From: a virus
Lineage: Duplodnaviria > Heunggongvirae > Uroviricota > Caudoviricetes
Direction: 5' to 3' (one strand)
Virus record (IMG/VR): IMGVR_UViG_3300034283_001314
Length of the DNA stretch: 64,000 nucleotides
Position numbers and translations under genes: made by a program. This document shows positions 1 through 64,000 of the stretch, piece after piece. Within the stretch, counting starts at the first letter, position 1. Each line of letters opens with the position of its first letter. The notes under the pieces were generated by a model. The model was not told where the DNA came from and ran no database searches. It saw nothing but the letters and a program-made list of their open reading frames with translations.

Positions 1-2
1 CA

Positions 3-1940
3 AGTGCGGTAGCTATATTTGCAACAACTGGTTCAAATACATTTAATGGTTCTCAAATTATAAGTGGTAATGTAGATATTACAGGAACAATTACCGCATT
101 TGAAATTCATACAATATACCAAAGTTCCTCAGTAATATTCAGTAGTGGTTCTCAAACTTTCGGTGATCAACAAAGTGATAAAGTAAGTATTACAGGTTCA
201 TTAGAAGTAACTGGTTCAACTAACTTTACAGAATTAAGTGGTAGTTTAGCAACATACTCGCAATCAGTAGATAGTAGGATTAGTGCAAGTAATGCTATAA
301 CAAATTTATATAGTAGCAGTTTTTATACCACAATTAATAATGCAACTCAAAGTATATTAATAAATTCTCAAAGTGCATGGGGAGCATTCCAAAGTGCATC
401 TTCGTATAGTGCAAGTTTACAAAGTTCAATATTAATAGTAAGTGAAAGTGCATGGGGAGCATTTCAAAGTGCATCTTCGTATAGTTCTTCGTTTAGTTCA
501 TCTTTAAGTGCAACTAGTGGAGCATTACAAACTTCAATTTTAAATATAAGTACATCCGTTTCCAATCTAAGTATTGCAGCGGGAGCAAACACTTCAACAA
601 ATAATACATTTACAGGATATAATACATTTACACAATATATAACTGGTTCTATAAGTGGTGCAGTGGATGGTATAGATGTAAGAGATATATCTTCATCATT
701 TAATAGTAGAATTAGTATAAGTGTAGCTAATGTAACAGAATTAAGTGCATCTATATATCAAACAGATGCAACACAATCTACTAATATTTCTATAAACTCC
801 GCAAGTGCATGGGGAGCATTCCAAAGTGCATCTTCGTATAGTAGTTCATTTGCAACATCTATTAGTGAAAGTAATGCAGCAAGAATTGATTTAAGTTCAA
901 GTATAGCAACAACTGATACAAACCAACAATTACAGATAACTTCTTTAATCACAAATTATGTATCAGCTTCAGTAGTAACATCATTATCAACATCAGTAGA
1001 TAGTAGATTAGATTCATTGGAATTTAACGATACAACATATGCAACAACCGGTTCAAATACATTTAAAGCAAACCAAATTATTAGTGGTTCATTAAATGTA
1101 ACAAATGATATTACAGCAAGTGGAAATTTATTTGTTAGTGGAACTATATACGCAACTGAATTACATACAATCATACAAAGTTCATCTGTAATATTTAGTA
1201 GTGGTTCAAACCAAATTGGAGATCAACAAAGTGATATACTGACTATAACAGGTTCATTAAATCAAACTGGTTCAACTTCGTTTAGTGAGTTAAGTGGTAG
1301 TTTATTTGCATTTAGTGCATCATTAAATAGTAGATTTGGTAATATTGGTACTGATGTAAATACATTAAGTGCATCTATATATCAAACAGATGCAACACAA
1401 TCTACTAATATTTCTATAAACTCCGCAAGTGCATGGGGAGCATTCCAAAGTGCATCTTCGTATAGTGCAAGTGCGGCAACGGTAGCAATTACAAATGCAA
1501 ATTCAGCAGCAGGTGCTTTAGCAAGTGCTTCGGCATACTCTGCAAGTGCAGTAACAACTTATGCTAAATTAGCGGTAGCAAATACATTTACACAAAACCA
1601 AATCATAAGTGGTTCGTTAAATGTAACCGGAGATGTAGTAGCATACTCAACATCGGATGAAAGATTAAAAGATAACATTCAATTAATTTCTAATCCAATC
1701 CACAAAGTACAACAATTAAGAGGTGTCGAATTTGATTGGAATGATAAATCTATATTTAAAGCAGGTAAACATGATTATGGTGTGATAGCTCAAGATGTTG
1801 AAAAAGTATTGCCTGAGTTAGTAAAAGAATCATCTACTGGTTATTTAGGTGTTGATTATGATAAGATTATAGGTTTATTAATTGAAGTTGCAAAAGAACA
1901 AGAAAAACGAATAAAAGATTTAGAAAATAAGATAGTTTAG
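3..1940 (+). CDS. Tail fibre (5'-truncated), Ser/Thr/Ala-rich repeats, C-terminal peptidase S74 intramolecular chaperone
   Basis: Frame is open from position 3, so the 663 GTG is internal. Repeats SAWGAFQSASSYS. C-terminus SDERLKDNI...YGVIAQDVEKVLPELV...VDYDKIIGLLIE is the S74 signature. Confidence 0.85.
   Translation, partial: SAVAIFATTGSNTFNGSQIISGNVDITGTITAFEIHTIYQSSSVIFSSGSQTFGDQQSDKVSITGSLEVTGSTNFTELSGSLATYSQSVDSRISASNAITNLYSSSFYTTINNATQSILINSQSAWGAFQSASSYSASLQSSILIVSESAWGAFQSASSYSSSFSSSLSATSGALQTSILNISTSVSNLSIAAGANTSTNNTFTGYNTFTQYITGSISGAVDGIDVRDISSSFNSRISISVANVTELSASIYQTDATQSTNISINSASAWGAFQSASSYSSSFATSISESNAARIDLSSSIATTDTNQQLQITSLITNYVSASVVTSLSTSVDSRLDSLEFNDTTYATTGSNTFKANQIISGSLNVTNDITASGNLFVSGTIYATELHTIIQSSSVIFSSGSNQIGDQQSDILTITGSLNQTGSTSFSELSGSLFAFSASLNSRFGNIGTDVNTLSASIYQTDATQSTNISINSASAWGAFQSASSYSASAATVAITNANSAAGALASASAYSASAVTTYAKLAVANTFTQNQIISGSLNVTGDVVAYSTSDERLKDNIQLISNPIHKVQQLRGVEFDWNDKSIFKAGKHDYGVIAQDVEKVLPELVKESSTGYLGVDYDKIIGLLIEVAKEQEKRIKDLENKIV
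740..1466 (+). repeat. Exact 103-bp direct repeat (740-842 = 1364-1466) in the fibre gene; shorter 40-bp core also at ~371 and ~446
   Basis: Direct comparison of attaagtgcatctatatatcaaacagatgc...tcttcgtatagt at both sites. Confidence 0.9.
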
Positions 1941-1997
1941 TATTAAGATTTATATATTTATAGACTAATAACAAACTAAAAAAAAGAGTAAACTCAA

Positions 1998-3704
1998 ATG
2001 GGACTTAAATTTAGACGTGGTACGACCGCACAACAATCAGGTTCGTTAGCATTCGGTGAACCATATGTAAACACTACATTGGGAACATTAGTAATTGGTG
2101 GAGCAACAGGTGATATCGTTTTATCATCAACTGGTACAGGAAGTACTGGAACATTCGGAGCTATTTCAGGTTCTGGATTAGATATCACAGGTAACGCAAA
2201 TATTGCGGGTAATTTAACTTTAGGTGGACAATTAACAATCGGTGATAATACATCCGATACAGTTAATGTAGTTGCATCATTAAGTTCATCACTTATTCCA
2301 TCTGTGGATAACGTATTTGATTTGGGTTCTCAAACTAAAATTTGGAGAGACCTTTATATTTCAACTGGTTCAATTAATGTTGTTGCAGCCGGTGCAATAT
2401 TATCATCTATTACAACAAATGCAGATGGTTCTCAAACTTTCCCTAATGGTTTATACTCTCAGGCAAATATAATAATTGGTAGTGGTTCTTATGTTAATAT
2501 AGGTAAATTCGAAATTGGTAGAAGAGGAGATACTCCTGATAATAATACTGTTTTAGGTATTGATGTAATGCCTGATTTAACAACTGGTGAATTTAATACT
2601 GGTATTGGTAGAGGTACATTATATAATTTAACAACCGGTGGTAATAATATTGCAATGGGTGACCAAGCAGGTTATTCAATGGTAAATGGTGTAGGAAATA
2701 TCACAATCGGTAAAAGTGCAGCATTTACTTTAGCAGACCCAGGTGGTGTGAATGGACAACCTGTATCAAATACATTCGTAGGTGATGGTGTAGGAGGTTA
2801 TGTAAATAGTGGATTTTATACAACAGCAATTGGTGGTAATGCATTAAAAGGTAAAAGTGATGAAACGGATAGATTTATTAAAAATACAGCAATTGGATAC
2901 GGTGCAGGTAGTTATCTAACCGGTATCGCAACGAATAACTTATATTTGGGTGCAAATGCAGGACCTTCTTCATATACGAATGAAAGTTATAAATTTTATG
3001 TTTCAAATGGTGAAGTGGGTGATCAACCATTTATGTATGGTGATATGACAAATAGTAGCAGAACATTGGATATCAATGCATCTACAACTATATCTGGTTC
3101 ATTAAGTGTTTCAACCTTAACCGGAATTGGTAATGTAACAACATATTCAACATCAGTAGATAGTAGAATTGTAACCAACTTAAATTCTGCAGCTGGTGCT
3201 TTTGCAAGTGCTTCAGCATATAGTGCAAGTGCAGCAACTTCATTTAGTGCAAGTTTAGCTTCTCAAACAGCATTATCTGCAAGTGCATTTACATCTTATG
3301 CTAAATTAGCAGGAGCAAATACATTTACAGCTAATCAAATCGTAAGTGGTTCTATCACAGCAACTGGTGATGTAGTAGCATATTCAACTTCAGATAAAAG
3401 ACATAAGAACAACATTGTAAATATTACAGATGCATTAGCAAAAGTAACTAAATTAAATGGTGTAACTTGGGAATGGAATGATGATGTTGATACAGCAACT
3501 AAAGAAACACCTAAGACTGGTTTAATTGCACAAGAAGTACAAGAAGTTTTACCAGAAGTGGTGAAAGAAAGAGGAGATGGTTTCTTAGCATTAGATTATT
3601 CTAAAACAATAGGTTTATTGGTAGAAGCAATCAAAGAACAACAAACACAAATACATTCTTTAACTTTAGAAATCGAAAAATTAAAGAAGAATAATAGCTT
3701 ATAA
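1998..3704 (+). CDS. Tail fibre with Gly/Asn beta-roll-like repeats and C-terminal peptidase S74 chaperone
   Basis: N-terminal LKFRRGT..GSLAFGEP; NTAIG/NIAMG repeats; SDKRHKNNI...GLIAQEVQEVLPEVV...LDYSKTIGLLVEAIKE. Confidence 0.85.
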   Translation: MGLKFRRGTTAQQSGSLAFGEPYVNTTLGTLVIGGATGDIVLSSTGTGSTGTFGAISGSGLDITGNANIAGNLTLGGQLTIGDNTSDTVNVVASLSSSLIPSVDNVFDLGSQTKIWRDLYISTGSINVVAAGAILSSITTNADGSQTFPNGLYSQANIIIGSGSYVNIGKFEIGRRGDTPDNNTVLGIDVMPDLTTGEFNTGIGRGTLYNLTTGGNNIAMGDQAGYSMVNGVGNITIGKSAAFTLADPGGVNGQPVSNTFVGDGVGGYVNSGFYTTAIGGNALKGKSDETDRFIKNTAIGYGAGSYLTGIATNNLYLGANAGPSSYTNESYKFYVSNGEVGDQPFMYGDMTNSSRTLDINASTTISGSLSVSTLTGIGNVTTYSTSVDSRIVTNLNSAAGAFASASAYSASAATSFSASLASQTALSASAFTSYAKLAGANTFTANQIVSGSITATGDVVAYSTSDKRHKNNIVNITDALAKVTKLNGVTWEWNDDVDTATKETPKTGLIAQEVQEVLPEVVKERGDGFLALDYSKTIGLLVEAIKEQQTQIHSLTLEIEKLKKNNSL

Positions 3705-3706
3705 GA

Positions 3707-4711
3707 ATGTATGATGTATATTATACAACAGGTTTCGGAAATAAAGTAGGTGCTGGTAGTGATGTTTGGGTGAACAATTTTGTAGAATATGTTGTTCCTC
3801 ATTTAAAAGTAAAACCTATCCTACTTATACATAGAAAAAGACCAGATGATTTTGAGGGGGACAAGTTCCCCCTTGAAATTTATTGGCAAGTGGATGATAA
3901 AGATAAGTTCGATGAACTTATAAATAGTGCTCGGCGAATACACATACTACACGGACACTATTACCCTAACTCAGCAATCCTAAACAATTTGGACAAGATA
4001 GAGAGTTATGTAATGCATAATTCAATAGATATGTCTCTCAAAGCTGGCTTATTTTCAGATGCACCTGGTATGCAACACTATGGTACAGATCCGGAATGGG
4101 AACTGAATATTATAGAAAAAGCTAAAAAGAGAATATGGATTGGATTATTTCAAACTCCTACTCACGCAAAATATGAGTTCATAGATATTCCAAATTATTA
4201 TGATTTTCAACATAATTTAGAATTAAATGATAGTACAAAGGTAGGTTTTGCATCTAGAACGGAAACAAGAAAGAGAGTGTGGTATTTAGAAAACATAGAT
4301 TGTTATTTATTTACAACATTAAAAGTTTTAAATAATATATGGGAGAAGGGATATGGGGTGAATTTCAAAAGAGCTAAACGATATATGTTTGATTATAGTA
4401 AATTAGATTGGTTTTATCGTTTAGAATGGGGGATTTCACATAGTTGTTTTAATTATGAACCATTTGGATATTCAATATTTCAAGCGGTTGATTATGGAAA
4501 ACTACCTATATTGAGTAAAGATTGGTTAAAAGATTTTAGTTATCCATTTAGAGCAGAAAGTAAAACAGAGTTTGAAGGAACGGTGCAGTGGATTAAAAAT
4601 AGTGATTACGAATATAAAAAACATTGGTTCAATAAATTAAAAGAAAAAATGTTAGAGTATTCAAATAAAGATAAATGGGTTAATAGTTTATTAGATATTT
4701 ATAATAGTTAA
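3707..4711 (+). CDS. Putative GT-B (GT4-like) glycosyltransferase
   Basis: N-terminal GAGSDVWV and C-terminal YEPFGYSIFQAVDYGKLPILS resemble GT4 motifs. Confidence 0.6.
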   Translation: MYDVYYTTGFGNKVGAGSDVWVNNFVEYVVPHLKVKPILLIHRKRPDDFEGDKFPLEIYWQVDDKDKFDELINSARRIHILHGHYYPNSAILNNLDKIESYVMHNSIDMSLKAGLFSDAPGMQHYGTDPEWELNIIEKAKKRIWIGLFQTPTHAKYEFIDIPNYYDFQHNLELNDSTKVGFASRTETRKRVWYLENIDCYLFTTLKVLNNIWEKGYGVNFKRAKRYMFDYSKLDWFYRLEWGISHSCFNYEPFGYSIFQAVDYGKLPILSKDWLKDFSYPFRAESKTEFEGTVQWIKNSDYEYKKHWFNKLKEKMLEYSNKDKWVNSLLDIYNS

Positions 4712-4732
4712 AGAAAATAAAAAGGAAATAAT

Positions 4733-6418
4733 ATGCCAAAATCAAATTTAAGTTTAAGTAACTTATACAGATCGTGGAGTGGAACCGGTAGAACTTCACA
4801 ATCATCATCATTAAACGCGGCAAATGGAATGGCGGGTACGCCGGTATCTATGAGTTCATTCTCAATAGATGGTGTAACGGCAACACTACCATTTACATAT
4901 ATTGTAGAAAACACATCCGAAAATGTAACATTTGCATTTACAGGAGCAGGTTTAGCATTTAACAATAGAGTTAGAACACAAGGTAATAACTATCAGTTTT
5001 TGCTAGATTTTAATATGACACAATATGATTTTGAGGTTGGTACACGTGGTCAAACAACTGCTATTAATGCATTGAATTTGGCAAATTCACCATCTTACAC
5101 AGGTAGTGCTAATGGAAACCGATTAAGTGTATATTTTGAAGATGGTTACAACTCAGGTTCAACTGGAAACTATGGGTTTGAAAATAGAGCAGAAAAACAG
5201 ATATATAGAGTAGATAGTTATAACTCTATTAACTCCGATATTTTATGTGTTGCAACTGATACTCAAATTTTATTAGCAGATGGAACATCAGTTGAAGCTG
5301 GTGATTTATATGTTGGTGATAGTATTAAAACATTTGTACCAGAAGGAATGCCATCATGGTTACCTGAAAACGATTTGGGTGAATGGTATTGGTGGTATCA
5401 TACATCAGCTAGTGCTGGTGAAGTAGTAGATGCACAAGTTAGTAATATCTATTTCTCATTTATTGATCAATATGTATCAATTAATGATGGTGCAATTAAA
5501 ACAACACACGCTCATCCTTTCTATGCTTGGGATGCAATTACAAATACATACCAATTTACAAGAGCAGAGGATGTAGCAGAAGGTGATAAATTAATTAAAT
5601 ATAATAATCTAACTGGATTAATTGAAGAAATCGATGTTATAAATGTTGAATTCCATAATAGAAATTTAGAAATTGCAACAATTACCGTAGATGTAGCACA
5701 TACTTTCTTAGCAAACGGATTTGTTTCACATAATAAAGGAGCAGCAAGTGCACCAATCCCATGGCAAAATTTAACATGTTATTTAGATCCACAATTCGCA
5801 AATTCATACAACGTATCAGGTCAAAGAGATTTAAATGATTTAAGTGGAAATACAACTGGTTTTAACCTACTTGGTGGTAATTCAAATCCCGCAAAGGTAG
5901 CACCTGTATTTAATACATCAACTCCAAAATCATTAACATTTGCAGCTAATAAATTAGGTGTTAAACAACCTGGAAACCCAACCGGTACTAATCATACATT
6001 GTTTAACTCAACAACTGCAAATGGATATACTATTATTGCATTTGTAAAAAATAGTGCTGGTACTTTTTTTAGAAGAGATCCAGACTTTTTATTTGGTACC
6101 GCAACCGAGGGTGGTTTAGTAGCCTTCTGGCATACAACTGCAAATATAATTATAAATGTAGGATCACAAACTACTAGTGGTTGGAGAATGTATGCAGTAA
6201 CAACAGGAGCAGGTACAACTAAAATATATAATAATAATGTAGAGATATATACGGCATCAGATGCTAAAGCTACTCACGCTAACACTTCAACGGGTGATAT
6301 AGAATTAATGAATGGTAACACTGGTGAATTAGGTTCATTCTTCTTCTATCAAAGAGCATTGAGTGCAACTGAAATTGGAGTAATTTGGAATAACTTAAAA
6401 GGTAGATACGGATTATAA
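4733..6418 (+). CDS. Virion-associated protein with internal Hint (intein-like) domain and C-terminal LamG/ConA-like domain
   Basis: C172-VATDTQILLADG...THAHPF...HTFLANGFVSH-N334; C-terminal YLDP..SY...WRMYAVT...FFFYQRALSATEI is LamG-like. Confidence 0.75.
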   Translation: MPKSNLSLSNLYRSWSGTGRTSQSSSLNAANGMAGTPVSMSSFSIDGVTATLPFTYIVENTSENVTFAFTGAGLAFNNRVRTQGNNYQFLLDFNMTQYDFEVGTRGQTTAINALNLANSPSYTGSANGNRLSVYFEDGYNSGSTGNYGFENRAEKQIYRVDSYNSINSDILCVATDTQILLADGTSVEAGDLYVGDSIKTFVPEGMPSWLPENDLGEWYWWYHTSASAGEVVDAQVSNIYFSFIDQYVSINDGAIKTTHAHPFYAWDAITNTYQFTRAEDVAEGDKLIKYNNLTGLIEEIDVINVEFHNRNLEIATITVDVAHTFLANGFVSHNKGAASAPIPWQNLTCYLDPQFANSYNVSGQRDLNDLSGNTTGFNLLGGNSNPAKVAPVFNTSTPKSLTFAANKLGVKQPGNPTGTNHTLFNSTTANGYTIIAFVKNSAGTFFRRDPDFLFGTATEGGLVAFWHTTANIIINVGSQTTSGWRMYAVTTGAGTTKIYNNNVEIYTASDAKATHANTSTGDIELMNGNTGELGSFFFYQRALSATEIGVIWNNLKGRYGL

Positions 6419-6472
6419 TATCGTTTGAGTAAAAAAATATATATTTATATATAGAACAAATAAATAAAGATT

Positions 6473-6721
6473 ATGGCAAAAATTAAAGATGAGCAGTTAC
6501 AAAAAATGAACGAATTGAGAGGGAAATATAATGAGCTAGTGTTTATTATAGGACAAAATCAAATCAGACAAAAAGAGTTAAAATTAGAAGAAGAAAGTAT
6601 GTATGTTGAATTAGAAAAACTAAATTCAGAAGAACAACTATTTTTCGCTGATTTACAAAAAGAATACGGTGATGGTAATCTAGACACAACAACTGGAGAA
6701 TTTACACCTAAAGAACAATAA
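6473..6721 (+). CDS. Small coiled-coil protein
   Basis: ORF track; heptad-rich; ends in KEYGDGNLDTTTGEF. Confidence 0.6.
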   Translation: MAKIKDEQLQKMNELRGKYNELVFIIGQNQIRQKELKLEEESMYVELEKLNSEEQLFFADLQKEYGDGNLDTTTGEFTPKEQ

Positions 6722-6796
6722 TAATATATTTTTACAACAATGTTTGTATATTTATATTAGAATATTATAACATAATTTATAAGGAGAAACAATAAA

Positions 6797-9052
6797 ATGG
6801 CTGAAAAATTAGTATCACCTGGTGTGTTTACAAGAGAAAACGATTTATCATTCATAGCACAAGGAGTTGGAGCTATTGGTGGAGCAATCGTAGGACCTTT
6901 CAAACAAGGACCAGCGTTTAAACCAACAATCATCACATCACCTTCAGAGTTAGAAGACATCTTTGGTGCAGCTGATGGTACATATTACACAGAATTAACC
7001 GCTCAAAACTATTTAAGAGAGACTGGTTTAGTAACTATTTGTAGAGTAGCAGGTATCGGTGGTTATACTGAAACAGCTCCTATTATATTAACAGCAACAA
7101 GTGGTGCAGTATCTGCATCAATTGGTATTGTATTTAATGCAAGTAGTGCTTCTAATGCAGGATTTACCGGAACAGTATTAACAACAAATACTAGTGGTGA
7201 TTTCTTCATTTCAGGTTCAATTATCGGACAATATAGTGCATCAGTTGATCCAGCGGATAATATGGATATAGAAGATGTATTCGGAACATCACCATTCGGT
7301 TCTAAAAAAGCATATGTATATGGTTTATTTAAGAATCATGGTATTACATTTGATGCAAATACAACTGTAACAGCATCAGTAATTGCAAATCAAGACTTTA
7401 CAAATGATGCAACTTACGCTTCTACACCATGGATTCAATCTCAATTGATTGGTGATAGTAGATTTAATTTAGTTAAGTTTCATACTTTAGCTGATGGTAA
7501 TGTAGAAAATACAAGATTTAAAATTACAATTAGTAATGTTAAAGCAGCTGGTGATATCAATGGTTCTGATTTCGGAACATTCACCGTAGTTGTAAGAGAT
7601 TTTAACGATACAGATAAAAGAAAAACAATTTTAGAGCAATTTAATAATGTAAATTTAGATCCATCATCAACTAATTTTATTGGTAGAGTAATCGGTGATA
7701 GTTATACAACAATTGCATCTGATGGAAAGGTAACACAATTAGGTGATTGGGCAAATAAATCTAAATATGTAAGAGTAGAAGTTGATGGAGCAGCTCCAAT
7801 TGTAGCAGTTCCATTCGGACATGATGCTTATACATTACCAATTGCAACAACAAGTACAATTTCTAATAGAATTCCAGCAGTTACTTATACAACAGCTTCA
7901 TTGAGTTCTTCAGTATATGCAAGTGGTATTGATTTAGAAGGAAATACTGATAATAGTATTTATTTAAAACCATTACCTGAAAGTGCTTTGACTGGTGCAA
8001 ATGTTGCATTCGGTTTAGATTCACAAGTTGGTTTATCATTAACATCTTTAGCAAGTGCAGCTCAAATTTCTTATAGAACATTTACGGTAGCATTTCAAGG
8101 TGGATTTGATGGTATGAGTGCAGCAACACCAATTTATAAAGGTGCAGATATTAGTTCAACAAATGTTCAAGGATTTAACTTATCAACTTCTGCAGCAAGT
8201 GGTTCAATAGCATACAAAAAATGTTTAGATGCATTATCAAACACAGATGAGTATGATATTAACTTATTAGTATTACCGGGTGTTAATCATAACAATCACT
8301 CAGCGATAACACAATACGCAATGGATATTTGTGAAAATAGAGCAGATACTTTTTATATTATGGATCCTGCAGGACAAGAAGCATCAATTGGTGATGTAAC
8401 AGCAGTTGCAGAATCATTAGATACTAACTATGCAGCAGTTTACTATCCTTGGTTAAAAACAATCGATACTAATACTGGTAGATTAATTACAGTTCCACCT
8501 TCAGTTTTATTACCTAGAGTTTATGCAGCAAATGATGCAACAGCAGCAGAGTGGTTCGCACCAGCTGGTTTGAATAGAGGTGGTGTAATTGGTGCAGCAG
8601 CTGTATTAAATAGATTAACACACGCTGAAAGAGATGAATTATACGAAGCAAAAGTAAATCCAATCGCACAATTTCCTGGACAAGGTATTAGTGCATTCGG
8701 ACAAAAAACTTTACAGAGTAGACCATCTGCATTAGATAGAATCAACGTAAGAAGATTGTTAATCACAGTTAAGAAGTTTATCGCATCTACATCTCGTTTC
8801 TTAATATTTGAACAAAATACTACTGATACAAGAAATAGCTTCTTAAACACAGTTAACCCTTATTTAGAATCTATTCAACAAAGACAAGGTTTATACGCTT
8901 TCAGAGTTGTAATGGATGATACAAACAACACTCCAGATGTAATTGATAGAAACATATTAAAAGGTGCTATCTTCTTACAACCAACTAAAACTGCAGAATT
9001 CATTCAAATTGATTTCAATGTTTTACCAACTGGGGCAAGTTTTAACGCATAA
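6797..9052 (+). CDS. Contractile tail sheath protein
   Basis: VSPGVFTRENDLS start; YYPW, WFAPAGLNRG, GQKTLQ..SALDRINVRRLL, FEQN, LQPTKTAEFI motifs. Confidence 0.95.
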   Translation: MAEKLVSPGVFTRENDLSFIAQGVGAIGGAIVGPFKQGPAFKPTIITSPSELEDIFGAADGTYYTELTAQNYLRETGLVTICRVAGIGGYTETAPIILTATSGAVSASIGIVFNASSASNAGFTGTVLTTNTSGDFFISGSIIGQYSASVDPADNMDIEDVFGTSPFGSKKAYVYGLFKNHGITFDANTTVTASVIANQDFTNDATYASTPWIQSQLIGDSRFNLVKFHTLADGNVENTRFKITISNVKAAGDINGSDFGTFTVVVRDFNDTDKRKTILEQFNNVNLDPSSTNFIGRVIGDSYTTIASDGKVTQLGDWANKSKYVRVEVDGAAPIVAVPFGHDAYTLPIATTSTISNRIPAVTYTTASLSSSVYASGIDLEGNTDNSIYLKPLPESALTGANVAFGLDSQVGLSLTSLASAAQISYRTFTVAFQGGFDGMSAATPIYKGADISSTNVQGFNLSTSAASGSIAYKKCLDALSNTDEYDINLLVLPGVNHNNHSAITQYAMDICENRADTFYIMDPAGQEASIGDVTAVAESLDTNYAAVYYPWLKTIDTNTGRLITVPPSVLLPRVYAANDATAAEWFAPAGLNRGGVIGAAAVLNRLTHAERDELYEAKVNPIAQFPGQGISAFGQKTLQSRPSALDRINVRRLLITVKKFIASTSRFLIFEQNTTDTRNSFLNTVNPYLESIQQRQGLYAFRVVMDDTNNTPDVIDRNILKGAIFLQPTKTAEFIQIDFNVLPTGASFNA

Positions 9053-9095
9053 TTAAAAAAAGATATACTTATAATAAGTAAAGGAGAAATAAACA

Positions 9096-9584
9096 ATGGC
9101 TGACGTATTATCATTTGATAAGATATTCTATACAAACTTTGAACCTAAGTTACAAAACCGTTTTATTATGGAAATCGATGGTATTCCATCTTTCATGGTA
9201 AAATCGGCAAACAGACCAAAGATTGAAAGTGAAGTAGTAGAATTAGATCATATCAACTTAAAGAGAAAAATTAAGGGTAAATCTAATTGGACTGACATTA
9301 CAATCACTATGTACGATCCAATTGTACCGAGTGGTGCACAATCAGTAATGGAGTGGATTAGAACATCACATGAATCTATTACTGGTAGAGATGGATACGC
9401 AGATTTCTATAAAAAGAATATTGATTTCTACGCTTTAGGACCTGTGGGTGATAAAGTTGAACAATGGAAATTAGTAGGTGCGTTTATTAGTAATGCAGAG
9501 TTTGGTGATTTTAACTGGAATACGAGTGATCCGGTAGAAATTACATTAACAATTACTTACGATTACGCAATCTTAGAATTCTAA
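9096..9584 (+). CDS. Tail tube protein (T4 gp19-like)
   Basis: Follows the sheath gene; EPKLQNRF, WTDITIT.YDP, VEQWKLVGAF, ITYDYA. Confidence 0.9.
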   Translation: MADVLSFDKIFYTNFEPKLQNRFIMEIDGIPSFMVKSANRPKIESEVVELDHINLKRKIKGKSNWTDITITMYDPIVPSGAQSVMEWIRTSHESITGRDGYADFYKKNIDFYALGPVGDKVEQWKLVGAFISNAEFGDFNWNTSDPVEITLTITYDYAILEF

Positions 9585-9606
9585 TCTAAAGAAAGATATA
9601 AAAAGA

Positions 9607-9636
9607 AAAGGGAGACATTATTTGTTTCCCTTTTTT
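9607..9636 (+). terminator. Intrinsic terminator after tail tube gene
   Basis: aaaagggagaca-ttatt-tgtttcccttttt. Confidence 0.8.
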
Positions 9637-9672
9637 ATTTTCATTATATTTATATATACAAATATATAAGTT

Positions 9673-10074
9673 ATGACATCAAAAGAATTCGTTATTTGGT
9701 TAAAAGGATTTACAGAAGGAGTGCATGAATTTAATATCACTCCAAAGCAATGGGATTTATTAAAAGAAAAATTAGCAGAAGTAAAGGATGATAGTACATT
9801 ATCATCATTTCCATTTGGAGTTCCAAATACTGCACCAATACAAACATTACCACATATTACACCAGCTCCAACAAATCCATATAGACCGTATGAAATTTAT
9901 TGTGGAGATACTAATGGTACAACAATTACAACAACACCTGGGAGTGGTTCTATAACAATAGCTAATCCACCATTTGGATTTGGAACAACATCAACTGCCT
10001 ATGGGTATCCTAGTGGTAGTACGTGGAGTTATACAACTACACAAACAGATGATGATTTAAAACCAAAAAAATAA
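9673..10074 (+). CDS. Hypothetical protein (Pro/Thr-rich C-terminus)
   Basis: ORF track; preceded by a TATTTATA motif. Confidence 0.6.
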   Translation: MTSKEFVIWLKGFTEGVHEFNITPKQWDLLKEKLAEVKDDSTLSSFPFGVPNTAPIQTLPHITPAPTNPYRPYEIYCGDTNGTTITTTPGSGSITIANPPFGFGTTSTAYGYPSGSTWSYTTTQTDDDLKPKK

Positions 10075-10108
10075 AAAATAAATAGTTATATAAAACAAAG
10101 AAGTTATT

Positions 10109-10930
10109 ATGGAAGAAAACATACAAATACAAAGAGGTGGAACACCAACTACACCACCACAAATTCAACACAAAGGATTTGATTTCCCAACACAGGTAAT
10201 ATCTCTACCATCAGAAGGTAAGGTATATCCACAATCAAACCCATTAAGTAGTGGTAAAGTTGAAATTAAATATTTAACTGCAAAAGAAGAGGATATTTTA
10301 GCTGATAGAAACCTTATTAATAAAGGGATTGTATTAGATAAGTTATTAGAATCAATTGTAGTTCAACAAGGTGTAAATTCGGATGATTTAGTTGTTGGTG
10401 ATAAAAACGCAATATACTTAGCTGCTAGAGTTTTAGGATATGGTCCTGGATATGATGTTGAAATTACAGATCCTTTTAGTGGTGAAAGACAAAAAGTTAC
10501 AATTGATTTAACAGCTGTTCAAACTAAAGATATTGATTTTTCATTACTAAGTCCTGAAAATAGATATTCATTTGAATTACCATCAGGAACTAAAATTGTG
10601 TTTAAGTTACTTACTCACAAAGATGAAAAAGATATTAATAATGAAATCAAAGCATTAGAAAGATTAACGAAAGGAAAGGCAGTATCATCAGAAGTTACAA
10701 CAAGATTGAAATATATGATTGTTTCTGTTAATGATAATTCTGATAGAGGATATGTAAACGGATGGGTATCAAACCAATTCTTAGCAAAAGATGTAAAAGC
10801 ATTCAGAAGTTACATTAAAGAGATATCACCGGATTTAGATATGAAATTTGAATTCACATCAGACATAACGGGTGAAACGGAGGCACTTGATATTCCTTTT
10901 GGAATCGACTTTTTTTACCCTTCCAACTGA
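10109..10930 (+). CDS. Baseplate-hub/tail assembly chaperone (T4 gp26-like)
   Basis: LPSEGKVYP, YLTAKEEDIL, GDKNAIYLAARVLGYG, terminal FFYP; lies between tube and tape measure. Confidence 0.7.
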   Translation: MEENIQIQRGGTPTTPPQIQHKGFDFPTQVISLPSEGKVYPQSNPLSSGKVEIKYLTAKEEDILADRNLINKGIVLDKLLESIVVQQGVNSDDLVVGDKNAIYLAARVLGYGPGYDVEITDPFSGERQKVTIDLTAVQTKDIDFSLLSPENRYSFELPSGTKIVFKLLTHKDEKDINNEIKALERLTKGKAVSSEVTTRLKYMIVSVNDNSDRGYVNGWVSNQFLAKDVKAFRSYIKEISPDLDMKFEFTSDITGETEALDIPFGIDFFYPSN

Positions 10931-11117
10931 TTATAAGAAACAATTATACGATGAAATTTTCTTTTTGGTATTTCAAGGTGGTGGAGGATTTACGTTCTCT
11001 GATGTTTGGTGTTTACCGATTCATATTAGAAGGATGTACGCAAATCAATTATATGAGATAAAGAAAAAAGAAAACGAAGAAATTAATAAAGCAAATAGTA
11101 AAGTTAGGAGACGATAA
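10914..11117 (+). CDS. Overlapping downstream ORF, probably a frameshift extension of the chaperone
   Basis: +1 frame relative to 10109; no convincing start; overlap contains a T7 run at 10910-10916. Confidence 0.55.
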   Translation, partial: FTLPTDYKKQLYDEIFFLVFQGGGGFTFSDVWCLPIHIRRMYANQLYEIKKKENEEINKANSKVRRR

Positions 11118-11157
11118 ACTCCTAACTTTTTGTTTTATATGATATTTATATAAAATC

Positions 11158-11373
11158 ATGTATATGGCTAAACAATACGAAAAACTAAATGAAGGAATTT
11201 TAACTTCATTAGTTGATAATTTTTTCAAATCTTTACAAAAAGGTGCAACTGATGCATTTTTATCTAAGGTTAAAAAAGCAGATGTTCATCCTGAAGTACT
11301 TGCTAGTATGAAAAAGGTAGCAAATGAAACTGAGGAACTTAATAAAAAATTAAGAAAATATCATTTATTATAA
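11158..11373 (+). CDS. Hypothetical protein
   Basis: ORF track; preceded by TATTTATA. Confidence 0.6.
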   Translation: MYMAKQYEKLNEGILTSLVDNFFKSLQKGATDAFLSKVKKADVHPEVLASMKKVANETEELNKKLRKYHLL

Positions 11374-11377
11374 CTAA

Positions 11378-13993
11378 ATGGCAAAAAGCACCTCTAATAC
11401 ATCTGGATTTTTACCAAACGAAGATGCGGTAAAAAGAATTAAAAATCTGTTAGAAGATATTTACAAATTAGAAAAAAATCTAACTAAAGAAGATACTGTC
11501 CAAAAAGAAATAATTGAAGAAAAACAAAAAAAATTAGCTGCATTACGAAAAGATTTAATTGCAAATAGAGGCATTGTAAAAAGTACAAATGTTTTAGAAG
11601 AACAACGATTGGAATCAATTGAAAGTTTATCTGCTAAAATAAAGGAAATGCCTAAAATATATGATGATTTTTCAAAAAAATTAAAAACATCAACATCGTT
11701 TGTAAACAAATTTTCAGAATATGCAAAAGATATTAATCATCAGTTTGGACAAGATGCATTTAATAATGCATCCAAATCATTACAAACAGGTGTATCATTA
11801 ATTTCAGATATGGCATTATTGAGTAAAGAAGATACCGATGCAATTATTAAAAAGAATTTTGAAATTGATAATAGTATAAAAGCAATAGAAAAAGAAAAAG
11901 AACAACTTGCATATGCCGGTATGTTAACAACTGAGATGGCCAATAAATTTGATGAAGCTACTGGTTTTTTAAATAATATGAGAGTTGAGGCAGGTAAATT
12001 TGCAGCACAATCAAAAGAATTTAAAGAATTATATGGAACATTAGTTGATGATTTAGATGGTACAAATAAGGCATTCAAAAAAATAACAACAACTATTGAA
12101 TTAATGTTAAGTAATGGTAGAGTAGCAGCCGCTGCTTTATTATATGGTATTGGTAAAATCGTAGATGAATTTGGAGAATTAGGAAAAGAAATTGGAGTAG
12201 GTGTTACTCAAATGATAGGGTTAAAACTTCAGGCACTTACATTTAGTAAAATATTTGGTGAAACTTCAAAAGATGCAGTATTAGAATTACAGGCAGCATT
12301 AGGTGATACGAGAGCTACAACATTTGGATTAAATTTAGATGCAGCAACTTTAGCAGCAAACTATAAATTAACCGGAGATCAGGCGGCATATATAGCAACT
12401 GCATTTGGTAAAGTGAGTGGAAATAGTGATGAGGTTGGTAAAAATACATTAGCATTTACAAAACAATTAGCACTAAGTAATGGTATAATGCCAACTAGAG
12501 CATTTGAGGATATTGCTAATAGTAGTGAATTTGTTGCAAAATTTACAAATGAAAGTGGTAAAAATATTGGAACAGCAGCGGTAGCAGCAGGTAAATTGGG
12601 TGTAAACCTTAAAACAGCATCAACTATTGCAAATCATTTATTAGATTATCAAACATCAGTTGATAAAGAAATGGAAGCTAGTGTATTGTTAGGTAGAGAA
12701 TTTAACCTACAAAAAGCTAGACAATTGGCATATGAAGGTGATATAGCAGGTTCAATGAAAGAAGCTTTAAATGCGGCAGGTGGTATAGATGAATTTATGA
12801 GTTTAGACCCAATCAGAAGGCAAGCTGTTGCAGATGCATTGGGTGTATCAGTAAATGAACTTCAAAAAATGGCATCACAACAAAAGGATTTAAATGGAAT
12901 GAATGGTGTGGGTGCACAAATATATAGTAGAATAGAAGAAACATTACAGGCATTAGGTAACTCATTAGGTGGAAAAATATTTAATGGTTTGGCAGCATTT
13001 GTAATGTTTGCAGGTCAATTAAATATGGCACTTATGGGCCCAAATAATATTTTAAAAAATATGGTTATGGGAATATGGAATGGTGTAAAGGCAATGGGTT
13101 CATTTATAGTTCAGTTAGGAAAAGCAGCTGCAATGAAAATGGGATTGATGGGTCCTGAAATGGTAATGAGTAAGGCAGGTGATATGTATAGAGCAGATTC
13201 ACCACAAGGTAAAGTAATTAAAACAGCAGCCAAAGAAAGAGCAAAAAAGGCAGCAATTACATCCGTAGCAGATAATATTACACCACCCTCAAAACCAATT
13301 CCAACACCAACAGCTGGCAAAGCAGTAGGTACAACAAATTCATTAGGTGGAATAAATACTACTGGATTATTAAAAGGTGCAGCTGCAATATTAATAATGG
13401 CTGGAGCATTATATGTTTTAGGAGCAGCATTACAACAATTTAATTTAGTAGAACCTTCTTCATTATTAAAAATGGCAGGTGCATTAATAATTGTAGGAGC
13501 AGCAATGGTAGGATTATCCGCTATATTTGCAAACCCAATATTAGCGGCAGGTTTAGGTATCGCTACATTAGGAATATTAGGATTTGGTGCGGCAATTTAT
13601 ATGGTAGGTGGTGGTATAAAATTATTTAGTGAAGGAGTATCTATATTATCAGCGGCATTACCTATGTTAGCAACTAATTTAGCACCTTTAGTTTCTATGA
13701 TATTACCTATATTTGGATTAGCAGCGGCAATAACGGCATTGAGTATATCATTAGCAGCGTTATCGGTAAGTGGAACATTGGCACTTCCTGTATTAGCAGC
13801 AGTAGGATTAGCAGCAGGTGCAGCAACGGCAATATTCGGTAGTGAAAATGGTGGTGGTAATAATAACTCAGAACTATTAGCAGAAATAAAAGCATTAAGA
13901 GCAGATTTAAATAGTGGAAAAGTAGCAGTGAATATGGATGGTAAAAAAGTAAATACAGCATTGGCAATCAACAATAGAAGACAGGTAATGTAA
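11378..13993 (+). CDS. Tape measure protein
   Basis: 871 aa, helical Ala/Gly/Leu-rich, hydrophobic C-terminal repeats, ends VNMDGKKV; position after chaperone. Confidence 0.85.
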   Translation: MAKSTSNTSGFLPNEDAVKRIKNLLEDIYKLEKNLTKEDTVQKEIIEEKQKKLAALRKDLIANRGIVKSTNVLEEQRLESIESLSAKIKEMPKIYDDFSKKLKTSTSFVNKFSEYAKDINHQFGQDAFNNASKSLQTGVSLISDMALLSKEDTDAIIKKNFEIDNSIKAIEKEKEQLAYAGMLTTEMANKFDEATGFLNNMRVEAGKFAAQSKEFKELYGTLVDDLDGTNKAFKKITTTIELMLSNGRVAAAALLYGIGKIVDEFGELGKEIGVGVTQMIGLKLQALTFSKIFGETSKDAVLELQAALGDTRATTFGLNLDAATLAANYKLTGDQAAYIATAFGKVSGNSDEVGKNTLAFTKQLALSNGIMPTRAFEDIANSSEFVAKFTNESGKNIGTAAVAAGKLGVNLKTASTIANHLLDYQTSVDKEMEASVLLGREFNLQKARQLAYEGDIAGSMKEALNAAGGIDEFMSLDPIRRQAVADALGVSVNELQKMASQQKDLNGMNGVGAQIYSRIEETLQALGNSLGGKIFNGLAAFVMFAGQLNMALMGPNNILKNMVMGIWNGVKAMGSFIVQLGKAAAMKMGLMGPEMVMSKAGDMYRADSPQGKVIKTAAKERAKKAAITSVADNITPPSKPIPTPTAGKAVGTTNSLGGINTTGLLKGAAAILIMAGALYVLGAALQQFNLVEPSSLLKMAGALIIVGAAMVGLSAIFANPILAAGLGIATLGILGFGAAIYMVGGGIKLFSEGVSILSAALPMLATNLAPLVSMILPIFGLAAAITALSISLAALSVSGTLALPVLAAVGLAAGAATAIFGSENGGGNNNSELLAEIKALRADLNSGKVAVNMDGKKVNTALAINNRRQVM

Positions 13994-13994
13994 C

Positions 13995-16202
13995 ATGGGA
14001 AAATCTTTATTAGAATTATTAGGAGAAAGAAACGCTAGTACACCGGAAATTGTAAAACCTAAACCTGTCATTCCTTCAGTATTTGGTGATGTTATAAAAA
14101 AATATGCTGGAGATGAAATTTATACAAGAGAGGAAAAAAATGCAGCTCAAACTATAAATTTTATAAAGAATGTTCCAAAAATTTATGGATTAGATGCAAA
14201 ACGAATTTTATTACAAAGAGACCCGCATGCAGATAAAGTATTAATTAAAAAAGCGGCCGGTGCAGTGGGTGGTTTATTAGGACCTATTGGAGCAGGTGTT
14301 GGTAATTTTTTAGCAGATTTTAATCCAAAATATCCTGATGATTTTTTAGAAGGAGAAGCAACTGAACTTAAATTTAGTTTGTATTCTAAATTAATTAGTA
14401 GTGATTATGCTGGTGGTAAATATTATAATGGTGGTGTAAAAAATAAAAAATCTAAATTAGGTTCGTTTTTACAAGGAAATAGAACACCACAACAAATAAA
14501 AGATAATGCAGTAGCAGCAGCTAAAACAATGATAATTGGAGCAGCTATTGCAGGTGCTAAATCTTTATTAACGAGGAAAAAAAGGAGAAAGGACCCATCA
14601 AAAAGACCACCACCACCTGAGCCATTTTTTCCATCTACATTTGTATTAAATTCTAGTCCTAATGACGGTGAATTAGTTGCATTTAATCAATCACAACAAA
14701 GAAGAAATCGACAATTTCCTTTTAAATTTGGAAAAGAATTAGGTGTAACTAGTACAATAGTAATAGAGGCAGTAGATAGCGAGAAAAGAAAAGATGAATT
14801 AGCTAGTTTAAATACGTTATATTCAGATCATTTTAATAAAAATTTAGATGTAAATAAAGATACAGATACTTTTTTGATGTATGATGCTAGTGCATATTAT
14901 TCAGCATTACATTGGAGAGGACGTAAGAATAAATTCGGAGGTACAGTAGATCCATACGAAAGAATAGGTACTTATAGTAAAGATGTATTAAGAATATTCG
15001 AAGCATCAAAAACAAATCCACAAACAGGTGAATTTACACCAGAAGAATGGACAAGATATGATACTATTAAACAATATGAAGATGCTAATCCTATTTGGGA
15101 TAATATAATTCCTGATACTGGTTTATTACGATTTGGAACACAAAATGTAAGTAGTTTAGAATTAGGTGGACAAATTAATTTAGAAACAAATAATTTAAGT
15201 AATTGGTTGAGTTATTGGCCAATTGGTGGTAGTGGTAGTGTAGATTATTCTAAATATTGGATTAAACCAGTTAGATGGAATAGTAAAGAAGCTAAATATA
15301 GTGATCAGGTTAATGGTAATAATCTTAATAAAATCTTAGACCAGGATTATTATTTTGTTTCAGGTTCATTCCAAGCACAATCAAATACATTTGATAAAAA
15401 ATATAATCCATATTTACAACAAAAAAGAGATGTTTTAGATACATCAAAATTTGGTGGTTCTAAAAATGATAAAGCAACTGATAGAATTAAATTTAAAATA
15501 GGTGGTGTATTATTAATCGGAACACTAACGGGTTTAACAGATGCAACTACACCAAATTGGAGCTCTATAAAAGGAGTTGGTAGTGGATTCCATTTTTATG
15601 GATACGATAATTGGGAAAGAGAAATTAGTTTTAGAATAAGATTATATGCAGAATCCGAAAGTGATTTAAAAAATATATGGACAAAGGCAAATATAATAAA
15701 AGGATATACACTTCCAATTTCACGAAAGAATTTAGGTGTATTTGGTAACATTATTAAATTACAAATTGGTGATTTAATAAATGAAGATTATGGATTTTTA
15801 ACACAATGTGAAATGAATGTATTAGATGAATCACCTTGGGAAATCACAAATGGTTTACAAAAACCATTTATATTTGATATAAATATTGCATATAAGGTAG
15901 TAAAGAATAAGGATGTTTTCCCACATTATCCGGTTCAACAAAAAGATTTAAAAGCATACGAAATCCAAACAAAACCAGAAACAGCGCAACCAGTTGTTAT
16001 TGGTGCACCACCTCAATTTGAAAAAACACAAACAGATGATCAATTAGATAGTTCACAATTACGTTCAACTGATACATCACCAATATTTAGAACTCGAGGA
16101 ATACCAAGTGCACCAAATGTTCAACCAACTACTTTAGGTGGAACTACGAGAGTAGAACCAGATTCAATGCAGGCTTGGACTAGAGCAAGAAGTGTTGATT
16201 AA
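13995..16202 (+). CDS. Putative baseplate/tail-tube initiator-like protein
   Basis: Position; C-terminal WSSIKG.GSG.HFYGYDNWEREISF...PWEI. Confidence 0.55.
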   Translation: MGKSLLELLGERNASTPEIVKPKPVIPSVFGDVIKKYAGDEIYTREEKNAAQTINFIKNVPKIYGLDAKRILLQRDPHADKVLIKKAAGAVGGLLGPIGAGVGNFLADFNPKYPDDFLEGEATELKFSLYSKLISSDYAGGKYYNGGVKNKKSKLGSFLQGNRTPQQIKDNAVAAAKTMIIGAAIAGAKSLLTRKKRRKDPSKRPPPPEPFFPSTFVLNSSPNDGELVAFNQSQQRRNRQFPFKFGKELGVTSTIVIEAVDSEKRKDELASLNTLYSDHFNKNLDVNKDTDTFLMYDASAYYSALHWRGRKNKFGGTVDPYERIGTYSKDVLRIFEASKTNPQTGEFTPEEWTRYDTIKQYEDANPIWDNIIPDTGLLRFGTQNVSSLELGGQINLETNNLSNWLSYWPIGGSGSVDYSKYWIKPVRWNSKEAKYSDQVNGNNLNKILDQDYYFVSGSFQAQSNTFDKKYNPYLQQKRDVLDTSKFGGSKNDKATDRIKFKIGGVLLIGTLTGLTDATTPNWSSIKGVGSGFHFYGYDNWEREISFRIRLYAESESDLKNIWTKANIIKGYTLPISRKNLGVFGNIIKLQIGDLINEDYGFLTQCEMNVLDESPWEITNGLQKPFIFDINIAYKVVKNKDVFPHYPVQQKDLKAYEIQTKPETAQPVVIGAPPQFEKTQTDDQLDSSQLRSTDTSPIFRTRGIPSAPNVQPTTLGGTTRVEPDSMQAWTRARSVD

Positions 16203-16218
16203 TAATTAAAGATAAGAT

Positions 16219-16500
16219 ATGAGATACGATAAGTTAGAAATAGAAAACAAAAAAGGCAAAGGTAATGTATATGTACCCCAAGCGTTACCATATATTCCAC
16301 CGAGTGATGGTGATATTTTAATTTATACAACAGCGGAAGATAGATTAGATTTATTAGCATTATCATATTATAATGACTCAAATCTATGGTGGGTAATTGC
16401 AATGGCTAATAATTTAACTGATATTGATTTAAAACTTAATCCAGGAACTCAACTTAGAATTCCAATGAGAGCAAGTGAAATAACACAATATTTAGGATAA
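16219..16500 (+). CDS. LysM/tail-X-like baseplate protein
   Basis: DRLDLLALSYYNDSNLWWVIAMAN...PGTQLRIP. Confidence 0.8.
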   Translation: MRYDKLEIENKKGKGNVYVPQALPYIPPSDGDILIYTTAEDRLDLLALSYYNDSNLWWVIAMANNLTDIDLKLNPGTQLRIPMRASEITQYLG

Positions 16501-16515
16501 TAAAAAAATAAAGTT

Positions 16516-18678
16516 ATGTCTAGATTTCCATATATTACAGGTATCAAACAATCGATAGTTGATCAAATTCAAAACACATCAAAAATTGAAGCAGCTGGTG
16601 AAAAACCATTTATTCAATTTACTAATTTTATTGATGGTGATAATCAAATTTCATACAATAGTTATTTAACATATAAGTTAGATGAAGCAGTTTATGGTGC
16701 AAATAAGAAGCTTCAGAGATTTCCACCCGTTATAACAGGTTTAAGTGTAACTGCAGCCGGTAGTTTAGGTTCACTTAGAAAAGCAAAGGTAACTGTTAAA
16801 TTTGCATCTACTCAGGATTTATTAGAACATAAGAATCATTTTAGAGTAGGAAACACACAATTAGTAACTTGGGGATGGCTTAATAAAAATCAAAATTTTA
16901 GTGGAGATGGGCCACAAAGTAGAGCAATAGCAGAAAAAATTGTAAATAACATAAATGGATATATTGAATATACAAATGAATTTAAAAATAATGTAGATTT
17001 TTTAGCAGGTATCCTTACTAATTTTAATATGGTAATAAATTCCGATGCAAGTGTAAATGTTGAATTTGAAATATCATCTCCATCAGAATTAGTAGCATAT
17101 TTAGAAATACATAAACAAGGAAAAACATCAAGTGTAGAAGCAAAAACCGAAGAAAAGGGAATGGTAGAAGTGCTTCAGGCATTGGATATAGAAGGAAGAT
17201 TGATAGAATCTAAAGATAAAGAAATTCGTAATTATGTAATTAATTTAAAAGAAGATAGAGAAAGTAACTTGACTACATTTGGTCAAACGGATGATAGCTA
17301 TATTCAAATGGGATATGCAATAAACTCAATCGTTAATAAATTTAGGCAAACTACTGGTGATGCATATGGTGTTTTAGTAAATGTAGATATAGAAGAAAGT
17401 ATTGCAAATTGTCATCCAAATATGATAAGTGTTACCGATAATGTTATATTTCCCAATAAAACAACAATGGGTTTTAAAGATTCAGTAGATTATGAGGGAG
17501 CAAGAGTAATTGAATGGGATTTAAAAAATACACAACCATTAGGTCCATTTAATTTTCAAAGAGATAATGTTGGTGATATATTTCCAAGTGACCAATCTAT
17601 TACTATATCGAATAATTTTTTCCAACCATTTAAAGCTGGATATATTAAAAACATATATTTAAAAACCCAATTTTTAAAAGAAATTGCAAAGGGTTCAAAT
17701 ACGGTACATGAATATTTAGAAAAAATAGTATCAGAGTTAAATATTGCAGGTGCGGGAATATATGAATTAGTAGTTAGAGAAAGTTTTAAAGAAAAAACAG
17801 GACAACACATTTATAGTATAGTAGATTTAACATTAGAACGAGATACAAACAACGACAAAGTATCTATTCCAAGTTTAGAATTATTTAGAGATACAAGTAG
17901 ATTAATTGAATTTAGAGCTAATGCAGATTTACCAAAAGAATTAGCAACTATAATGATGATGGGTGGTGTAAATGCAAATACAACTACAACAAGTAGAAAT
18001 AGGGAAATGGCAAAATATATGTTTGAAACCAAAAGTCCAGATCCTATTTTAAATTCAGTAAGAATTAATAATAATACAGTACAAGCAACTTTAACGGATA
18101 GTAGTGCTGATAGGCAACAAACATCAGTAACAACAGCTACGGAAGCAGGTGGCACAACACAACCAACAACTACAACAGATCCAAAATCTAGTAATCCTAA
18201 TTTTAAAGAAATATGGGAGGGATTTAAACGTGCAAATCCCAATCTAAGGCCAATAACAAGTCCAATAGAATCTACAAGAAAATTAGTTACAGAGGCAGCA
18301 ATATATTTGAAACTACCAGGTGCAAATAGAGTTAAATTATGTGCAAGTAAAAAATATGGAAAAGCTGGACAGCCATATTTCGCAGTATTTACAGATGTTA
18401 GTTGTGTAAAAACCGTATATTTCGGAGAGAATTATAAAAGAAAAGATGCATTAGTTCCAATATCAGTAACAATGACAATATTAGGATTATCAGGAATAAC
18501 AATAGGACAAGCATTAGAATTAAATCCAACTCCGGTTCCTTGGTTAGATAGTGATATGGGATATTGGCAAGTAACAAATGTAGAACATGAGGTAGATGAT
18601 ACAAGATGGACTACTGATGTAGAATTAAAATTTAGAGTTAGAGATAACAAAAAAAGAGATGAGGCTAGAAATAAATAA
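16516..18678 (+). CDS. Putative baseplate hub protein
   Basis: Position; C-terminal TILGLSGITIGQ...YWQVTNVEHEV...WTTDVE. Confidence 0.6.
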   Translation: MSRFPYITGIKQSIVDQIQNTSKIEAAGEKPFIQFTNFIDGDNQISYNSYLTYKLDEAVYGANKKLQRFPPVITGLSVTAAGSLGSLRKAKVTVKFASTQDLLEHKNHFRVGNTQLVTWGWLNKNQNFSGDGPQSRAIAEKIVNNINGYIEYTNEFKNNVDFLAGILTNFNMVINSDASVNVEFEISSPSELVAYLEIHKQGKTSSVEAKTEEKGMVEVLQALDIEGRLIESKDKEIRNYVINLKEDRESNLTTFGQTDDSYIQMGYAINSIVNKFRQTTGDAYGVLVNVDIEESIANCHPNMISVTDNVIFPNKTTMGFKDSVDYEGARVIEWDLKNTQPLGPFNFQRDNVGDIFPSDQSITISNNFFQPFKAGYIKNIYLKTQFLKEIAKGSNTVHEYLEKIVSELNIAGAGIYELVVRESFKEKTGQHIYSIVDLTLERDTNNDKVSIPSLELFRDTSRLIEFRANADLPKELATIMMMGGVNANTTTTSRNREMAKYMFETKSPDPILNSVRINNNTVQATLTDSSADRQQTSVTTATEAGGTTQPTTTTDPKSSNPNFKEIWEGFKRANPNLRPITSPIESTRKLVTEAAIYLKLPGANRVKLCASKKYGKAGQPYFAVFTDVSCVKTVYFGENYKRKDALVPISVTMTILGLSGITIGQALELNPTPVPWLDSDMGYWQVTNVEHEVDDTRWTTDVELKFRVRDNKKRDEARNK

Positions 18679-18680
18679 TT

Positions 18681-19037
18681 ATGGAAGAGTCAATAATAAA
18701 AAATTACTTACAACTAAATACTAATGTAATATTTACAGATAATTTTAGTGCATTTCAACCAACTCCAAATGAACAGGATTATAAAAACGAATTTATTTAT
18801 CGTTATTTTATAAGAAAAAGAAATCAGGACAATGGTTTAATATATGAAGTAAGTGCAGATACTTTTAAAGATTTTCAAAATAATCAATTATACTTTGGAA
18901 CCAAAATTAAATGGAAAATAACAGGACAAATTGATGAAGTAAGTAAATTAAATCAACGTTCAATTGCATTTGGAAAACAAACACTTTCTAATTTAGATAC
19001 TCATATAAAAAACTATACTAAGTTTTGGAAAGGGTGA
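18681..19037 (+). CDS. Hypothetical (baseplate region) protein
   Basis: ORF track; PTPNEQDY...RYF...WKITG. Confidence 0.6.
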   Translation: MEESIIKNYLQLNTNVIFTDNFSAFQPTPNEQDYKNEFIYRYFIRKRNQDNGLIYEVSADTFKDFQNNQLYFGTKIKWKITGQIDEVSKLNQRSIAFGKQTLSNLDTHIKNYTKFWKG

Positions 19038-19054
19038 TAAAAGTCATACTATTA

Positions 19055-19086
19055 TTTGGAAAGTAAAAAATAATAACATATATTTA
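19055..19086 (+). promoter_or_regulatory. Bacteroidota-type promoter
   Basis: TTTG-N20-TATATTTA. Confidence 0.55.
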
Positions 19087-19106
19087 TAATAAATAAACAA
19101 AGTTAT

Positions 19107-19916
19107 ATGAGCAATTTCAAACATCTAACCGATTTAGAAGTACAACAAATTACATTCGATTGGAGATACAGAGGATTCACCGTATTAGAATTATTAACCG
19201 AAGAAGAGGTTGATGAAGTAAACGCTGAATTAGAAAGATTAAGACAAGAAAGAATTGGTACAACTACCGAAGATGGCAAAGAGTGGGGTGAGTGGGATCC
19301 ATTTGCATATCCACATAAACTATCACCTAAATTAGAAAAAATGTTTTGTCATCCAAAGATTTTGGAAGCATGTGAATTTTTAATGGAAGGTGAAGTACAA
19401 GGAATGCAAACTTGGTGTTACTTTAAACCACCAGGACAATTAGGTAGAGACCAACATCAAAACGCATTTTATACAGGATGTGGACACAATGAAATTATCA
19501 ACACTGCATTGGCGTTAGATAATCACGACCCTGAAAATGGTGCAGTATGGAACTACGAAGGTTCACATAGATTACAAACTTTACCAATTGAAGTAGATGA
19601 AGATAGAACAAAAACAAATCCTACATTTTGGAGAAACGAAAGAGGTAAACCTTGTGTAATGCCTGAAGGACATGATTTTAGAAAGGTAGAAGGTTATTTA
19701 AGAAAAGGACAAGTAGTATTGTTACACTCACATTGTGTACATGGTTCTGAAGCAAATAACTCAAATAGATTCCGTAGAAACTTATTAGGTGGTTATCTTA
19801 AAAAAGGAGCAATCTTTAATAAAGGTGGGCATATGAAAAGAGAACCAATTGATTTGCACGCATTAAAAGTAAAACATTGGACAGAATCAGATGAAAAGAA
19901 TTTCGGTGGATTTTAA
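19107..19916 (+). CDS. PhyH-family Fe(II)/2-oxoglutarate dioxygenase
   Basis: FKPPG, HQN, ALD..D.ENGA..YEGSH, GQVVLLHSHCVHGSEANNS.RFRR. Confidence 0.8.
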   Translation: MSNFKHLTDLEVQQITFDWRYRGFTVLELLTEEEVDEVNAELERLRQERIGTTTEDGKEWGEWDPFAYPHKLSPKLEKMFCHPKILEACEFLMEGEVQGMQTWCYFKPPGQLGRDQHQNAFYTGCGHNEIINTALALDNHDPENGAVWNYEGSHRLQTLPIEVDEDRTKTNPTFWRNERGKPCVMPEGHDFRKVEGYLRKGQVVLLHSHCVHGSEANNSNRFRRNLLGGYLKKGAIFNKGGHMKREPIDLHALKVKHWTESDEKNFGGF

Positions 19917-19919
19917 TAT

Positions 19920-19946
19920 AAAGGGAGTTTAAATACTCCCTTTTTT
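19920..19946 (+). terminator. Intrinsic terminator
   Basis: aaagggagt-ttaaat-actccctttttt. Confidence 0.85.
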
Positions 19947-19948
19947 AT

Positions 19949-19979
19949 TTTGATTTGTAACGAAAATAGATTATATTTG
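19949..19979 (+). promoter_or_regulatory. Bacteroidota-type promoter
   Basis: TTTG-N19-TATATTTG. Confidence 0.65.
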
Positions 19980-19983
19980 TTAC

Positions 19984-21330
19984 ATGAGATTTGTAGAGGA
20001 TAAATTTGATTTTGAAGATTTCTTACGAGAGTATAGAAAAGGTAGCAATAAAATATATGTTAGATTATCAGATGATGAAAAACATTCAATGAATAATCGT
20101 ATATCATTTATTTATATCCTTTCAGAAAATAATGAATATGTCATAAATGTAAACAATGGTGATGGGTTAGGAATTAAAGTAGAAGCACTATCACAATTAT
20201 TAGATACAAAACATAGACAATTAGTATTCAATCTTAAATCAGTTCAACATCTATTACCTTTTAAAAATGCATTTGATATGGATTTAGGTAGATTTGTTGG
20301 GTATGGTTATCATGATATTGAATTAGGTGATACTCAACTCAATCAATTTTACAAATCAAAGTTTAAAAATGAATCATATTTGAACGATAGTATTCCAATG
20401 ATGAAACAATTGGAACTAATAGGACAATATGTTAAAAAATGTTCAACTACAACTACATCAAACACCGATAAATTTATAATCGATGCAACTGAAGCATTTA
20501 ATTATATTGAACATAGTGGTTTGAAAGTAGATGAAGAATATCGTTTAACACTAAATCCAGTTCATTTAACGAAGGATAACATAATTTATACTGAATATAA
20601 CCTAATGACATCTACACTCCGACCATCGAACCGACATGGGGGTGTAAACTATGCAGCACTAAAAAAAGATACTGGTGTAAGAAAAGCATTTGTTAGTAGA
20701 TTTGAGGGTGGAGAATTAATTAGTTGTGATTTTGAAGCATATCACCCTAGATTATTAATGGATATTATCTATCAAACCAAACTTAATTCAAAGGTAGATA
20801 TAAAACAAATGAAATGGATTAGTGATTTTTATGGTTGTGGATTAGATTTCTATACATGGATTGGTAAACAAATGGGTATTGATGACAGAAGTGAAGTAAA
20901 AACTTTAATATTCCAAAACCTGTATGGTGGAATTAGAAGTGAATTATTACATATTCCATATTTTAAAGAGATACAACATCTTACTGATTTATTATATGAT
21001 ACGGTTACTAAAAATAAATGCATGTTTACACACTTATACCACATTCAGTTTAATGAAGATAGATTTGAACCTATAACTCCTGCAAAAGTTTTAAATTATT
21101 ACATTCAATCATACGAAACTGAACGAAATATACAGAAAATTTTAGATATTAAGGACATATTGAAAGGAAAATTAACAAAATTGATATTATATACTTACGA
21201 TGCATTTGTTTTTGATGTGCATCCACTAGAAAAACAATATTTATATAGTGATATCATCCCATTATTAAGAGGTGGACATGGTAGGTATGAAGTAAAAACA
21301 ACAACTGGCAAAAATTATGATGAACTTTAG
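19984..21330 (+). CDS. Short family A DNA polymerase-like protein
   Basis: RPSN...RKAF; motif A CDFEAYHPR; motif B KTLIFQNLYG; NYYIQS; motif C YTYDAFVFD. Confidence 0.75.
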   Translation: MRFVEDKFDFEDFLREYRKGSNKIYVRLSDDEKHSMNNRISFIYILSENNEYVINVNNGDGLGIKVEALSQLLDTKHRQLVFNLKSVQHLLPFKNAFDMDLGRFVGYGYHDIELGDTQLNQFYKSKFKNESYLNDSIPMMKQLELIGQYVKKCSTTTTSNTDKFIIDATEAFNYIEHSGLKVDEEYRLTLNPVHLTKDNIIYTEYNLMTSTLRPSNRHGGVNYAALKKDTGVRKAFVSRFEGGELISCDFEAYHPRLLMDIIYQTKLNSKVDIKQMKWISDFYGCGLDFYTWIGKQMGIDDRSEVKTLIFQNLYGGIRSELLHIPYFKEIQHLTDLLYDTVTKNKCMFTHLYHIQFNEDRFEPITPAKVLNYYIQSYETERNIQKILDIKDILKGKLTKLILYTYDAFVFDVHPLEKQYLYSDIIPLLRGGHGRYEVKTTTGKNYDEL

Positions 21331-23539
21331 TTTAGAAAATCTTAACGAAATTATTGATGATGTTTTATTGGAATTTTGTGTTACATATCCAATTCCTGAT
21401 TTCCAAAATGAGGAACAATTGTTACATTTAAAAACAATATTAGAACAATTTGGTGTAACAATACTAGATGATGCAGAATTAATGGAAGCTATATCATTAG
21501 CACCAAAGAAATTTACATTAGAAGCACCTATAAAAAACAAAGCAGTTAATCCAAAAGATAAAGTTAGAGTAGATGCACATAAAAAAGGATTAGAAGGTAA
21601 AGGTGGTAAAGCATATGGACCTAAAGGTAAAGATTTAATTACACACAGAAACCAAAATGGTAAATTAGTAGCAGTAAATCCACCAGTTAAAATAGGAAAG
21701 GCAGCACAACAACAAAAAGTTGCAGCACAACAAAAGAAAGTAGTAGCACAACCAAAGGCTACAACTAAACCAACTACTAAACCAACTGATAAATTAAAAA
21801 CTAAACTCCCACAACAAACTGCACCACAAGTACAACAAGGTGCACCTACTAGTGGTAAGAAGGTTAAAAAGGTAAATGATTCTATTAGAAAAAAGGATAG
21901 TTTCAATACCGATAAATCAATGACAATTGGTTTAGATGATAAGACAAGTGAAGCAAGAGCAAAAGCAAACAAAGCTAAAAAAATAAATTCAAAGCCATTA
22001 TTTTCAACAAAAGATACACAAACTATATTTGATGGTAAACCAAAATTCCCTAAAAAGTATTTAAAGGTTTTAGAAAGAATGATGCAGTATGGTAAAGAGA
22101 ATATTACAATTACAACTCTTACCGATAAAGCAGGAGCAGGAACATTAGAATCAACTTGTGGTGAGATTGTGGGGATGATAGGATTGAGTATTCAAGATGC
22201 TAGTAAAAGAGCAATGTTCTTTAGATTATTAAAAGCTAGAGCAGAACAAAATGGAAAGGCCGGCATATTAGATGCTAGTTGGGTTACAGCAGGTGAAGCA
22301 CATTGTATTGCAAATGAAAGAAAATTAAAAAGAGATTTTCCAAATGGATATACAATTTTAAATACGTTTTGGGATGTAGCAGATGAGGCAGCGGCAATTG
22401 GTGTTGAAGGATATAGGCAAAACAAAGGATTTTCTACTGATGTTAATATGTTGGTAATGGATAATAAAACCAAACAAACTAAGTGGATAGAACCTTCATT
22501 AAAGAAAGATGAGGTTGTAAACTTATTAAACGGAACTACAAATAGAATCCGTTCAATTGCAGTATTGGCATCAAAGAAAGTAAGTAATAAAGAGAAGGAT
22601 CAATACGAATCAGCAACAAAGGAATTAGAAGGAATGGGTGAGGTTAAGAAAGGAAAAACTCCGGAGTATGCTAGAAAAGAACAACTTCAAAAATATATAA
22701 CAGGATTAGAGGAAAGAGTAAAAGCTGAAATTCCAAAAAATGCAAATGCAGAATATGCATATTCAGTACAAGAAAAGTTACATTCAACCGCTTGGGAAAA
22801 TAAAGATGTAGTTAAACAAAGTAAATTATTGTTAAATGCATGGGCTAAATTAACTCCAAAACAAAAACAAGAAAGAGCTTTATCTATTATTGAAGAAATG
22901 GGGCAAAATGATAAAGGTGGATTAAGAGCTGAAATCGTAGATACTATTAATAAACTTTATAAAAATAAAGATTCAATTAATGGATTAGATAGCATTGGAC
23001 AAATCATAGGTGATAATACATCTAGAGGAAAACAAAAAGCATCTATGATTTTATTAAATTTAGGAAGTTCTACTGGTAAAGCAAATTCACTATCGACAGT
23101 AAGAGATAAAATATATAAAAATACATACGCACACTCAAAGGCAGCATCAGAATATCTATTATCTACAAATGAAACTAAAACCGCATTATTAAGAAGTATT
23201 AGGGATGCATTTCCTGTAAAATCTTTATTAGAAGGTGAGGAAAATATGTTATTAGGTGATTTCAAAAAAGGAAAAACACCGGGTACAAACATAGATCAAT
23301 ATGTATTACAGAGAGTATTTAACATTAAATCAGCTGAAGAATTCCAAAGTGGATTAAAAGTATTAGATACACCACCACCACCACATATTAGTTTTATAGG
23401 TAAAGGTAAAAACTCAAAACCTATTGAAATTGCAGAAATAAAATCTCGTTCCGATGGTAAAGGATATGGTGGTACATGGAAATTGGAAATGAGTTTATCA
23501 AAAAAATTCGTTGAATTGTGTAAACAATACGATACATAA
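21317..23539 (+). CDS. Large Lys-rich hypothetical protein (possible head-internal protein)
   Basis: ORF track; acidic N-terminal segment with LxE sites, then basic low-complexity linker. Confidence 0.6.
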   Translation: MMNFSLENLNEIIDDVLLEFCVTYPIPDFQNEEQLLHLKTILEQFGVTILDDAELMEAISLAPKKFTLEAPIKNKAVNPKDKVRVDAHKKGLEGKGGKAYGPKGKDLITHRNQNGKLVAVNPPVKIGKAAQQQKVAAQQKKVVAQPKATTKPTTKPTDKLKTKLPQQTAPQVQQGAPTSGKKVKKVNDSIRKKDSFNTDKSMTIGLDDKTSEARAKANKAKKINSKPLFSTKDTQTIFDGKPKFPKKYLKVLERMMQYGKENITITTLTDKAGAGTLESTCGEIVGMIGLSIQDASKRAMFFRLLKARAEQNGKAGILDASWVTAGEAHCIANERKLKRDFPNGYTILNTFWDVADEAAAIGVEGYRQNKGFSTDVNMLVMDNKTKQTKWIEPSLKKDEVVNLLNGTTNRIRSIAVLASKKVSNKEKDQYESATKELEGMGEVKKGKTPEYARKEQLQKYITGLEERVKAEIPKNANAEYAYSVQEKLHSTAWENKDVVKQSKLLLNAWAKLTPKQKQERALSIIEEMGQNDKGGLRAEIVDTINKLYKNKDSINGLDSIGQIIGDNTSRGKQKASMILLNLGSSTGKANSLSTVRDKIYKNTYAHSKAASEYLLSTNETKTALLRSIRDAFPVKSLLEGEENMLLGDFKKGKTPGTNIDQYVLQRVFNIKSAEEFQSGLKVLDTPPPPHISFIGKGKNSKPIEIAEIKSRSDGKGYGGTWKLEMSLSKKFVELCKQYDT

Positions 23540-23555
23540 TTAAGGAAACAAAAAA

Positions 23556-23954
23556 ATGAAAACACAGTTATTATGTACATTTAGTACAAAAACCGATGTA
23601 GATAAACATATAGAAATAATAAAAAGTAATTATACTTTGGCATATAATTACATTTATATTTTACAAAACAAAAACATTCCAAATGAATTGTTTGTAACTT
23701 ATAATGTAGTAGTAGAAAATGAACAACCAAACTTAGAAATGAAAACTATTTTGGTTCATAGAAAAAAACAAAGTAATACATTGTATACAATCAATGCATT
23801 GAACAATGTTATTATGGAAGCTACGGGTGGGCAATTAGATAACAAATTTGAAGTAGATTGGGAACATTATAGAAATTGTATTTTAGTTACAAATACAGAA
23901 GGTGTAAAGAAAATTTATACTAGAGTATTTGATGTAATAGATTTAAATAAATAA
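23556..23954 (+). CDS. Hypothetical phage protein
   Basis: ORF track; QLLCTF...VHRKKQSNTLYTINALN. Confidence 0.7.
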   Translation: MKTQLLCTFSTKTDVDKHIEIIKSNYTLAYNYIYILQNKNIPNELFVTYNVVVENEQPNLEMKTILVHRKKQSNTLYTINALNNVIMEATGGQLDNKFEVDWEHYRNCILVTNTEGVKKIYTRVFDVIDLNK

Positions 23955-23955
23955 T

Positions 23956-24288
23956 ATGATTAAGTTAAAAAGTTTATTAAAAGAAGTAAAAGAAACATTT
24001 GAAAGTTTTGCAACCACTAGAGGTAAGGGTGCATCTAAGATTGCATCAACTGCAGAAGAAAAGGGTGGTTTATCCTTATTAACTTATGAACATTTTAAAG
24101 TTAAAGCACCTTACTACAAAAACGCAGTTGAAGGTAAATTCAATAAAGAATCAGCTATTAAAGAATATTGGGAAACATTTGGTAAAATATCATTAGATAT
24201 GGAACAAATGGAATTTCAAAGAGAAGTAGGTCGTTTAGAAGTATTAGGTGAATTATTAATTAGAGATAAGAATAATAAAAATGATTAG
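23956..24288 (+). CDS. Hypothetical protein with MIKLKSLLKE N-terminus
   Basis: ORF track. Confidence 0.65.
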   Translation: MIKLKSLLKEVKETFESFATTRGKGASKIASTAEEKGGLSLLTYEHFKVKAPYYKNAVEGKFNKESAIKEYWETFGKISLDMEQMEFQREVGRLEVLGELLIRDKNNKND

Positions 24289-24778
24289 ATTAAAAAATTT
24301 ATTATCCGAAGACCTTCGTAAATGGTTTGGTAAAGGACCAGAAGGTTCAACTACCGGTGGTGGTTGGGATAGATACAATACTAAAGGTGAAAAAGTTGGT
24401 AAGTGTGGTGATAGTAAAGAGGGTGATGCATACGCAGCTTGTTTATCAAAAGAGAAAGCGGCTAAATTAGGTAAGGATGGAATAGCATCATTTGTAAAAA
24501 GAAAGAGAGCAGCACAATCCGATGCAGGAGATGCAAAAAAAGGTGGTGAACAAAAAAAAGGACAAAAACCTACATTTGTAAAAACAGGTGCTAGTGAAGG
24601 ATTGGAAGAAAAGATAAATTTATTCTTAGAAAAAAATGTACCAACTGACCCCGCAAAATGGGCAGCATCTAAAGCAGCAGCTAAAAGAAAGTTTGATGTT
24701 TATCCTTCAGCATACGCAAACGGATGGGCTGCAAAAAATTACAAAGCTAAGGGTGGTGGTTGGAAAACTGAAAAATAA
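24281..24778 (+). CDS. Basic hypothetical protein with MIRLKNLLSE N-terminus
   Basis: ORF track; EDLRKWF and YPSAYANGWAAKNYKAKGGGW modules. Confidence 0.7.
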   Translation: MIRLKNLLSEDLRKWFGKGPEGSTTGGGWDRYNTKGEKVGKCGDSKEGDAYAACLSKEKAAKLGKDGIASFVKRKRAAQSDAGDAKKGGEQKKGQKPTFVKTGASEGLEEKINLFLEKNVPTDPAKWAASKAAAKRKFDVYPSAYANGWAAKNYKAKGGGWKTEK

Positions 24779-24783
24779 ATAAT

Positions 24784-25230
24784 ATGATTATATGGTTAAC
24801 CGGACAACCTGGTAGTGGTAAGACAGTATTAGCAGGTTGGTTAAGAAGTATTAGTAGTTTAAATAGTAGAATTGAAGTAATTGATGGTGATGATATACGA
24901 GAAATATTTGAAAACAAAGATTATAGTGAAGCAGGTAGAAGACGTAACATAGAGCTAGCACAGAATCTAGCATTATTTCTACATAAAAAGAAATATAATG
25001 TTATAGTTTCATTAGTATCTCCTTATAGGGATCAAAGAGAAGCATTCAAAGAAACATTAGGAAAGGATTTAAAAGAGTTATATGTTCATTGTTCGGATGA
25101 TAGAGGTAGAACTCATTTTCACGTAGAAAACTACGAACCACCTTTAGAAAATTTCATTGATGTAGACACTACGGATGAAAGACCGTTTGAAACTTATGAG
25201 AAAATCAAAGAAAAATTAGGTTTATATTAA
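24784..25230 (+). CDS. cysC: Adenylylsulfate (APS) kinase
   Basis: IIWLTGQPGSGKT, IDGDDIR, YSEAGRRRNI, VSLVSPY, YEPP. Confidence 0.85.
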   Translation: MIIWLTGQPGSGKTVLAGWLRSISSLNSRIEVIDGDDIREIFENKDYSEAGRRRNIELAQNLALFLHKKKYNVIVSLVSPYRDQREAFKETLGKDLKELYVHCSDDRGRTHFHVENYEPPLENFIDVDTTDERPFETYEKIKEKLGLY

Positions 25231-25251
25231 AATAAATTGTAAATTAGAGTT

Positions 25252-25629
25252 ATGAAAAGAAAATACGCAATGTTCATCGGAAGATGGCAAACTTGGCACG
25301 CAGGACACGAATGGTTAATTCGTCAACAATTAGACAAAGGAAAGGATGTTTGGGTAGCAATTAGAGATGTACCAGAAGATGAAAGTAATCCTAAATCAGC
25401 TTACAAAGTTATGATGGATTTAATGGAAGAACCATTTTTTCAAGAAAATATAGATAAAATTTTAGTAAGTATTATTCCTGATATTGAATCAGTAAACTAT
25501 GGTAGAGGTGTAGGGTATGAGGTTATTAATCATCCACCACCTGCAGATGTTGAATTGATTAGTGGAACTAAAATTAGAAAAGGTTATATGGATTCCAACG
25601 GAGATGTTATAGAATATGCCGTTGATTAA
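25252..25629 (+). CDS. HxGH nucleotidyltransferase (cytidylyltransferase-like)
   Basis: FIGRWQTWHAGH; YGRGVGY; ISGTKIR. Confidence 0.75.
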   Translation: MKRKYAMFIGRWQTWHAGHEWLIRQQLDKGKDVWVAIRDVPEDESNPKSAYKVMMDLMEEPFFQENIDKILVSIIPDIESVNYGRGVGYEVINHPPPADVELISGTKIRKGYMDSNGDVIEYAVD

Positions 25630-25822
25630 GAGACATATTGCCAAAACCATCTCATATCGAATTGTAAGTACCTTAGTTGGATTCTTATTAATGTGGTGGA
25701 TAAGTGGTTCAATAAAAGTAGGTGCCGCATTTGGTGTAGCAGAATTGATTTACAAACCAATTCAGTATTATCTACATGAAAGAGTTTGGTATAAATGGAT
25801 TAAGTACGGACTTAAAAAATAA
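25616..25822 (+). CDS. Small membrane protein (DUF2061-like)
   Basis: KRHIAKTISYR...YYLHERVW. Confidence 0.7.
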   Translation: MPLIKRHIAKTISYRIVSTLVGFLLMWWISGSIKVGAAFGVAELIYKPIQYYLHERVWYKWIKYGLKK

Positions 25823-25835
25823 AAACATTATTATA

Positions 25836-26396
25836 ATGATAAACTATACTACTATACCAAATTTTCTATCAAAAAAAGAATGTGAAGATTTGTTACAATT
25901 TTCATTAACCAAAGAATTGAAACCAGCATTGGTAGGTGGGGACAATGGTTTGAATCTAAAAAGTAGAAAATCAAATATATTTTTCTATGATTATAGTTTA
26001 GATTTTCCAAATTTAAATGAAAAATTAATTAATATTTTTAAAAAAGAAGTAAATGTAAAAGGTTATAATATTGATTTTACGAATAATCAATTTCAATTTA
26101 CAGAATACACAACAGACGGATATTATAATTGGCACGAAGATTCTGCAGAGGGAATCTATCAAGAAAGATATTGTTCAATGGTTATACAATTAAATGAAGA
26201 ATATACAGGAGGTGAATTACAAATAAAAGATAAAGATGATAATGAAATAACATTAGAAAAGGGATTGGGTAATCTATTTATTTTTTATTCACACTTAACA
26301 CATAGAGTAAAACCGGTAATATCAGGAACTAGATACTCATTGGTTAATTGGTTTAGGCTAACACCAATAGAAAATTTTAAAAAAACATTAATATAA
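25836..26396 (+). CDS. Fe(II)/2OG oxygenase (prolyl-hydroxylase-like)
   Basis: YNWHED, YTGGEL, HRVKPVISGTRYSLVNW; start moved to ATG 25836. Confidence 0.85.
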   Translation: MINYTTIPNFLSKKECEDLLQFSLTKELKPALVGGDNGLNLKSRKSNIFFYDYSLDFPNLNEKLINIFKKEVNVKGYNIDFTNNQFQFTEYTTDGYYNWHEDSAEGIYQERYCSMVIQLNEEYTGGELQIKDKDDNEITLEKGLGNLFIFYSHLTHRVKPVISGTRYSLVNWFRLTPIENFKKTLI

Positions 26397-26427
26397 TCTA
26401 TAAATACAGATTAAAAAAATAAGTTAT

Positions 26428-26736
26428 ATGCCAGCAAAACCAAAAATTAGTAAAGAAGAATACTCATTTTCAGGAACACCCGAATACACAATACCAATTC
26501 GTAAAGAAACGGAGATGGTCAATGGCCCTAAACATTACGGAGGAGTAGACAATCCATACGAAGTAATTAAAGTATGTGAAGCATGGGGATTAGACAAGGA
26601 TGCATACCTATTTAATGTAGCAAAATATATAGCAAGAGCAGGTAAAAAAGACCCTCAAAAAGAACTAGAGGATTTGAAGAAAGCGGTATTTTATTTAGAA
26701 AGAAAGATAAAAAATTTACAAAATGAAACTAATTAA
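26428..26736 (+). CDS. DUF3310-like protein
   Basis: VNGPKHY, NVAKYIARAGKK, EDLKKAVFYL. Confidence 0.8.
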   Translation: MPAKPKISKEEYSFSGTPEYTIPIRKETEMVNGPKHYGGVDNPYEVIKVCEAWGLDKDAYLFNVAKYIARAGKKDPQKELEDLKKAVFYLERKIKNLQNETN

Positions 26737-26971
26737 ATCAGAAAAATTATTAGAATTATTAGAAGGAATAGGTGTTGTTATGCGAATAATGGCATTTGGT
26801 ATGTTATCTATAATGGGAAAGGATACTCCATTCTTTTGGATGTGGGTATGGAATAGTATTGATGCACTAATATTAACTTATTGTGCATGGGAAAGAGATA
26901 ATAGACCTTATATTTTACTCAATATCTTTTGGCTAATCGTTGGAGTCATTGGCATATATAATTCCCTATAA
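26723..26971 (+). CDS. Small membrane protein
   Basis: Three hydrophobic segments. Confidence 0.6.
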   Translation: MKLIKSEKLLELLEGIGVVMRIMAFGMLSIMGKDTPFFWMWVWNSIDALILTYCAWERDNRPYILLNIFWLIVGVIGIYNSL

Positions 26972-26973
26972 TA

Positions 26974-27005
26974 TTTGGTAGTTTCAAATAATTATCGTAT
27001 CTTTA
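26974..27005 (+). promoter_or_regulatory. Bacteroidota-type promoter for the replication operon
   Basis: TTTG-N20-TATCTTTA. Confidence 0.65.
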
Positions 27006-27106
27006 TTGTATAGGAATTAAGAAAATCGATATTTATACGTGAGATTAAATCGCGATAATCTTAAAACTTAAAACAAACAATTTTTAAAACTTAAAACAAA
27101 AACAGC

Positions 27107-27964
27107 ATGAACATTAATGCAATCAAGCAACGTCTTAATTCGTTGCAAAACACTTCGAAGAAAACGGACTCATTGTGGAAAACCAAACCTGGTAAATACC
27201 AAGTTCGTATCGTACCTTACAAATTCAATAAAGAAAATCCTTTCATTGAATTGTTATTTCACTACAACATTAACAACAAAACTTATTTGAGTCCAGCTTC
27301 TTTTGGAAGACCTGACCCAATTTTAGAGTTCGCAGAGAAACTTAAGAAATTAGGTGATACTGAGAATTGGAAAGCGGGTAAGAAAATGGAACCAAAGTTA
27401 AGAACATTCGCACCGATTATCGTAAGAGGTCAAGAAAATGAGGGTGTTAAATTTTGGGGATTTGGTAAGACTGTGTATCAAGAAATTTTAGCTATCGTAG
27501 CTGATCCTGATTACGGTGATATTACTGATGAAACAAATGGTAGAGATATTGTTATTGAAATTGTAGAAGAAGCAGGTAAAACATATCCTGAAACTCGAAT
27601 CAGAGTAAAACCAAATGTATCTTTATTACATGATAATTCTGCAATCGCATCTAAATTATTAGATGAACAAACTGATATTACAGATATCTATTCGGAATTA
27701 TCTTATGCAGAATTAAAGACTGTGTTAGAAAATTGGTTAAATCCAACTGCAGTAGTTGAAGATGAAAACCCAACTCCTTCAGTATCTCAACAAACATTAG
27801 CTCCTCAACCAAAGAAAGTTGAAGAACAATTGGTAAGTAAAGATGCGGCACCTGAAATTGGTGGTACCGGTATCATTAACGATTTACCTTGGGATGAAGA
27901 AACACCTGCACCAGCACCTAAAGTAGATGTGGCAGCAGCATTTGATGATTTATTTAATTCATAA
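27107..27964 (+). CDS. Single-stranded DNA-binding protein (T4 gp32-like)
   Basis: VRIVP, FHY, WGFGKTVY, GRDI; acidic tail AAAFDDLFNS; first gene of the replication operon. Confidence 0.75.
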   Translation: MNINAIKQRLNSLQNTSKKTDSLWKTKPGKYQVRIVPYKFNKENPFIELLFHYNINNKTYLSPASFGRPDPILEFAEKLKKLGDTENWKAGKKMEPKLRTFAPIIVRGQENEGVKFWGFGKTVYQEILAIVADPDYGDITDETNGRDIVIEIVEEAGKTYPETRIRVKPNVSLLHDNSAIASKLLDEQTDITDIYSELSYAELKTVLENWLNPTAVVEDENPTPSVSQQTLAPQPKKVEEQLVSKDAAPEIGGTGIINDLPWDEETPAPAPKVDVAAAFDDLFNS

Positions 27965-27969
27965 TTATT

Positions 27970-29091
27970 ATGGCTAAAATTGACTTAGCACAAGAAATAG
28001 CCGACAGTTTAAACAAAAAGTGGAAAGACCAAAAGGTTGCCTTCTTTTTGGATGATGATTCTGATGGAGCCCCAACCAATGTACCAGGTTGGGTTTCCAC
28101 CGGAACAGCAATGTTAGATGTTGCTATTTCTAATAGACCTTATGGGGGTTTACCCGTAGGAAGAATCACGGAAATTACCGGATTAGAACAAAGTGGTAAA
28201 TCACTTTTATCAGCTCACTTATTAGCTGAAACTCAAAAGCAAGGTGGGGTAGCAGTATTGATTGATACCGAAACCGCAGTAAGTAGAGAATTCTTTGATG
28301 CAATTGGAGTAGATGTTTCTAAATTGTTATACGTTTCAGTAGACACAGTTGAAGATATTTTTGAAACAATTGATACAATCATAGAGAAAGTTCGTAAGGG
28401 TGATAAAGATAGATTAGTTACAATCGTAGTCGATTCAGTAGCCGCAGCATCAACTAAAAAGGAGATGGATGCGGATTATGATAAAGATGGTTACGCAACT
28501 GACAAAGCTATTATCATTTCAAAAGCAATGAGAAAGATTACTAATGTAATTGGTAGACAAAAAATATCAGTTATCTTTACTAATCAGTTACGACAAAAGT
28601 TAGGTGTTATGTTCGGAGATCCTTGGACTACATCAGGTGGTAAAGCATTAGCATTCCACGCTTCGGTTCGTATTCGTTTAAAGAATATGGGACAGATTAA
28701 AGCAGGTGAGAGAATCATTGGTATCAAAGTAAGAGCACAGGTTATTAAGAATAGATTAGGACCACCATTACGTTCAGCAGATTTTGATATATTCTTTGAT
28801 AGAGGTATTGATAATTTCGGTGGATGGTTAAAGGTGATGAAAGATAACAAATTAGTTAAGCAAGGTGGGGCATGGTACGAATACATTGACACTGATACTG
28901 GTGAAGTTATTAAATTCCAATCAAAAGATTTTATTCAGATGATGGGAGTTAGAGATGAATTAAGAGACCAAATTTATAGAAAGATTTGTGAATCAACAAT
29001 CTTACAATATAAGAAGGAAGGAATTGATCCGGATGAAATTACATATGATAGTGGTGGTGAAATACCAGAACCAGATATCGAAACAGAATAA
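27970..29091 (+). CDS. recA: RecA/UvsX recombinase
   Basis: GRITEITGLEQSGKS, VVDSVAA, FTNQLR, TTSGGKALAFHASVR, KNRLGPP. Confidence 0.95.
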   Translation: MAKIDLAQEIADSLNKKWKDQKVAFFLDDDSDGAPTNVPGWVSTGTAMLDVAISNRPYGGLPVGRITEITGLEQSGKSLLSAHLLAETQKQGGVAVLIDTETAVSREFFDAIGVDVSKLLYVSVDTVEDIFETIDTIIEKVRKGDKDRLVTIVVDSVAAASTKKEMDADYDKDGYATDKAIIISKAMRKITNVIGRQKISVIFTNQLRQKLGVMFGDPWTTSGGKALAFHASVRIRLKNMGQIKAGERIIGIKVRAQVIKNRLGPPLRSADFDIFFDRGIDNFGGWLKVMKDNKLVKQGGAWYEYIDTDTGEVIKFQSKDFIQMMGVRDELRDQIYRKICESTILQYKKEGIDPDEITYDSGGEIPEPDIETE

Positions 29092-29097
29092 AGGTTT

Positions 29098-30126
29098 ATG
29101 AACGAAACATACAAAAAGTTACTAAACGAGGTAGAGAAAGACCATCAGCAATTAGGAAAAGAAAAGGTATTAATTGTTGATGGTCTTAATACCTTTATAA
29201 GAAGTTGGACAGTAAATCCTACTATGGATGATAACGGAGACCACATTGGTGGTATCGTTGGATTCTTAAAAGGAATTGGGTTTGCTATTAGAGAACAAAA
29301 TGCAACTCGTTGTATTATTGTATTTGATGGTAAAGGTGGTTCTAAAAGTAGAAAGGATTTATTTAGTGGTTACAAAGAGAATAGAGGTAACAATCGTTTT
29401 AGAGTGAATAGAGCATACTCAGATTTGATGAATAAAGAAGAAGAGGGTGTATCTATGAAACGACAAATGATTGGTTTAATCGAACTGCTAGAGTACCTAC
29501 CGGTGGAAATAATGTTATACGATAACATTGAAGCAGATGATGTTATGGGCTATATTGCATCACAACTTTTAAAAGAGGATGAATTGGCAGTTATTATGAG
29601 TGCCGATAAAGATTTCCTACAATTAGTAAATGAAAGAGTCACAGTTTATTCCCCAACAAAAAAGAAAGTTTACGATACGAAATTGGTTTTGGATGAGTAT
29701 GGTGTTCATCCCTCAAATTTTATGGTTTATCGTACTCTTGATGGTGATAAGTCCGATAACATTGATGGTATTTCTGGGTGTGGGCTTAAGACTATTGTTA
29801 AGAGATTTCCAGAGGTGGTTGAGGAAACAGAACTTACGATAGATAAAATGTTTGAACTATGTGAAGAACGCAGAAGTGAAAACAAAATCTATGACAAAAT
29901 ATTAGATGGTAAAAAATTAGTAGAAAGAAATTTTAAACTAATGCAATTATCCGATCCAGATATACCTTCTAATAAGAAATTAACAATTAACCAAAAATAT
30001 TTGGATAATTCAGCAAAATTGGATAAATTAGGATTCATTAAAAAGGCAATGGGAATGCGAACTATTAATTCATTCGGTGATGTTAATAGTTGGATTCAAA
30101 GTACATTCGCCAAATTACATAAATAA
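29098..30126 (+). CDS. 5'-3' exonuclease / flap endonuclease (T4 RNase H-like)
   Basis: IVDGLN, VFDG, YKENR, EADD, SADKDFLQL, GDKSDNIDGI.G.G.KT. Confidence 0.9.
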   Translation: MNETYKKLLNEVEKDHQQLGKEKVLIVDGLNTFIRSWTVNPTMDDNGDHIGGIVGFLKGIGFAIREQNATRCIIVFDGKGGSKSRKDLFSGYKENRGNNRFRVNRAYSDLMNKEEEGVSMKRQMIGLIELLEYLPVEIMLYDNIEADDVMGYIASQLLKEDELAVIMSADKDFLQLVNERVTVYSPTKKKVYDTKLVLDEYGVHPSNFMVYRTLDGDKSDNIDGISGCGLKTIVKRFPEVVEETELTIDKMFELCEERRSENKIYDKILDGKKLVERNFKLMQLSDPDIPSNKKLTINQKYLDNSAKLDKLGFIKKAMGMRTINSFGDVNSWIQSTFAKLHK

Positions 30127-30152
30127 AAAAAATACATGGAGGAAACAAACCT

Positions 30153-30305
30153 ATGAAATGTTTAAAAAGTACAAAGACTGGTAAAATTATCAGAGTATCA
30201 AACAAAGAAGCTTACAACGCAACAAGTGAATGGAAATTCATTCCTAAGAGTGAATGGAAAGCAGAAGTAAGACCATCTAAAAAAGAAGAAAAAGAAAGTA
30301 AATAA
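30153..30305 (+). CDS. Small hypothetical protein (50 aa; below ORF-track cutoff)
   Basis: MKCLKSTKTGKIIRVSNKEAYNATSEWKFIPKSEWK...; stop overlaps the helicase ATG. Confidence 0.55.
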   Translation: MKCLKSTKTGKIIRVSNKEAYNATSEWKFIPKSEWKAEVRPSKKEEKESK

Positions 30306-31663
30306 TGCAAGCAGTAGACACATTAGAAAAATTTGGACAATCGTACCAATCTAAAGTCATAGCTGCATTATTATCCGACCTACCATTTCTTAACCAAGTT
30401 TCAGAAATTACTAGTAAGGATTATTTTGAGAGTGAACAGGATAAGTGGATTATTGAATCTATTTTGGATTACCAAAGTAAACAATTCGCTGCACCTACTC
30501 TTGATGTATTCAAAGTAAAGTTATCATCTCTAAGTTCCGAATCACAAAAGAAACAAATCGTAGATAGAATCAAACAAATCTATGATGTATTCGGTGCAGA
30601 GGATATGGAGTTTGTAAAACAAGAATTCATTAAATTCTCAAAGTTTCAGAAACTAAAAGCCGCAATATTTCAATCAGTAGACCTAATCAAATCCGAAAAA
30701 AGTTGGGATGAGATAGGAGTTGTAGTTCAGAACGCATTAAGGGCGGGAATGGAAAACAATTTAGGACATGATTACTATAAGGATATTGCAATGAGAATGG
30801 AAGTTACAAAGAGAAGTTCAGTACCAACTGGATGGAAACCTATCAATGAATTAATGGATGGAGGTTTAGGACCAGGTGAATTGGGAGTAATTGTAGCACC
30901 GAGTGGTGTGGGTAAGACTTGGGTATTGTGCAAAATTGCAGCCGATGCGGTAAGAGCAGGTTACAATGTGATGCATTATACTTTAGAGCTATCCGAAATC
31001 TATGCGGGAACAAGATACGACACTATTATGACTGGTATTCCATCTAACGAATTAAGAGATAGAAAGGAAGAAGTTGTAGCTAAACTTAAAAACCACAAAG
31101 CAAATCTAATGGTGAAATATTATCCACCGAGAGGAGCAAGTACTAAAACAATCAAAGCACATTTAGATAAGTACAAAGGATTTGGATTTAAACCAGATTT
31201 AATTATCATAGATTATGCGGATTTATTAAAGCCGGTAAACAAAAGAGATAGTACATACGCAGAATTAGGTGGTGTGTATGAAGAAATTAGAGGATTGAGT
31301 GGTGAGTTAGGTGTTCCAATTTGGACAGCATCACAAACAAATCGTTCAGCAATTGATTTCGAAGTTATTCAAGCTGATTCAATTGCCGATTCTTATGCAA
31401 AAGTAATGACAGCAGATTTCATTATGAGTGTAAGTAGAAAAGCAAAAGATAAATTAAGTAACACAGCAAGGTTTCACGTTATGAAAAATCGTTTTGGAGC
31501 AGATGGATTAACATTCCCTGCGAAAATGGATACTATGGTTGGATTGATAGATGTATTTGAACCACAATCATCGGATGGTGTGATGGCCCAAAAGGAATCT
31601 AATAATGGAAGTAACTTAGAAAAGAAACTTTTGCATAAAAAATATATTGAAAATATGGGTTAA
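30305..31663 (+). CDS. Replicative DnaB-like helicase (T4 gp41-like)
   Basis: GGLGPGEL..APSGVGKT, TLEL, IIDYADLL, WTASQTNR, KNRFG. Confidence 0.9.
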   Translation: MQAVDTLEKFGQSYQSKVIAALLSDLPFLNQVSEITSKDYFESEQDKWIIESILDYQSKQFAAPTLDVFKVKLSSLSSESQKKQIVDRIKQIYDVFGAEDMEFVKQEFIKFSKFQKLKAAIFQSVDLIKSEKSWDEIGVVVQNALRAGMENNLGHDYYKDIAMRMEVTKRSSVPTGWKPINELMDGGLGPGELGVIVAPSGVGKTWVLCKIAADAVRAGYNVMHYTLELSEIYAGTRYDTIMTGIPSNELRDRKEEVVAKLKNHKANLMVKYYPPRGASTKTIKAHLDKYKGFGFKPDLIIIDYADLLKPVNKRDSTYAELGGVYEEIRGLSGELGVPIWTASQTNRSAIDFEVIQADSIADSYAKVMTADFIMSVSRKAKDKLSNTARFHVMKNRFGADGLTFPAKMDTMVGLIDVFEPQSSDGVMAQKESNNGSNLEKKLLHKKYIENMG

Positions 31664-31819
31664 TAAGTATAAAACAATGTGAAAAAAAATATGAAAAAAA
31701 GTAGGTTTTTTTTATCCAAAATTGGTATCTATATATGAATATACCGATAGTTATAATTACTTTTCACACTTTTATCGAAAAAAGTTTTATTTATTAATCT
31801 TACAAAAAATTACAAAAAA

Positions 31820-33676
31820 ATGGACATTTCACAAAGAATCCTTTCGGACATTACGGTGTATATGAAATACGCAAAATATCAACCGGAATTAAAAAGGAGA
31901 GAAACATGGGACGAATTGGTTACTAGAAATATGAATATGCATATTAAAACGTATCCAAATTTAGAGCAAGAAATTAGAGAAACGTATAAATTCGTTTATG
32001 ACAAGAAAGTTTTACCATCAATGCGTTCAATGCAGTTCGCCGGTAAACCAATTGAAATGTCACCAAATAGAATCTACAATTGTGCATTTGCACCGATTGA
32101 TGATTGGAGAGTATTTTCAGAAATTATGTTCCTACTTTTAGGTGGAACAGGTGTAGGATATTCAGTACAAAAACATCATGTAGATGCATTGCCTGAAATT
32201 AGAAAACCAAATGCAGACAAAACTCGTAGATTTCTTATTGGAGATTCTATCGAAGGATGGGCGGATTCAATTTCAGTATTAGTAAAATCATATTTCTTTG
32301 GTGGTTCAAAGCCAGTATTTGATTTTAGAGATATTAGAGCTAAAGGTGCTCGTTTAATTACAAGTGGTGGTAAAGCACCAGGACCTCAACCCCTAAAAGA
32401 ATGTTTGATTAAGATTGAAGGTATCTTAGATTCAAAGAAAGATGGTGATAAATTAAAACCAATTGAAGTTCATGATATTGTGTGCCATATTGCAGATGCA
32501 GTATTGGCAGGTGGTATCCGTAGAGCAGCATTGATTTCTTTGTTCTCTGCAAATGACGAACAAATGATTAGTTGTAAGAGTGGTGCATGGTGGGAAACAA
32601 ATCCACAAAGAGGTAGAGCAAATAACTCAGCAGTATTAATGAGACATAAAATTGACAAATCGTATTTTATGGACTTATGGAAAAGAATTGAAGCAAGTGG
32701 AGCAGGTGAGCCTGGTATCTACTTATCAAACGACAAAGATTGGGGAACTAACCCATGTTGTGAAATTGCATTAAGACCTTTCCAATTTTGTAACTTATGT
32801 GAAGTGAATGTAAGTGATGTAATTGACCAGGATGATTTAAATGCAAGAGTAAAAGCAGCATCATTCATCGGAACATTACAAGCAGGTTATACTGATTTCC
32901 ACTATCTTCGTCCAATCTGGCAAAGAACAACTGAAAAAGATGCACTTATTGGTGTATCTATGACAGGTATCGGAAGTGGTGCAGTTTTGAAAATGAATAT
33001 GAAAGAAGCGGCAAAAGTTGTAAAAGAGGAAAATAAAAGAGTAGCAGATATCTTAGGTATCAATCATTCAGCAAGAACTACAACGGTTAAACCAGCAGGA
33101 ACAACCTCATTAACATTAGGTACAAGTAGTGGTATTCACGCTTGGCATAATGATTACTATATTCGTAGAGTAAGAGTAGGTAAGAACGAATCAATCTACA
33201 ATTATTTATTATTAAATCATCCTGAATTAGTAGAAGATGAATACTTTAGACCACATGATACTGCGGTAATTGGTATTCCACAAAAAGCACCATCGGATGC
33301 AATCTTTAGAACTGAATCTCCAATTCAATTATTAGAGAGAGTTAAAAGAGTTCATAGTGAGTGGATTAAACCAGGTCACAGAAACGGAAACAATTCACAC
33401 AATGTATCTGCAACGGTTTCTATTAGAGAACATGAGTGGATTGCAGTTGGTGAGTGGATGTGGGAAAATAAAGAATATTACAACGGACTTTCAGTATTAC
33501 CTTACGATGGTGGAACTTACATTCAAGCACCATTTGAAGATTGTACAAAAGAAAAGTATGAAGAATTAATGAAAGTTCTGCATGATGTAGATTTATCACA
33601 AGTGATTGAGTTAGAAGATAACACAGATTTAAGTGGTGAAGTAGCATGTGCAGGAGGTGCTTGTGAAGTTAAATAA
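31820..33676 (+). CDS. nrdJ: Class II (B12-dependent) ribonucleotide reductase
   Basis: YNCAF, GGTGVG, GGIRRAA, TNPCCEI, CNL, TTVKPAGT, C-terminal CAGGACE; no adjacent beta subunit. Confidence 0.85.
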   Translation: MDISQRILSDITVYMKYAKYQPELKRRETWDELVTRNMNMHIKTYPNLEQEIRETYKFVYDKKVLPSMRSMQFAGKPIEMSPNRIYNCAFAPIDDWRVFSEIMFLLLGGTGVGYSVQKHHVDALPEIRKPNADKTRRFLIGDSIEGWADSISVLVKSYFFGGSKPVFDFRDIRAKGARLITSGGKAPGPQPLKECLIKIEGILDSKKDGDKLKPIEVHDIVCHIADAVLAGGIRRAALISLFSANDEQMISCKSGAWWETNPQRGRANNSAVLMRHKIDKSYFMDLWKRIEASGAGEPGIYLSNDKDWGTNPCCEIALRPFQFCNLCEVNVSDVIDQDDLNARVKAASFIGTLQAGYTDFHYLRPIWQRTTEKDALIGVSMTGIGSGAVLKMNMKEAAKVVKEENKRVADILGINHSARTTTVKPAGTTSLTLGTSSGIHAWHNDYYIRRVRVGKNESIYNYLLLNHPELVEDEYFRPHDTAVIGIPQKAPSDAIFRTESPIQLLERVKRVHSEWIKPGHRNGNNSHNVSATVSIREHEWIAVGEWMWENKEYYNGLSVLPYDGGTYIQAPFEDCTKEKYEELMKVLHDVDLSQVIELEDNTDLSGEVACAGGACEVK

Positions 33677-33854
33677 AGATGATAAGGAATTATATTATTT
33701 GGAAAATGGTAAAGTGGTGTTCACTCCTGAGTATCACCTTCAACGAGGTGATTGCTGTGGGAGTGGGTGCCGCCATTGTCCATATATTCCAGTTGGTATA
33801 AAAGGAAATAAACAAATAAAAACAAAAGAAAATGGTAGTAGTGAAGAAATTTAG
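33648..33854 (+). CDS. Small Cys-rich protein (DUF5522-like)
   Basis: YHLQRGDCCGSGCRHCPY; true start may be GTG 33663. Confidence 0.65.
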   Translation: MQEVLVKLNKDDKELYYLENGKVVFTPEYHLQRGDCCGSGCRHCPYIPVGIKGNKQIKTKENGSSEEI

Positions 33855-34104
33855 TGCAACATGGTGTGGACCGTGTAGAGCATTAGCACCGGTTATGGGG
33901 CAAATTAAAGAAAGTTATGTTGGTAATTCAAATGTAGTATTTGAAGAATATGATGTAGATGTATATAACGAAGAAACTCAAAAATATGCAGTAACATCAG
34001 TTCCAACAATCATCATTGAAAAAGATGGTGAAGTAGTAGAACGTTTTACTGGGTTAAGTTCTAAGATAGCATATGTAAATGCTATAAATGAATCCTTAAA
34101 ATAG
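33832..34104 (+). CDS. trxA: Thioredoxin
   Basis: FSATWCGPCR, SVPT. Confidence 0.9.
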   Translation: MVVVKKFSATWCGPCRALAPVMGQIKESYVGNSNVVFEEYDVDVYNEETQKYAVTSVPTIIIEKDGEVVERFTGLSSKIAYVNAINESLK

Positions 34105-34141
34105 TTGGATTTATCAAATAAGTTTCGTAAATTAGAGTTAT

Positions 34142-35374
34142 ATGTATTTAGATTATTTTGATCAATTTAAGAATATGTCTCCATATCTGTATATTAACGC
34201 AGAACAATGGAATCATATCAAAGAAACTTATAGTAAAGAAGATGTGTGTGAGTCCTTAGCTAAAATAGCTATGGACTACCCACTTCCATATCAAGAAATT
34301 AGTGAAGAAGATGCAAGAAAAGAATATCTAGCATTGAAAGCAACTAGATGGAATGAATTACTTAGAGATGATGAGTGGTTTATCCGTAAAGCGGGTGATA
34401 GTAAATTCGGATTAGGATTTGAAGATAAGCAATTATATTTTAGACGAGTTAATACTGGAAACCAAGCATCAAATTATTTCCAACAAGCTAATAGATGGGG
34501 TGTAGATGGAACGGTATCACCAGGTCCTGATAGAACTTGGAGAACCTATGAGTTTATGTATACCTTAATGGGTGCAATGTATACTTTAAAGTTTGATGAA
34601 GTAAATAGAGGAAGTTTAAGAGTAGCATTATCACTTCGTAAATATATTTGTTCTCAGTTCAAACCAAATGTAGCAAAAGCATTATACGATTATTTCAAAG
34701 CAGAGACCGTATTAGATTTTGCAGCAGGATGGGGTGATAGATTATGTGGTTTCTATGCAAGTGAATATGGTAAACATTATGTTGGTATAGATCCTCGTAA
34801 AGAAAACCATCCAATTTATAGACAACAGGCAGACTTCTACGAAAAGAATAATGGATTTTTTGAAATTGAAAAACAATCTACTTTTGTGGAGAGTCCTGCG
34901 GAAGATTTTGATTACGAAGGATATGATGAATACTTTGATATTGCATTTACAAGTCCACCTTACTTTAGTGTAGAACGATATTCATATGATGATACTCAAA
35001 GTTGGATTAGATATAAAACAATTGATGAGTGGAATGAATTATTTTTACACAGAGCATTGGGAAAGATTTGGAAAACTCTTAAAAAGGGTGGAACATTGAT
35101 TGTAAATATTGCAGATGTTTATGCAAGTTCAAAAGGAACGGATAAAGGGTATAGAGCAATCACTACTCCTATGAACGAATTCTTGGAGAAACAAGAGGGG
35201 GCAGAATACTTAGGATGTATGGGTATGGAAATGGCAAAAAGACCTGGTTCTGCAGGTGCAGGAGCAATAATAGAGGGTGATGAGGATAGATACACCGAAG
35301 AAGCATTAGAAAAAGCAAGAGAAGCAGCTGATAAAACATTTTGTGAACCAATGTGGGTATGGCGAAAAAACTAA
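34142..35374 (+). CDS. SAM-dependent amino-methyltransferase (putative N4-C/N6-A DNA MTase)
   Basis: LDFAAGWGDRL and FTSPPYF. Confidence 0.75.
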   Translation: MYLDYFDQFKNMSPYLYINAEQWNHIKETYSKEDVCESLAKIAMDYPLPYQEISEEDARKEYLALKATRWNELLRDDEWFIRKAGDSKFGLGFEDKQLYFRRVNTGNQASNYFQQANRWGVDGTVSPGPDRTWRTYEFMYTLMGAMYTLKFDEVNRGSLRVALSLRKYICSQFKPNVAKALYDYFKAETVLDFAAGWGDRLCGFYASEYGKHYVGIDPRKENHPIYRQQADFYEKNNGFFEIEKQSTFVESPAEDFDYEGYDEYFDIAFTSPPYFSVERYSYDDTQSWIRYKTIDEWNELFLHRALGKIWKTLKKGGTLIVNIADVYASSKGTDKGYRAITTPMNEFLEKQEGAEYLGCMGMEMAKRPGSAGAGAIIEGDEDRYTEEALEKAREAADKTFCEPMWVWRKN

Positions 35375-36111
35375 AAGTATTATACACAAACGGAGATTCA
35401 GTTAGTTGGGGTTCAGAATTAAAGGACAGAACTAATAGATTCTCTACATTAATAGCCAAAGAAAAAGATTTGGTAGATTTTAATGTAGCTAGTAGTGGTA
35501 TATCTAATGATAGAATTTTTAGAAATACTATGAGAGATGTTTGTAAATTCTTAAATGGTGAACCAATATACAATGAAGAATTAGGTTATGTTAAAGTAGA
35601 TGAAATGTTTGTTTTACTTTCATTTACTGCACCGACTAGATTTGATTATTTTGATGGTGAGGTTTTTATTAGAGAACATTTGTGGTCAGATAAAGATAAA
35701 TGGGGTAGAACTGATGCAAATAAACAAAATGATAATAAATATGTTATAAATCATTCACATTTAGCACCTTCTTTCGTTAGAATATTTCAACAAATAATAT
35801 CCCTAACAAGTTTTCTTAAATCAAATAATATTCCGTATCTTTGTATAAATGCATTCTTTGAATATAATATTGCTGAGATAGCAGATGTAAACAAAAATAT
35901 AAATGCTGATAAAGTATCTAATCAGTTTGATGATATTGAAGATTATTTTGGTTTATTAGATTTATATAAACATATTCCACAATCATTTAAGGATATAAAC
36001 TTAACAACGTATTTAAAAGAGTTCAATGATGTAGATATGTTTGAAGAAAGAGGACATCCATCACCAAAAGGACACAGAGCAATAGCAGAATTATTAAAAA
36101 ATAAAATTTAA
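35353..36111 (+). CDS. SGNH-fold-like protein
   Basis: NGDSVSWG, SGISNDRI, GHPSPKGH. Confidence 0.6.
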   Translation: MGMAKKLKVLYTNGDSVSWGSELKDRTNRFSTLIAKEKDLVDFNVASSGISNDRIFRNTMRDVCKFLNGEPIYNEELGYVKVDEMFVLLSFTAPTRFDYFDGEVFIREHLWSDKDKWGRTDANKQNDNKYVINHSHLAPSFVRIFQQIISLTSFLKSNNIPYLCINAFFEYNIAEIADVNKNINADKVSNQFDDIEDYFGLLDLYKHIPQSFKDINLTTYLKEFNDVDMFEERGHPSPKGHRAIAELLKNKI

Positions 36112-36114
36112 AAA

Positions 36115-37239
36115 ATGTTACCAAAAGAGAATTACAGATTATATAGTCCAGCACATGGTGGAGAATTTCCAGTTGAGAAATACCTATCAGAAAAGACAGG
36201 ACATTCAGTTAATTGTGTTTACTATGGTAGTGGTGTTGTGTTCGATACGAAAGTAATTGAATATTTAAAAAATAATGGAGCAAAATCTATTTATGAAAAA
36301 AGACATTACTATGAACCTGATACATTTTCTGTTACTGAAATGTTTGAATTACAAATAGGTGAACACGTAGCGGTAATTGGTTTTTCAAATAGAGCAGATG
36401 ATGATTATCCTGGTGAAGAACCAGATGAAGAAAAAATATCAAAGTTAAAATCAGCACCTTTAAAGGGATGGATTACTACTACATCACCTATTGATGATGT
36501 GTTCAAACGATTACCTGAACTATCAACTTTTACAAAGAAAGATATGAAAGGACAAATTCATTTATTAAAATCAACATCATATGGGTTTGAAACTGAAGCA
36601 TTTGATTTGGGTAAACCAATAATTGATTTAGATTTAAATTACGGAACTGATTTTAGTAAGATGCATACAAATATTGTTGAAACTATTCAAGGTAAAAACG
36701 ATAACAAAGCTAAATTAGTATTGTTACACGGATTGCCAGGAACAGGAAAGACAACTTATTTGAAATACTTAGCACATGAATTGGGAAAGAAAGTTTTATT
36801 CTTACCACCAATTATGGCAGAGAGTATTGTTAATCCAGATTTTGTTCCTTTCTTAATGGAGAACAAAGATTGTGTTTTGATTATTGAAGATGCTGAGAAA
36901 GTAATCGGAGATAGAAATAATAGTGGTAGTTCAGTTGGAGTTTCTAATCTATTGAACTTAAGTGATGGTATTTTAGGTGATATTTTAAACATACATGTAA
37001 TTGCTACTTTTAATATGGATAAAGAAAAGATTGATAGTGCATTATTAAGAAAGGGTAGATTGATTGCAGAACATAAATTTGGTAAGTTAAGTTTAGAAGA
37101 TACACAAACTTTACTAAAGAAATTGAATAAACAAACTGAAACAACCGAAGGATTGACATTAGCTGAGATTTATAACATAGATAATCAGCAAGACAAATCA
37201 GAGGAAGATAGACCTACAATTGGGTTTAAAAGATATTAA
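36115..37239 (+). CDS. AAA+ ATPase
   Basis: LHGLPGTGKT, LIIEDAE, LLNLSDG, IDSALLRKGRL. Confidence 0.9.
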   Translation: MLPKENYRLYSPAHGGEFPVEKYLSEKTGHSVNCVYYGSGVVFDTKVIEYLKNNGAKSIYEKRHYYEPDTFSVTEMFELQIGEHVAVIGFSNRADDDYPGEEPDEEKISKLKSAPLKGWITTTSPIDDVFKRLPELSTFTKKDMKGQIHLLKSTSYGFETEAFDLGKPIIDLDLNYGTDFSKMHTNIVETIQGKNDNKAKLVLLHGLPGTGKTTYLKYLAHELGKKVLFLPPIMAESIVNPDFVPFLMENKDCVLIIEDAEKVIGDRNNSGSSVGVSNLLNLSDGILGDILNIHVIATFNMDKEKIDSALLRKGRLIAEHKFGKLSLEDTQTLLKKLNKQTETTEGLTLAEIYNIDNQQDKSEEDRPTIGFKRY

Positions 37240-37289
37240 TATTTATAAAAGGTTGATAATCAACAAGTTATAAAAAAATACCTTAAATA

Positions 37290-37321
37290 TTTGGTAAATT
37301 AAGATAATTGTTGTATCTTTG
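37290..37321 (+). promoter_or_regulatory. Consensus Bacteroidota promoter upstream of tmRNA
   Basis: TTTG(37290)-N20-TATCTTTG. Confidence 0.75.
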
Positions 37322-37345
37322 TTAAAGAGAGTTCATTGAAATATT

Positions 37346-37711
37346 GGGGATGCTATGGAATTGATTGCAATGTAAATGGTAGTACCACACGTGGAGAGAA
37401 GTGCTAGTTCTCCTTAAATCTGCACAAAACAATAACTGACGAAATGTCAACTATGACTTACGATGACCTTATGGCCTTCGTAGGTATGGATTACGCTGTA
37501 GCAGCATAACCAATCCCGTACACATCATGGGACTTTAAATAGAATGTGAAACTAAGTTTACCGAAACTTTAAATCGGTTGGTGGAAAGTTGGACTAACCA
37601 TCCGACCTCAATTATTTTGGAAAGTGAATAAGATTAAACTTTATCTAAACGTGTGATATGCTGGTATTATTAGTTCTTTGTAAGACACGAGTTCGAGTCT
37701 CGTCATCTCCA
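37346..37711 (+). ncRNA. ssrA: tmRNA; tag (A)DEMSTMTYDDLMAFVGMDYAVAA* at 37438-37509
   Basis: Acceptor GGGGATG/CATCTCC-A with G3.U; T-arm acgag-ttcgagt-ctcgt; ataact before the resume codon; tag ends YAVAA-stop. Confidence 0.92.
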
Positions 37712-37717
37712 CAATAT

Positions 37718-37789
37718 CGCGGTGTAGAGCAGAGGTAGCTCACTAGGCTCATAACCTAGGGGTCAGTGGTTCGAATCCGCTCACCGCAA
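37718..37789 (+). tRNA. tRNA-Met(CAT), probably initiator (C1.A72 mismatch)
   Basis: ctagg-ctCATaa-cctag; ggttcgaatcc. Confidence 0.85.
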
Positions 37790-37896
37790 CAAATGTTAGG
37801 GTTGAAGCCATCAAATAATAAAACCGATTGAGTGGAGCCAGACCATTAAGGAAAGGCATAAAGCCGGACACCTTAACAAAAAAATCCCCAAAGAAA

Positions 37897-37928
37897 TTTG
37901 GTAGATTGAAAAACTTAATGTATCTTTA
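37897..37928 (+). promoter_or_regulatory. Bacteroidota-type promoter
   Basis: TTTG-N20-TATCTTTA. Confidence 0.65.
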
Positions 37929-38003
37929 CTATATAAGATTGAAACTTATAGGTGATGAAAGATACTCGGTATTCAATCTTGGGAGAAAAAAGTTGTAAAA
38001 ATA

Positions 38004-38035
38004 TTTGGTAAATTTAATGTTTTAATTTATATTTA
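38004..38035 (+). promoter_or_regulatory. Bacteroidota-type promoter upstream of the large ncRNA
   Basis: TTTG-N20-TATATTTA. Confidence 0.6.
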
Positions 38036-38084
38036 CATATATATAACAACAAAGAAGTTCTTTAAATTATTAAAAATATTCTAT

Positions 38085-38950
38085 ATAGTAACCTTGTGTT
38101 ACATAATAGCTACCGGCCGCATATGGTCGTTAAATAAACTACGAAAGTAGGATAAAGTGGGTGTATTAAGTGATACGCCGGCGGCTCCTTCCCCGTAAGG
38201 GAGAATAGCTTAAGTATGCAAGTGGGATATTATTTAGGCTTTGTAAGTGGGGGTAACACTACCATTGAAGAGTTTGAGTAACTAGGGTATTGTAGATACT
38301 TTAGTTGAGGTGGGAACACCAATAAGAATAACCCATAGAATATCAGTAAGAAGTGTAGACTTAATCCCTCTACATAATTGCGGTATTCATTATTAGAGTG
38401 GTCTTAACATCAAACTATACGAAAGGTAGTAAGATAAGACTGTGTACAGGTGGTGCTGTTACTATCCTTTTATAAATCGTACCAACGATTATAAATGAAG
38501 ATGACTCAAAATAACGCAGTAGGGATATTGCATCGAGTAGTATAGTATTTCGTTGTTCAAAAGATAACGGAGCTGGTGGCAAACCACTACTTGAATCATT
38601 CTACAAAACTAAAACTCAATTTTTTATTTCGGTATAAAAAACTACAATTAAAAATTAAGCTTAAGTGTTTGCCAGTTATAGACGAAAGGTGTGTACATAG
38701 TTAAGAGTTGTTCTTAGCCACGATACTTCCGCAAGAAGTCTGTGATTCTTTCGAAAAACTTCTAATCCCGCAAGGATTAATTAGGCTGATAGGTTTAAAG
38801 AAGCGTAGTAAAAAGAGAGTAGTTTATAACTCAAAGATTGGTTGACTCAATTAACCCACATTGAATTGGTACTACTCAAAAGGTGGTGGAAACGGAAGGA
38901 ACTAATAATCTTTCTAAAGCTGGTTCTCAATATGGAGTATTCTCATCCCT
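38085..38950 (+). ncRNA. Large ornate structured RNA, GOLLD-like (boundaries approximate)
   Basis: No ORF in the track; many hairpins with GNRA loops (ctac-gaaa-gtag, ccc-gtaa-ggg, ggtg-ggaa-cacc, acttcc-gcaa-gaagt, taatccc-gcaa-ggatta); size and location among phage tRNAs fit GOLLD. Confidence 0.6.
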
Positions 38951-39098
38951 ATTTTATTTTATCATAATGGTTAGAGTTGGTTCGATTCCAATAATGATAG
39001 CAAAGTAATTTATCGAGGCTTGTATTAACCGGAGCATGACTTGACGTGGCGTATTTTGAAGATTGATTACTTTTTTAATTCGATTATAGTTATAACAA

Positions 39099-39167
39099 AT
39101 GAAAGCATTAACATTACATACACTTTGTAGCACACCGAATCAGATTTGGGGTGGCAGAGATATGTAA
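39099..39167 (+). CDS. Putative 22-aa attenuator leader peptide MKALTLHTLCSTPNQIWGGRDM
   Basis: ATG with A-rich upstream context; stop overlaps an antiterminator arm; composition mirrors the downstream tRNAs. Confidence 0.6.
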   Translation: MKALTLHTLCSTPNQIWGGRDM

Positions 39168-39198
39168 AGTTAGGCTAGATTTATATTAAGAATTTTAG

Positions 39199-39236
39199 AA
39201 AACCCTGACTTTAATTAGTTGGGGTTTTTTGTTTTT
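39199..39236 (+). terminator. Intrinsic terminator/attenuator directly before the tRNA array
   Basis: aaaaccctgact-ttaatt-agttggggtttt then ttgttttt; tRNA-Asn starts at 39237. Confidence 0.8.
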
Positions 39237-39308
39237 GGGATGGTAGCTCAGCGGCAGAGCAGATGACTGTTAATCATCAGGTCGAGATATCGTAATTCTC
39301 CCTTCCCT
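39237..39308 (+). tRNA. tRNA-Asn(GTT), atypical T-loop
   Basis: gatga-ctGTTaa-tcatc; T-loop atcgtaa. Confidence 0.75.
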
Positions 39309-39326
39309 CAATTGTTTATTTGATAT

Positions 39327-39399
39327 GCAGATGTCGTATAATGGCTCATTACTCCTTCCTTCCAAGTAGGAGACGGAGGTTCGATTCCTCTCATCTGCT
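39327..39399 (+). tRNA. tRNA-Gly(TCC)
   Basis: gcagatg/catctgc; ctTCCaa loop. Confidence 0.85.
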
Positions 39400-39479
39400 C
39401 AAACGGTTACCAATCCGGAACACGCCTGGAAGTTTAGTGTATTAGCACACCGGGAAATGGTGATAACAAAATTGGAAAT

Positions 39480-39552
39480 TGTCGGATGGTGTAATTGGTC
39501 AGCACAATAGATTTTGATTCTATTAGTTTTGGTTCGAGTCCAGGTCCGATAA
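39480..39552 (+). tRNA. tRNA-Gln(TTG)
   Basis: ataga-ttTTGat-tctat. Confidence 0.85.
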
Positions 39553-39557
39553 CAAAA

Positions 39558-39631
39558 TGGGAATTAGCGTAGTCCGGTATCGCGCTAGCTTTGGGAGCTA
39601 GAGGCCGTAGGTTCGAATCCTGCATTCCCAA
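39558..39631 (+). tRNA. tRNA-Pro(TGG)
   Basis: ctagc-ttTGGga-gctag. Confidence 0.9.
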
Positions 39632-39636
39632 CATAT

Positions 39637-39709
39637 AGGAATATAACTCAGCTGGTAGAGTGCTAATCTGATACGTTAGATGTCACAAGTTCGAATCTTG
39701 TTATTCCTA
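39637..39709 (+). tRNA. tRNA-Ile(GAT)
   Basis: ctaat-ctGATac-gttag. Confidence 0.88.
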
Positions 39710-39715
39710 CACACA

Positions 39716-39786
39716 TCCGGTTTGGTGCAATGGTAGCATGTAGGTCTCCAAAACCTTTGATTACAGTTCGAGTCTGTAAACCGGTG
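39716..39786 (+). tRNA. tRNA-Trp(CCA)
   Basis: aggt-ctCCAaa-acct. Confidence 0.88.
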
Positions 39787-39791
39787 CAAAT

Positions 39792-39864
39792 AGTTTCATA
39801 GTGAAATGGATTATCACACAACACTACGAATGTTGGATTGTGGGTTCGAATCCTACTGAAACTA
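39792..39864 (+). tRNA. tRNA-Arg(ACG)
   Basis: caaca-ctACGaa-tgttg. Confidence 0.88.
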
Positions 39865-39870
39865 CAATAA

Positions 39871-39941
39871 GGTGAGTTGTCCGAGTGGCTAGGGGGAGGT
39901 CTGCAAAACCTCTTACATTGGTTCGAATCCAATACACACCT
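39871..39941 (+). tRNA. tRNA-Cys(GCA)
   Basis: gaggt-ctGCAaa-acctc; U73. Confidence 0.88.
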
Positions 39942-39948
39942 CGAAAAT

Positions 39949-40020
39949 GTTGAGCGTAGCCTAATGGTAGGGCAAAAGTTTGTGGCACTTTGTGTGTGGG
40001 TTCGATTCCCATCGTTCAAC
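39949..40020 (+). tRNA. tRNA-His(GTG) with encoded G-1 and C73
   Basis: aaagt-ttGTGgc-acttt. Confidence 0.88.
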
Positions 40021-40025
40021 CAATC

Positions 40026-40110
40026 GGAAAGATGGGTGAGGGATTTAAACCAGCAGTTTACTAAACTGCCGACTGTTAAAGGTCCGTGAGTTCGAATCTC
40101 ACTCTTTCCG
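40026..40110 (+). tRNA. tRNA-Ser with unusual ACT anticodon
   Basis: gcagt-ttACTaa-actgc; long variable arm; G73. Confidence 0.85.
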
Positions 40111-40117
40111 CATAAAT

Positions 40118-40192
40118 ACCGGTATGGCGGAATTGGCATACGCAGTGGTCTTAGAAGCCATACAATTATAGGTTCGAATCCTATTACCGGTA
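40118..40192 (+). tRNA. tRNA-Leu(TAG) with short variable region
   Basis: gtggt-ctTAGaa-gccat; 75 nt. Confidence 0.8.
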
Positions 40193-40250
40193 CAAAATGT
40201 ACTTTTTTTCGATTTTATCAAAAGTCCCAAAATTTTTTTGAGGGAAATTT

Positions 40251-40282
40251 TTTGGTATATAGGAAAAATTAGTGTATCTTTA
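40251..40282 (+). promoter_or_regulatory. Bacteroidota-type promoter for the second tRNA block
   Basis: TTTG-N20-TATCTTTA. Confidence 0.65.
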
Positions 40283-40400
40283 AGATATAAGGTTGATTGG
40301 GAAACTAAATAGGAAACTATGGCGTGAGGAGGGTAAAATCCAAAGTAATGCCAATCATAAAAGTAGTCGTCCACGCACCCATCTTCTACTTTCCTTAAAT

Positions 40401-40472
40401 GCTCAGTTCGACTAAGGGTTAGGTCACATCCCTTTCACGGATGTAATACGGGTTCGAATCCCGTACTGAGTA
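40401..40472 (+). tRNA. tRNA-Glu(TTC)
   Basis: catcc-ctTTCac-ggatg. Confidence 0.9.
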
Positions 40473-40477
40473 CAATA

Positions 40478-40550
40478 GCCCGAGTAGCTCAGCTGGTAGA
40501 GCAACTGATTTGTAATCAGTAGGTCGTAAGTTCGATTCTTATCTTGGGCT
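40478..40550 (+). tRNA. tRNA-Thr(TGT)
   Basis: actga-ttTGTaa-tcagt. Confidence 0.9.
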
Positions 40551-40624
40551 CAAAAAGTTCCGAGCTTTGCAAGGCTAAAGTAATGATGTACACATTACAC
40601 GATAGGAAGGGAAACCTATCAAAA

Positions 40625-40698
40625 GGAGTGGTAGTTCAGTTGGTTAGAATGCTGCCCTGTCACGGCAGAGGTCGCGGGTTCGAATCCCGTCCACTCCG
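40625..40698 (+). tRNA. tRNA-Asp(GTC)
   Basis: ctgcc-ctGTCac-ggcag. Confidence 0.92.
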
Positions 40699-40703
40699 CA
40701 ATC

Positions 40704-40775
40704 GGTCTGTTAGTTAAATGGATATAACTTCTCACTTCTAATGAGATGTTCGTGGTTCGATTCCACGACGGACTA
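40704..40775 (+). tRNA. tRNA-Arg(TCT)
   Basis: tctca-ctTCTaa-tgaga. Confidence 0.88.
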
Positions 40776-40827
40776 CGTGGGTTTCGGTGATGAAGCCATA
40801 AAGAGAGATAGATGTTTCTCATTCACT

Positions 40828-40864
40828 AAAATAGGTAGGTGATTCCACACCTGCTTATTTTTTT
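40828..40864 (+). terminator. Intrinsic terminator
   Basis: aaaataggtaggtg-attcca-cacctgcttatttttt. Confidence 0.7.
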
Positions 40865-40867
40865 ATT

Positions 40868-40941
40868 GGGAATGTAGCTCAGTTGGTTAGAGCAAATGAC
40901 TCATAATCATTAGGTCTTTGGTTCGAACCCAGACTTTCCCA
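40868..40941 (+). tRNA. tRNA with CAT anticodon (elongator Met or lysidine-modified Ile2; not resolved)
   Basis: aatga-ctCATaa-tcatt. Confidence 0.85.
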
Positions 40942-40948
40942 CAAAGTA

Positions 40949-40980
40949 TTTGGTAAATAAATTTATTTTTTGTATATTTA
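40949..40980 (+). promoter_or_regulatory. Bacteroidota-type promoter
   Basis: TTTG-N20-TATATTTA. Confidence 0.6.
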
Positions 40981-40987
40981 AGATACA

Positions 40988-41143
40988 ATGGAAATTACAA
41001 AAGAAAATATTAGTAAATTAATTGGAAAAGAAGTTTCCGGTTATGTCTATACAAAAGATAAAAAGACTGGGGTAACAATTATTAAAGTAAATCCATCTAT
41101 AAAAGAAGAATCTATAAAAATTAAAATAAAAATTAAAAATTAA
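40988..41143 (+). CDS. Small hypothetical protein (51 aa)
   Basis: MEITKENISKLIGKEVSGYVYTKDKKTG...; directly after a promoter. Confidence 0.4.
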   Translation: MEITKENISKLIGKEVSGYVYTKDKKTGVTIIKVNPSIKEESIKIKIKIKN

Positions 41144-41148
41144 AAGTT

Positions 41149-41406
41149 ATGTTTTGGACCTATTACGCAATTTGTGTTATTTATTGTTTCTATCAACTAT
41201 TCACAAAATATCAAGAAAGATATAATGATGGTATGATTGGATTATCACCGGGATTGGATGCAATTATGGTAGTGATTATGGCTTGGATTCTTGCACCTGT
41301 TGATGTATCTTTAACTTGGATTCGTTGGTATAAAGATGCAGAGGAAGCAAGAAGAAATCAAAGTAAATTTGATATTAAAATAGATAAAGACGATAATATA
41401 TTTTAA
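41149..41406 (+). CDS. Small membrane protein
   Basis: ORF track; two hydrophobic segments. Confidence 0.6.
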   Translation: MFWTYYAICVIYCFYQLFTKYQERYNDGMIGLSPGLDAIMVVIMAWILAPVDVSLTWIRWYKDAEEARRNQSKFDIKIDKDDNIF

Positions 41407-41414
41407 TATTAAAG

Positions 41415-41499
41415 AGAGAGTTGGCCGAGTGGTTGATGGCACCAGTCTTGAAAACTGGCAAGTGTAACAGCTTCTGGGGTTCGAATCCCTAACTCTCTG
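41415..41499 (+). tRNA. tRNA-Ser(TGA)
   Basis: ccagt-ctTGAaa-actgg; long variable arm. Confidence 0.9.
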
Positions 41500-41511
41500 C
41501 AAAAATAAAAT

Positions 41512-42537
41512 ATGAAGTTCTTAATTACATCAGGTTGTTCATTTACATCAGCACATAGAGTTAATTATCATAGAAAAGATGATGAGTTCTTAAAAGATGA
41601 ACCTAAATTTTGGTATTATACACATTGGATTCAGAAAAACAAACCTGAATTGAAAATTTATAATATGGGTAGTCCTGGTAATAACAACTCAATCATAGCT
41701 CGTTCTGCAATTTACAAAGCAAAACAATTAATTAAAGAGGGTGTTCCTTCAAACGAAATCGGTATAATCATCCAATGGTCATCTTATTTTAGACGTTCGC
41801 ATTTTATTTCAAATGATATAAAAGAATTTATTCCATTTGATGAACATAAAGATTATGTAAACGATTATTTAAGAGAAAAAATAGAACCAGGTGAAAATGG
41901 GTATTGGATGAATTTAGCAATACCAGATATGAAATATTCATCAATGGAAAAAGATAATAAGAGAATGTTTAAATACAATCAATCTTATTTAGAAACACTT
42001 TATAATGATGAAAGTAGATATTTTGAATGGTTAGAATATTTTGATTATATTATTAATTTTTGTAAGGCAAATGATATTCAATTAAAATGTTTCTTTATGC
42101 ATAATTCATTTTCAGCACAATATGATTATGGATTAATGCCAGGAAATTATAATGATGGTAATGCAATGATTAAAGGTATATTTGATGATAAAAATATATT
42201 TAATACATGGAATGAAACTCGATATAGAATCGACAATTATCCATATACAAAATATCTTTATAATTCAATAGATTGGGATAAATATTGTTGGTTCTTTAAT
42301 GAAGATGGATTACATAAAATGGGTGGTGTATTTGAATGGACAATTAGAAATCAGGTAAAAAGTAGTGATGAAAATTTCAATCCATTATTTATGGAATATG
42401 AAGATTTTGGTTCACAATCTAAATTAGAAGATGCAATTATAAATGGTAAAATGGGATGGACAGGACACGTTAGTAGTTGTAATTACAAAAAGTTTACAGA
42501 AGAAGTTATTTTAAAATGGGACATGTTCCAAAAATAG
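41512..42537 (+). CDS. SGNH-fold-like protein
   Basis: SGCSFT, GSPGNNN, IIQWS..R, late GH. Confidence 0.55.
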   Translation: MKFLITSGCSFTSAHRVNYHRKDDEFLKDEPKFWYYTHWIQKNKPELKIYNMGSPGNNNSIIARSAIYKAKQLIKEGVPSNEIGIIIQWSSYFRRSHFISNDIKEFIPFDEHKDYVNDYLREKIEPGENGYWMNLAIPDMKYSSMEKDNKRMFKYNQSYLETLYNDESRYFEWLEYFDYIINFCKANDIQLKCFFMHNSFSAQYDYGLMPGNYNDGNAMIKGIFDDKNIFNTWNETRYRIDNYPYTKYLYNSIDWDKYCWFFNEDGLHKMGGVFEWTIRNQVKSSDENFNPLFMEYEDFGSQSKLEDAIINGKMGWTGHVSSCNYKKFTEEVILKWDMFQK

Positions 42538-42546
42538 TGTATATTT

Positions 42547-43113
42547 ATGAGTATGAGAATTAAATTATTTGTTGCATTACCAAGTGAATTTCCAAAAGAA
42601 AAAGCACCTTTAGGAGTAGATGTTATTTATACCGGAGTTGGTAAAATAAATGCAGCAATTAAAGCAACTGAAATACTTAAGGAATTATCACCATCAGAAA
42701 CCATAGTTATTAATTATGGAAGTGCAGGTGGGCATATTAGTATGATAAATAATTTGTTCAAATGTAAAAATTTTGTACAAAGAGATATGGATGCCAGACC
42801 ATTTGCTAAAAAAACAATTACTCCATTTGATGAAGTTGTTTGGAATAAATTACATTTAGTAAATGATTCTATTGATTTTAATGGATTAGGATACCATACA
42901 TGTCATACACAAGATCGGTTTGAACAATCACCGAATAGAATTTCCGATATGGAAGCATATTCAATAGCAAAAGTATGTAAAATTTACGGATTTGATTTTA
43001 CAGCATATAAATTTATATCAGATGATGGTAATCATGAGGATTGGACAAAAAATCACAATAAAGGAATTGAACTATTTTTACAACAATTAAAAGATGATTT
43101 TAAAATATCGTGA
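42547..43113 (+). CDS. MTA/SAH nucleosidase-like (PNP/UDP phosphorylase family)
   Basis: TGVGKINAA, INYGSAG, QRDMD, DMEAYSIA, KFISD. Confidence 0.8.
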   Translation: MSMRIKLFVALPSEFPKEKAPLGVDVIYTGVGKINAAIKATEILKELSPSETIVINYGSAGGHISMINNLFKCKNFVQRDMDARPFAKKTITPFDEVVWNKLHLVNDSIDFNGLGYHTCHTQDRFEQSPNRISDMEAYSIAKVCKIYGFDFTAYKFISDDGNHEDWTKNHNKGIELFLQQLKDDFKIS

Positions 43114-43640
43114 TAAAATTAAAAAAATTATTAAAAGAGATAGAAAGTGGCCCTTATGAATATGGGTGTGTAATGTTATATTTTGATTTTGAAGAAACTT
43201 TTATAACAAAAGCAATATCCGATTCTGATTTATATGATGATGGTAGTGGTAAGTATGGAAAAGAAACTGAACCACATGTAACCCTATTGTATGGGTTACA
43301 TTCTAATGTCACTCCACAAATTATTCAACAAATCTTAGATACAATTCATTTTGGAGATATAACTTTAAATAATATTTCTTATTTCACTAATGCAGATTAT
43401 GATGTATTAAAGATGGATGCAAGTGGTGACGGGTTAGAAAAAGCTCACGCAATTTTAAGTAAATTACCAAACTCAAATGAGTATGATGAATACTATCCAC
43501 ATATGACAATTGCATATTTACAAAAAAATAAGTGGCAAAAATATATTCCAAAATTACAAAGTTTCACAACAACGGTAACACCACTATTCGCAATTTATTC
43601 AGTTCCGAGTGGTAAAAAATACAAATTAAAGATAAAATAA
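43110..43640 (+). CDS. 2H phosphoesterase (Acb1/T4 gp57B-like)
   Basis: Two HxT motifs: EPHVTLLYG and YYPHMTIAY. Confidence 0.75.
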   Translation: MIKLKKLLKEIESGPYEYGCVMLYFDFEETFITKAISDSDLYDDGSGKYGKETEPHVTLLYGLHSNVTPQIIQQILDTIHFGDITLNNISYFTNADYDVLKMDASGDGLEKAHAILSKLPNSNEYDEYYPHMTIAYLQKNKWQKYIPKLQSFTTTVTPLFAIYSVPSGKKYKLKIK

Positions 43641-43641
43641 T

Positions 43642-43672
43642 TTTGTAATCTAAGAGTTATTCGTTATCTTTA
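43642..43672 (+). promoter_or_regulatory. Bacteroidota-type promoter for PolB
   Basis: TTTG-N19-TATCTTTA. Confidence 0.6.
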
Positions 43673-43678
43673 GATCAT

Positions 43679-46204
43679 ATGTATCAAAACGTCTATTTAC
43701 AAAAAGGAAAAGATTTAGTTCATCTTTGGGATGATAAATTAGGTTATCAAACATTCCCTTACAAAACATTTAATTACGCCTACGCACCGGCAGAAAGAGG
43801 TCAATCAACTGCATTAGATGGTACGAAAGTAACTAAAATCTATGAGTTTGAAAAGGATGATCCGGCATATTACGAAACGGATGTACCAGAAACAACACGT
43901 ATCTTAGTAGATTTATATTCAGAAAGTGATTTACCATCGGAAGGACATGTGGTGATGACATTTGATATTGAGGTAGAAATGGAAACAGGTCTGCCTGATA
44001 CCGATAAAGCTGAGAATGAGATTACGGCAATAGCAATGCACGATGGGGCAACGGATACTTACTACGCATTGATTTTAGATAAAGGTGGTAAGTTACAATC
44101 AACAATCAAAAAAGATAATAGAATTATTAAAGCATTCAAAACCGAAAGGGAAATGTTGAATGCCTTCTTAACTATTTACGAATACATACATCCAACAATA
44201 TTAACAGGTTGGAATGTAGATGCATTTGATATTCCGTACTTATTCAATCGTTTGGCAAATGTATTGGGTAAGCAAAACGCATATAGATTATCACCGATTA
44301 GAGATGGTTTCTATTCACCTTACCGAAAGAAGTGGAGTTTTGCAGGTGTATCTATTTTGGATTACATTACATTATATAAAAAGTTTACTTATTCATTAAT
44401 GCCTTCATACGCATTGAACTATATTGCAAAGCAGGAATTGAGTAGAACAAAATTAGAATACGAAGGAAGTTTGGATGATTTATTCAGAGATGATATTGAG
44501 AAGTTTATTGAGTACAATATTATTGACGTTGAGTTAGTTGTTGAGTTTGATAAAAAATTACAATACATTGACTTGTGTCGAGGTATTTGTCACGCCGGAC
44601 ATGTACCATATGAGGATTATTGTTTCTCATCAAAATATTTAGAGGGAGCATGTTTGAACTACTTAAAGAAAAGAAATTTAGTAGCACCGAACAAACCAGC
44701 AGATAGAAGGGAGCAAATGGAGGCTTTGAAGGAAAGTGGTGAGCAGGGTTTCATTGGAGCATATGTAAAAGATCCAATACCAGGTAAATACGATTGGTTA
44801 TATGATTTGGATTTAACATCACTATATCCATCAATCATTATGAGTTTGAATATCAGTCCTGAAACAAAGGTGGGTAAGATTGCAAACTTTGATGCAGAGG
44901 CATTTGTTAAGGGTGATTATAGAGTATGGAATATAGAACATACAGCTCTTAACTATACTACCGAAGAATTGAGAAAAGAATTGAATGAGGAGAATTTATC
45001 TATATCATCTAATGGGGTATTGTACACACAAGAGAAAGTAGGATTGATTGCAGATATCCTAAATGAGTGGTTCTCTCAACGTGTGGAGTTTCGTAAGTTA
45101 GAGAAAAAATATGGTAAAGAAGGTGATAAAGCAAAGCACGCATTCTACGCAAAAAGACAGTTAGTACAAAAAATCTTATTGAACTCTTTATATGGAGTAT
45201 TAGGATTACCTGCATTCCGTTTTTATGATGTGGATAATGCAGCAGCCGTAACTACAACAGGTCAGACGGTAATTAAGAATACAGCAAAGATGGTAAACAT
45301 TAAGTACAATAAGGAGTTGAGTACGAATGAAGATTACAACATTTACATTGATACGGATTCAGTATTCTTTTCAGCATTACCATTAGTTAAACATAGGTTT
45401 CCAAATTGGGCAGAGTTTGATGATGCAGCAATGACAGAAAAGATTGATGAGATAGCAGGTGAAGTACAAGATTTCTTAAATAAGTTCTATGATATGATGT
45501 CGGATAAGTTCTTTAACATTAAGAAACACAGATTTGAAATTAAGAAAGAGTATATCAGTAAGGCAGGTATTTGGATTGCAAAGAAACGATATGCACAATG
45601 GATAGTTGCAGCGAATGGTTTACCGATGGATAAATTGGATGTAAAAGGTTTAGATGTAGTTCGTTCATCATTCCCCAAAGCATTTCAAGATTTTATGGCT
45701 AGAATGTTAAGAGATATTCTACAAGGTAAATCGAATGATGCAGTAGATACTGAATTAAGAGATTTCAAATTATCATTAGCGGGATTAGATGTGGCACTTA
45801 TTGCAAAAGGTGGAGCAGTAAAAGAGATTAGTAAGTATGATAAAGGGGGTAAGAATAAGATATTAGGAGATTTTGAGAAAGGAACGCCTGCACACATTAA
45901 AGCAGGTATAACTTACAATAGATTACTTAAACACTTTAATTGCCCTTTCAAATATGAACCAATGAAAAATGGTGATAAGATTAAGTGGGTATATCTAAAA
46001 CAAAATCCATTGAGTTTAGAAACAGCGGCATTCAAAGGTTATCAAGACCCTCCTGAAATAATGGAATTTATCCAAAAGTATATTGATGTGGATAAGATAT
46101 TTGAAGCAGAATTAGAAAACAAAATGGATGATTTCTATAATGCATTAGGTTGGGAAAAATCATCATTCAGTTCAAAGAAATTAGAGGAATTTTTCTCCTT
46201 TTAA
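43679..46204 (+). CDS. Family B DNA polymerase
   Basis: FDIEV, GWNVDAFDIPY, YNIIDV, DLDLTSLYPSII, KILLNSLYG, YIDTDS, KKRY. Confidence 0.95.
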   Translation: MYQNVYLQKGKDLVHLWDDKLGYQTFPYKTFNYAYAPAERGQSTALDGTKVTKIYEFEKDDPAYYETDVPETTRILVDLYSESDLPSEGHVVMTFDIEVEMETGLPDTDKAENEITAIAMHDGATDTYYALILDKGGKLQSTIKKDNRIIKAFKTEREMLNAFLTIYEYIHPTILTGWNVDAFDIPYLFNRLANVLGKQNAYRLSPIRDGFYSPYRKKWSFAGVSILDYITLYKKFTYSLMPSYALNYIAKQELSRTKLEYEGSLDDLFRDDIEKFIEYNIIDVELVVEFDKKLQYIDLCRGICHAGHVPYEDYCFSSKYLEGACLNYLKKRNLVAPNKPADRREQMEALKESGEQGFIGAYVKDPIPGKYDWLYDLDLTSLYPSIIMSLNISPETKVGKIANFDAEAFVKGDYRVWNIEHTALNYTTEELRKELNEENLSISSNGVLYTQEKVGLIADILNEWFSQRVEFRKLEKKYGKEGDKAKHAFYAKRQLVQKILLNSLYGVLGLPAFRFYDVDNAAAVTTTGQTVIKNTAKMVNIKYNKELSTNEDYNIYIDTDSVFFSALPLVKHRFPNWAEFDDAAMTEKIDEIAGEVQDFLNKFYDMMSDKFFNIKKHRFEIKKEYISKAGIWIAKKRYAQWIVAANGLPMDKLDVKGLDVVRSSFPKAFQDFMARMLRDILQGKSNDAVDTELRDFKLSLAGLDVALIAKGGAVKEISKYDKGGKNKILGDFEKGTPAHIKAGITYNRLLKHFNCPFKYEPMKNGDKIKWVYLKQNPLSLETAAFKGYQDPPEIMEFIQKYIDVDKIFEAELENKMDDFYNALGWEKSSFSSKKLEEFFSF

Positions 46205-46205
46205 A

Positions 46206-46237
46206 TTTGGTAGATTGGAAATAAAATCGTATATTAG
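46206..46237 (+). promoter_or_regulatory. Bacteroidota-type promoter (variant)
   Basis: TTTG-N20-TATATTAG. Confidence 0.55.
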
Positions 46238-46259
46238 ACATATAAATAAAACATAAATT

Positions 46260-46979
46260 ATGAACAAAACAAGAATTACACGCTTTATCTCTAAGTATAA
46301 CTTAGCAGGATTAGTTGAATCGGTTTCATGGAATACCGATGGCCAGAAATTATCTACTCGTTTTATCGCAGATGATAAAACAATGTTAGGTGAAATCATT
46401 TTAGATAACTTTACTTTTGAAAATGCAGAGTTGGGTATCTATACAACTTCTAACTTAAACAAAATGTTATCAGTATTAGGTGATGATATTGATTTAGAAG
46501 TTCAAAAAGTAGAAGATAAATCTATTGCATTGGGTTTATCAAGTGATGATACTAAAGCTAGTTATCAATTAGCAGATTTAAGTGTTATCCCAAATGTACC
46601 GGAATTAAAATCATTACCTCCATTTGATATTGAGATTGATTTAGATGGTAAGTTTATTGAGAAGTTTGTAAAAGCTAAAAACGCATTGAGTGATATCGAT
46701 ACATTCACTGTCTTAACTGAAAAAGGTAATTTGAATTTAGTGATTGGTTATTCTAATGTAAACTCAAATAGAATTACTTTCAAAGCAAAAGAAGGATATG
46801 GTGAGGAAGTAAAAGCAATTTCATTCTCAGCAAAGTATTTGAAAGAAATATTAAGTGCTAACAAAGAAGCTACATCAGCAAAACTATTGGTATCAACAAA
46901 AGGTTTAGCTCACATCCAATTCATCATTGATGATTTTGTTTGTAAGTATTATTTAGTTGAAGTTCAGTTATCAGCATAA
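46260..46979 (+). CDS. Sliding clamp (PCNA/gp45-like)
   Basis: 239 aa after PolB; FSAKYLKEIL...GLAHIQF...KYYL resembles the PCNA C-terminus. Confidence 0.7.
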   Translation: MNKTRITRFISKYNLAGLVESVSWNTDGQKLSTRFIADDKTMLGEIILDNFTFENAELGIYTTSNLNKMLSVLGDDIDLEVQKVEDKSIALGLSSDDTKASYQLADLSVIPNVPELKSLPPFDIEIDLDGKFIEKFVKAKNALSDIDTFTVLTEKGNLNLVIGYSNVNSNRITFKAKEGYGEEVKAISFSAKYLKEILSANKEATSAKLLVSTKGLAHIQFIIDDFVCKYYLVEVQLSA

Positions 46980-48544
46980 TGAATTACGAAAAGAAATATT
47001 TTTACGAGAGGAGTGGGTGGTTCTATGATGAACATGTAAATCTTAAATACGAAGAAGTATTAGAGATGTCATTTCCTGATTTTGAGGCATGGGTTGCTAT
47101 GTTCCGTAAGACCGCTAAGGATCAATGGGATGCAACCGGTGCACCTCCTAAAATTGGTGTAGATGAAGCAGATATCATAGAGAACTTTTCTAAATTACAA
47201 GGTTATAGAATTAACAAGTTTGAAGAAAAAGATGATGACGGAAACGAAGTCATCTTTAACTTCAACAAATTTGCAACACCTGTAAATCAATTCTTTCCTG
47301 CAATGTATAAGACTGGTATCGGTGGTAGTACATACGACAAACCAAAACCATCTATTTACGATATATTTACAGATGATACATATCTACCTGAGTTTACAAA
47401 ACAAATGCGAAGATTGACTAGACAAGATGGTATGTATCGTTTCTCTAAAACTCTTCATAAAGATAATGTAGAGTTTCATAATTCACACTTAGCAACTGGT
47501 AAGGAGTGGATTGAGAAATGGCAAAATGGTGATAAAGGAGAGGGATTAGGATTCGCCCTATCACAAGCAGATAGTAGAATTCCATCATTACCAATTTCAG
47601 CTGAAGAAGTAAAAGAGTTATATAAAAGTGGTGTATTGGAATATAAAAATATATCTTCATTAAAAACAGCAGATTGGGGTGAGAATATAGACAACTTAGT
47701 TGATTTACCTAAACAACCAATTCAAATCAGGGTGTACCCATTGGGTCAGAGAATATTTCCTGAAGCAACAGCCGCATTTAGAATTGGTATGGGTTCTCAA
47801 CCAGCGGTAAACTTTCCACCACTAACTGCAAAGTATCTTTATGAAAGGTTTACGAATCATATTAAAGACCAGGATAAAATTAACATATACGACCCTTCGG
47901 CTGGCTGGGGTGGTAGAATATTAGGAGCATTGAGTGTAGGTGATAGAAATATACATTATATAGGAAATGACCCTAATACGGAAAACTATATAGATGAAAT
48001 ACAAAAGAGTAGATACGAATATTTGGCAGAGTTTTTTAATTCACAAGTACCTGGTGTGGCAAATCCGTTTTGGGGACATCAGAATACTTATGAAATTTTT
48101 AGAACAGGTAGTGAGATAATTTCAAATGAACCGGAGTTTCAAAAATACAAAGGTAAGTTAGATTTTGTATTCACTTCACCACCATATTTTGACAGAGAAC
48201 GATATTCAGATGATGATACACAATCATTTAAGAAGTTCAATTCATACGAAAGTTGGAGAGATGGATTTTTAAGACCTACTTTAACAACCGCATTTGAATA
48301 CTTAAGAAATGATAGATATATTTGTTGGAATATTGCAGATATTAAAATAGGAAAAGATAAGTTTTTCCCATTAGAACAAGATAGTATTGATATTCTTACA
48401 GAGTTGGGAATGGAATACAAAGATAAGTTAAGAATGACAATGAGTCCAATGACAGGGGTAGATATGAGTGGTGTGAAGAACTCTATGAAATTAGAGGGAA
48501 CTTCATACAAATACGAACCAATTTTTATATTTTATAAACCATAA
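46979..48544 (+). CDS. Second SAM-dependent amino-methyltransferase
   Basis: YDPSAGWGGRI, FTSPPYFDRERYS. Confidence 0.75.
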   Translation: MNYEKKYFYERSGWFYDEHVNLKYEEVLEMSFPDFEAWVAMFRKTAKDQWDATGAPPKIGVDEADIIENFSKLQGYRINKFEEKDDDGNEVIFNFNKFATPVNQFFPAMYKTGIGGSTYDKPKPSIYDIFTDDTYLPEFTKQMRRLTRQDGMYRFSKTLHKDNVEFHNSHLATGKEWIEKWQNGDKGEGLGFALSQADSRIPSLPISAEEVKELYKSGVLEYKNISSLKTADWGENIDNLVDLPKQPIQIRVYPLGQRIFPEATAAFRIGMGSQPAVNFPPLTAKYLYERFTNHIKDQDKINIYDPSAGWGGRILGALSVGDRNIHYIGNDPNTENYIDEIQKSRYEYLAEFFNSQVPGVANPFWGHQNTYEIFRTGSEIISNEPEFQKYKGKLDFVFTSPPYFDRERYSDDDTQSFKKFNSYESWRDGFLRPTLTTAFEYLRNDRYICWNIADIKIGKDKFFPLEQDSIDILTELGMEYKDKLRMTMSPMTGVDMSGVKNSMKLEGTSYKYEPIFIFYKP

Positions 48545-48547
48545 TAA

Positions 48548-48973
48548 ATGAGAACATACATAAAAAAATTACATCCAAACGCGGTTATACCTACATATGC
48601 AAAGCAAGGTGATGCTGGGATGGATTTAGTAGCAACTGAAATTCTAAACGAAGAAGCATTTCAAATTACATACGGAACAGGATTAGCAATGGAAATCCCA
48701 TTAGGATTTGTAGGATTAGTTTTCCCACGTTCATCAATTAGAAAATACGATTTAAGTTTAACAAATTGTGTGGGTGTAATTGATAGTGGATATAGAGGTG
48801 AACTACAAGCCACATTCAGAAAGGAAAGAGGAGTTGCATCTACGAAATATGAAGTAGGTGAAAGAATTGCACAAATTATGATTATTCCACATCCAGATAT
48901 TACCTTTATAGAAACCAATGAGCTTTCTGAAACCGATAGAGGTGAAGGTGCCTTTGGTTCAACAGGCAAGTAG
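48548..48973 (+). CDS. dut: dUTPase (trimeric)
   Basis: GDAGMDL, PRSS, GVIDSGYRGE, ERIAQ, RGEGAFGSTG. Confidence 0.95.
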   Translation: MRTYIKKLHPNAVIPTYAKQGDAGMDLVATEILNEEAFQITYGTGLAMEIPLGFVGLVFPRSSIRKYDLSLTNCVGVIDSGYRGELQATFRKERGVASTKYEVGERIAQIMIIPHPDITFIETNELSETDRGEGAFGSTGK

Positions 48974-48974
48974 T

Positions 48975-50198
48975 ATGATTTATTTACATGGACCATTTGA
49001 TAGTTCAACTAATAGAGCATTATTTTATAATACAAAATGGTGGGATTTATATCATAGATTTTTAGTATTAGAACCATCACATGAAATTGGAGATGAGCTA
49101 AGAAAAACTTTACATACGGAACAACGTGATTTTTTTGTAGAGAGTGCTTTTATTTATGATAGAGAATTTGAATTAGTAGAAGAACCAGGATATCATATTA
49201 TTCCTACCAATTTGATGGGATATCAATCTAATATTGCAGAAGCTATTAAAAAATATCCAAATAATAAATACTACATATTTGATACTGCAAATTTAGAACC
49301 ATATAATATTTTTGATAATATAGGTTATATTAAAAATAACCCTAATTGTATTTTTTACACTACACTAATAATCGGTGAACCTAATAAACTTTTTGATTTT
49401 GGATTTATATTAAGAAAATTCATAGCAAACAGAATTGTATTACAACATTATCAATGTAATGATATTTTTAAGAATACTAAAAAATCATATAGATTAGATT
49501 TATCAGTTAGAAATTTTCCTCAAAAAGATGAAAGGGTTGAGTTATTAAAAGTTTTACAAAATTATCAAAAGGATAATATTAATCTTAGAGTAAATGATTA
49601 CTATGTAAATAGGATGGAGCAATTATATGAATTTGCAACAAAACATAATAACGCAAATAAATTAGATCAATACAAAAATGAATTTAAGTTATTAGATAGA
49701 TTAAAACAAAGTTTAGTGCCAACTACTACATTAGTAGCTGGACAACAGGAACATATTGGGGCAATGAAATTAATTGATGTTACACTTTCATCGGATATAC
49801 AAATTATGTTTGAATCCAATCAAAATGGATTATATATACCAAATGAAAAAGAATGGTGTAACATTACTGAGAAAACAATTGATAATTTATTAATTGGTAA
49901 ACCATTCATAATTTGTAGTAAAGTAGCATATGATTTTTTAAAACACTTTGGACTTGAAACATATGAAACTGAATTAAAAATAGATTATGATGAAATTTGG
50001 GAAAATCCAGATTTTATAGTTAAAAATTTAACTAAGAATATAATCCGTATTTCAGAAATGGAACAAAATGAATATGAGATAATCTTAAATGAATGTGCTA
50101 TAGCAGCCGAAACAAATAGACAAAAATGTTTGGAATATATCGAAGAAAACACTATCTTAGATAATATAATAGATGATTACACTTTAAATTTTATATAA
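48975..50198 (+). CDS. Hypothetical protein, possibly glycan-modifying
   Basis: C-terminal ITEKT...KPFII...GLETY; start moved to ATG 48975. Confidence 0.55.
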   Translation: MIYLHGPFDSSTNRALFYNTKWWDLYHRFLVLEPSHEIGDELRKTLHTEQRDFFVESAFIYDREFELVEEPGYHIIPTNLMGYQSNIAEAIKKYPNNKYYIFDTANLEPYNIFDNIGYIKNNPNCIFYTTLIIGEPNKLFDFGFILRKFIANRIVLQHYQCNDIFKNTKKSYRLDLSVRNFPQKDERVELLKVLQNYQKDNINLRVNDYYVNRMEQLYEFATKHNNANKLDQYKNEFKLLDRLKQSLVPTTTLVAGQQEHIGAMKLIDVTLSSDIQIMFESNQNGLYIPNEKEWCNITEKTIDNLLIGKPFIICSKVAYDFLKHFGLETYETELKIDYDEIWENPDFIVKNLTKNIIRISEMEQNEYEIILNECAIAAETNRQKCLEYIEENTILDNIIDDYTLNFI

Positions 50199-51148
50199 TG
50201 AGCTTCTTTGAACAAGACAAAGCAACAAAAAAAGAAAATAGTTTGTGGGTAGAAAAATACAGACCACAAACATTAAAAGATTATATTGGTAACGAACTTC
50301 TTAAGGAAAAAGTTCAAAGTTACTTAGATAATAATGATGTTCCACACTTACTATTATATGGTAAAGCTGGGACAGGCAAAACAACATTGGCTAAAATTAT
50401 CGCAAACACAATTGAATGTGATTATATGGTAATTAACGCATCAGATGAAAACAATGTAGAGACAGTTCGTAATAAAGTAAAAAACTTTGCAAGTGGTGCA
50501 AGTTTTAAAGGATTTAAGATTATCATATTAGATGAGTTTGATTATATGACACCAAACGCACAGGCTATTCTTAGAAACTTAATGGAAACATTTAGTAGAC
50601 ATACTAGATTTATCTTAACGTGTAATTATCATGAAAAAATTATTGAACCAATTTTATCGCGTTGTCAAACTTTTGCAGTAAATCCTCCATCAAAGAAAGA
50701 AGTGGCAGTGCATGTTTCGGATATCTTAAATAAAGAAGCTATTAAATTTGATATAAAGGATTTAGCAGATATCATTACAAATTTTTATCCAGATATAAGA
50801 AGGGTTATGAATACCTGTCAATTACAATCATCTAAAGGTGAATTAAAAATTGATAGACAAACTATTTTACAGGCTGATTTCAAAAATAAAATTGTAGATA
50901 TATTAGCAGGTGGTGAGGAAAAGAGAAATGCATATATTCAAATCAGACAATTAGTGGGTGATAATAAAGTAAATGATTTCGCAGAACTATATTCAACCTT
51001 ATACGAAAGATTAGATGATTACGCAGCAGGAAATACGGCAAATGTAATCTTAGAATTATCACAAGGACAGTTTAGAGATGCATTGGTTATCGATAAAGAA
51101 ATCTGTTTTATGGCAACAATTATAGCAATTATAAACATTATTAAATAA
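50198..51148 (+). CDS. Clamp loader AAA+ subunit (RFC/gp44-like)
   Basis: WVEKYRP, GKAGTGKTT, INASDE, ILDEFD, SRC, DIRR. Confidence 0.92.
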   Translation: MSFFEQDKATKKENSLWVEKYRPQTLKDYIGNELLKEKVQSYLDNNDVPHLLLYGKAGTGKTTLAKIIANTIECDYMVINASDENNVETVRNKVKNFASGASFKGFKIIILDEFDYMTPNAQAILRNLMETFSRHTRFILTCNYHEKIIEPILSRCQTFAVNPPSKKEVAVHVSDILNKEAIKFDIKDLADIITNFYPDIRRVMNTCQLQSSKGELKIDRQTILQADFKNKIVDILAGGEEKRNAYIQIRQLVGDNKVNDFAELYSTLYERLDDYAAGNTANVILELSQGQFRDALVIDKEICFMATIIAIINIIK

Positions 51149-51155
51149 ATAAAAT

Positions 51156-51470
51156 ATGGCAAAGAAAGAGGAATTTAAATTAGCAAAACCATTAGGTGAT
51201 AGAGTTCTAATTGAAATTGAAACGAAAGAAAAGACAGTGGGTGGTATTATCATTCCTGATTCGGTAAGAGTAGGTGATAATAAGATTGGAAGGGTCGTAG
51301 CAGTTGGTGACGGTGTGTATACCCATAGTGGAGTTAAAGTTCCAATGACAATTAAACCAGGTGATAATGTATTACTACCTACCGGAGAAATGAGTTTACA
51401 AAGAATTAAATTAGAAAACAATGATTATCTTTTGTGTAGAGAGATGGATTTACTAATGGTAATCAGATAA
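51156..51470 (+). CDS. groES: Co-chaperonin GroES
   Basis: KPLGDRVLI, GGIIIPD, VVAVGDG, KPGDNVL. Confidence 0.9.
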   Translation: MAKKEEFKLAKPLGDRVLIEIETKEKTVGGIIIPDSVRVGDNKIGRVVAVGDGVYTHSGVKVPMTIKPGDNVLLPTGEMSLQRIKLENNDYLLCREMDLLMVIR

Positions 51471-51481
51471 AAATATAAGAT

Positions 51482-51739
51482 ATGCAACCAATGGATTTAT
51501 CAAACTTAGGACAACAATCAGCAGCACAACCTGATTTAAGTAAAACAACGGCATTAGAATGTAAGTGTGGTGGACAATTTTTCTCACCTGCTATTCATTT
51601 TAGACAAGAAAGTGCATTAGCAAGTACAAGTGGACAATCACAAACTATTCCGGTAGAGGTTTATTTGTGTATTGATTGTGGTGAAGTATTTGACCAGTTA
51701 TTACCAAAATCATTAAGACCAGATAATGGCCAAGATTAA
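51482..51739 (+). CDS. Small Zn-ribbon protein
   Basis: CKCGG...CIDCG. Confidence 0.65.
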   Translation: MQPMDLSNLGQQSAAQPDLSKTTALECKCGGQFFSPAIHFRQESALASTSGQSQTIPVEVYLCIDCGEVFDQLLPKSLRPDNGQD

Positions 51740-52214
51740 AAAAGAAACAAATGAAGTTACAGCAAAGAGATTGGGATTATTTGACCATATCTCAGCTGTA
51801 ACGGAATATCAAGATCCGGAGTATTGGGATAAAATATCAGATGATGATAAAAAGACATTTGGTAACTTTATTATACAAAGGTATCTATCTATGAATCCTG
51901 ATTGGATAGAGTGGATGGCAGATGTGCAACCATATATTCAATCACTACCAAATGAATATTTCTATCGTTTTTTTATTGATATGATTCCACCTAAAAAATA
52001 TTATCTAAAGTATATTAAAGGTAGAAAGGCAACTGAATACGAAGACTGGTTAATGGAATTAATTATAAAAGAATATATGTGTTCCTCTAAAGAGGCATGT
52101 GATTATTTAGAAATATTATACAACACTAGAGACGGTAGAGAACAAATTCAATCTATTTGTCAAAAATACGGAATTGATAAAAAACTAATAACATCGCTTA
52201 AGTTAAAAATCTGA
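51726..52214 (+). CDS. Clamp loader small subunit (gp62-like)
   Basis: LFDHI, FIIQRYLSM, YLKYIK, SSKEA.DYL; near the RFC gene. Confidence 0.6.
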   Translation: MAKIKKETNEVTAKRLGLFDHISAVTEYQDPEYWDKISDDDKKTFGNFIIQRYLSMNPDWIEWMADVQPYIQSLPNEYFYRFFIDMIPPKKYYLKYIKGRKATEYEDWLMELIIKEYMCSSKEACDYLEILYNTRDGREQIQSICQKYGIDKKLITSLKLKI

Positions 52215-52263
52215 TAATAATCAGTATTTATTCTATACTTATATAAGTAAAAGGAGTAAATAA

Positions 52264-52914
52264 ATGAAAGCAAAGTTATTAGAATTAAAAGAAAATTGGA
52301 ATGATATATTTATATCATTTCTTGCATACATTGGATTGGCATGGGTAATAATTGCATTACTATTCCAATTTACAATGATTGGTTTACATTATACTGGAAG
52401 TGATATTCCTACTCAAGTTGGAAATTGGTTCGATCATAAATTTAATGGTTCGTTTAAAAATATGCCAGGTAATATTTGGTATAACGCAGATGAACACATT
52501 TGGGTTGAAAGTGTTACTAATGAAGTTAAGATTGGTAAATTAGCAGGTAATAGAAAATTAGAGTTCGGAGTAAAAAATATATTAGAAGAATTCTTACAAG
52601 AAAAAGAGTATAACCTATCTCCAACTTCAACTAATAAATTATTAGTACAAATTATATTTTTAGATGTTCTTACAACAAAAAAGAATGTATCTGTTTTTCA
52701 TAAAAATGAAGAAGAAGTTGTAATTCGATTAAGAGGAGTATTGAAATCTCCTGGTAAAAAAGATAAAGTAGTTATTGTAGAAGAGTCCTCATCAGAAATT
52801 TCAATGAGTACATTGATAGTGGATGAAGGTGGTGGTTTTAATCAAACAAGTTTAAGTAATGCACTTAAAAAAAGTTGTGATAAACTAATCACTAAATTAT
52901 CAGAGGTTAAATAA
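52264..52914 (+). CDS. Membrane-anchored CsgG-fold-like protein
   Basis: N-terminal TM; shares GV.NI..E.L and FNQ.S.S.A.KK..D with 62271. Confidence 0.5.
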   Translation: MKAKLLELKENWNDIFISFLAYIGLAWVIIALLFQFTMIGLHYTGSDIPTQVGNWFDHKFNGSFKNMPGNIWYNADEHIWVESVTNEVKIGKLAGNRKLEFGVKNILEEFLQEKEYNLSPTSTNKLLVQIIFLDVLTTKKNVSVFHKNEEEVVIRLRGVLKSPGKKDKVVIVEESSSEISMSTLIVDEGGGFNQTSLSNALKKSCDKLITKLSEVK

Positions 52915-52916
52915 AA

Positions 52917-54569
52917 ATGAAGAAATTCTTTATTATTTTAGGGGTAACAATACTATCCCTATTAGCATTTACAGCAAATGCACAATTAAATATTAGTCAA
53001 TCATTAACTCCAACAACTGGATTAAAAGTTGGTGATACGATTACGATTCGATATAATCTAACAAAAGGAGACACTATTGTTAATCCTCGTTATCTTTGGT
53101 TTAGATACCAATTTAACAATAAGGCATTGACTTACCTTTCAACTGAATTTAATCAGGGTGCATCAACACAAACATTTTATACAGGTTGGGCTAATTATAA
53201 GTTCACTCCAAATGTAGGTGCAAATGATAACGCTTTGAATTTACAATATAGTTTGAGTCCTTGGAATTATGCAGTAAATGCAGATTGGAATGTTGGTCAA
53301 TTAACAATTCAAAGAGCAGACCGTTCTATTACTGGATTGTTGGCAACACAAAAATACATTTTAAAAGACCAAAATACTTATAACAACATTTTCAAAATAG
53401 ACTTAGCAACTGGTACTGATACAACTGGTGCAAATGTTGGTACTATTACCGGTGGTGGGTTTTCATCTATATCAAATGTAACAGGTAACACATCTCAATT
53501 TAAGGTAAGAGTTCTATTCCCACAAGGATATGCAATTAGTGACCATAATGTTCAATTGATGAGATTGAAAACAGATGGTAGTGGTGATATTGATTGGTCA
53601 CAACAACCTATTACACAAGCTGCATTAGATGCAAGTGGTGAGGTAATATTCACATCAGGAGTTAAAGTTGGTGATAGTGTTGGTGTATTTATATCGCCTG
53701 CTTCTCAAAAGACTTGGATGAATAATGTAATCACAGTTTCAGATGCATATAAAGCATTTTTAGGACACTCTCAAACTGATATTACTGGAACTGCAAACTT
53801 CTTTACAAGACCTGTTTTGGAAAGAAAAATAGGTAATGTAACAAAGAACGATATGACATTCAACGAAGCTGACTCATATAACTTATTTGCATATGTAATC
53901 GGACAAGATGTATCTACAAATGCATTTATCCCAACATCAACTTCAACTTCGTGGAGATGGCATAGTGGTTTGTTGAATCAAAGTTGGTTAGATGGTGTTA
54001 CTAAGAATAGAGTATATGTTACGGCTCCATCACAAACCGTTGATGCGGTATTTGCATGGGCAGGTGATTTAAACTGGTCACACTCATCACATCCTGACAC
54101 AATTGCAACTAGAATTACACAAGGTACTTTTACAAACTCAATAAACGATAGAAACTTCCAATCACTTTCAGTAAAATCAATGTCATATACTCAACCTACA
54201 TTTGAAAAGGCAACATTGGGTATTAACTCTACTTTGGAAAATGGTAAAGTTATATTAACTGCAACATTGACAAAAGAAGGATTGGCGGGTTTACAAGTTA
54301 TTATGAATTATGACGAAAGTAAATTAACTTTAGATAATGTTTCATTTGATGCAGGAAGTACAATTACAAACTTCTCAACTCGTGATGGTAGTAGATTAAC
54401 ATTTGGTTCTATTGACCAATTAAAGACAGCAAGAATCAAAGTAGGAACACCATATAGATTAGTATTCACACCAAAAGAAACTTTAACAAATACTGCAGGA
54501 TTATTCTATTTTATATTAGCAGATGCAGTTGATGGTTTGGGTAAGAAAGTTGATTTGACAATAGAATAA
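52917..54569 (+). CDS. Secreted protein with cohesin-like and dockerin-like modules
   Basis: Signal peptide ending ANA-Q; VGDTITI; GNVTKND.TFNEADSY; GLQVIMNYDESKL. Confidence 0.6.
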   Translation: MKKFFIILGVTILSLLAFTANAQLNISQSLTPTTGLKVGDTITIRYNLTKGDTIVNPRYLWFRYQFNNKALTYLSTEFNQGASTQTFYTGWANYKFTPNVGANDNALNLQYSLSPWNYAVNADWNVGQLTIQRADRSITGLLATQKYILKDQNTYNNIFKIDLATGTDTTGANVGTITGGGFSSISNVTGNTSQFKVRVLFPQGYAISDHNVQLMRLKTDGSGDIDWSQQPITQAALDASGEVIFTSGVKVGDSVGVFISPASQKTWMNNVITVSDAYKAFLGHSQTDITGTANFFTRPVLERKIGNVTKNDMTFNEADSYNLFAYVIGQDVSTNAFIPTSTSTSWRWHSGLLNQSWLDGVTKNRVYVTAPSQTVDAVFAWAGDLNWSHSSHPDTIATRITQGTFTNSINDRNFQSLSVKSMSYTQPTFEKATLGINSTLENGKVILTATLTKEGLAGLQVIMNYDESKLTLDNVSFDAGSTITNFSTRDGSRLTFGSIDQLKTARIKVGTPYRLVFTPKETLTNTAGLFYFILADAVDGLGKKVDLTIE

Positions 54570-54570
54570 T

Positions 54571-55224
54571 ATGAGTTATTTAGTAGCCAACATACCACCA
54601 ATTGAAGTCTTAGTAGATAAGAAATTTTTATACGATTTTCAAAAAGATGAGAAAGGTAATTATTTGGGTGATGGTGAATGGGAAACGGGACATTGGGTAA
54701 GTGTTAAATCAATTGCAAATCGTGCATTGTTATTTGAAACTTACATTGATGCATTTGGAGCAGTATATGACAAATTACCTATCCACGCATTCCGTTGGAG
54801 ACCATTAGAAACGACAGATAGGGTGTTTCCTTTGGACTTCTTACAACTTTGGGATTGTCTATCATATAACATATCAGTTATCGAAAAAAGGGTTCTAAGG
54901 GGTGTTAAAACCTATACCACAATGAAAGACCATTCGGTAATAGAGGGTGATTATCTATTTACAATTGATACATCACATTCTGACCCAAATGAAATAGATT
55001 GTGGATGGAGTGAAACACCAAACGAACATAAATGTTATAATGTATCTAAATTGGAAAATGGTCAACTATGTGCACAACCAAATAATAGAACAAGATTTCA
55101 CCAACCAAGTAGAACTGCAGATATTACTCAAATACCTTACTTTAGATATTCTACAAAAGTGTGGAAATGTGAAGATTTTGGTAAATGGAGGCCCTCGGAC
55201 ATAAATTGGGATTATACCACATAA
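54571..55224 (+). CDS. Hypothetical phage protein
   Basis: YLVANIPP, YDKLPIHAF, LQLWDC, YLFTID, EHK, AQPNNR. Confidence 0.65.
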   Translation: MSYLVANIPPIEVLVDKKFLYDFQKDEKGNYLGDGEWETGHWVSVKSIANRALLFETYIDAFGAVYDKLPIHAFRWRPLETTDRVFPLDFLQLWDCLSYNISVIEKRVLRGVKTYTTMKDHSVIEGDYLFTIDTSHSDPNEIDCGWSETPNEHKCYNVSKLENGQLCAQPNNRTRFHQPSRTADITQIPYFRYSTKVWKCEDFGKWRPSDINWDYTT

Positions 55225-55225
55225 T

Positions 55226-57544
55226 ATGAAACATCTATTAGTTATATTATTTTTATTAACATCATTTTTAGGGTTCGGACAAAGTGTATCTGCTCCGGAC
55301 TCTAAATCGTTTATACCATCCACTACCGGACAAGATGCAAGTGGATTTGTATTGAGTGGATTTAGTTCTACTGCAACACTATTAGCATCAATCAGTTTAG
55401 TTAATCCACCATCAGGTACAACATTCGTATTAAACACAACAACAGGTTTAACTGCCGCAAGTGGATTTACTTTAAGTGGTAATAAGACTCGTTTAGTAGT
55501 AACGGGAACAATGGTAGATATTAACACCGCATTGGCATCACTTAAAGTAAACACAGGTTCTATAAAAGGAAATGTTTTATTATCTGTGGCAGCAACAATC
55601 AATCCAACGGGATATTTCTACAATGGTGTAAACGGACATTTTTATAGACCAATATCAACCGGAGCAACTTATACAAACGCAAGAATTTTATCCGAAGCAA
55701 CAACATTCAAAGGACAAAAAGGATATTTAGTAACAATCACTTCCGCAGATGAAGATTTGTTTATTTTTAATAATGTTCCACAAAGTAGTATTTGGTTTGC
55801 ACTAACGGATGAAGAAACGGAAGGTCAATGGAAAATTGATGCCGGTCCTGAAAAAGGAACTCTAATCAAAACATCAAACGGGCAAACTGCAGGAAACATA
55901 CAAGGACAATACAATAACTGGGCAGGTGGTGAACCAAACAATAGTGGTAACGAAGATTATGCAGTAACTAAATGGGGTGGTGGTTCTCAATGGAATGATT
56001 TACCAAATGGGTTTAGTTGTGCTTATGTAATTGAATTTGGAACTTGGACTAATCCAGATGATGCAACATTTACAGAGTTTTATACTAATTCAGTAACTCA
56101 CTCAAACGGAGAAGTCCTAACTGCACGATTCAATTTTGACTTTGGTAGTAATGTGGATGAAACTAAATTTTCAGCAAAAGCAAACACATATAAAAATAAT
56201 ATATGGGATGTAACAACCAACGCATCAAGAACATTAAGTGGATTAGGTAAAGCAGATATTACAAATGATTTAGATACTACCAAATACCCAACAGGAACTA
56301 AATATGTAAACTTAACACCTGGTGAAATTGAATTTTGTGTTATATACGAATACGATGCAACCAATAAAAGATATAGAGTTGGTTTAGATAGTAGATTATG
56401 GGAATACACACAAAACGCTCCGGTATGGAATGATGTAAAAAACTTAAAACTTTTTGATTTATACAACGGACCAGTAATACCAAATTCAACTGGAAGTGGT
56501 GATGTTTGGTGGAATGAATATTACATTTATACTGATACTCAATTTAATTATGCAAATTCAACATATCAATCAAATTTAAGAAATGGTGGTGGTTATTATG
56601 CATTAAAATTGGCATCAACTTTTACATTTGGTGATAATACATCTTTGGCACAACACGGAATTGATTTATCATATACCAATCAAACTGAATTAAATACTTT
56701 GTATAGTAGTATAGTTAGTGTTGCAGATGTATATTTGGCATTTAAAGAATTATCAAATGGTGGGTTGTTTGGTAATGAAACTGGTAATGAGTTTGGATAT
56801 GGTATTCAATATATGAACGCCGATGTAAATGGTGATGGTTTATTTAATGAAGCAGATACATATAAATTACTGCAACATTTAACGGGTGTAGAATCACTTA
56901 CACAATATTCAACCCTAACATATTTGATGAAACTATATGGTAAATCGGAATATGATGGTATTACAAAATCAAATTGGAATACACAATTCAATTCAACGAG
57001 AAGTTTATATCCATTCAGTTTAAATACCGGAACACTTAATAACACATATAATGTTAGTGTAAGTTGGAGAGGTGATGTAAATCTTTCACATTCAGCAATA
57101 CCTGTGGTTAATACAACCGCAAGCAATTCGGTTAGAAGTAGTATGAGTGTTAAAACAATGAGTTCACCAATATCAAACGAAATCAACGCATCAATCATAA
57201 CTGAAATAATAGGTGATAGTGTTTATGCATATATTACAATAGACCCACTACAACAAGAATTAGTAGGAACTCAATTACATTTAAATTATGATAATAGTTT
57301 GTTAAAGTTTGGTAGTGTATCTTATAAAACAATAGGTTCACCAACCAATTACGGAACGGACAAAAGTGATTATGTGAATTTTGGTTCATTGATTACCGAT
57401 GGTGGTGTTTTGAATAACACAACGGAATATAAAATTACATTTACAACTAAAACAAAATTGGATAATATATTGGGATTGGTTTCGGTTGGATTTATGGATG
57501 CAGTTAACAAAAGTGGGAAAACATTAAAAATAATAATGAAATAA
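55226..57544 (+). CDS. Secreted protein: C-type lectin-like + dockerin-like + cohesin-like
   Basis: Signal peptide; GYLVTITS..E, WFALTD...EGQWK, YNNWAGGEPNN, WNDL; ADVNGDGLFNEADTY; GTQLHLNYDNSLL. Confidence 0.7.
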   Translation: MKHLLVILFLLTSFLGFGQSVSAPDSKSFIPSTTGQDASGFVLSGFSSTATLLASISLVNPPSGTTFVLNTTTGLTAASGFTLSGNKTRLVVTGTMVDINTALASLKVNTGSIKGNVLLSVAATINPTGYFYNGVNGHFYRPISTGATYTNARILSEATTFKGQKGYLVTITSADEDLFIFNNVPQSSIWFALTDEETEGQWKIDAGPEKGTLIKTSNGQTAGNIQGQYNNWAGGEPNNSGNEDYAVTKWGGGSQWNDLPNGFSCAYVIEFGTWTNPDDATFTEFYTNSVTHSNGEVLTARFNFDFGSNVDETKFSAKANTYKNNIWDVTTNASRTLSGLGKADITNDLDTTKYPTGTKYVNLTPGEIEFCVIYEYDATNKRYRVGLDSRLWEYTQNAPVWNDVKNLKLFDLYNGPVIPNSTGSGDVWWNEYYIYTDTQFNYANSTYQSNLRNGGGYYALKLASTFTFGDNTSLAQHGIDLSYTNQTELNTLYSSIVSVADVYLAFKELSNGGLFGNETGNEFGYGIQYMNADVNGDGLFNEADTYKLLQHLTGVESLTQYSTLTYLMKLYGKSEYDGITKSNWNTQFNSTRSLYPFSLNTGTLNNTYNVSVSWRGDVNLSHSAIPVVNTTASNSVRSSMSVKTMSSPISNEINASIITEIIGDSVYAYITIDPLQQELVGTQLHLNYDNSLLKFGSVSYKTIGSPTNYGTDKSDYVNFGSLITDGGVLNNTTEYKITFTTKTKLDNILGLVSVGFMDAVNKSGKTLKIIMK

Positions 57545-57557
57545 AAAACTAAAAATT

Positions 57558-57854
57558 ATGAATGTATCGTTTGATTATAATGAAATGAAGAATTTTATAT
57601 CACACACAGGTAAATATAAAATTGTAAATGTTAAGTGTTTTATTCAAGTTCCTAGTAGTTGGTATAATCAATTTAGAAGAGAAGAAGAAGAAGTAGAGAT
57701 GGAAGTGACTTACCTAATAGATGATATTGAGACTGAAAAATGGATATTTGACGAAAGATATAGAAAAAGAAAAGACGAACTTATGAGATGGAGTATCGAA
57801 TCAGTTTTTTACAGAGAATTCAAAAGTAAAATATTAGATTTATTATATAAATGA
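57558..57854 (+). CDS. Hypothetical protein
   Basis: ORF track. Confidence 0.55.
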   Translation: MNVSFDYNEMKNFISHTGKYKIVNVKCFIQVPSSWYNQFRREEEEVEMEVTYLIDDIETEKWIFDERYRKRKDELMRWSIESVFYREFKSKILDLLYK

Positions 57855-58744
57855 AAAAACTATTATTAATCATATCGTTAGTTTTAATTGGGTTTGTTGC
57901 AAACTCACAAATCCAAAAACCTGATACATTACAACTATCTGCAAAGGAACTATTTGGAGAAAGTGATGATTGGAACGATGTGGGTATATTACAATCATAT
58001 GTTAATTTTTCAAAAGATGTACTTTCATCATCAAATCTTTCAATTGGTGTAATTGGTAGACAAGTATCAACTACTCTTAATTTTGGATACCATAAATCAT
58101 CTTTAAATGGACAATGGGGACATTCATTTGCAGCATCAATAAATCCTATATGGAACTATTATGGTGTGGGATATGGACTTAGTAGAAATACAGAAAAAAG
58201 AACAACAACAATACAAACATTTTATTCTACGGACTTTGATTTCCAAAAAGATATTAACCTATCTTTTATAGATGTGTTTAGAACAAAAAAGTATGGAACA
58301 TTCGGTTATAGTTTAACAGTATCAAAATCATTTTGGGGAACTTATCAAGGTGAATGGGAAGGAAAATATACGGTAGATGAAAATGGTGATTTTAAAGATT
58401 TAATATATCCAATGATGCCGGCATCATCTGAACTTACTTATAGAGGTATGGTGATGTACACTTATACATTGAAAACAAAAAGGGTAGATATTTCACCACA
58501 AGTATTCGCAATGAGTGATGTATATAAAGTATTCAAAGATGGTACTGAATCGGATTTGGCATATGTGGATGATTTCAATTTGGACTTATATTATGGTGTG
58601 TCTATGGATTGGAAAATAACTAAAAGATTTGTATTAAACACTAATATCAGATATAACACAACTTGGGATAAATTAAGTGAGTCAGTTGGATATAAAAAGA
58701 GTAACCCAATCCTATTTATGATAGGAACAAACTTTCAATTTTAA
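57851..58744 (+). CDS. Putative outer-membrane beta-barrel
   Basis: Signal peptide; alternating aromatic/Gly strands; C-terminal IGTNFQF (BAM-type terminal Phe). Confidence 0.65.
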   Translation: MKKLLLIISLVLIGFVANSQIQKPDTLQLSAKELFGESDDWNDVGILQSYVNFSKDVLSSSNLSIGVIGRQVSTTLNFGYHKSSLNGQWGHSFAASINPIWNYYGVGYGLSRNTEKRTTTIQTFYSTDFDFQKDINLSFIDVFRTKKYGTFGYSLTVSKSFWGTYQGEWEGKYTVDENGDFKDLIYPMMPASSELTYRGMVMYTYTLKTKRVDISPQVFAMSDVYKVFKDGTESDLAYVDDFNLDLYYGVSMDWKITKRFVLNTNIRYNTTWDKLSESVGYKKSNPILFMIGTNFQF

Positions 58745-59085
58745 TGAAAAAGATATTATTCATATTAATTTTATCATTGGTAGCATGTAGAAAAACACAA
58801 GTTCCACCAATACCACAACCTGTTCCAAACATATTTAGTGTTAAAGAAAGTAGTGTAACAAATGGACAAGAAATACAATTTGAATTAACTCAAACTGGGG
58901 TATATACATTAACAATTGGTGATAGTGTAACTAAACAAGTTTTGACAAGAGAAAGATTTAATGGACAAATTGGACAAAATAAAAAGAAAATATACACTAA
59001 AGGACTAGAAAGTAAATATTTATATCTGTTATTGGAAGATGTTACTAAAAATAAATTAGGTAAAACAATAATAGTAGTAAAATAA
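58744..59085 (+). CDS. Lipoprotein
   Basis: Lipobox LVAC after a hydrophobic signal. Confidence 0.7.
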   Translation: MKKILFILILSLVACRKTQVPPIPQPVPNIFSVKESSVTNGQEIQFELTQTGVYTLTIGDSVTKQVLTRERFNGQIGQNKKKIYTKGLESKYLYLLLEDVTKNKLGKTIIVVK

Positions 59086-59086
59086 A

Positions 59087-59470
59087 ATGAGAAAAATTGA
59101 TAAACTTTTAGGATTAGGATTTTTGGTAACCCTTTTGGCATTGAGTTGTAGAAAGATTGACTTACCTGCACCAATTGCACAAGAATTACCAACGGAATTA
59201 AAAATATCAAATTCAGTAGGTATTAAATTACAAACTGCATTCGTAACTTCGGAAGTTGCAATGAATGTGAAAAGTGATGTAGCACAAACTGTGACTATTA
59301 GAATATTTGATATTGCAAACAAAGTTGTATCAAAATCTACAAGTGATGTTAATGTTGGTGACAATGTATTAAAAGTATATACAAATGCACTACCATCATC
59401 TGCTTATAGAATTGGAATATACGATATGAGTGGTAAACAATTAGGAATAACAGATTTTAACAAATTATAA
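59087..59470 (+). CDS. Lipoprotein with Ig-like, T9SS-CTD-like domain
   Basis: Lipobox LALSC; VTIRIFDIANKVV...LPSSAYRI..YDMSGKQL...FNKL. Confidence 0.65.
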   Translation: MRKIDKLLGLGFLVTLLALSCRKIDLPAPIAQELPTELKISNSVGIKLQTAFVTSEVAMNVKSDVAQTVTIRIFDIANKVVSKSTSDVNVGDNVLKVYTNALPSSAYRIGIYDMSGKQLGITDFNKL

Positions 59471-59483
59471 AAAACAAAAATTT

Positions 59484-59792
59484 ATGTCAGAAGAAGTAGA
59501 AAAATCAGAATCAACCGGTGGTTCAATTAAGAATATACTTATCGGTTTAGTATCAACAATCACATTAGGTGTGGGCGGTTGGTTTACAACAAAATTAACA
59601 GGTGGTGACGAAAAAGAAGCTCCAGTTCAACAAGCAGCTCCTGTAATCAACATTACAAATTCTAACCAACAATCTGCAGGTGGAACAACTAAAGTTATCG
59701 AAAGAGAAAGAGTAGTTGAAAAAGAAAAACCAGCTCCAAAACCTAAAAAGAAAGAAGGTGATGAGTTTAAGGAAGAAGCACCTAAGTGGTAA
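59484..59792 (+). CDS. Single-TM protein
   Basis: ORF track. Confidence 0.6.
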   Translation: MSEEVEKSESTGGSIKNILIGLVSTITLGVGGWFTTKLTGGDEKEAPVQQAAPVINITNSNQQSAGGTTKVIERERVVEKEKPAPKPKKKEGDEFKEEAPKW

Positions 59793-59818
59793 TTTAACAT
59801 ATTAAAAATTTATATAAA

Positions 59819-60475
59819 ATGGCAGAGCAACCGAGTGGTTTTAAAGACCTATTGAGTAATATGATGAAACGCAGATGGTATATCACTGCGTTGGTATTGG
59901 GTGGATTTATGTTTATTATAGGAGGAATGTTCTTCGCTATATTTTCTAAATCCGAAATAGCAGGAGAATGGAAAGAACTTTTACTTTTATTGTTAGGAGC
60001 ATTTATTGGTTCTTATGGTAAAATCATTGACTATTGGTTTAGTGATACTGATAAGGATAAGATGTTAGTACAAAAGATGGATGAGGAAGATGGCACATCA
60101 ATGAGCAATACTGCTGATATGCCTGTAACTCCACCAAACAATACTCCATTGATTCCAGATGCATTTGTACAAGCTGCAAAAAACGCACATGAAATCAATT
60201 TAATCGAAGCAAACAAAGTAGATGTAAAATCGGAACCAAATAATCCACAACATATCGAAACCCCTTTCAAACCACAACCAAGAACAGGCGTAGAGGTAGA
60301 CGAAGATGGTGATGGTGTAATGGATGGTATTGATTTTGATGGTGATGGTAAGATTGATGTATATTTTGCACATAGACAATGTGAACATATTTGGGGTGAT
60401 GTGGATGGAGATGGTGATGAAGAATGTTTGAAGTGTGGAAAGATTAAAGATGAAGATGCTGAAATGGCAGGATAA
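59819..60475 (+). CDS. Two-TM protein with DxDGDG Ca-binding-type repeats
   Basis: Two TMs; DEDGDG, DFDGDG, DVDGDG; CEH...CLKC. Confidence 0.65.
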   Translation: MAEQPSGFKDLLSNMMKRRWYITALVLGGFMFIIGGMFFAIFSKSEIAGEWKELLLLLLGAFIGSYGKIIDYWFSDTDKDKMLVQKMDEEDGTSMSNTADMPVTPPNNTPLIPDAFVQAAKNAHEINLIEANKVDVKSEPNNPQHIETPFKPQPRTGVEVDEDGDGVMDGIDFDGDGKIDVYFAHRQCEHIWGDVDGDGDEECLKCGKIKDEDAEMAG

Positions 60476-60515
60476 ATAGAGGTTACACCTTAATAACAAT
60501 TAAAAGGAGTAAATT

Positions 60516-60794
60516 ATGGGATTTTGGAAAGAATTATTTAAAGACAACAACGATATCAACGAAAAATCAGTAGTTGGTTTCATATCATTCGGTATGATGG
60601 TAATCGCTCTATTCGTAGACTTGGTAACAGGTTGGATGGGTAAAGAATTATTAATCAACGAGTATATTTTTAACGGATTTTTAGTAATCACTTTGGGTTC
60701 ATTTGGTATCGCTTCAGTTGATAAGTACATCAATAGAAAAGCGGAACATGATAAGAACAAATTAGAAGCCGGAGCCGAAGAGGAATTAGGTTAA
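60516..60794 (+). CDS. Small two-TM protein (holin-like)
   Basis: Two TMs; charged C-terminus. Confidence 0.5.
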   Translation: MGFWKELFKDNNDINEKSVVGFISFGMMVIALFVDLVTGWMGKELLINEYIFNGFLVITLGSFGIASVDKYINRKAEHDKNKLEAGAEEELG

Positions 60795-60810
60795 TAATTT
60801 ATTAACATTG

Positions 60811-60839
60811 AAACCCTCACTTTATGTGGGGGTTTTTTT
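60811..60839 (+). terminator. Intrinsic terminator
   Basis: aaaccctcac-tttat-gtgggggttttttt. Confidence 0.8.
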
Positions 60840-60843
60840 ATTT

Positions 60844-61545
60844 ATGCGTATGGATAACTTATTAACAATAGTAATACCTTGTAAAAATGAAAGAGATAAC
60901 ATATATGAGTGTATTGGATTTATTGCAAAGCAAATGGGTTCCGCAGGACTTAAAGTTATTATTGCAGATACTTCCGATGAGGGTGATAGTTTAGATTTTT
61001 TATATTATGTTCAAAGAGATTTTAAATACTCATTGGATATAGAAATTATACAAGGTGGTTTTCCAGCTAAAGCAAGATTAGATGGTAGTAAATTAGTAAC
61101 TACACCTTACATTTTATTTTTGGATGCAGACATAATGTTGCAAGATAAATTCATATTAGGTGAATGTTTAGCATACAATACTGATTTAGTGACGGTACCA
61201 TTTCAAACCGAAAAGGGATTCAATTGGATATTTCGATTATTTGATATCCAGCAAAGAATGAGTAATTGGTTAAGAACTCCTTTTGCAGTAGGTGGATTTC
61301 AATTATGGAAAACTGAAGCATATTGGAAAACCGGTGGATACGATGAAACTCATTTATTCGCAGAAGATTATTGGGTTTCTCAAAGAGCAGAAGTAATGAA
61401 AATACACAAAACAAAAGGTGTATGGACATCTGCAAGAAGATTTAAGAATAAAGGATTTTTTTATATGTTTATATTAAGTATTAAATGCTACATCAACCGA
61501 AACAATACAGAATTTTTCAAAAATCATCAAAATTATTGGATATGA
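60844..61545 (+). CDS. GT2 family glycosyltransferase
   Basis: IVIPCKNE, IIAD, ILFLDAD, GGYDE, AED, TSARRF; start moved past the terminator. Confidence 0.85.
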   Translation: MRMDNLLTIVIPCKNERDNIYECIGFIAKQMGSAGLKVIIADTSDEGDSLDFLYYVQRDFKYSLDIEIIQGGFPAKARLDGSKLVTTPYILFLDADIMLQDKFILGECLAYNTDLVTVPFQTEKGFNWIFRLFDIQQRMSNWLRTPFAVGGFQLWKTEAYWKTGGYDETHLFAEDYWVSQRAEVMKIHKTKGVWTSARRFKNKGFFYMFILSIKCYINRNNTEFFKNHQNYWI

Positions 61546-62264
61546 GATATCAAACGATAATCGTATCTGATTTACATTTGGGAACTAAAGATTCTAAAGC
61601 TGAGGAGTTTATAGAATTTATAGAAGCACACCCAACCGAACTACTAATCCTTAATGGTGATATCATAGATGGGTGGGCTTTGAATAGAGGAACAAAATGG
61701 AAAAAACCACATACAAAGGTTATTTCAAAATTATTACAATTATCAAACAAAACCAGAATCATTTGGATAAGAGGTAATCATGACGAATTTATACAAGAGT
61801 TCATCGGAACACATTTGGGAGCAATTGAAATTAGAGAAGATTATAAGTTGGATATCGATAATACTATGGAGAGTTACTATATTTTCCACGGAGATGTTAT
61901 TGATGTTTTTATAACAAAATATAAATGGTTATCAAAGATAGGTTCAGTAGGATATGATTTTGCACTTTGGTTAAATAGAATTTATAACACATATCGTAAA
62001 TGGAGAAAACTACCTTACATTTCAATATCACAAAAGATTAAGGGTAGTGTTAAAGTAGCAACAAACTATGTAAACGATTTTGAAGTTACCGCATTGAGTA
62101 TGGCTACTAAAAAAGGGTGTAATGGGGTGATTTGTGGCCACATTCACCAACCCGCGGATAGAATGATTAATGGTAAACGATATCTCAATAGTGGAGATTG
62201 GGTAGAAAATATGAGTGCTATTTGTATAGATAATACCGGAAAGGTATATTTATATGAAAAGTAA
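61542..62264 (+). CDS. Metallophosphoesterase, UDP-2,3-diacylglucosamine hydrolase (LpxH)-like
   Basis: SDLHLG, GDIIDGW, GNHD, HGD, CGHIH, NSGDW. Confidence 0.8.
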   Translation: MRYQTIIVSDLHLGTKDSKAEEFIEFIEAHPTELLILNGDIIDGWALNRGTKWKKPHTKVISKLLQLSNKTRIIWIRGNHDEFIQEFIGTHLGAIEIREDYKLDIDNTMESYYIFHGDVIDVFITKYKWLSKIGSVGYDFALWLNRIYNTYRKWRKLPYISISQKIKGSVKVATNYVNDFEVTALSMATKKGCNGVICGHIHQPADRMINGKRYLNSGDWVENMSAICIDNTGKVYLYEK

Positions 62265-62270
62265 TCATGT

Positions 62271-62993
62271 ATGAAAAAATTAAGCGTATTATTAAGTTTC
62301 TTTTTGTTAAGCAGTGTTGTGGGTGTTGCTCAAACAATAGGAAGCACTAAGACAGAACAATTTAAAGCATCGTTTGAAACAAAGATTGATATTTCTCAAT
62401 TCTTAGATTACGATGGTCCTCAAATTCCTATTCAAATTTTAAAGGCAGGTATATCTGATGAGATGTATGAAATGTATCCTGAATTAAAAGAAAAGAGAGT
62501 AGGATTGGGTGTTGCAAATATCTCAATGGAATATTTAGAAAACCTTAATCGTTTCAAATTCACCGAAGATAAAACGGAAATTAAGAATAGAATGGTTAAA
62601 CAATTCCAAGCATCAGCAGCTGGAATTTCCGAAAACAAATTAGATGGTAGAGGAAAGATTAGTTTAGCAGAATACTTTGTAACAATTGAATGTTATGATT
62701 ATTCAGTATCAGAAGATGAGACTATAAACTTAAAAGATGGTATCAAAGATAATATGGTGACAAGAATAGGTTTACAAGTTAGATTTACAAATGCAGAAAC
62801 AGGAGTGGTATTTGGTGCAAGTGGATTAGGAGAAGCAACTACCAATAGACAATTAACACTATTATCAGATGCAACGATAGACCCAATCAAATTCAATCAA
62901 TCAACTATTTCTATTGCAACAAAGAAAGCATTAGATATCGCTTGTGCAAGAATATTAGATAGGATGATTAAAAAAGGAATATTTACAAAATAA
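62271..62993 (+). CDS. Secreted CsgG/HfaB-like protein
   Basis: Signal peptide; GLGVANI..E.L...NRF; AEYFVTIE.YDY; IGLQVRFTNAETG.V..ASG.GEA. Confidence 0.65.
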   Translation: MKKLSVLLSFFLLSSVVGVAQTIGSTKTEQFKASFETKIDISQFLDYDGPQIPIQILKAGISDEMYEMYPELKEKRVGLGVANISMEYLENLNRFKFTEDKTEIKNRMVKQFQASAAGISENKLDGRGKISLAEYFVTIECYDYSVSEDETINLKDGIKDNMVTRIGLQVRFTNAETGVVFGASGLGEATTNRQLTLLSDATIDPIKFNQSTISIATKKALDIACARILDRMIKKGIFTK

Positions 62994-63111
62994 AAATTTA
63001 CAAAATGGGAACAAAACCTAAAAAGAAAAGAGCAATGAGAAGTGTTAAATCTGGAATTAAGACAGCAGAACAAATTAAAAAGAATTTGGCAATTTTACAA
63101 AACTTAAAATA

Positions 63112-63414
63112 ATGAGAAAGTTATTATTAGTATTATTACTGGGATTATTTAGTTGCACACCTGTAAGATATGTGTATGTTGACCAAAAAGATTCAGTTGT
63201 AAAAAAACAAAGAGTTGTATATGATGATTTGTATGTTCCATCACCATTCTTTTTTAATTACGGATGGGGTGTTCCTTATTACAATCCAATCATTATACAA
63301 AGACAAAGACCTATTGTAATTCCACGTAGACCAATAGTACAACCAAATAGATGGGTTAGGCCTAATACTCCACAAAGAACTTTACCACCTAGAGTACCTA
63401 GAGTAAAAAGATAA
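63112..63414 (+). CDS. Lipoprotein with Pro/Arg-rich tail
   Basis: Lipobox LFSC. Confidence 0.7.
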   Translation: MRKLLLVLLLGLFSCTPVRYVYVDQKDSVVKKQRVVYDDLYVPSPFFFNYGWGVPYYNPIIIQRQRPIVIPRRPIVQPNRWVRPNTPQRTLPPRVPRVKR

Positions 63415-64000
63415 TGAAAAAATGGATATCAACATTACTAATAATTGTTATATCCCTAACGGTATTTAAAGCCGAAGGACAAACTTATACCCAATCATTT
63501 ATAGATAAGTGTACCGGTGAGAGAAAGGTTGCAACTACAACAATGATAAATGGTAGTGCAACAGTTTCTTTTTACAATGAGGTAAGAACATTCACACCAT
63601 TAGAAGTTCAAACAGGACAATTACAACTTTGGATAAATCAAGTCTATCTTAGATATTCAACTGCAGCATGTCCTACAAATGTAGTAGTTCAACAAACGGT
63701 AACTAATGCGGTAGCACAAACGGCATCAAACGCGGCAAGTAGTGCAGCAAGTAATGCAGCATCTGCCGCAGCAAGTAGTGCAGCATCTACCGCTGCAAAA
63801 CCACCTACTATAAATGTACCGCCACCACCACCACCTCCGGCGGCATCGGCACCTCCACCACCGGCACCAACGGCATCGGCACCACCTCCGGCAAGTAGTA
63901 GTTCATCAAATCCTCCACCTGCAAGTGGTGGTTCTACACAAAGTGGGGGTAGTTCTTCATCATCTTCGTCACAAAGTTCGGGCAGTTCATCTTCATCGGG
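63414..64000 (+). CDS. Secreted protein with Ala/Pro/Ser-rich linker (3'-truncated)
   Basis: MKKWISTLLIIVISLTVFKAEG-QTYTQSFIDKCTG...; frame open to the window end. Confidence 0.7.
   Translation, partial: MKKWISTLLIIVISLTVFKAEGQTYTQSFIDKCTGERKVATTTMINGSATVSFYNEVRTFTPLEVQTGQLQLWINQVYLRYSTAACPTNVVVQQTVTNAVAQTASNAASSAASNAASAAASSAASTAAKPPTINVPPPPPPPAASAPPPPAPTASAPPPASSSSSNPPPASGGSTQSGGSSSSSSSQSSGSSSSS

Follow-up and report, generated by a model that had tools for sequence, protein, structure and literature searches.

What tRNA genes do for phages has been under debate for about 50 years, the two current ideas being codon compensation and escape from tRNA-targeting defenses (PMC10264068, PMC11555353), and the regulation of these genes is hardly known. 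The locus described here raises the question of whether a phage can make the transcription of its tRNA genes depend on the progress of a translating ribosome. It lies in a 64,000-nt stretch of DNA from a virus of the Caudoviricetes (IMG/VR record IMGVR_UViG_3300034283_001314), referred to below as the window, in which a 22-codon open reading frame (ORF) is followed by a terminator hairpin and then by 11 tRNA genes. We consider it likely that this leader and the RNA behind it form a ribosome-mediated transcription attenuator, which would open the adjacent tRNA genes when the ribosome is held up in decoding almost any amino acid. This reading is an inference without experimental evidence.

The leader frame, the tRNA genes and their surroundings

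The features of the locus are as follows.

38533 to 38949: GOLLD RNA (RF02032), scoring 276.8 bits against an Rfam gathering threshold of 150 (E = 6.6e-79)
39085 to 39092, plus strand: promoter-like A/T box, TATAGTTA, preceded by an A/T tract
39099 to 39167, plus strand: leader ORF, with its ATG at 39099, 22 sense codons and a TAA stop codon at 39165-39167
39237 to 40193, plus strand: block 1, 11 putatively gated tRNA genes, for Asn, Gly, Gln, Pro, Ile, Trp, Arg(ACG), Cys, His, Ser(ACT) and Leu(TAG) (ARAGORN and Rfam)
40190 to 40209, plus strand: weak hairpin (5 bp) and 7-T run at the end of block 1, read from the sequence and under the threshold of the terminator scan
40401 to 40942: second tRNA block, for Glu, Thr, Asp, Arg and Met (ARAGORN and Rfam)
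41415: single tRNA-Ser gene (ARAGORN and Rfam)

A first-pass annotation, made from the sequence alone, had described the 22-codon ORF with its 16 different amino acids, a terminator at 39199-39236 before tRNA-Asn at 39237, a 10-bp pairing of the stop-codon region with the terminator 5' arm, and the absence of a promoter between terminator and tRNA. All of these observations held. With regard to the last, the T-run ends at 39236 and tRNA-Asn begins at 39237, so that there is no space for a promoter between them. We infer that the A/T box at 39085-39092 is the promoter of the leader-tRNA unit, although its function has not been shown. An A-tract and an A/T box, which in the relatives described below reads TATATTTA or TATAYTTAT, are found 6-20 nt to the 5' side of the ATG in all relatives, despite unrelated sequence farther upstream (the end of GOLLD, the end of a protein gene, or other sequence). 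The box resembles the Bacteroidota -7 motif TAnnTTTG, found before tRNA-Glu in relatives; the first-pass suggestion of a Flavobacterium/Bacteroides host remains unproven. A promoter-consensus search across the window was uninformative (3 matches, 1.5 expected), and sites detected by a sigma-70 scan of the window were no commoner than by chance. A Shine-Dalgarno-like core was present in only 7 of the 53 genes of the window, the upstream regions of which are A-rich, as is the sequence to the 5' side of the leader ORF.

Possibly, the hairpin at 40190-40209 ends the block 1 transcription unit, but we make this assignment only tentatively. The second block lies behind a conserved promoter-like box and probably has a promoter of its own; because of this box, it cannot be regarded as gated solely by the leader switch. 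Two further leader candidates were rejected. A 16-codon ORF before tRNA-Glu (40349-40399) has lost its ATG in three relatives (L042, L046 and L066) while the DNA is conserved, which indicates an RNA element and not a leader, and a 5-codon mini-ORF before a second terminator (40828-40861) is not conserved. We regard the GOLLD RNA as a neighbor, about 150 nt to the 5' side of the leader ORF, and not as a component of the switch; a possible hairpin with a T-run is seen between the two.

This arrangement suggests a rival explanation, namely that the hairpin is a plain terminator or insulator of an upstream tmRNA/tRNA-Met/GOLLD RNA unit and that the ORF is an accident of a structured spacer. The proximity of GOLLD counts in its favor, as does the fact that GOLLD genes are known to adjoin tRNA islands (bioRxiv 10.1101/2024.12.08.627333; PMC6582537). 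Against it, many relatives have the unit behind a protein gene or other sequence instead of GOLLD, and yet keep their own A/T box, ORF and switch; the upstream unit would already have the possible hairpin and T-run ahead of the ORF; and the ORF conservation and covariation described below also speak against it. We judge this explanation very unlikely.

Conservation and amino-acid make-up of the leader

We searched for relatives in IMG/VR and in metagenome contigs, using a pattern that fixed only the first 13 codons. True leader units, with a terminator and a tRNA array behind each, numbered 28 in IMG/VR and 60 in the metagenomes, the remaining 60 of the 120 metagenome pattern matches being chance matches that were excluded. 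Among them were 38 distinct leader peptides, each ahead of a tRNA array, and the contigs are those of large uncultured phages (up to 237 kb). Seven IMG/VR contigs (L039, L040, L043, L048, L056, L068 and L069) carry a 21-codon look-alike that was rejected as a chance match, lying as it does within a 365-codon gene that is read in another frame. No close relative was found among isolated phages, in which the 3-kb region matched only tRNA genes. The nearest isolate by DNA polymerase, Microcystis phage Mel-JY01 (51% identity), keeps the AAA ATPase/polymerase synteny and has one tRNA there, without a leader.

Conservation of the ORF is shown by these comparisons. The frame is open in 38 of 38 variants, as against 3-7% of dinucleotide shuffles; the ATG is invariant, insertions and deletions are multiples of three (alignment A1), and the other two reading frames close within 0-14 codons. 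Moreover, contigs that share merely 67-83% identity in the flanking proteins are 94-98% identical over 38900-39320. Such conservation would also be expected by a second rival explanation, in which the ORF encodes a small functional protein and is followed by an ordinary terminator, the tRNAs being made by read-through or from elsewhere. In its favor, the motif Met-Lys-x-Leu-x-Leu-His-Thr recurs at the N-terminus, and the codons for its Leu6 and Thr8 show synonymous changes. However, third-position change is not in excess (variability at codon positions 1, 2 and 3 was 0.54, 0.71 and 0.69 bits, respectively), the C-terminal half is freely swapped among variants or lost by three independent deletions, and Pfam and PHROGs searches with the leader peptide gave no significant match. 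This rival also leaves unexplained the covariation of an ORF segment with the terminator 5' arm and the all-20 composition, both described below, and we hold it to be very improbable.

In the window, codons 7-20 of the leader cover all 11 amino acids of block 1. Phe, Val and Tyr are missing from the peptide and from the window tRNAs alike, and the window has a tRNA for Glu, for which the leader has no codon. These points had been made in the first-pass annotation and held. It had not mentioned Lys and Ala, two residues of the peptide for which the window has no tRNA. The finding of 16 distinct residues in 22 has a probability of 0.016. Coverage of all 11 block 1 amino acids in 22 residues is rarer, being met in 1 of 15,258 windows of the phage's own proteins, with a probability of 1.4e-4 by independent draws, and in 1 of 100 small ORFs (20-24 codons) of the window. 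The refuting outcome that had been foreseen, a composition match no better than that of random short ORFs, was thus not borne out.

A match of leader codons to block 1 anticodons at the codon level is unsupported. Many leader codons are not read by these anticodons; the leader uses mainly TTA and TTG for Leu, AGA for Arg, and GGC and GGT for Gly. It is also enriched in rare codons that end in G (CCG, GTG, ACG), an enrichment for which the stems alone may account.

The relatives alter the view that the leader was tailored to the block behind it. Among the 29 variants with 38-47 codons, all 20 amino acids are present in 22 and 19 in the other 7, and we conclude that the design is pan-amino-acid, the window ORF being a deletion derivative of such a long leader and the ancestral leader holding all 20. 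This all-amino-acid make-up is shown by computation. With the phage's own proteins as the null, the probability was 0.002-0.01 for 20 distinct residues and 0.02-0.06 for 19 or more; with open shuffles of the leader RNA it was 0.0025-0.06. Since these open shuffles average 16-18 amino-acid types, RNA composition alone gives part of the diversity, and the variants are kin, so that per-sequence probabilities must not be multiplied. In the alignment as observed, 7 residue types are missing, whereas 3000 shuffles of its columns left 33.1 +/- 3.8 missing and never fewer than 20. Rare residues are placed complementarily, a Cys, Arg, Asp or Tyr lost at one position being present at another.

The proposal that peptide composition tracks tRNA content in related phages holds only loosely, residue by residue, across lineages. 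Long leaders (19-20 amino acids) stand before arrays serving 19-20, and three different leader-shortening deletions are found in the three lineages with arrays that lack Val, Phe, Lys and sometimes Tyr tRNAs. In one relative (L042), the leader has kept 20 amino acids and the array serves 17, and two others (L054 and L186) show a poor residue-by-residue match. Co-gain of tRNA-Tyr and a Tyr codon was considered and rejected, there being one case for it (L001/L066 have both) and one against (in L058, tRNA-Tyr heads the array and the leader has no Tyr codon).

Alternative helices in the leader RNA

The segments of the RNA switch in the window are as follows.

39103 to 39120, plus strand: R1 (codons 2-8; core TTAAC at 39108-39112), pairing with R2 as anti-antiterminator (minimum-energy folds, duplex table)
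39122 to 39159, plus strand: internal hairpin within the R1:R2 domain, in which the invariant Pro CCG pairs with the invariant Trp TGG (folds, alignment A1)
39164 to 39175, plus strand: R2, the antiterminator 5' strand, which contains the stop codon and has R1 or R3 as partner
39199 to 39210, plus strand: R3, the terminator 5' arm (terminator scan, folds, duplex table, covariation)
39217 to 39236, plus strand: R4, the terminator 3' arm (39217-39228) into the T-run (terminator scan)

The region 39090-39240 folds far better than its shuffles (z = -5.98). Folding had been proposed as a check for two mutually exclusive structures, and we found the alternative helices R1:R2, R2:R3 and R3:R4. The terminator scan placed the R3:R4 hairpin at 39196-39231, plus the T-run, and in all relatives this hairpin ends 0-10 nt before the first tRNA. 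On alignment A1, pairing in R3:R4 amounts to 97.3%, and in 3 pairs both partners have changed, a result reached by 0 of 500 shuffles. For R2:R3, nucleotides 39165-39174 pair with 39204-39213 through 10 bp, one of them G-U (RNAduplex, -12.0 kcal/mol). In the window alone, this complementarity is not significant (P = 0.057, dinucleotide shuffles), and support for the helix comes from the relatives: it is 94.9% paired on alignment A1, as compared with 20-64% for slid controls, and has 3 pairs changed on both sides (GC to AU and UA to CG exchanges), which again 0 of 500 shuffles reach. The third pairing, which the first-pass annotation lacked, joins codons 3-6 of the ORF to the antiterminator strand; the core of this R1:R2 helix measures 7 bp, and A-U/G-C and C-G/U-A exchanges are seen in it among the variants. 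By these computations, three alternative helices with compensating changes are shown, and the covariation of stems, which had been proposed as a check in related phages with a short ORF and terminator before tRNA arrays, is indeed found in the relatives.

We also modeled the effect of a ribosome by masking its footprint in equilibrium folding. In the window, the antiterminator formed with the P site at codons 1-19 and was blocked at codons 20-22 and the stop codon, which reproduces the proposed logic. The long forms did not reproduce it cleanly. For these, R2:R3 is predicted at equilibrium even when no ribosome is present, and R2 ends 10-28 nt before the stop codon, so that a terminating ribosome does not always cover it. 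From these two results we infer that the switch logic depends on co-transcriptional kinetics. In addition, a single ribosome that stalls in the middle of a long leader does not reach R1 with its footprint, and a queue of ribosomes must be assumed. For some relatives, minimum-energy folding gave the antiterminated form.

These observations bear on the most serious rival, an RNA switch that works without being read by ribosomes. The helices would then respond to some other input, such as a protein, a small molecule or, as in a T-box, uncharged tRNA, and the ORF would have no sensing role. In its favor, the three covarying helices show a switch but not what triggers the switching, the internal hairpins are conserved, and in the long forms coverage of R2 by the terminating ribosome is incomplete, as just described. 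Against it, a frame open in every variant, with indels in threes, is rarely matched by shuffles; the all-20 make-up and the complementary rare residues are unexplained without translation; and R1 lies in codons 3-6, right behind the invariant ATG. Also, no T-box riboswitch was matched by Rfam in the leader region at E up to 1, nor was any other Rfam family; the leader families looked for at 39000-39240 included Trp, His, Leu, Thr, Leu/Phe and Bacteroid-trp. We consider this rival unlikely, and continue below with the ribosome-mediated attenuator.

The proposed attenuator and its meaning

The locus has a leader ORF, a terminator before the tRNAs, an antiterminator on the terminator 5' arm, a 1:2 pairing from within the ORF, and codons for all amino acids of the block, and thereby has those features of a leader-peptide attenuator that can be judged from sequence. 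In the mechanism that we propose, transcription would start just to the 5' side of the ATG and the leader would be translated while RNA polymerase proceeds; leader translation and the promoter are both inferred. With no ribosome, or with a smooth run to the stop codon, R1 would pair with R2, and in the window the terminating ribosome would additionally cover R2. With R2 unavailable, the R3:R4 terminator would form and transcription would stop in the T-run, one base before tRNA-Asn. If an aminoacyl-tRNA were scarce, a ribosome would stall in the ORF and R1 would be covered by stalled, or possibly queued, ribosomes; R2 and R3 would then pair, the terminator would be prevented and the 11 tRNAs would be transcribed. 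Termination and read-through are likewise inferred, and so are the switch's polarity, its kinetics and the physiological condition that triggers it. A leader of 38-47 codons with all 20 amino acids would read decoding capacity for nearly every amino acid and so place phage tRNA supply under negative feedback, and the window derivative, with 16, would still cover every amino acid of the gated block. The first-pass reading as a trp/his-type, multi-amino-acid attenuator is thus supported by the relatives (open frame in 38 variants, compensating changes) and by the mask model, with no experimental evidence.

Multivalent leader-peptide attenuators are known in enterobacteria, in the ilvGMEDA leader (Ile/Leu/Val) and the thr leader (Thr/Ile). 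The phage unit resembles these in its short leader ORF, its 1:2, 2:3 and 3:4 pairings, the terminator before the regulated genes and the involvement of more than one amino acid, translation and sensing being inferred for the phage. However, the enterobacterial leaders have runs of repeated codons for 2-3 amino acids and control biosynthetic enzymes, whereas the phage leader has about 1-2 codons for each of up to 20 amino acids and stands before phage tRNA genes; there is no sequence similarity between them and no match to an Rfam leader family. As in trpL and hisL, the stop codon of the window leader lies inside segment 2, and our model predicts that a ribosome at the stop favors the terminator and that an upstream stall frees the 2:3 pairing. 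Yet in trpL and hisL one amino acid is sensed, by regulatory codons that stand in tandem within segment 1, whereas the phage codons are spread over the whole ORF, and in the long phage leaders, unlike trpL and hisL, segment 2 precedes the stop codon by 10-28 nt. The pheST attenuator (pheM) and T-box riboswitches tie the expression of aminoacyl-tRNA synthetases to the state of tRNA. The phage unit would be like them in placing genes of the decoding machinery under premature termination tied to the supply of charged tRNA. In contrast, pheM responds to a single amino acid, Phe, T-boxes work without a ribosome by binding uncharged tRNA directly, and tRNA genes are not among the targets of either. 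In the literature that we searched, no description of leader-peptide or attenuation control for tRNA genes was found.

A bolder reading, which in our judgment is as apt to be wrong as right, is that the leader is under selection to hold all 20 amino acids and serves as a general sensor of decoding capacity in a large uncultured phage family. Shortage or cleavage of almost any tRNA would then cause a stall, and a near-complete set of phage tRNAs would be transcribed.

On this bolder reading, phage tRNA supply would be driven by demand, and the switch could also be an automatic answer to host codon mismatch, to starvation or to tRNA-cutting defense nucleases, the last link, already raised in the first-pass annotation with regard to anticodon nucleases, being untested speculation. 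An all-20 leader would be a compact natural sensor, reusable in synthetic biology. For the phage itself, a leader-peptide attenuator before a tRNA block would mean that decoding speed is measured directly and tRNAs are made on demand, and the all-20 leader would extend attenuation from one or a few amino acids to the whole of translation capacity.

Layout and boundaries of the leader-tRNA unit

The first-pass annotation had proposed that a multi-amino-acid leader-peptide attenuator gates the tRNA array of this phage, and on recheck its sequence details of the ORF, hairpin and tRNA start were all correct. A GOLLD RNA and the first tRNA block flank the leader ORF and hairpin, and the T-run is followed directly by tRNA-Asn, whose first base is 39237:

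RNA genes and leader elements of the window
37346-37712, + strand: tmRNA
from 37718, + strand: tRNA-Met
38533-38949, + strand: GOLLD RNA (Rfam RF02032, 276.8 bits, E = 6.6e-79)
ATG 39099 to TAA 39165-39167, + strand: leader ORF, 22 sense codons, 16 different amino acids
39196-39236, + strand: terminator-like hairpin with T-run (terminator scan)
39237-40193, + strand: eleven tRNA genes (block 1)
40401-40942, + strand: five tRNA genes (second block)
41415, + strand: tRNA-Ser

The tmRNA, tRNA-Met and GOLLD RNA form a cluster immediately 5' of the switch, and a TAnnTTTG box (Bacteroidota -7 type) lies at 37314-37321, 25 nt 5' of the tmRNA. The published GOLLD env-38 RNA is likewise downstream of a tRNA-Met (bioRxiv 10.1101/2024.12.08.627333); in the GOLLD papers (bioRxiv 10.1101/2024.12.08.627333; PMC6582537) we found nothing beyond the nearness of GOLLD to tRNA islands. 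Immediately 3' of the GOLLD match, at 38959-39000, is a tRNA-like minihelix with a 7-bp acceptor-like stem and a T-arm carrying the GGTTCGATTCC motif; it has no D arm or anticodon arm and received no ARAGORN call. Within block 1, a 79-nt insert (39401-39479), possibly a decayed tRNA or small inserted element, separates tRNA-Gly from tRNA-Gln in the window and in relative contig L012; contigs L014 and L032 do not have it, and their two genes are 4 nt apart. The anticodon of the tRNA-Ser at 40026-40111 is ACT in the window and in several relatives and GCT in others (entry names L038, L063, L081), so the A34 form is a recent G-to-A anticodon change.

Relatives were gathered from IMG/VR via the flanking AAA ATPase and a downstream ORF (35 loci). 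Contigs with flanking proteins of merely 67-83% identity share the segment 38900-39320 at 94-98%, and more distant contigs keep the ORF in a longer form. A wider search with a DNA pattern that fixed the first 13 codons alone matched 35 stretches in IMG/VR, 28 of them true units, and at least 120 in metagenomes, with 60/120 true; the other 7/35 IMG/VR matches, one chance sequence inside a gene, were discarded. All true units share one arrangement, A/T box, ORF, hairpin with T-run and tRNA array, the first gene of the array being tRNA-Asn or tRNA-Tyr, and 38 distinct leader peptides were found in all. Contigs reach 237 kb and therefore belong to large phages. The nearest isolate by polymerase (51% identity), a Microcystis phage, is without a tRNA array.

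The 5' contexts vary among relatives (GOLLD end, protein gene end, other), yet each retains an A-tract together with a TATAYTTAT-like box, 6-20 nt 5' of the ATG; the unit is therefore probably driven from its own promoter rather than being simply a GOLLD tail. A separate conserved box stands before the second tRNA block, in many relatives TAnnTTTG, which is the Bacteroidota -7 motif, and in several relatives a conserved 61-codon gene separates the two blocks. We conclude from these two features that the switch gates block 1.

Several other elements were observed around the second block. The 61-codon gene, which the window clade lacks, sits between tRNA-Leu(TAG) and tRNA-Glu where that gap is long (contigs L041, L054, L060, L063, L126 and L186). 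A conserved RNA element occupies 40289-40399, between the promoter-like box and tRNA-Glu; it is non-coding, since a 16-codon ORF over it loses its ATG in relatives while the DNA is conserved. A second strong terminator-like hairpin (40828-40861) follows a conserved segment (region 40777-40867) just 5' of tRNA-Met; a second leader there was rejected because the 5-codon ORF is not conserved. Many relatives also carry, 3' of tRNA-Ala, a conserved hairpin-like RNA of ~100-110 nt with complementary ends (GCCGG...CCGGC), which lies before tRNA-Met in contigs L036, L041, L042, L049, L163 and L186 and is absent from the window.

Reading frame and composition of the leader

We aligned 34 distinct leaders (alignment A1). 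All of them share the ATG, and gap lengths within the ORF are divisible by three. The leader frame is open for 22-47 codons, against 0-14 codons in either of the other two frames; after dinucleotide shuffling, the leader remains open in only 3-7% of cases. Variability at codon positions 1, 2 and 3 is 0.54, 0.71 and 0.69 bits, the C-terminal half is freely replaced among variants, and protein family searches with the leader peptide gave no match. An open frame with interchangeable residues is what would be predicted for a sensing leader, and not for a functional small protein. The ORF has no Shine-Dalgarno core, but this is no longer an objection, since such cores precede few genes of the window (7/53), a scarcity consistent with a Bacteroidota-like or cyanobacterial host.

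All 11 block-1 amino acids fall within 22 residues in only 1/15,258 windows of the phage's own proteins, with a probability of 1.4e-4 under independent draws, and in 1 of the window's 100 small ORFs of comparable length; 16 distinct residues among 22 has P = 0.016. The long leaders (38-47 codons; 29 distinct) were richer still, 22 having all 20 amino acids and 7 having 19. Examples are L156:701-814:+ (38 codons), L063:7555-7671:- (39), L042:7176-7301:- (42), L038:2942-3070:+ (43) and L067:13775-13915:- (47). Windows of phage protein gave P = 0.002-0.01 for 20 distinct residues and 0.02-0.06 for 19 or more. Shuffles of the leader RNA that stayed open averaged 16-18 types, with P = 0.0025-0.06 for at least the observed number, so RNA composition accounts for part of the diversity, not all. 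Because the variants are related, a further null model shuffled the columns of the alignment across the 29 long peptides: 7 residue types were missing in total, versus 33.1 +/- 3.8 after shuffling (minimum 20, 3000 shuffles), with Cys absent from 1 variant (6.4 expected) and Arg from 1 (8.2 expected). Rare residues are therefore distributed over complementary positions, a pattern that selection for at least one of each in every lineage would produce.

The idea that leader composition tracks tRNA content held only loosely. Long all-20 leaders stand before arrays serving 19-20 amino acids, and three different deletions between an internal hairpin and the 3' part of the ORF (segment R2, below) gave three short leaders: that of the window clade (22 codons), L186:8919-8996:- (26) and L054:2487-2579:+ (31). 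The arrays of all three lineages are without tRNAs for Val, Phe and Lys, and sometimes also for Tyr. Residue by residue, leader and array match well in the window, where F, V and Y are missing from peptide and tRNAs alike, and poorly in L054 and L186; the first-pass annotation had overlooked that the window peptide also contains Lys and Ala, for which the window has no tRNA. Contigs L001 and L066 acquired tRNA-Tyr together with a Tyr codon (GGT to TAT), L058 carries this tRNA but its leader has no Tyr codon, and L042 keeps a 20-type leader beside a 17-type array. At the codon level, we saw no leader preference for codons read by block-1 anticodons. Thus, pan-amino-acid describes the leader design better than block-matched.

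Alternative RNA helices and proposed mechanism

The leader region of the window folds far better than its shuffles (z = -5.98). Two hairpins form, one comprising the whole ORF with its start paired to the stop region, and the other the terminator. The antiterminator proposed earlier, 39165-39174 with 39204-39213, is present (-12.0 kcal/mol); judged on the window alone, its complementarity was not significant (P = 0.057). Four segments are common to the minimum-energy folds of 16 variants and were recovered by duplex search in 46 distinct sequences:

Segments of the proposed switch
R1: codons 3-6, core TTAAC or TTGAC
R2: 3' part of the ORF, GTTAGG-like
R3: terminator 5' arm
R4: terminator 3' arm, then T-run

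R1 resembles R3 and R2 resembles R4, and the RNA can therefore adopt two states, R1:R2 with R3:R4, or R2:R3. We scored covariation on A1 against 500 shuffles and slid controls. R3:R4 (terminator) is paired in 97.3% of cells (slid controls 24-73%) and R2:R3 (antiterminator) in 94.9% (20-64%); each has 3 pairs changed on both sides, and 0/500 shuffles reached either covariation score. Compensating exchanges in R2:R3 include GC (25) for AU (7), and UA (16), UG (12) and CG (4). The 7-bp R1:R2 core varies at one position among A-U (14), G-C (3) and G-U (2), and at another among C-G (11), U-A (2) and U-G (3). For L062, L038 and L059, the minimum-energy fold is the antiterminated pairing.

The window's stop codon sits within R2. 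We modeled the window with 30 nt blocked under the ribosome, folding the RNA made before R4. The ribosome-free RNA adopts R1:R2. A P site anywhere in codons 1-19 gives R2:R3, and this pairing is blocked at codons 20-22 and the stop. The trp-type logic of the first-pass annotation is thus reproduced for the window as a model prediction. The long forms behave less clearly: duplex search places the end of R2 10-28 nt 5' of the stop, R2:R3 is predicted at equilibrium even when no ribosome is present, and late-ORF stalls leave R1 beyond a single ribosome footprint. In these forms, we infer, the outcome must therefore depend on folding order during transcription, and perhaps on queued ribosomes.

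Relation to known attenuators

The earlier observation was confirmed, and its interpretation is supported with the corrections described. All structural criteria for a leader-peptide attenuator that are open to computation are fulfilled by the unit, which is likely a ribosome-mediated attenuator of the tRNA block, all functional steps being inferred. Rfam leader and T-box models had no match in the unit, and we found no description of such control of tRNA genes in the literature searched. Among known systems, the unit comes closest to the multivalent leader-peptide attenuators (ilvGMEDA, thr) and to the trp/his attenuators; where decoding machinery is the target, its nearest parallels are the pheST attenuator and T-boxes. 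From the known attenuators, the unit would differ in its target, which is tRNA genes, in its owner, a phage, and in its repertoire of up to all 20 amino acids.
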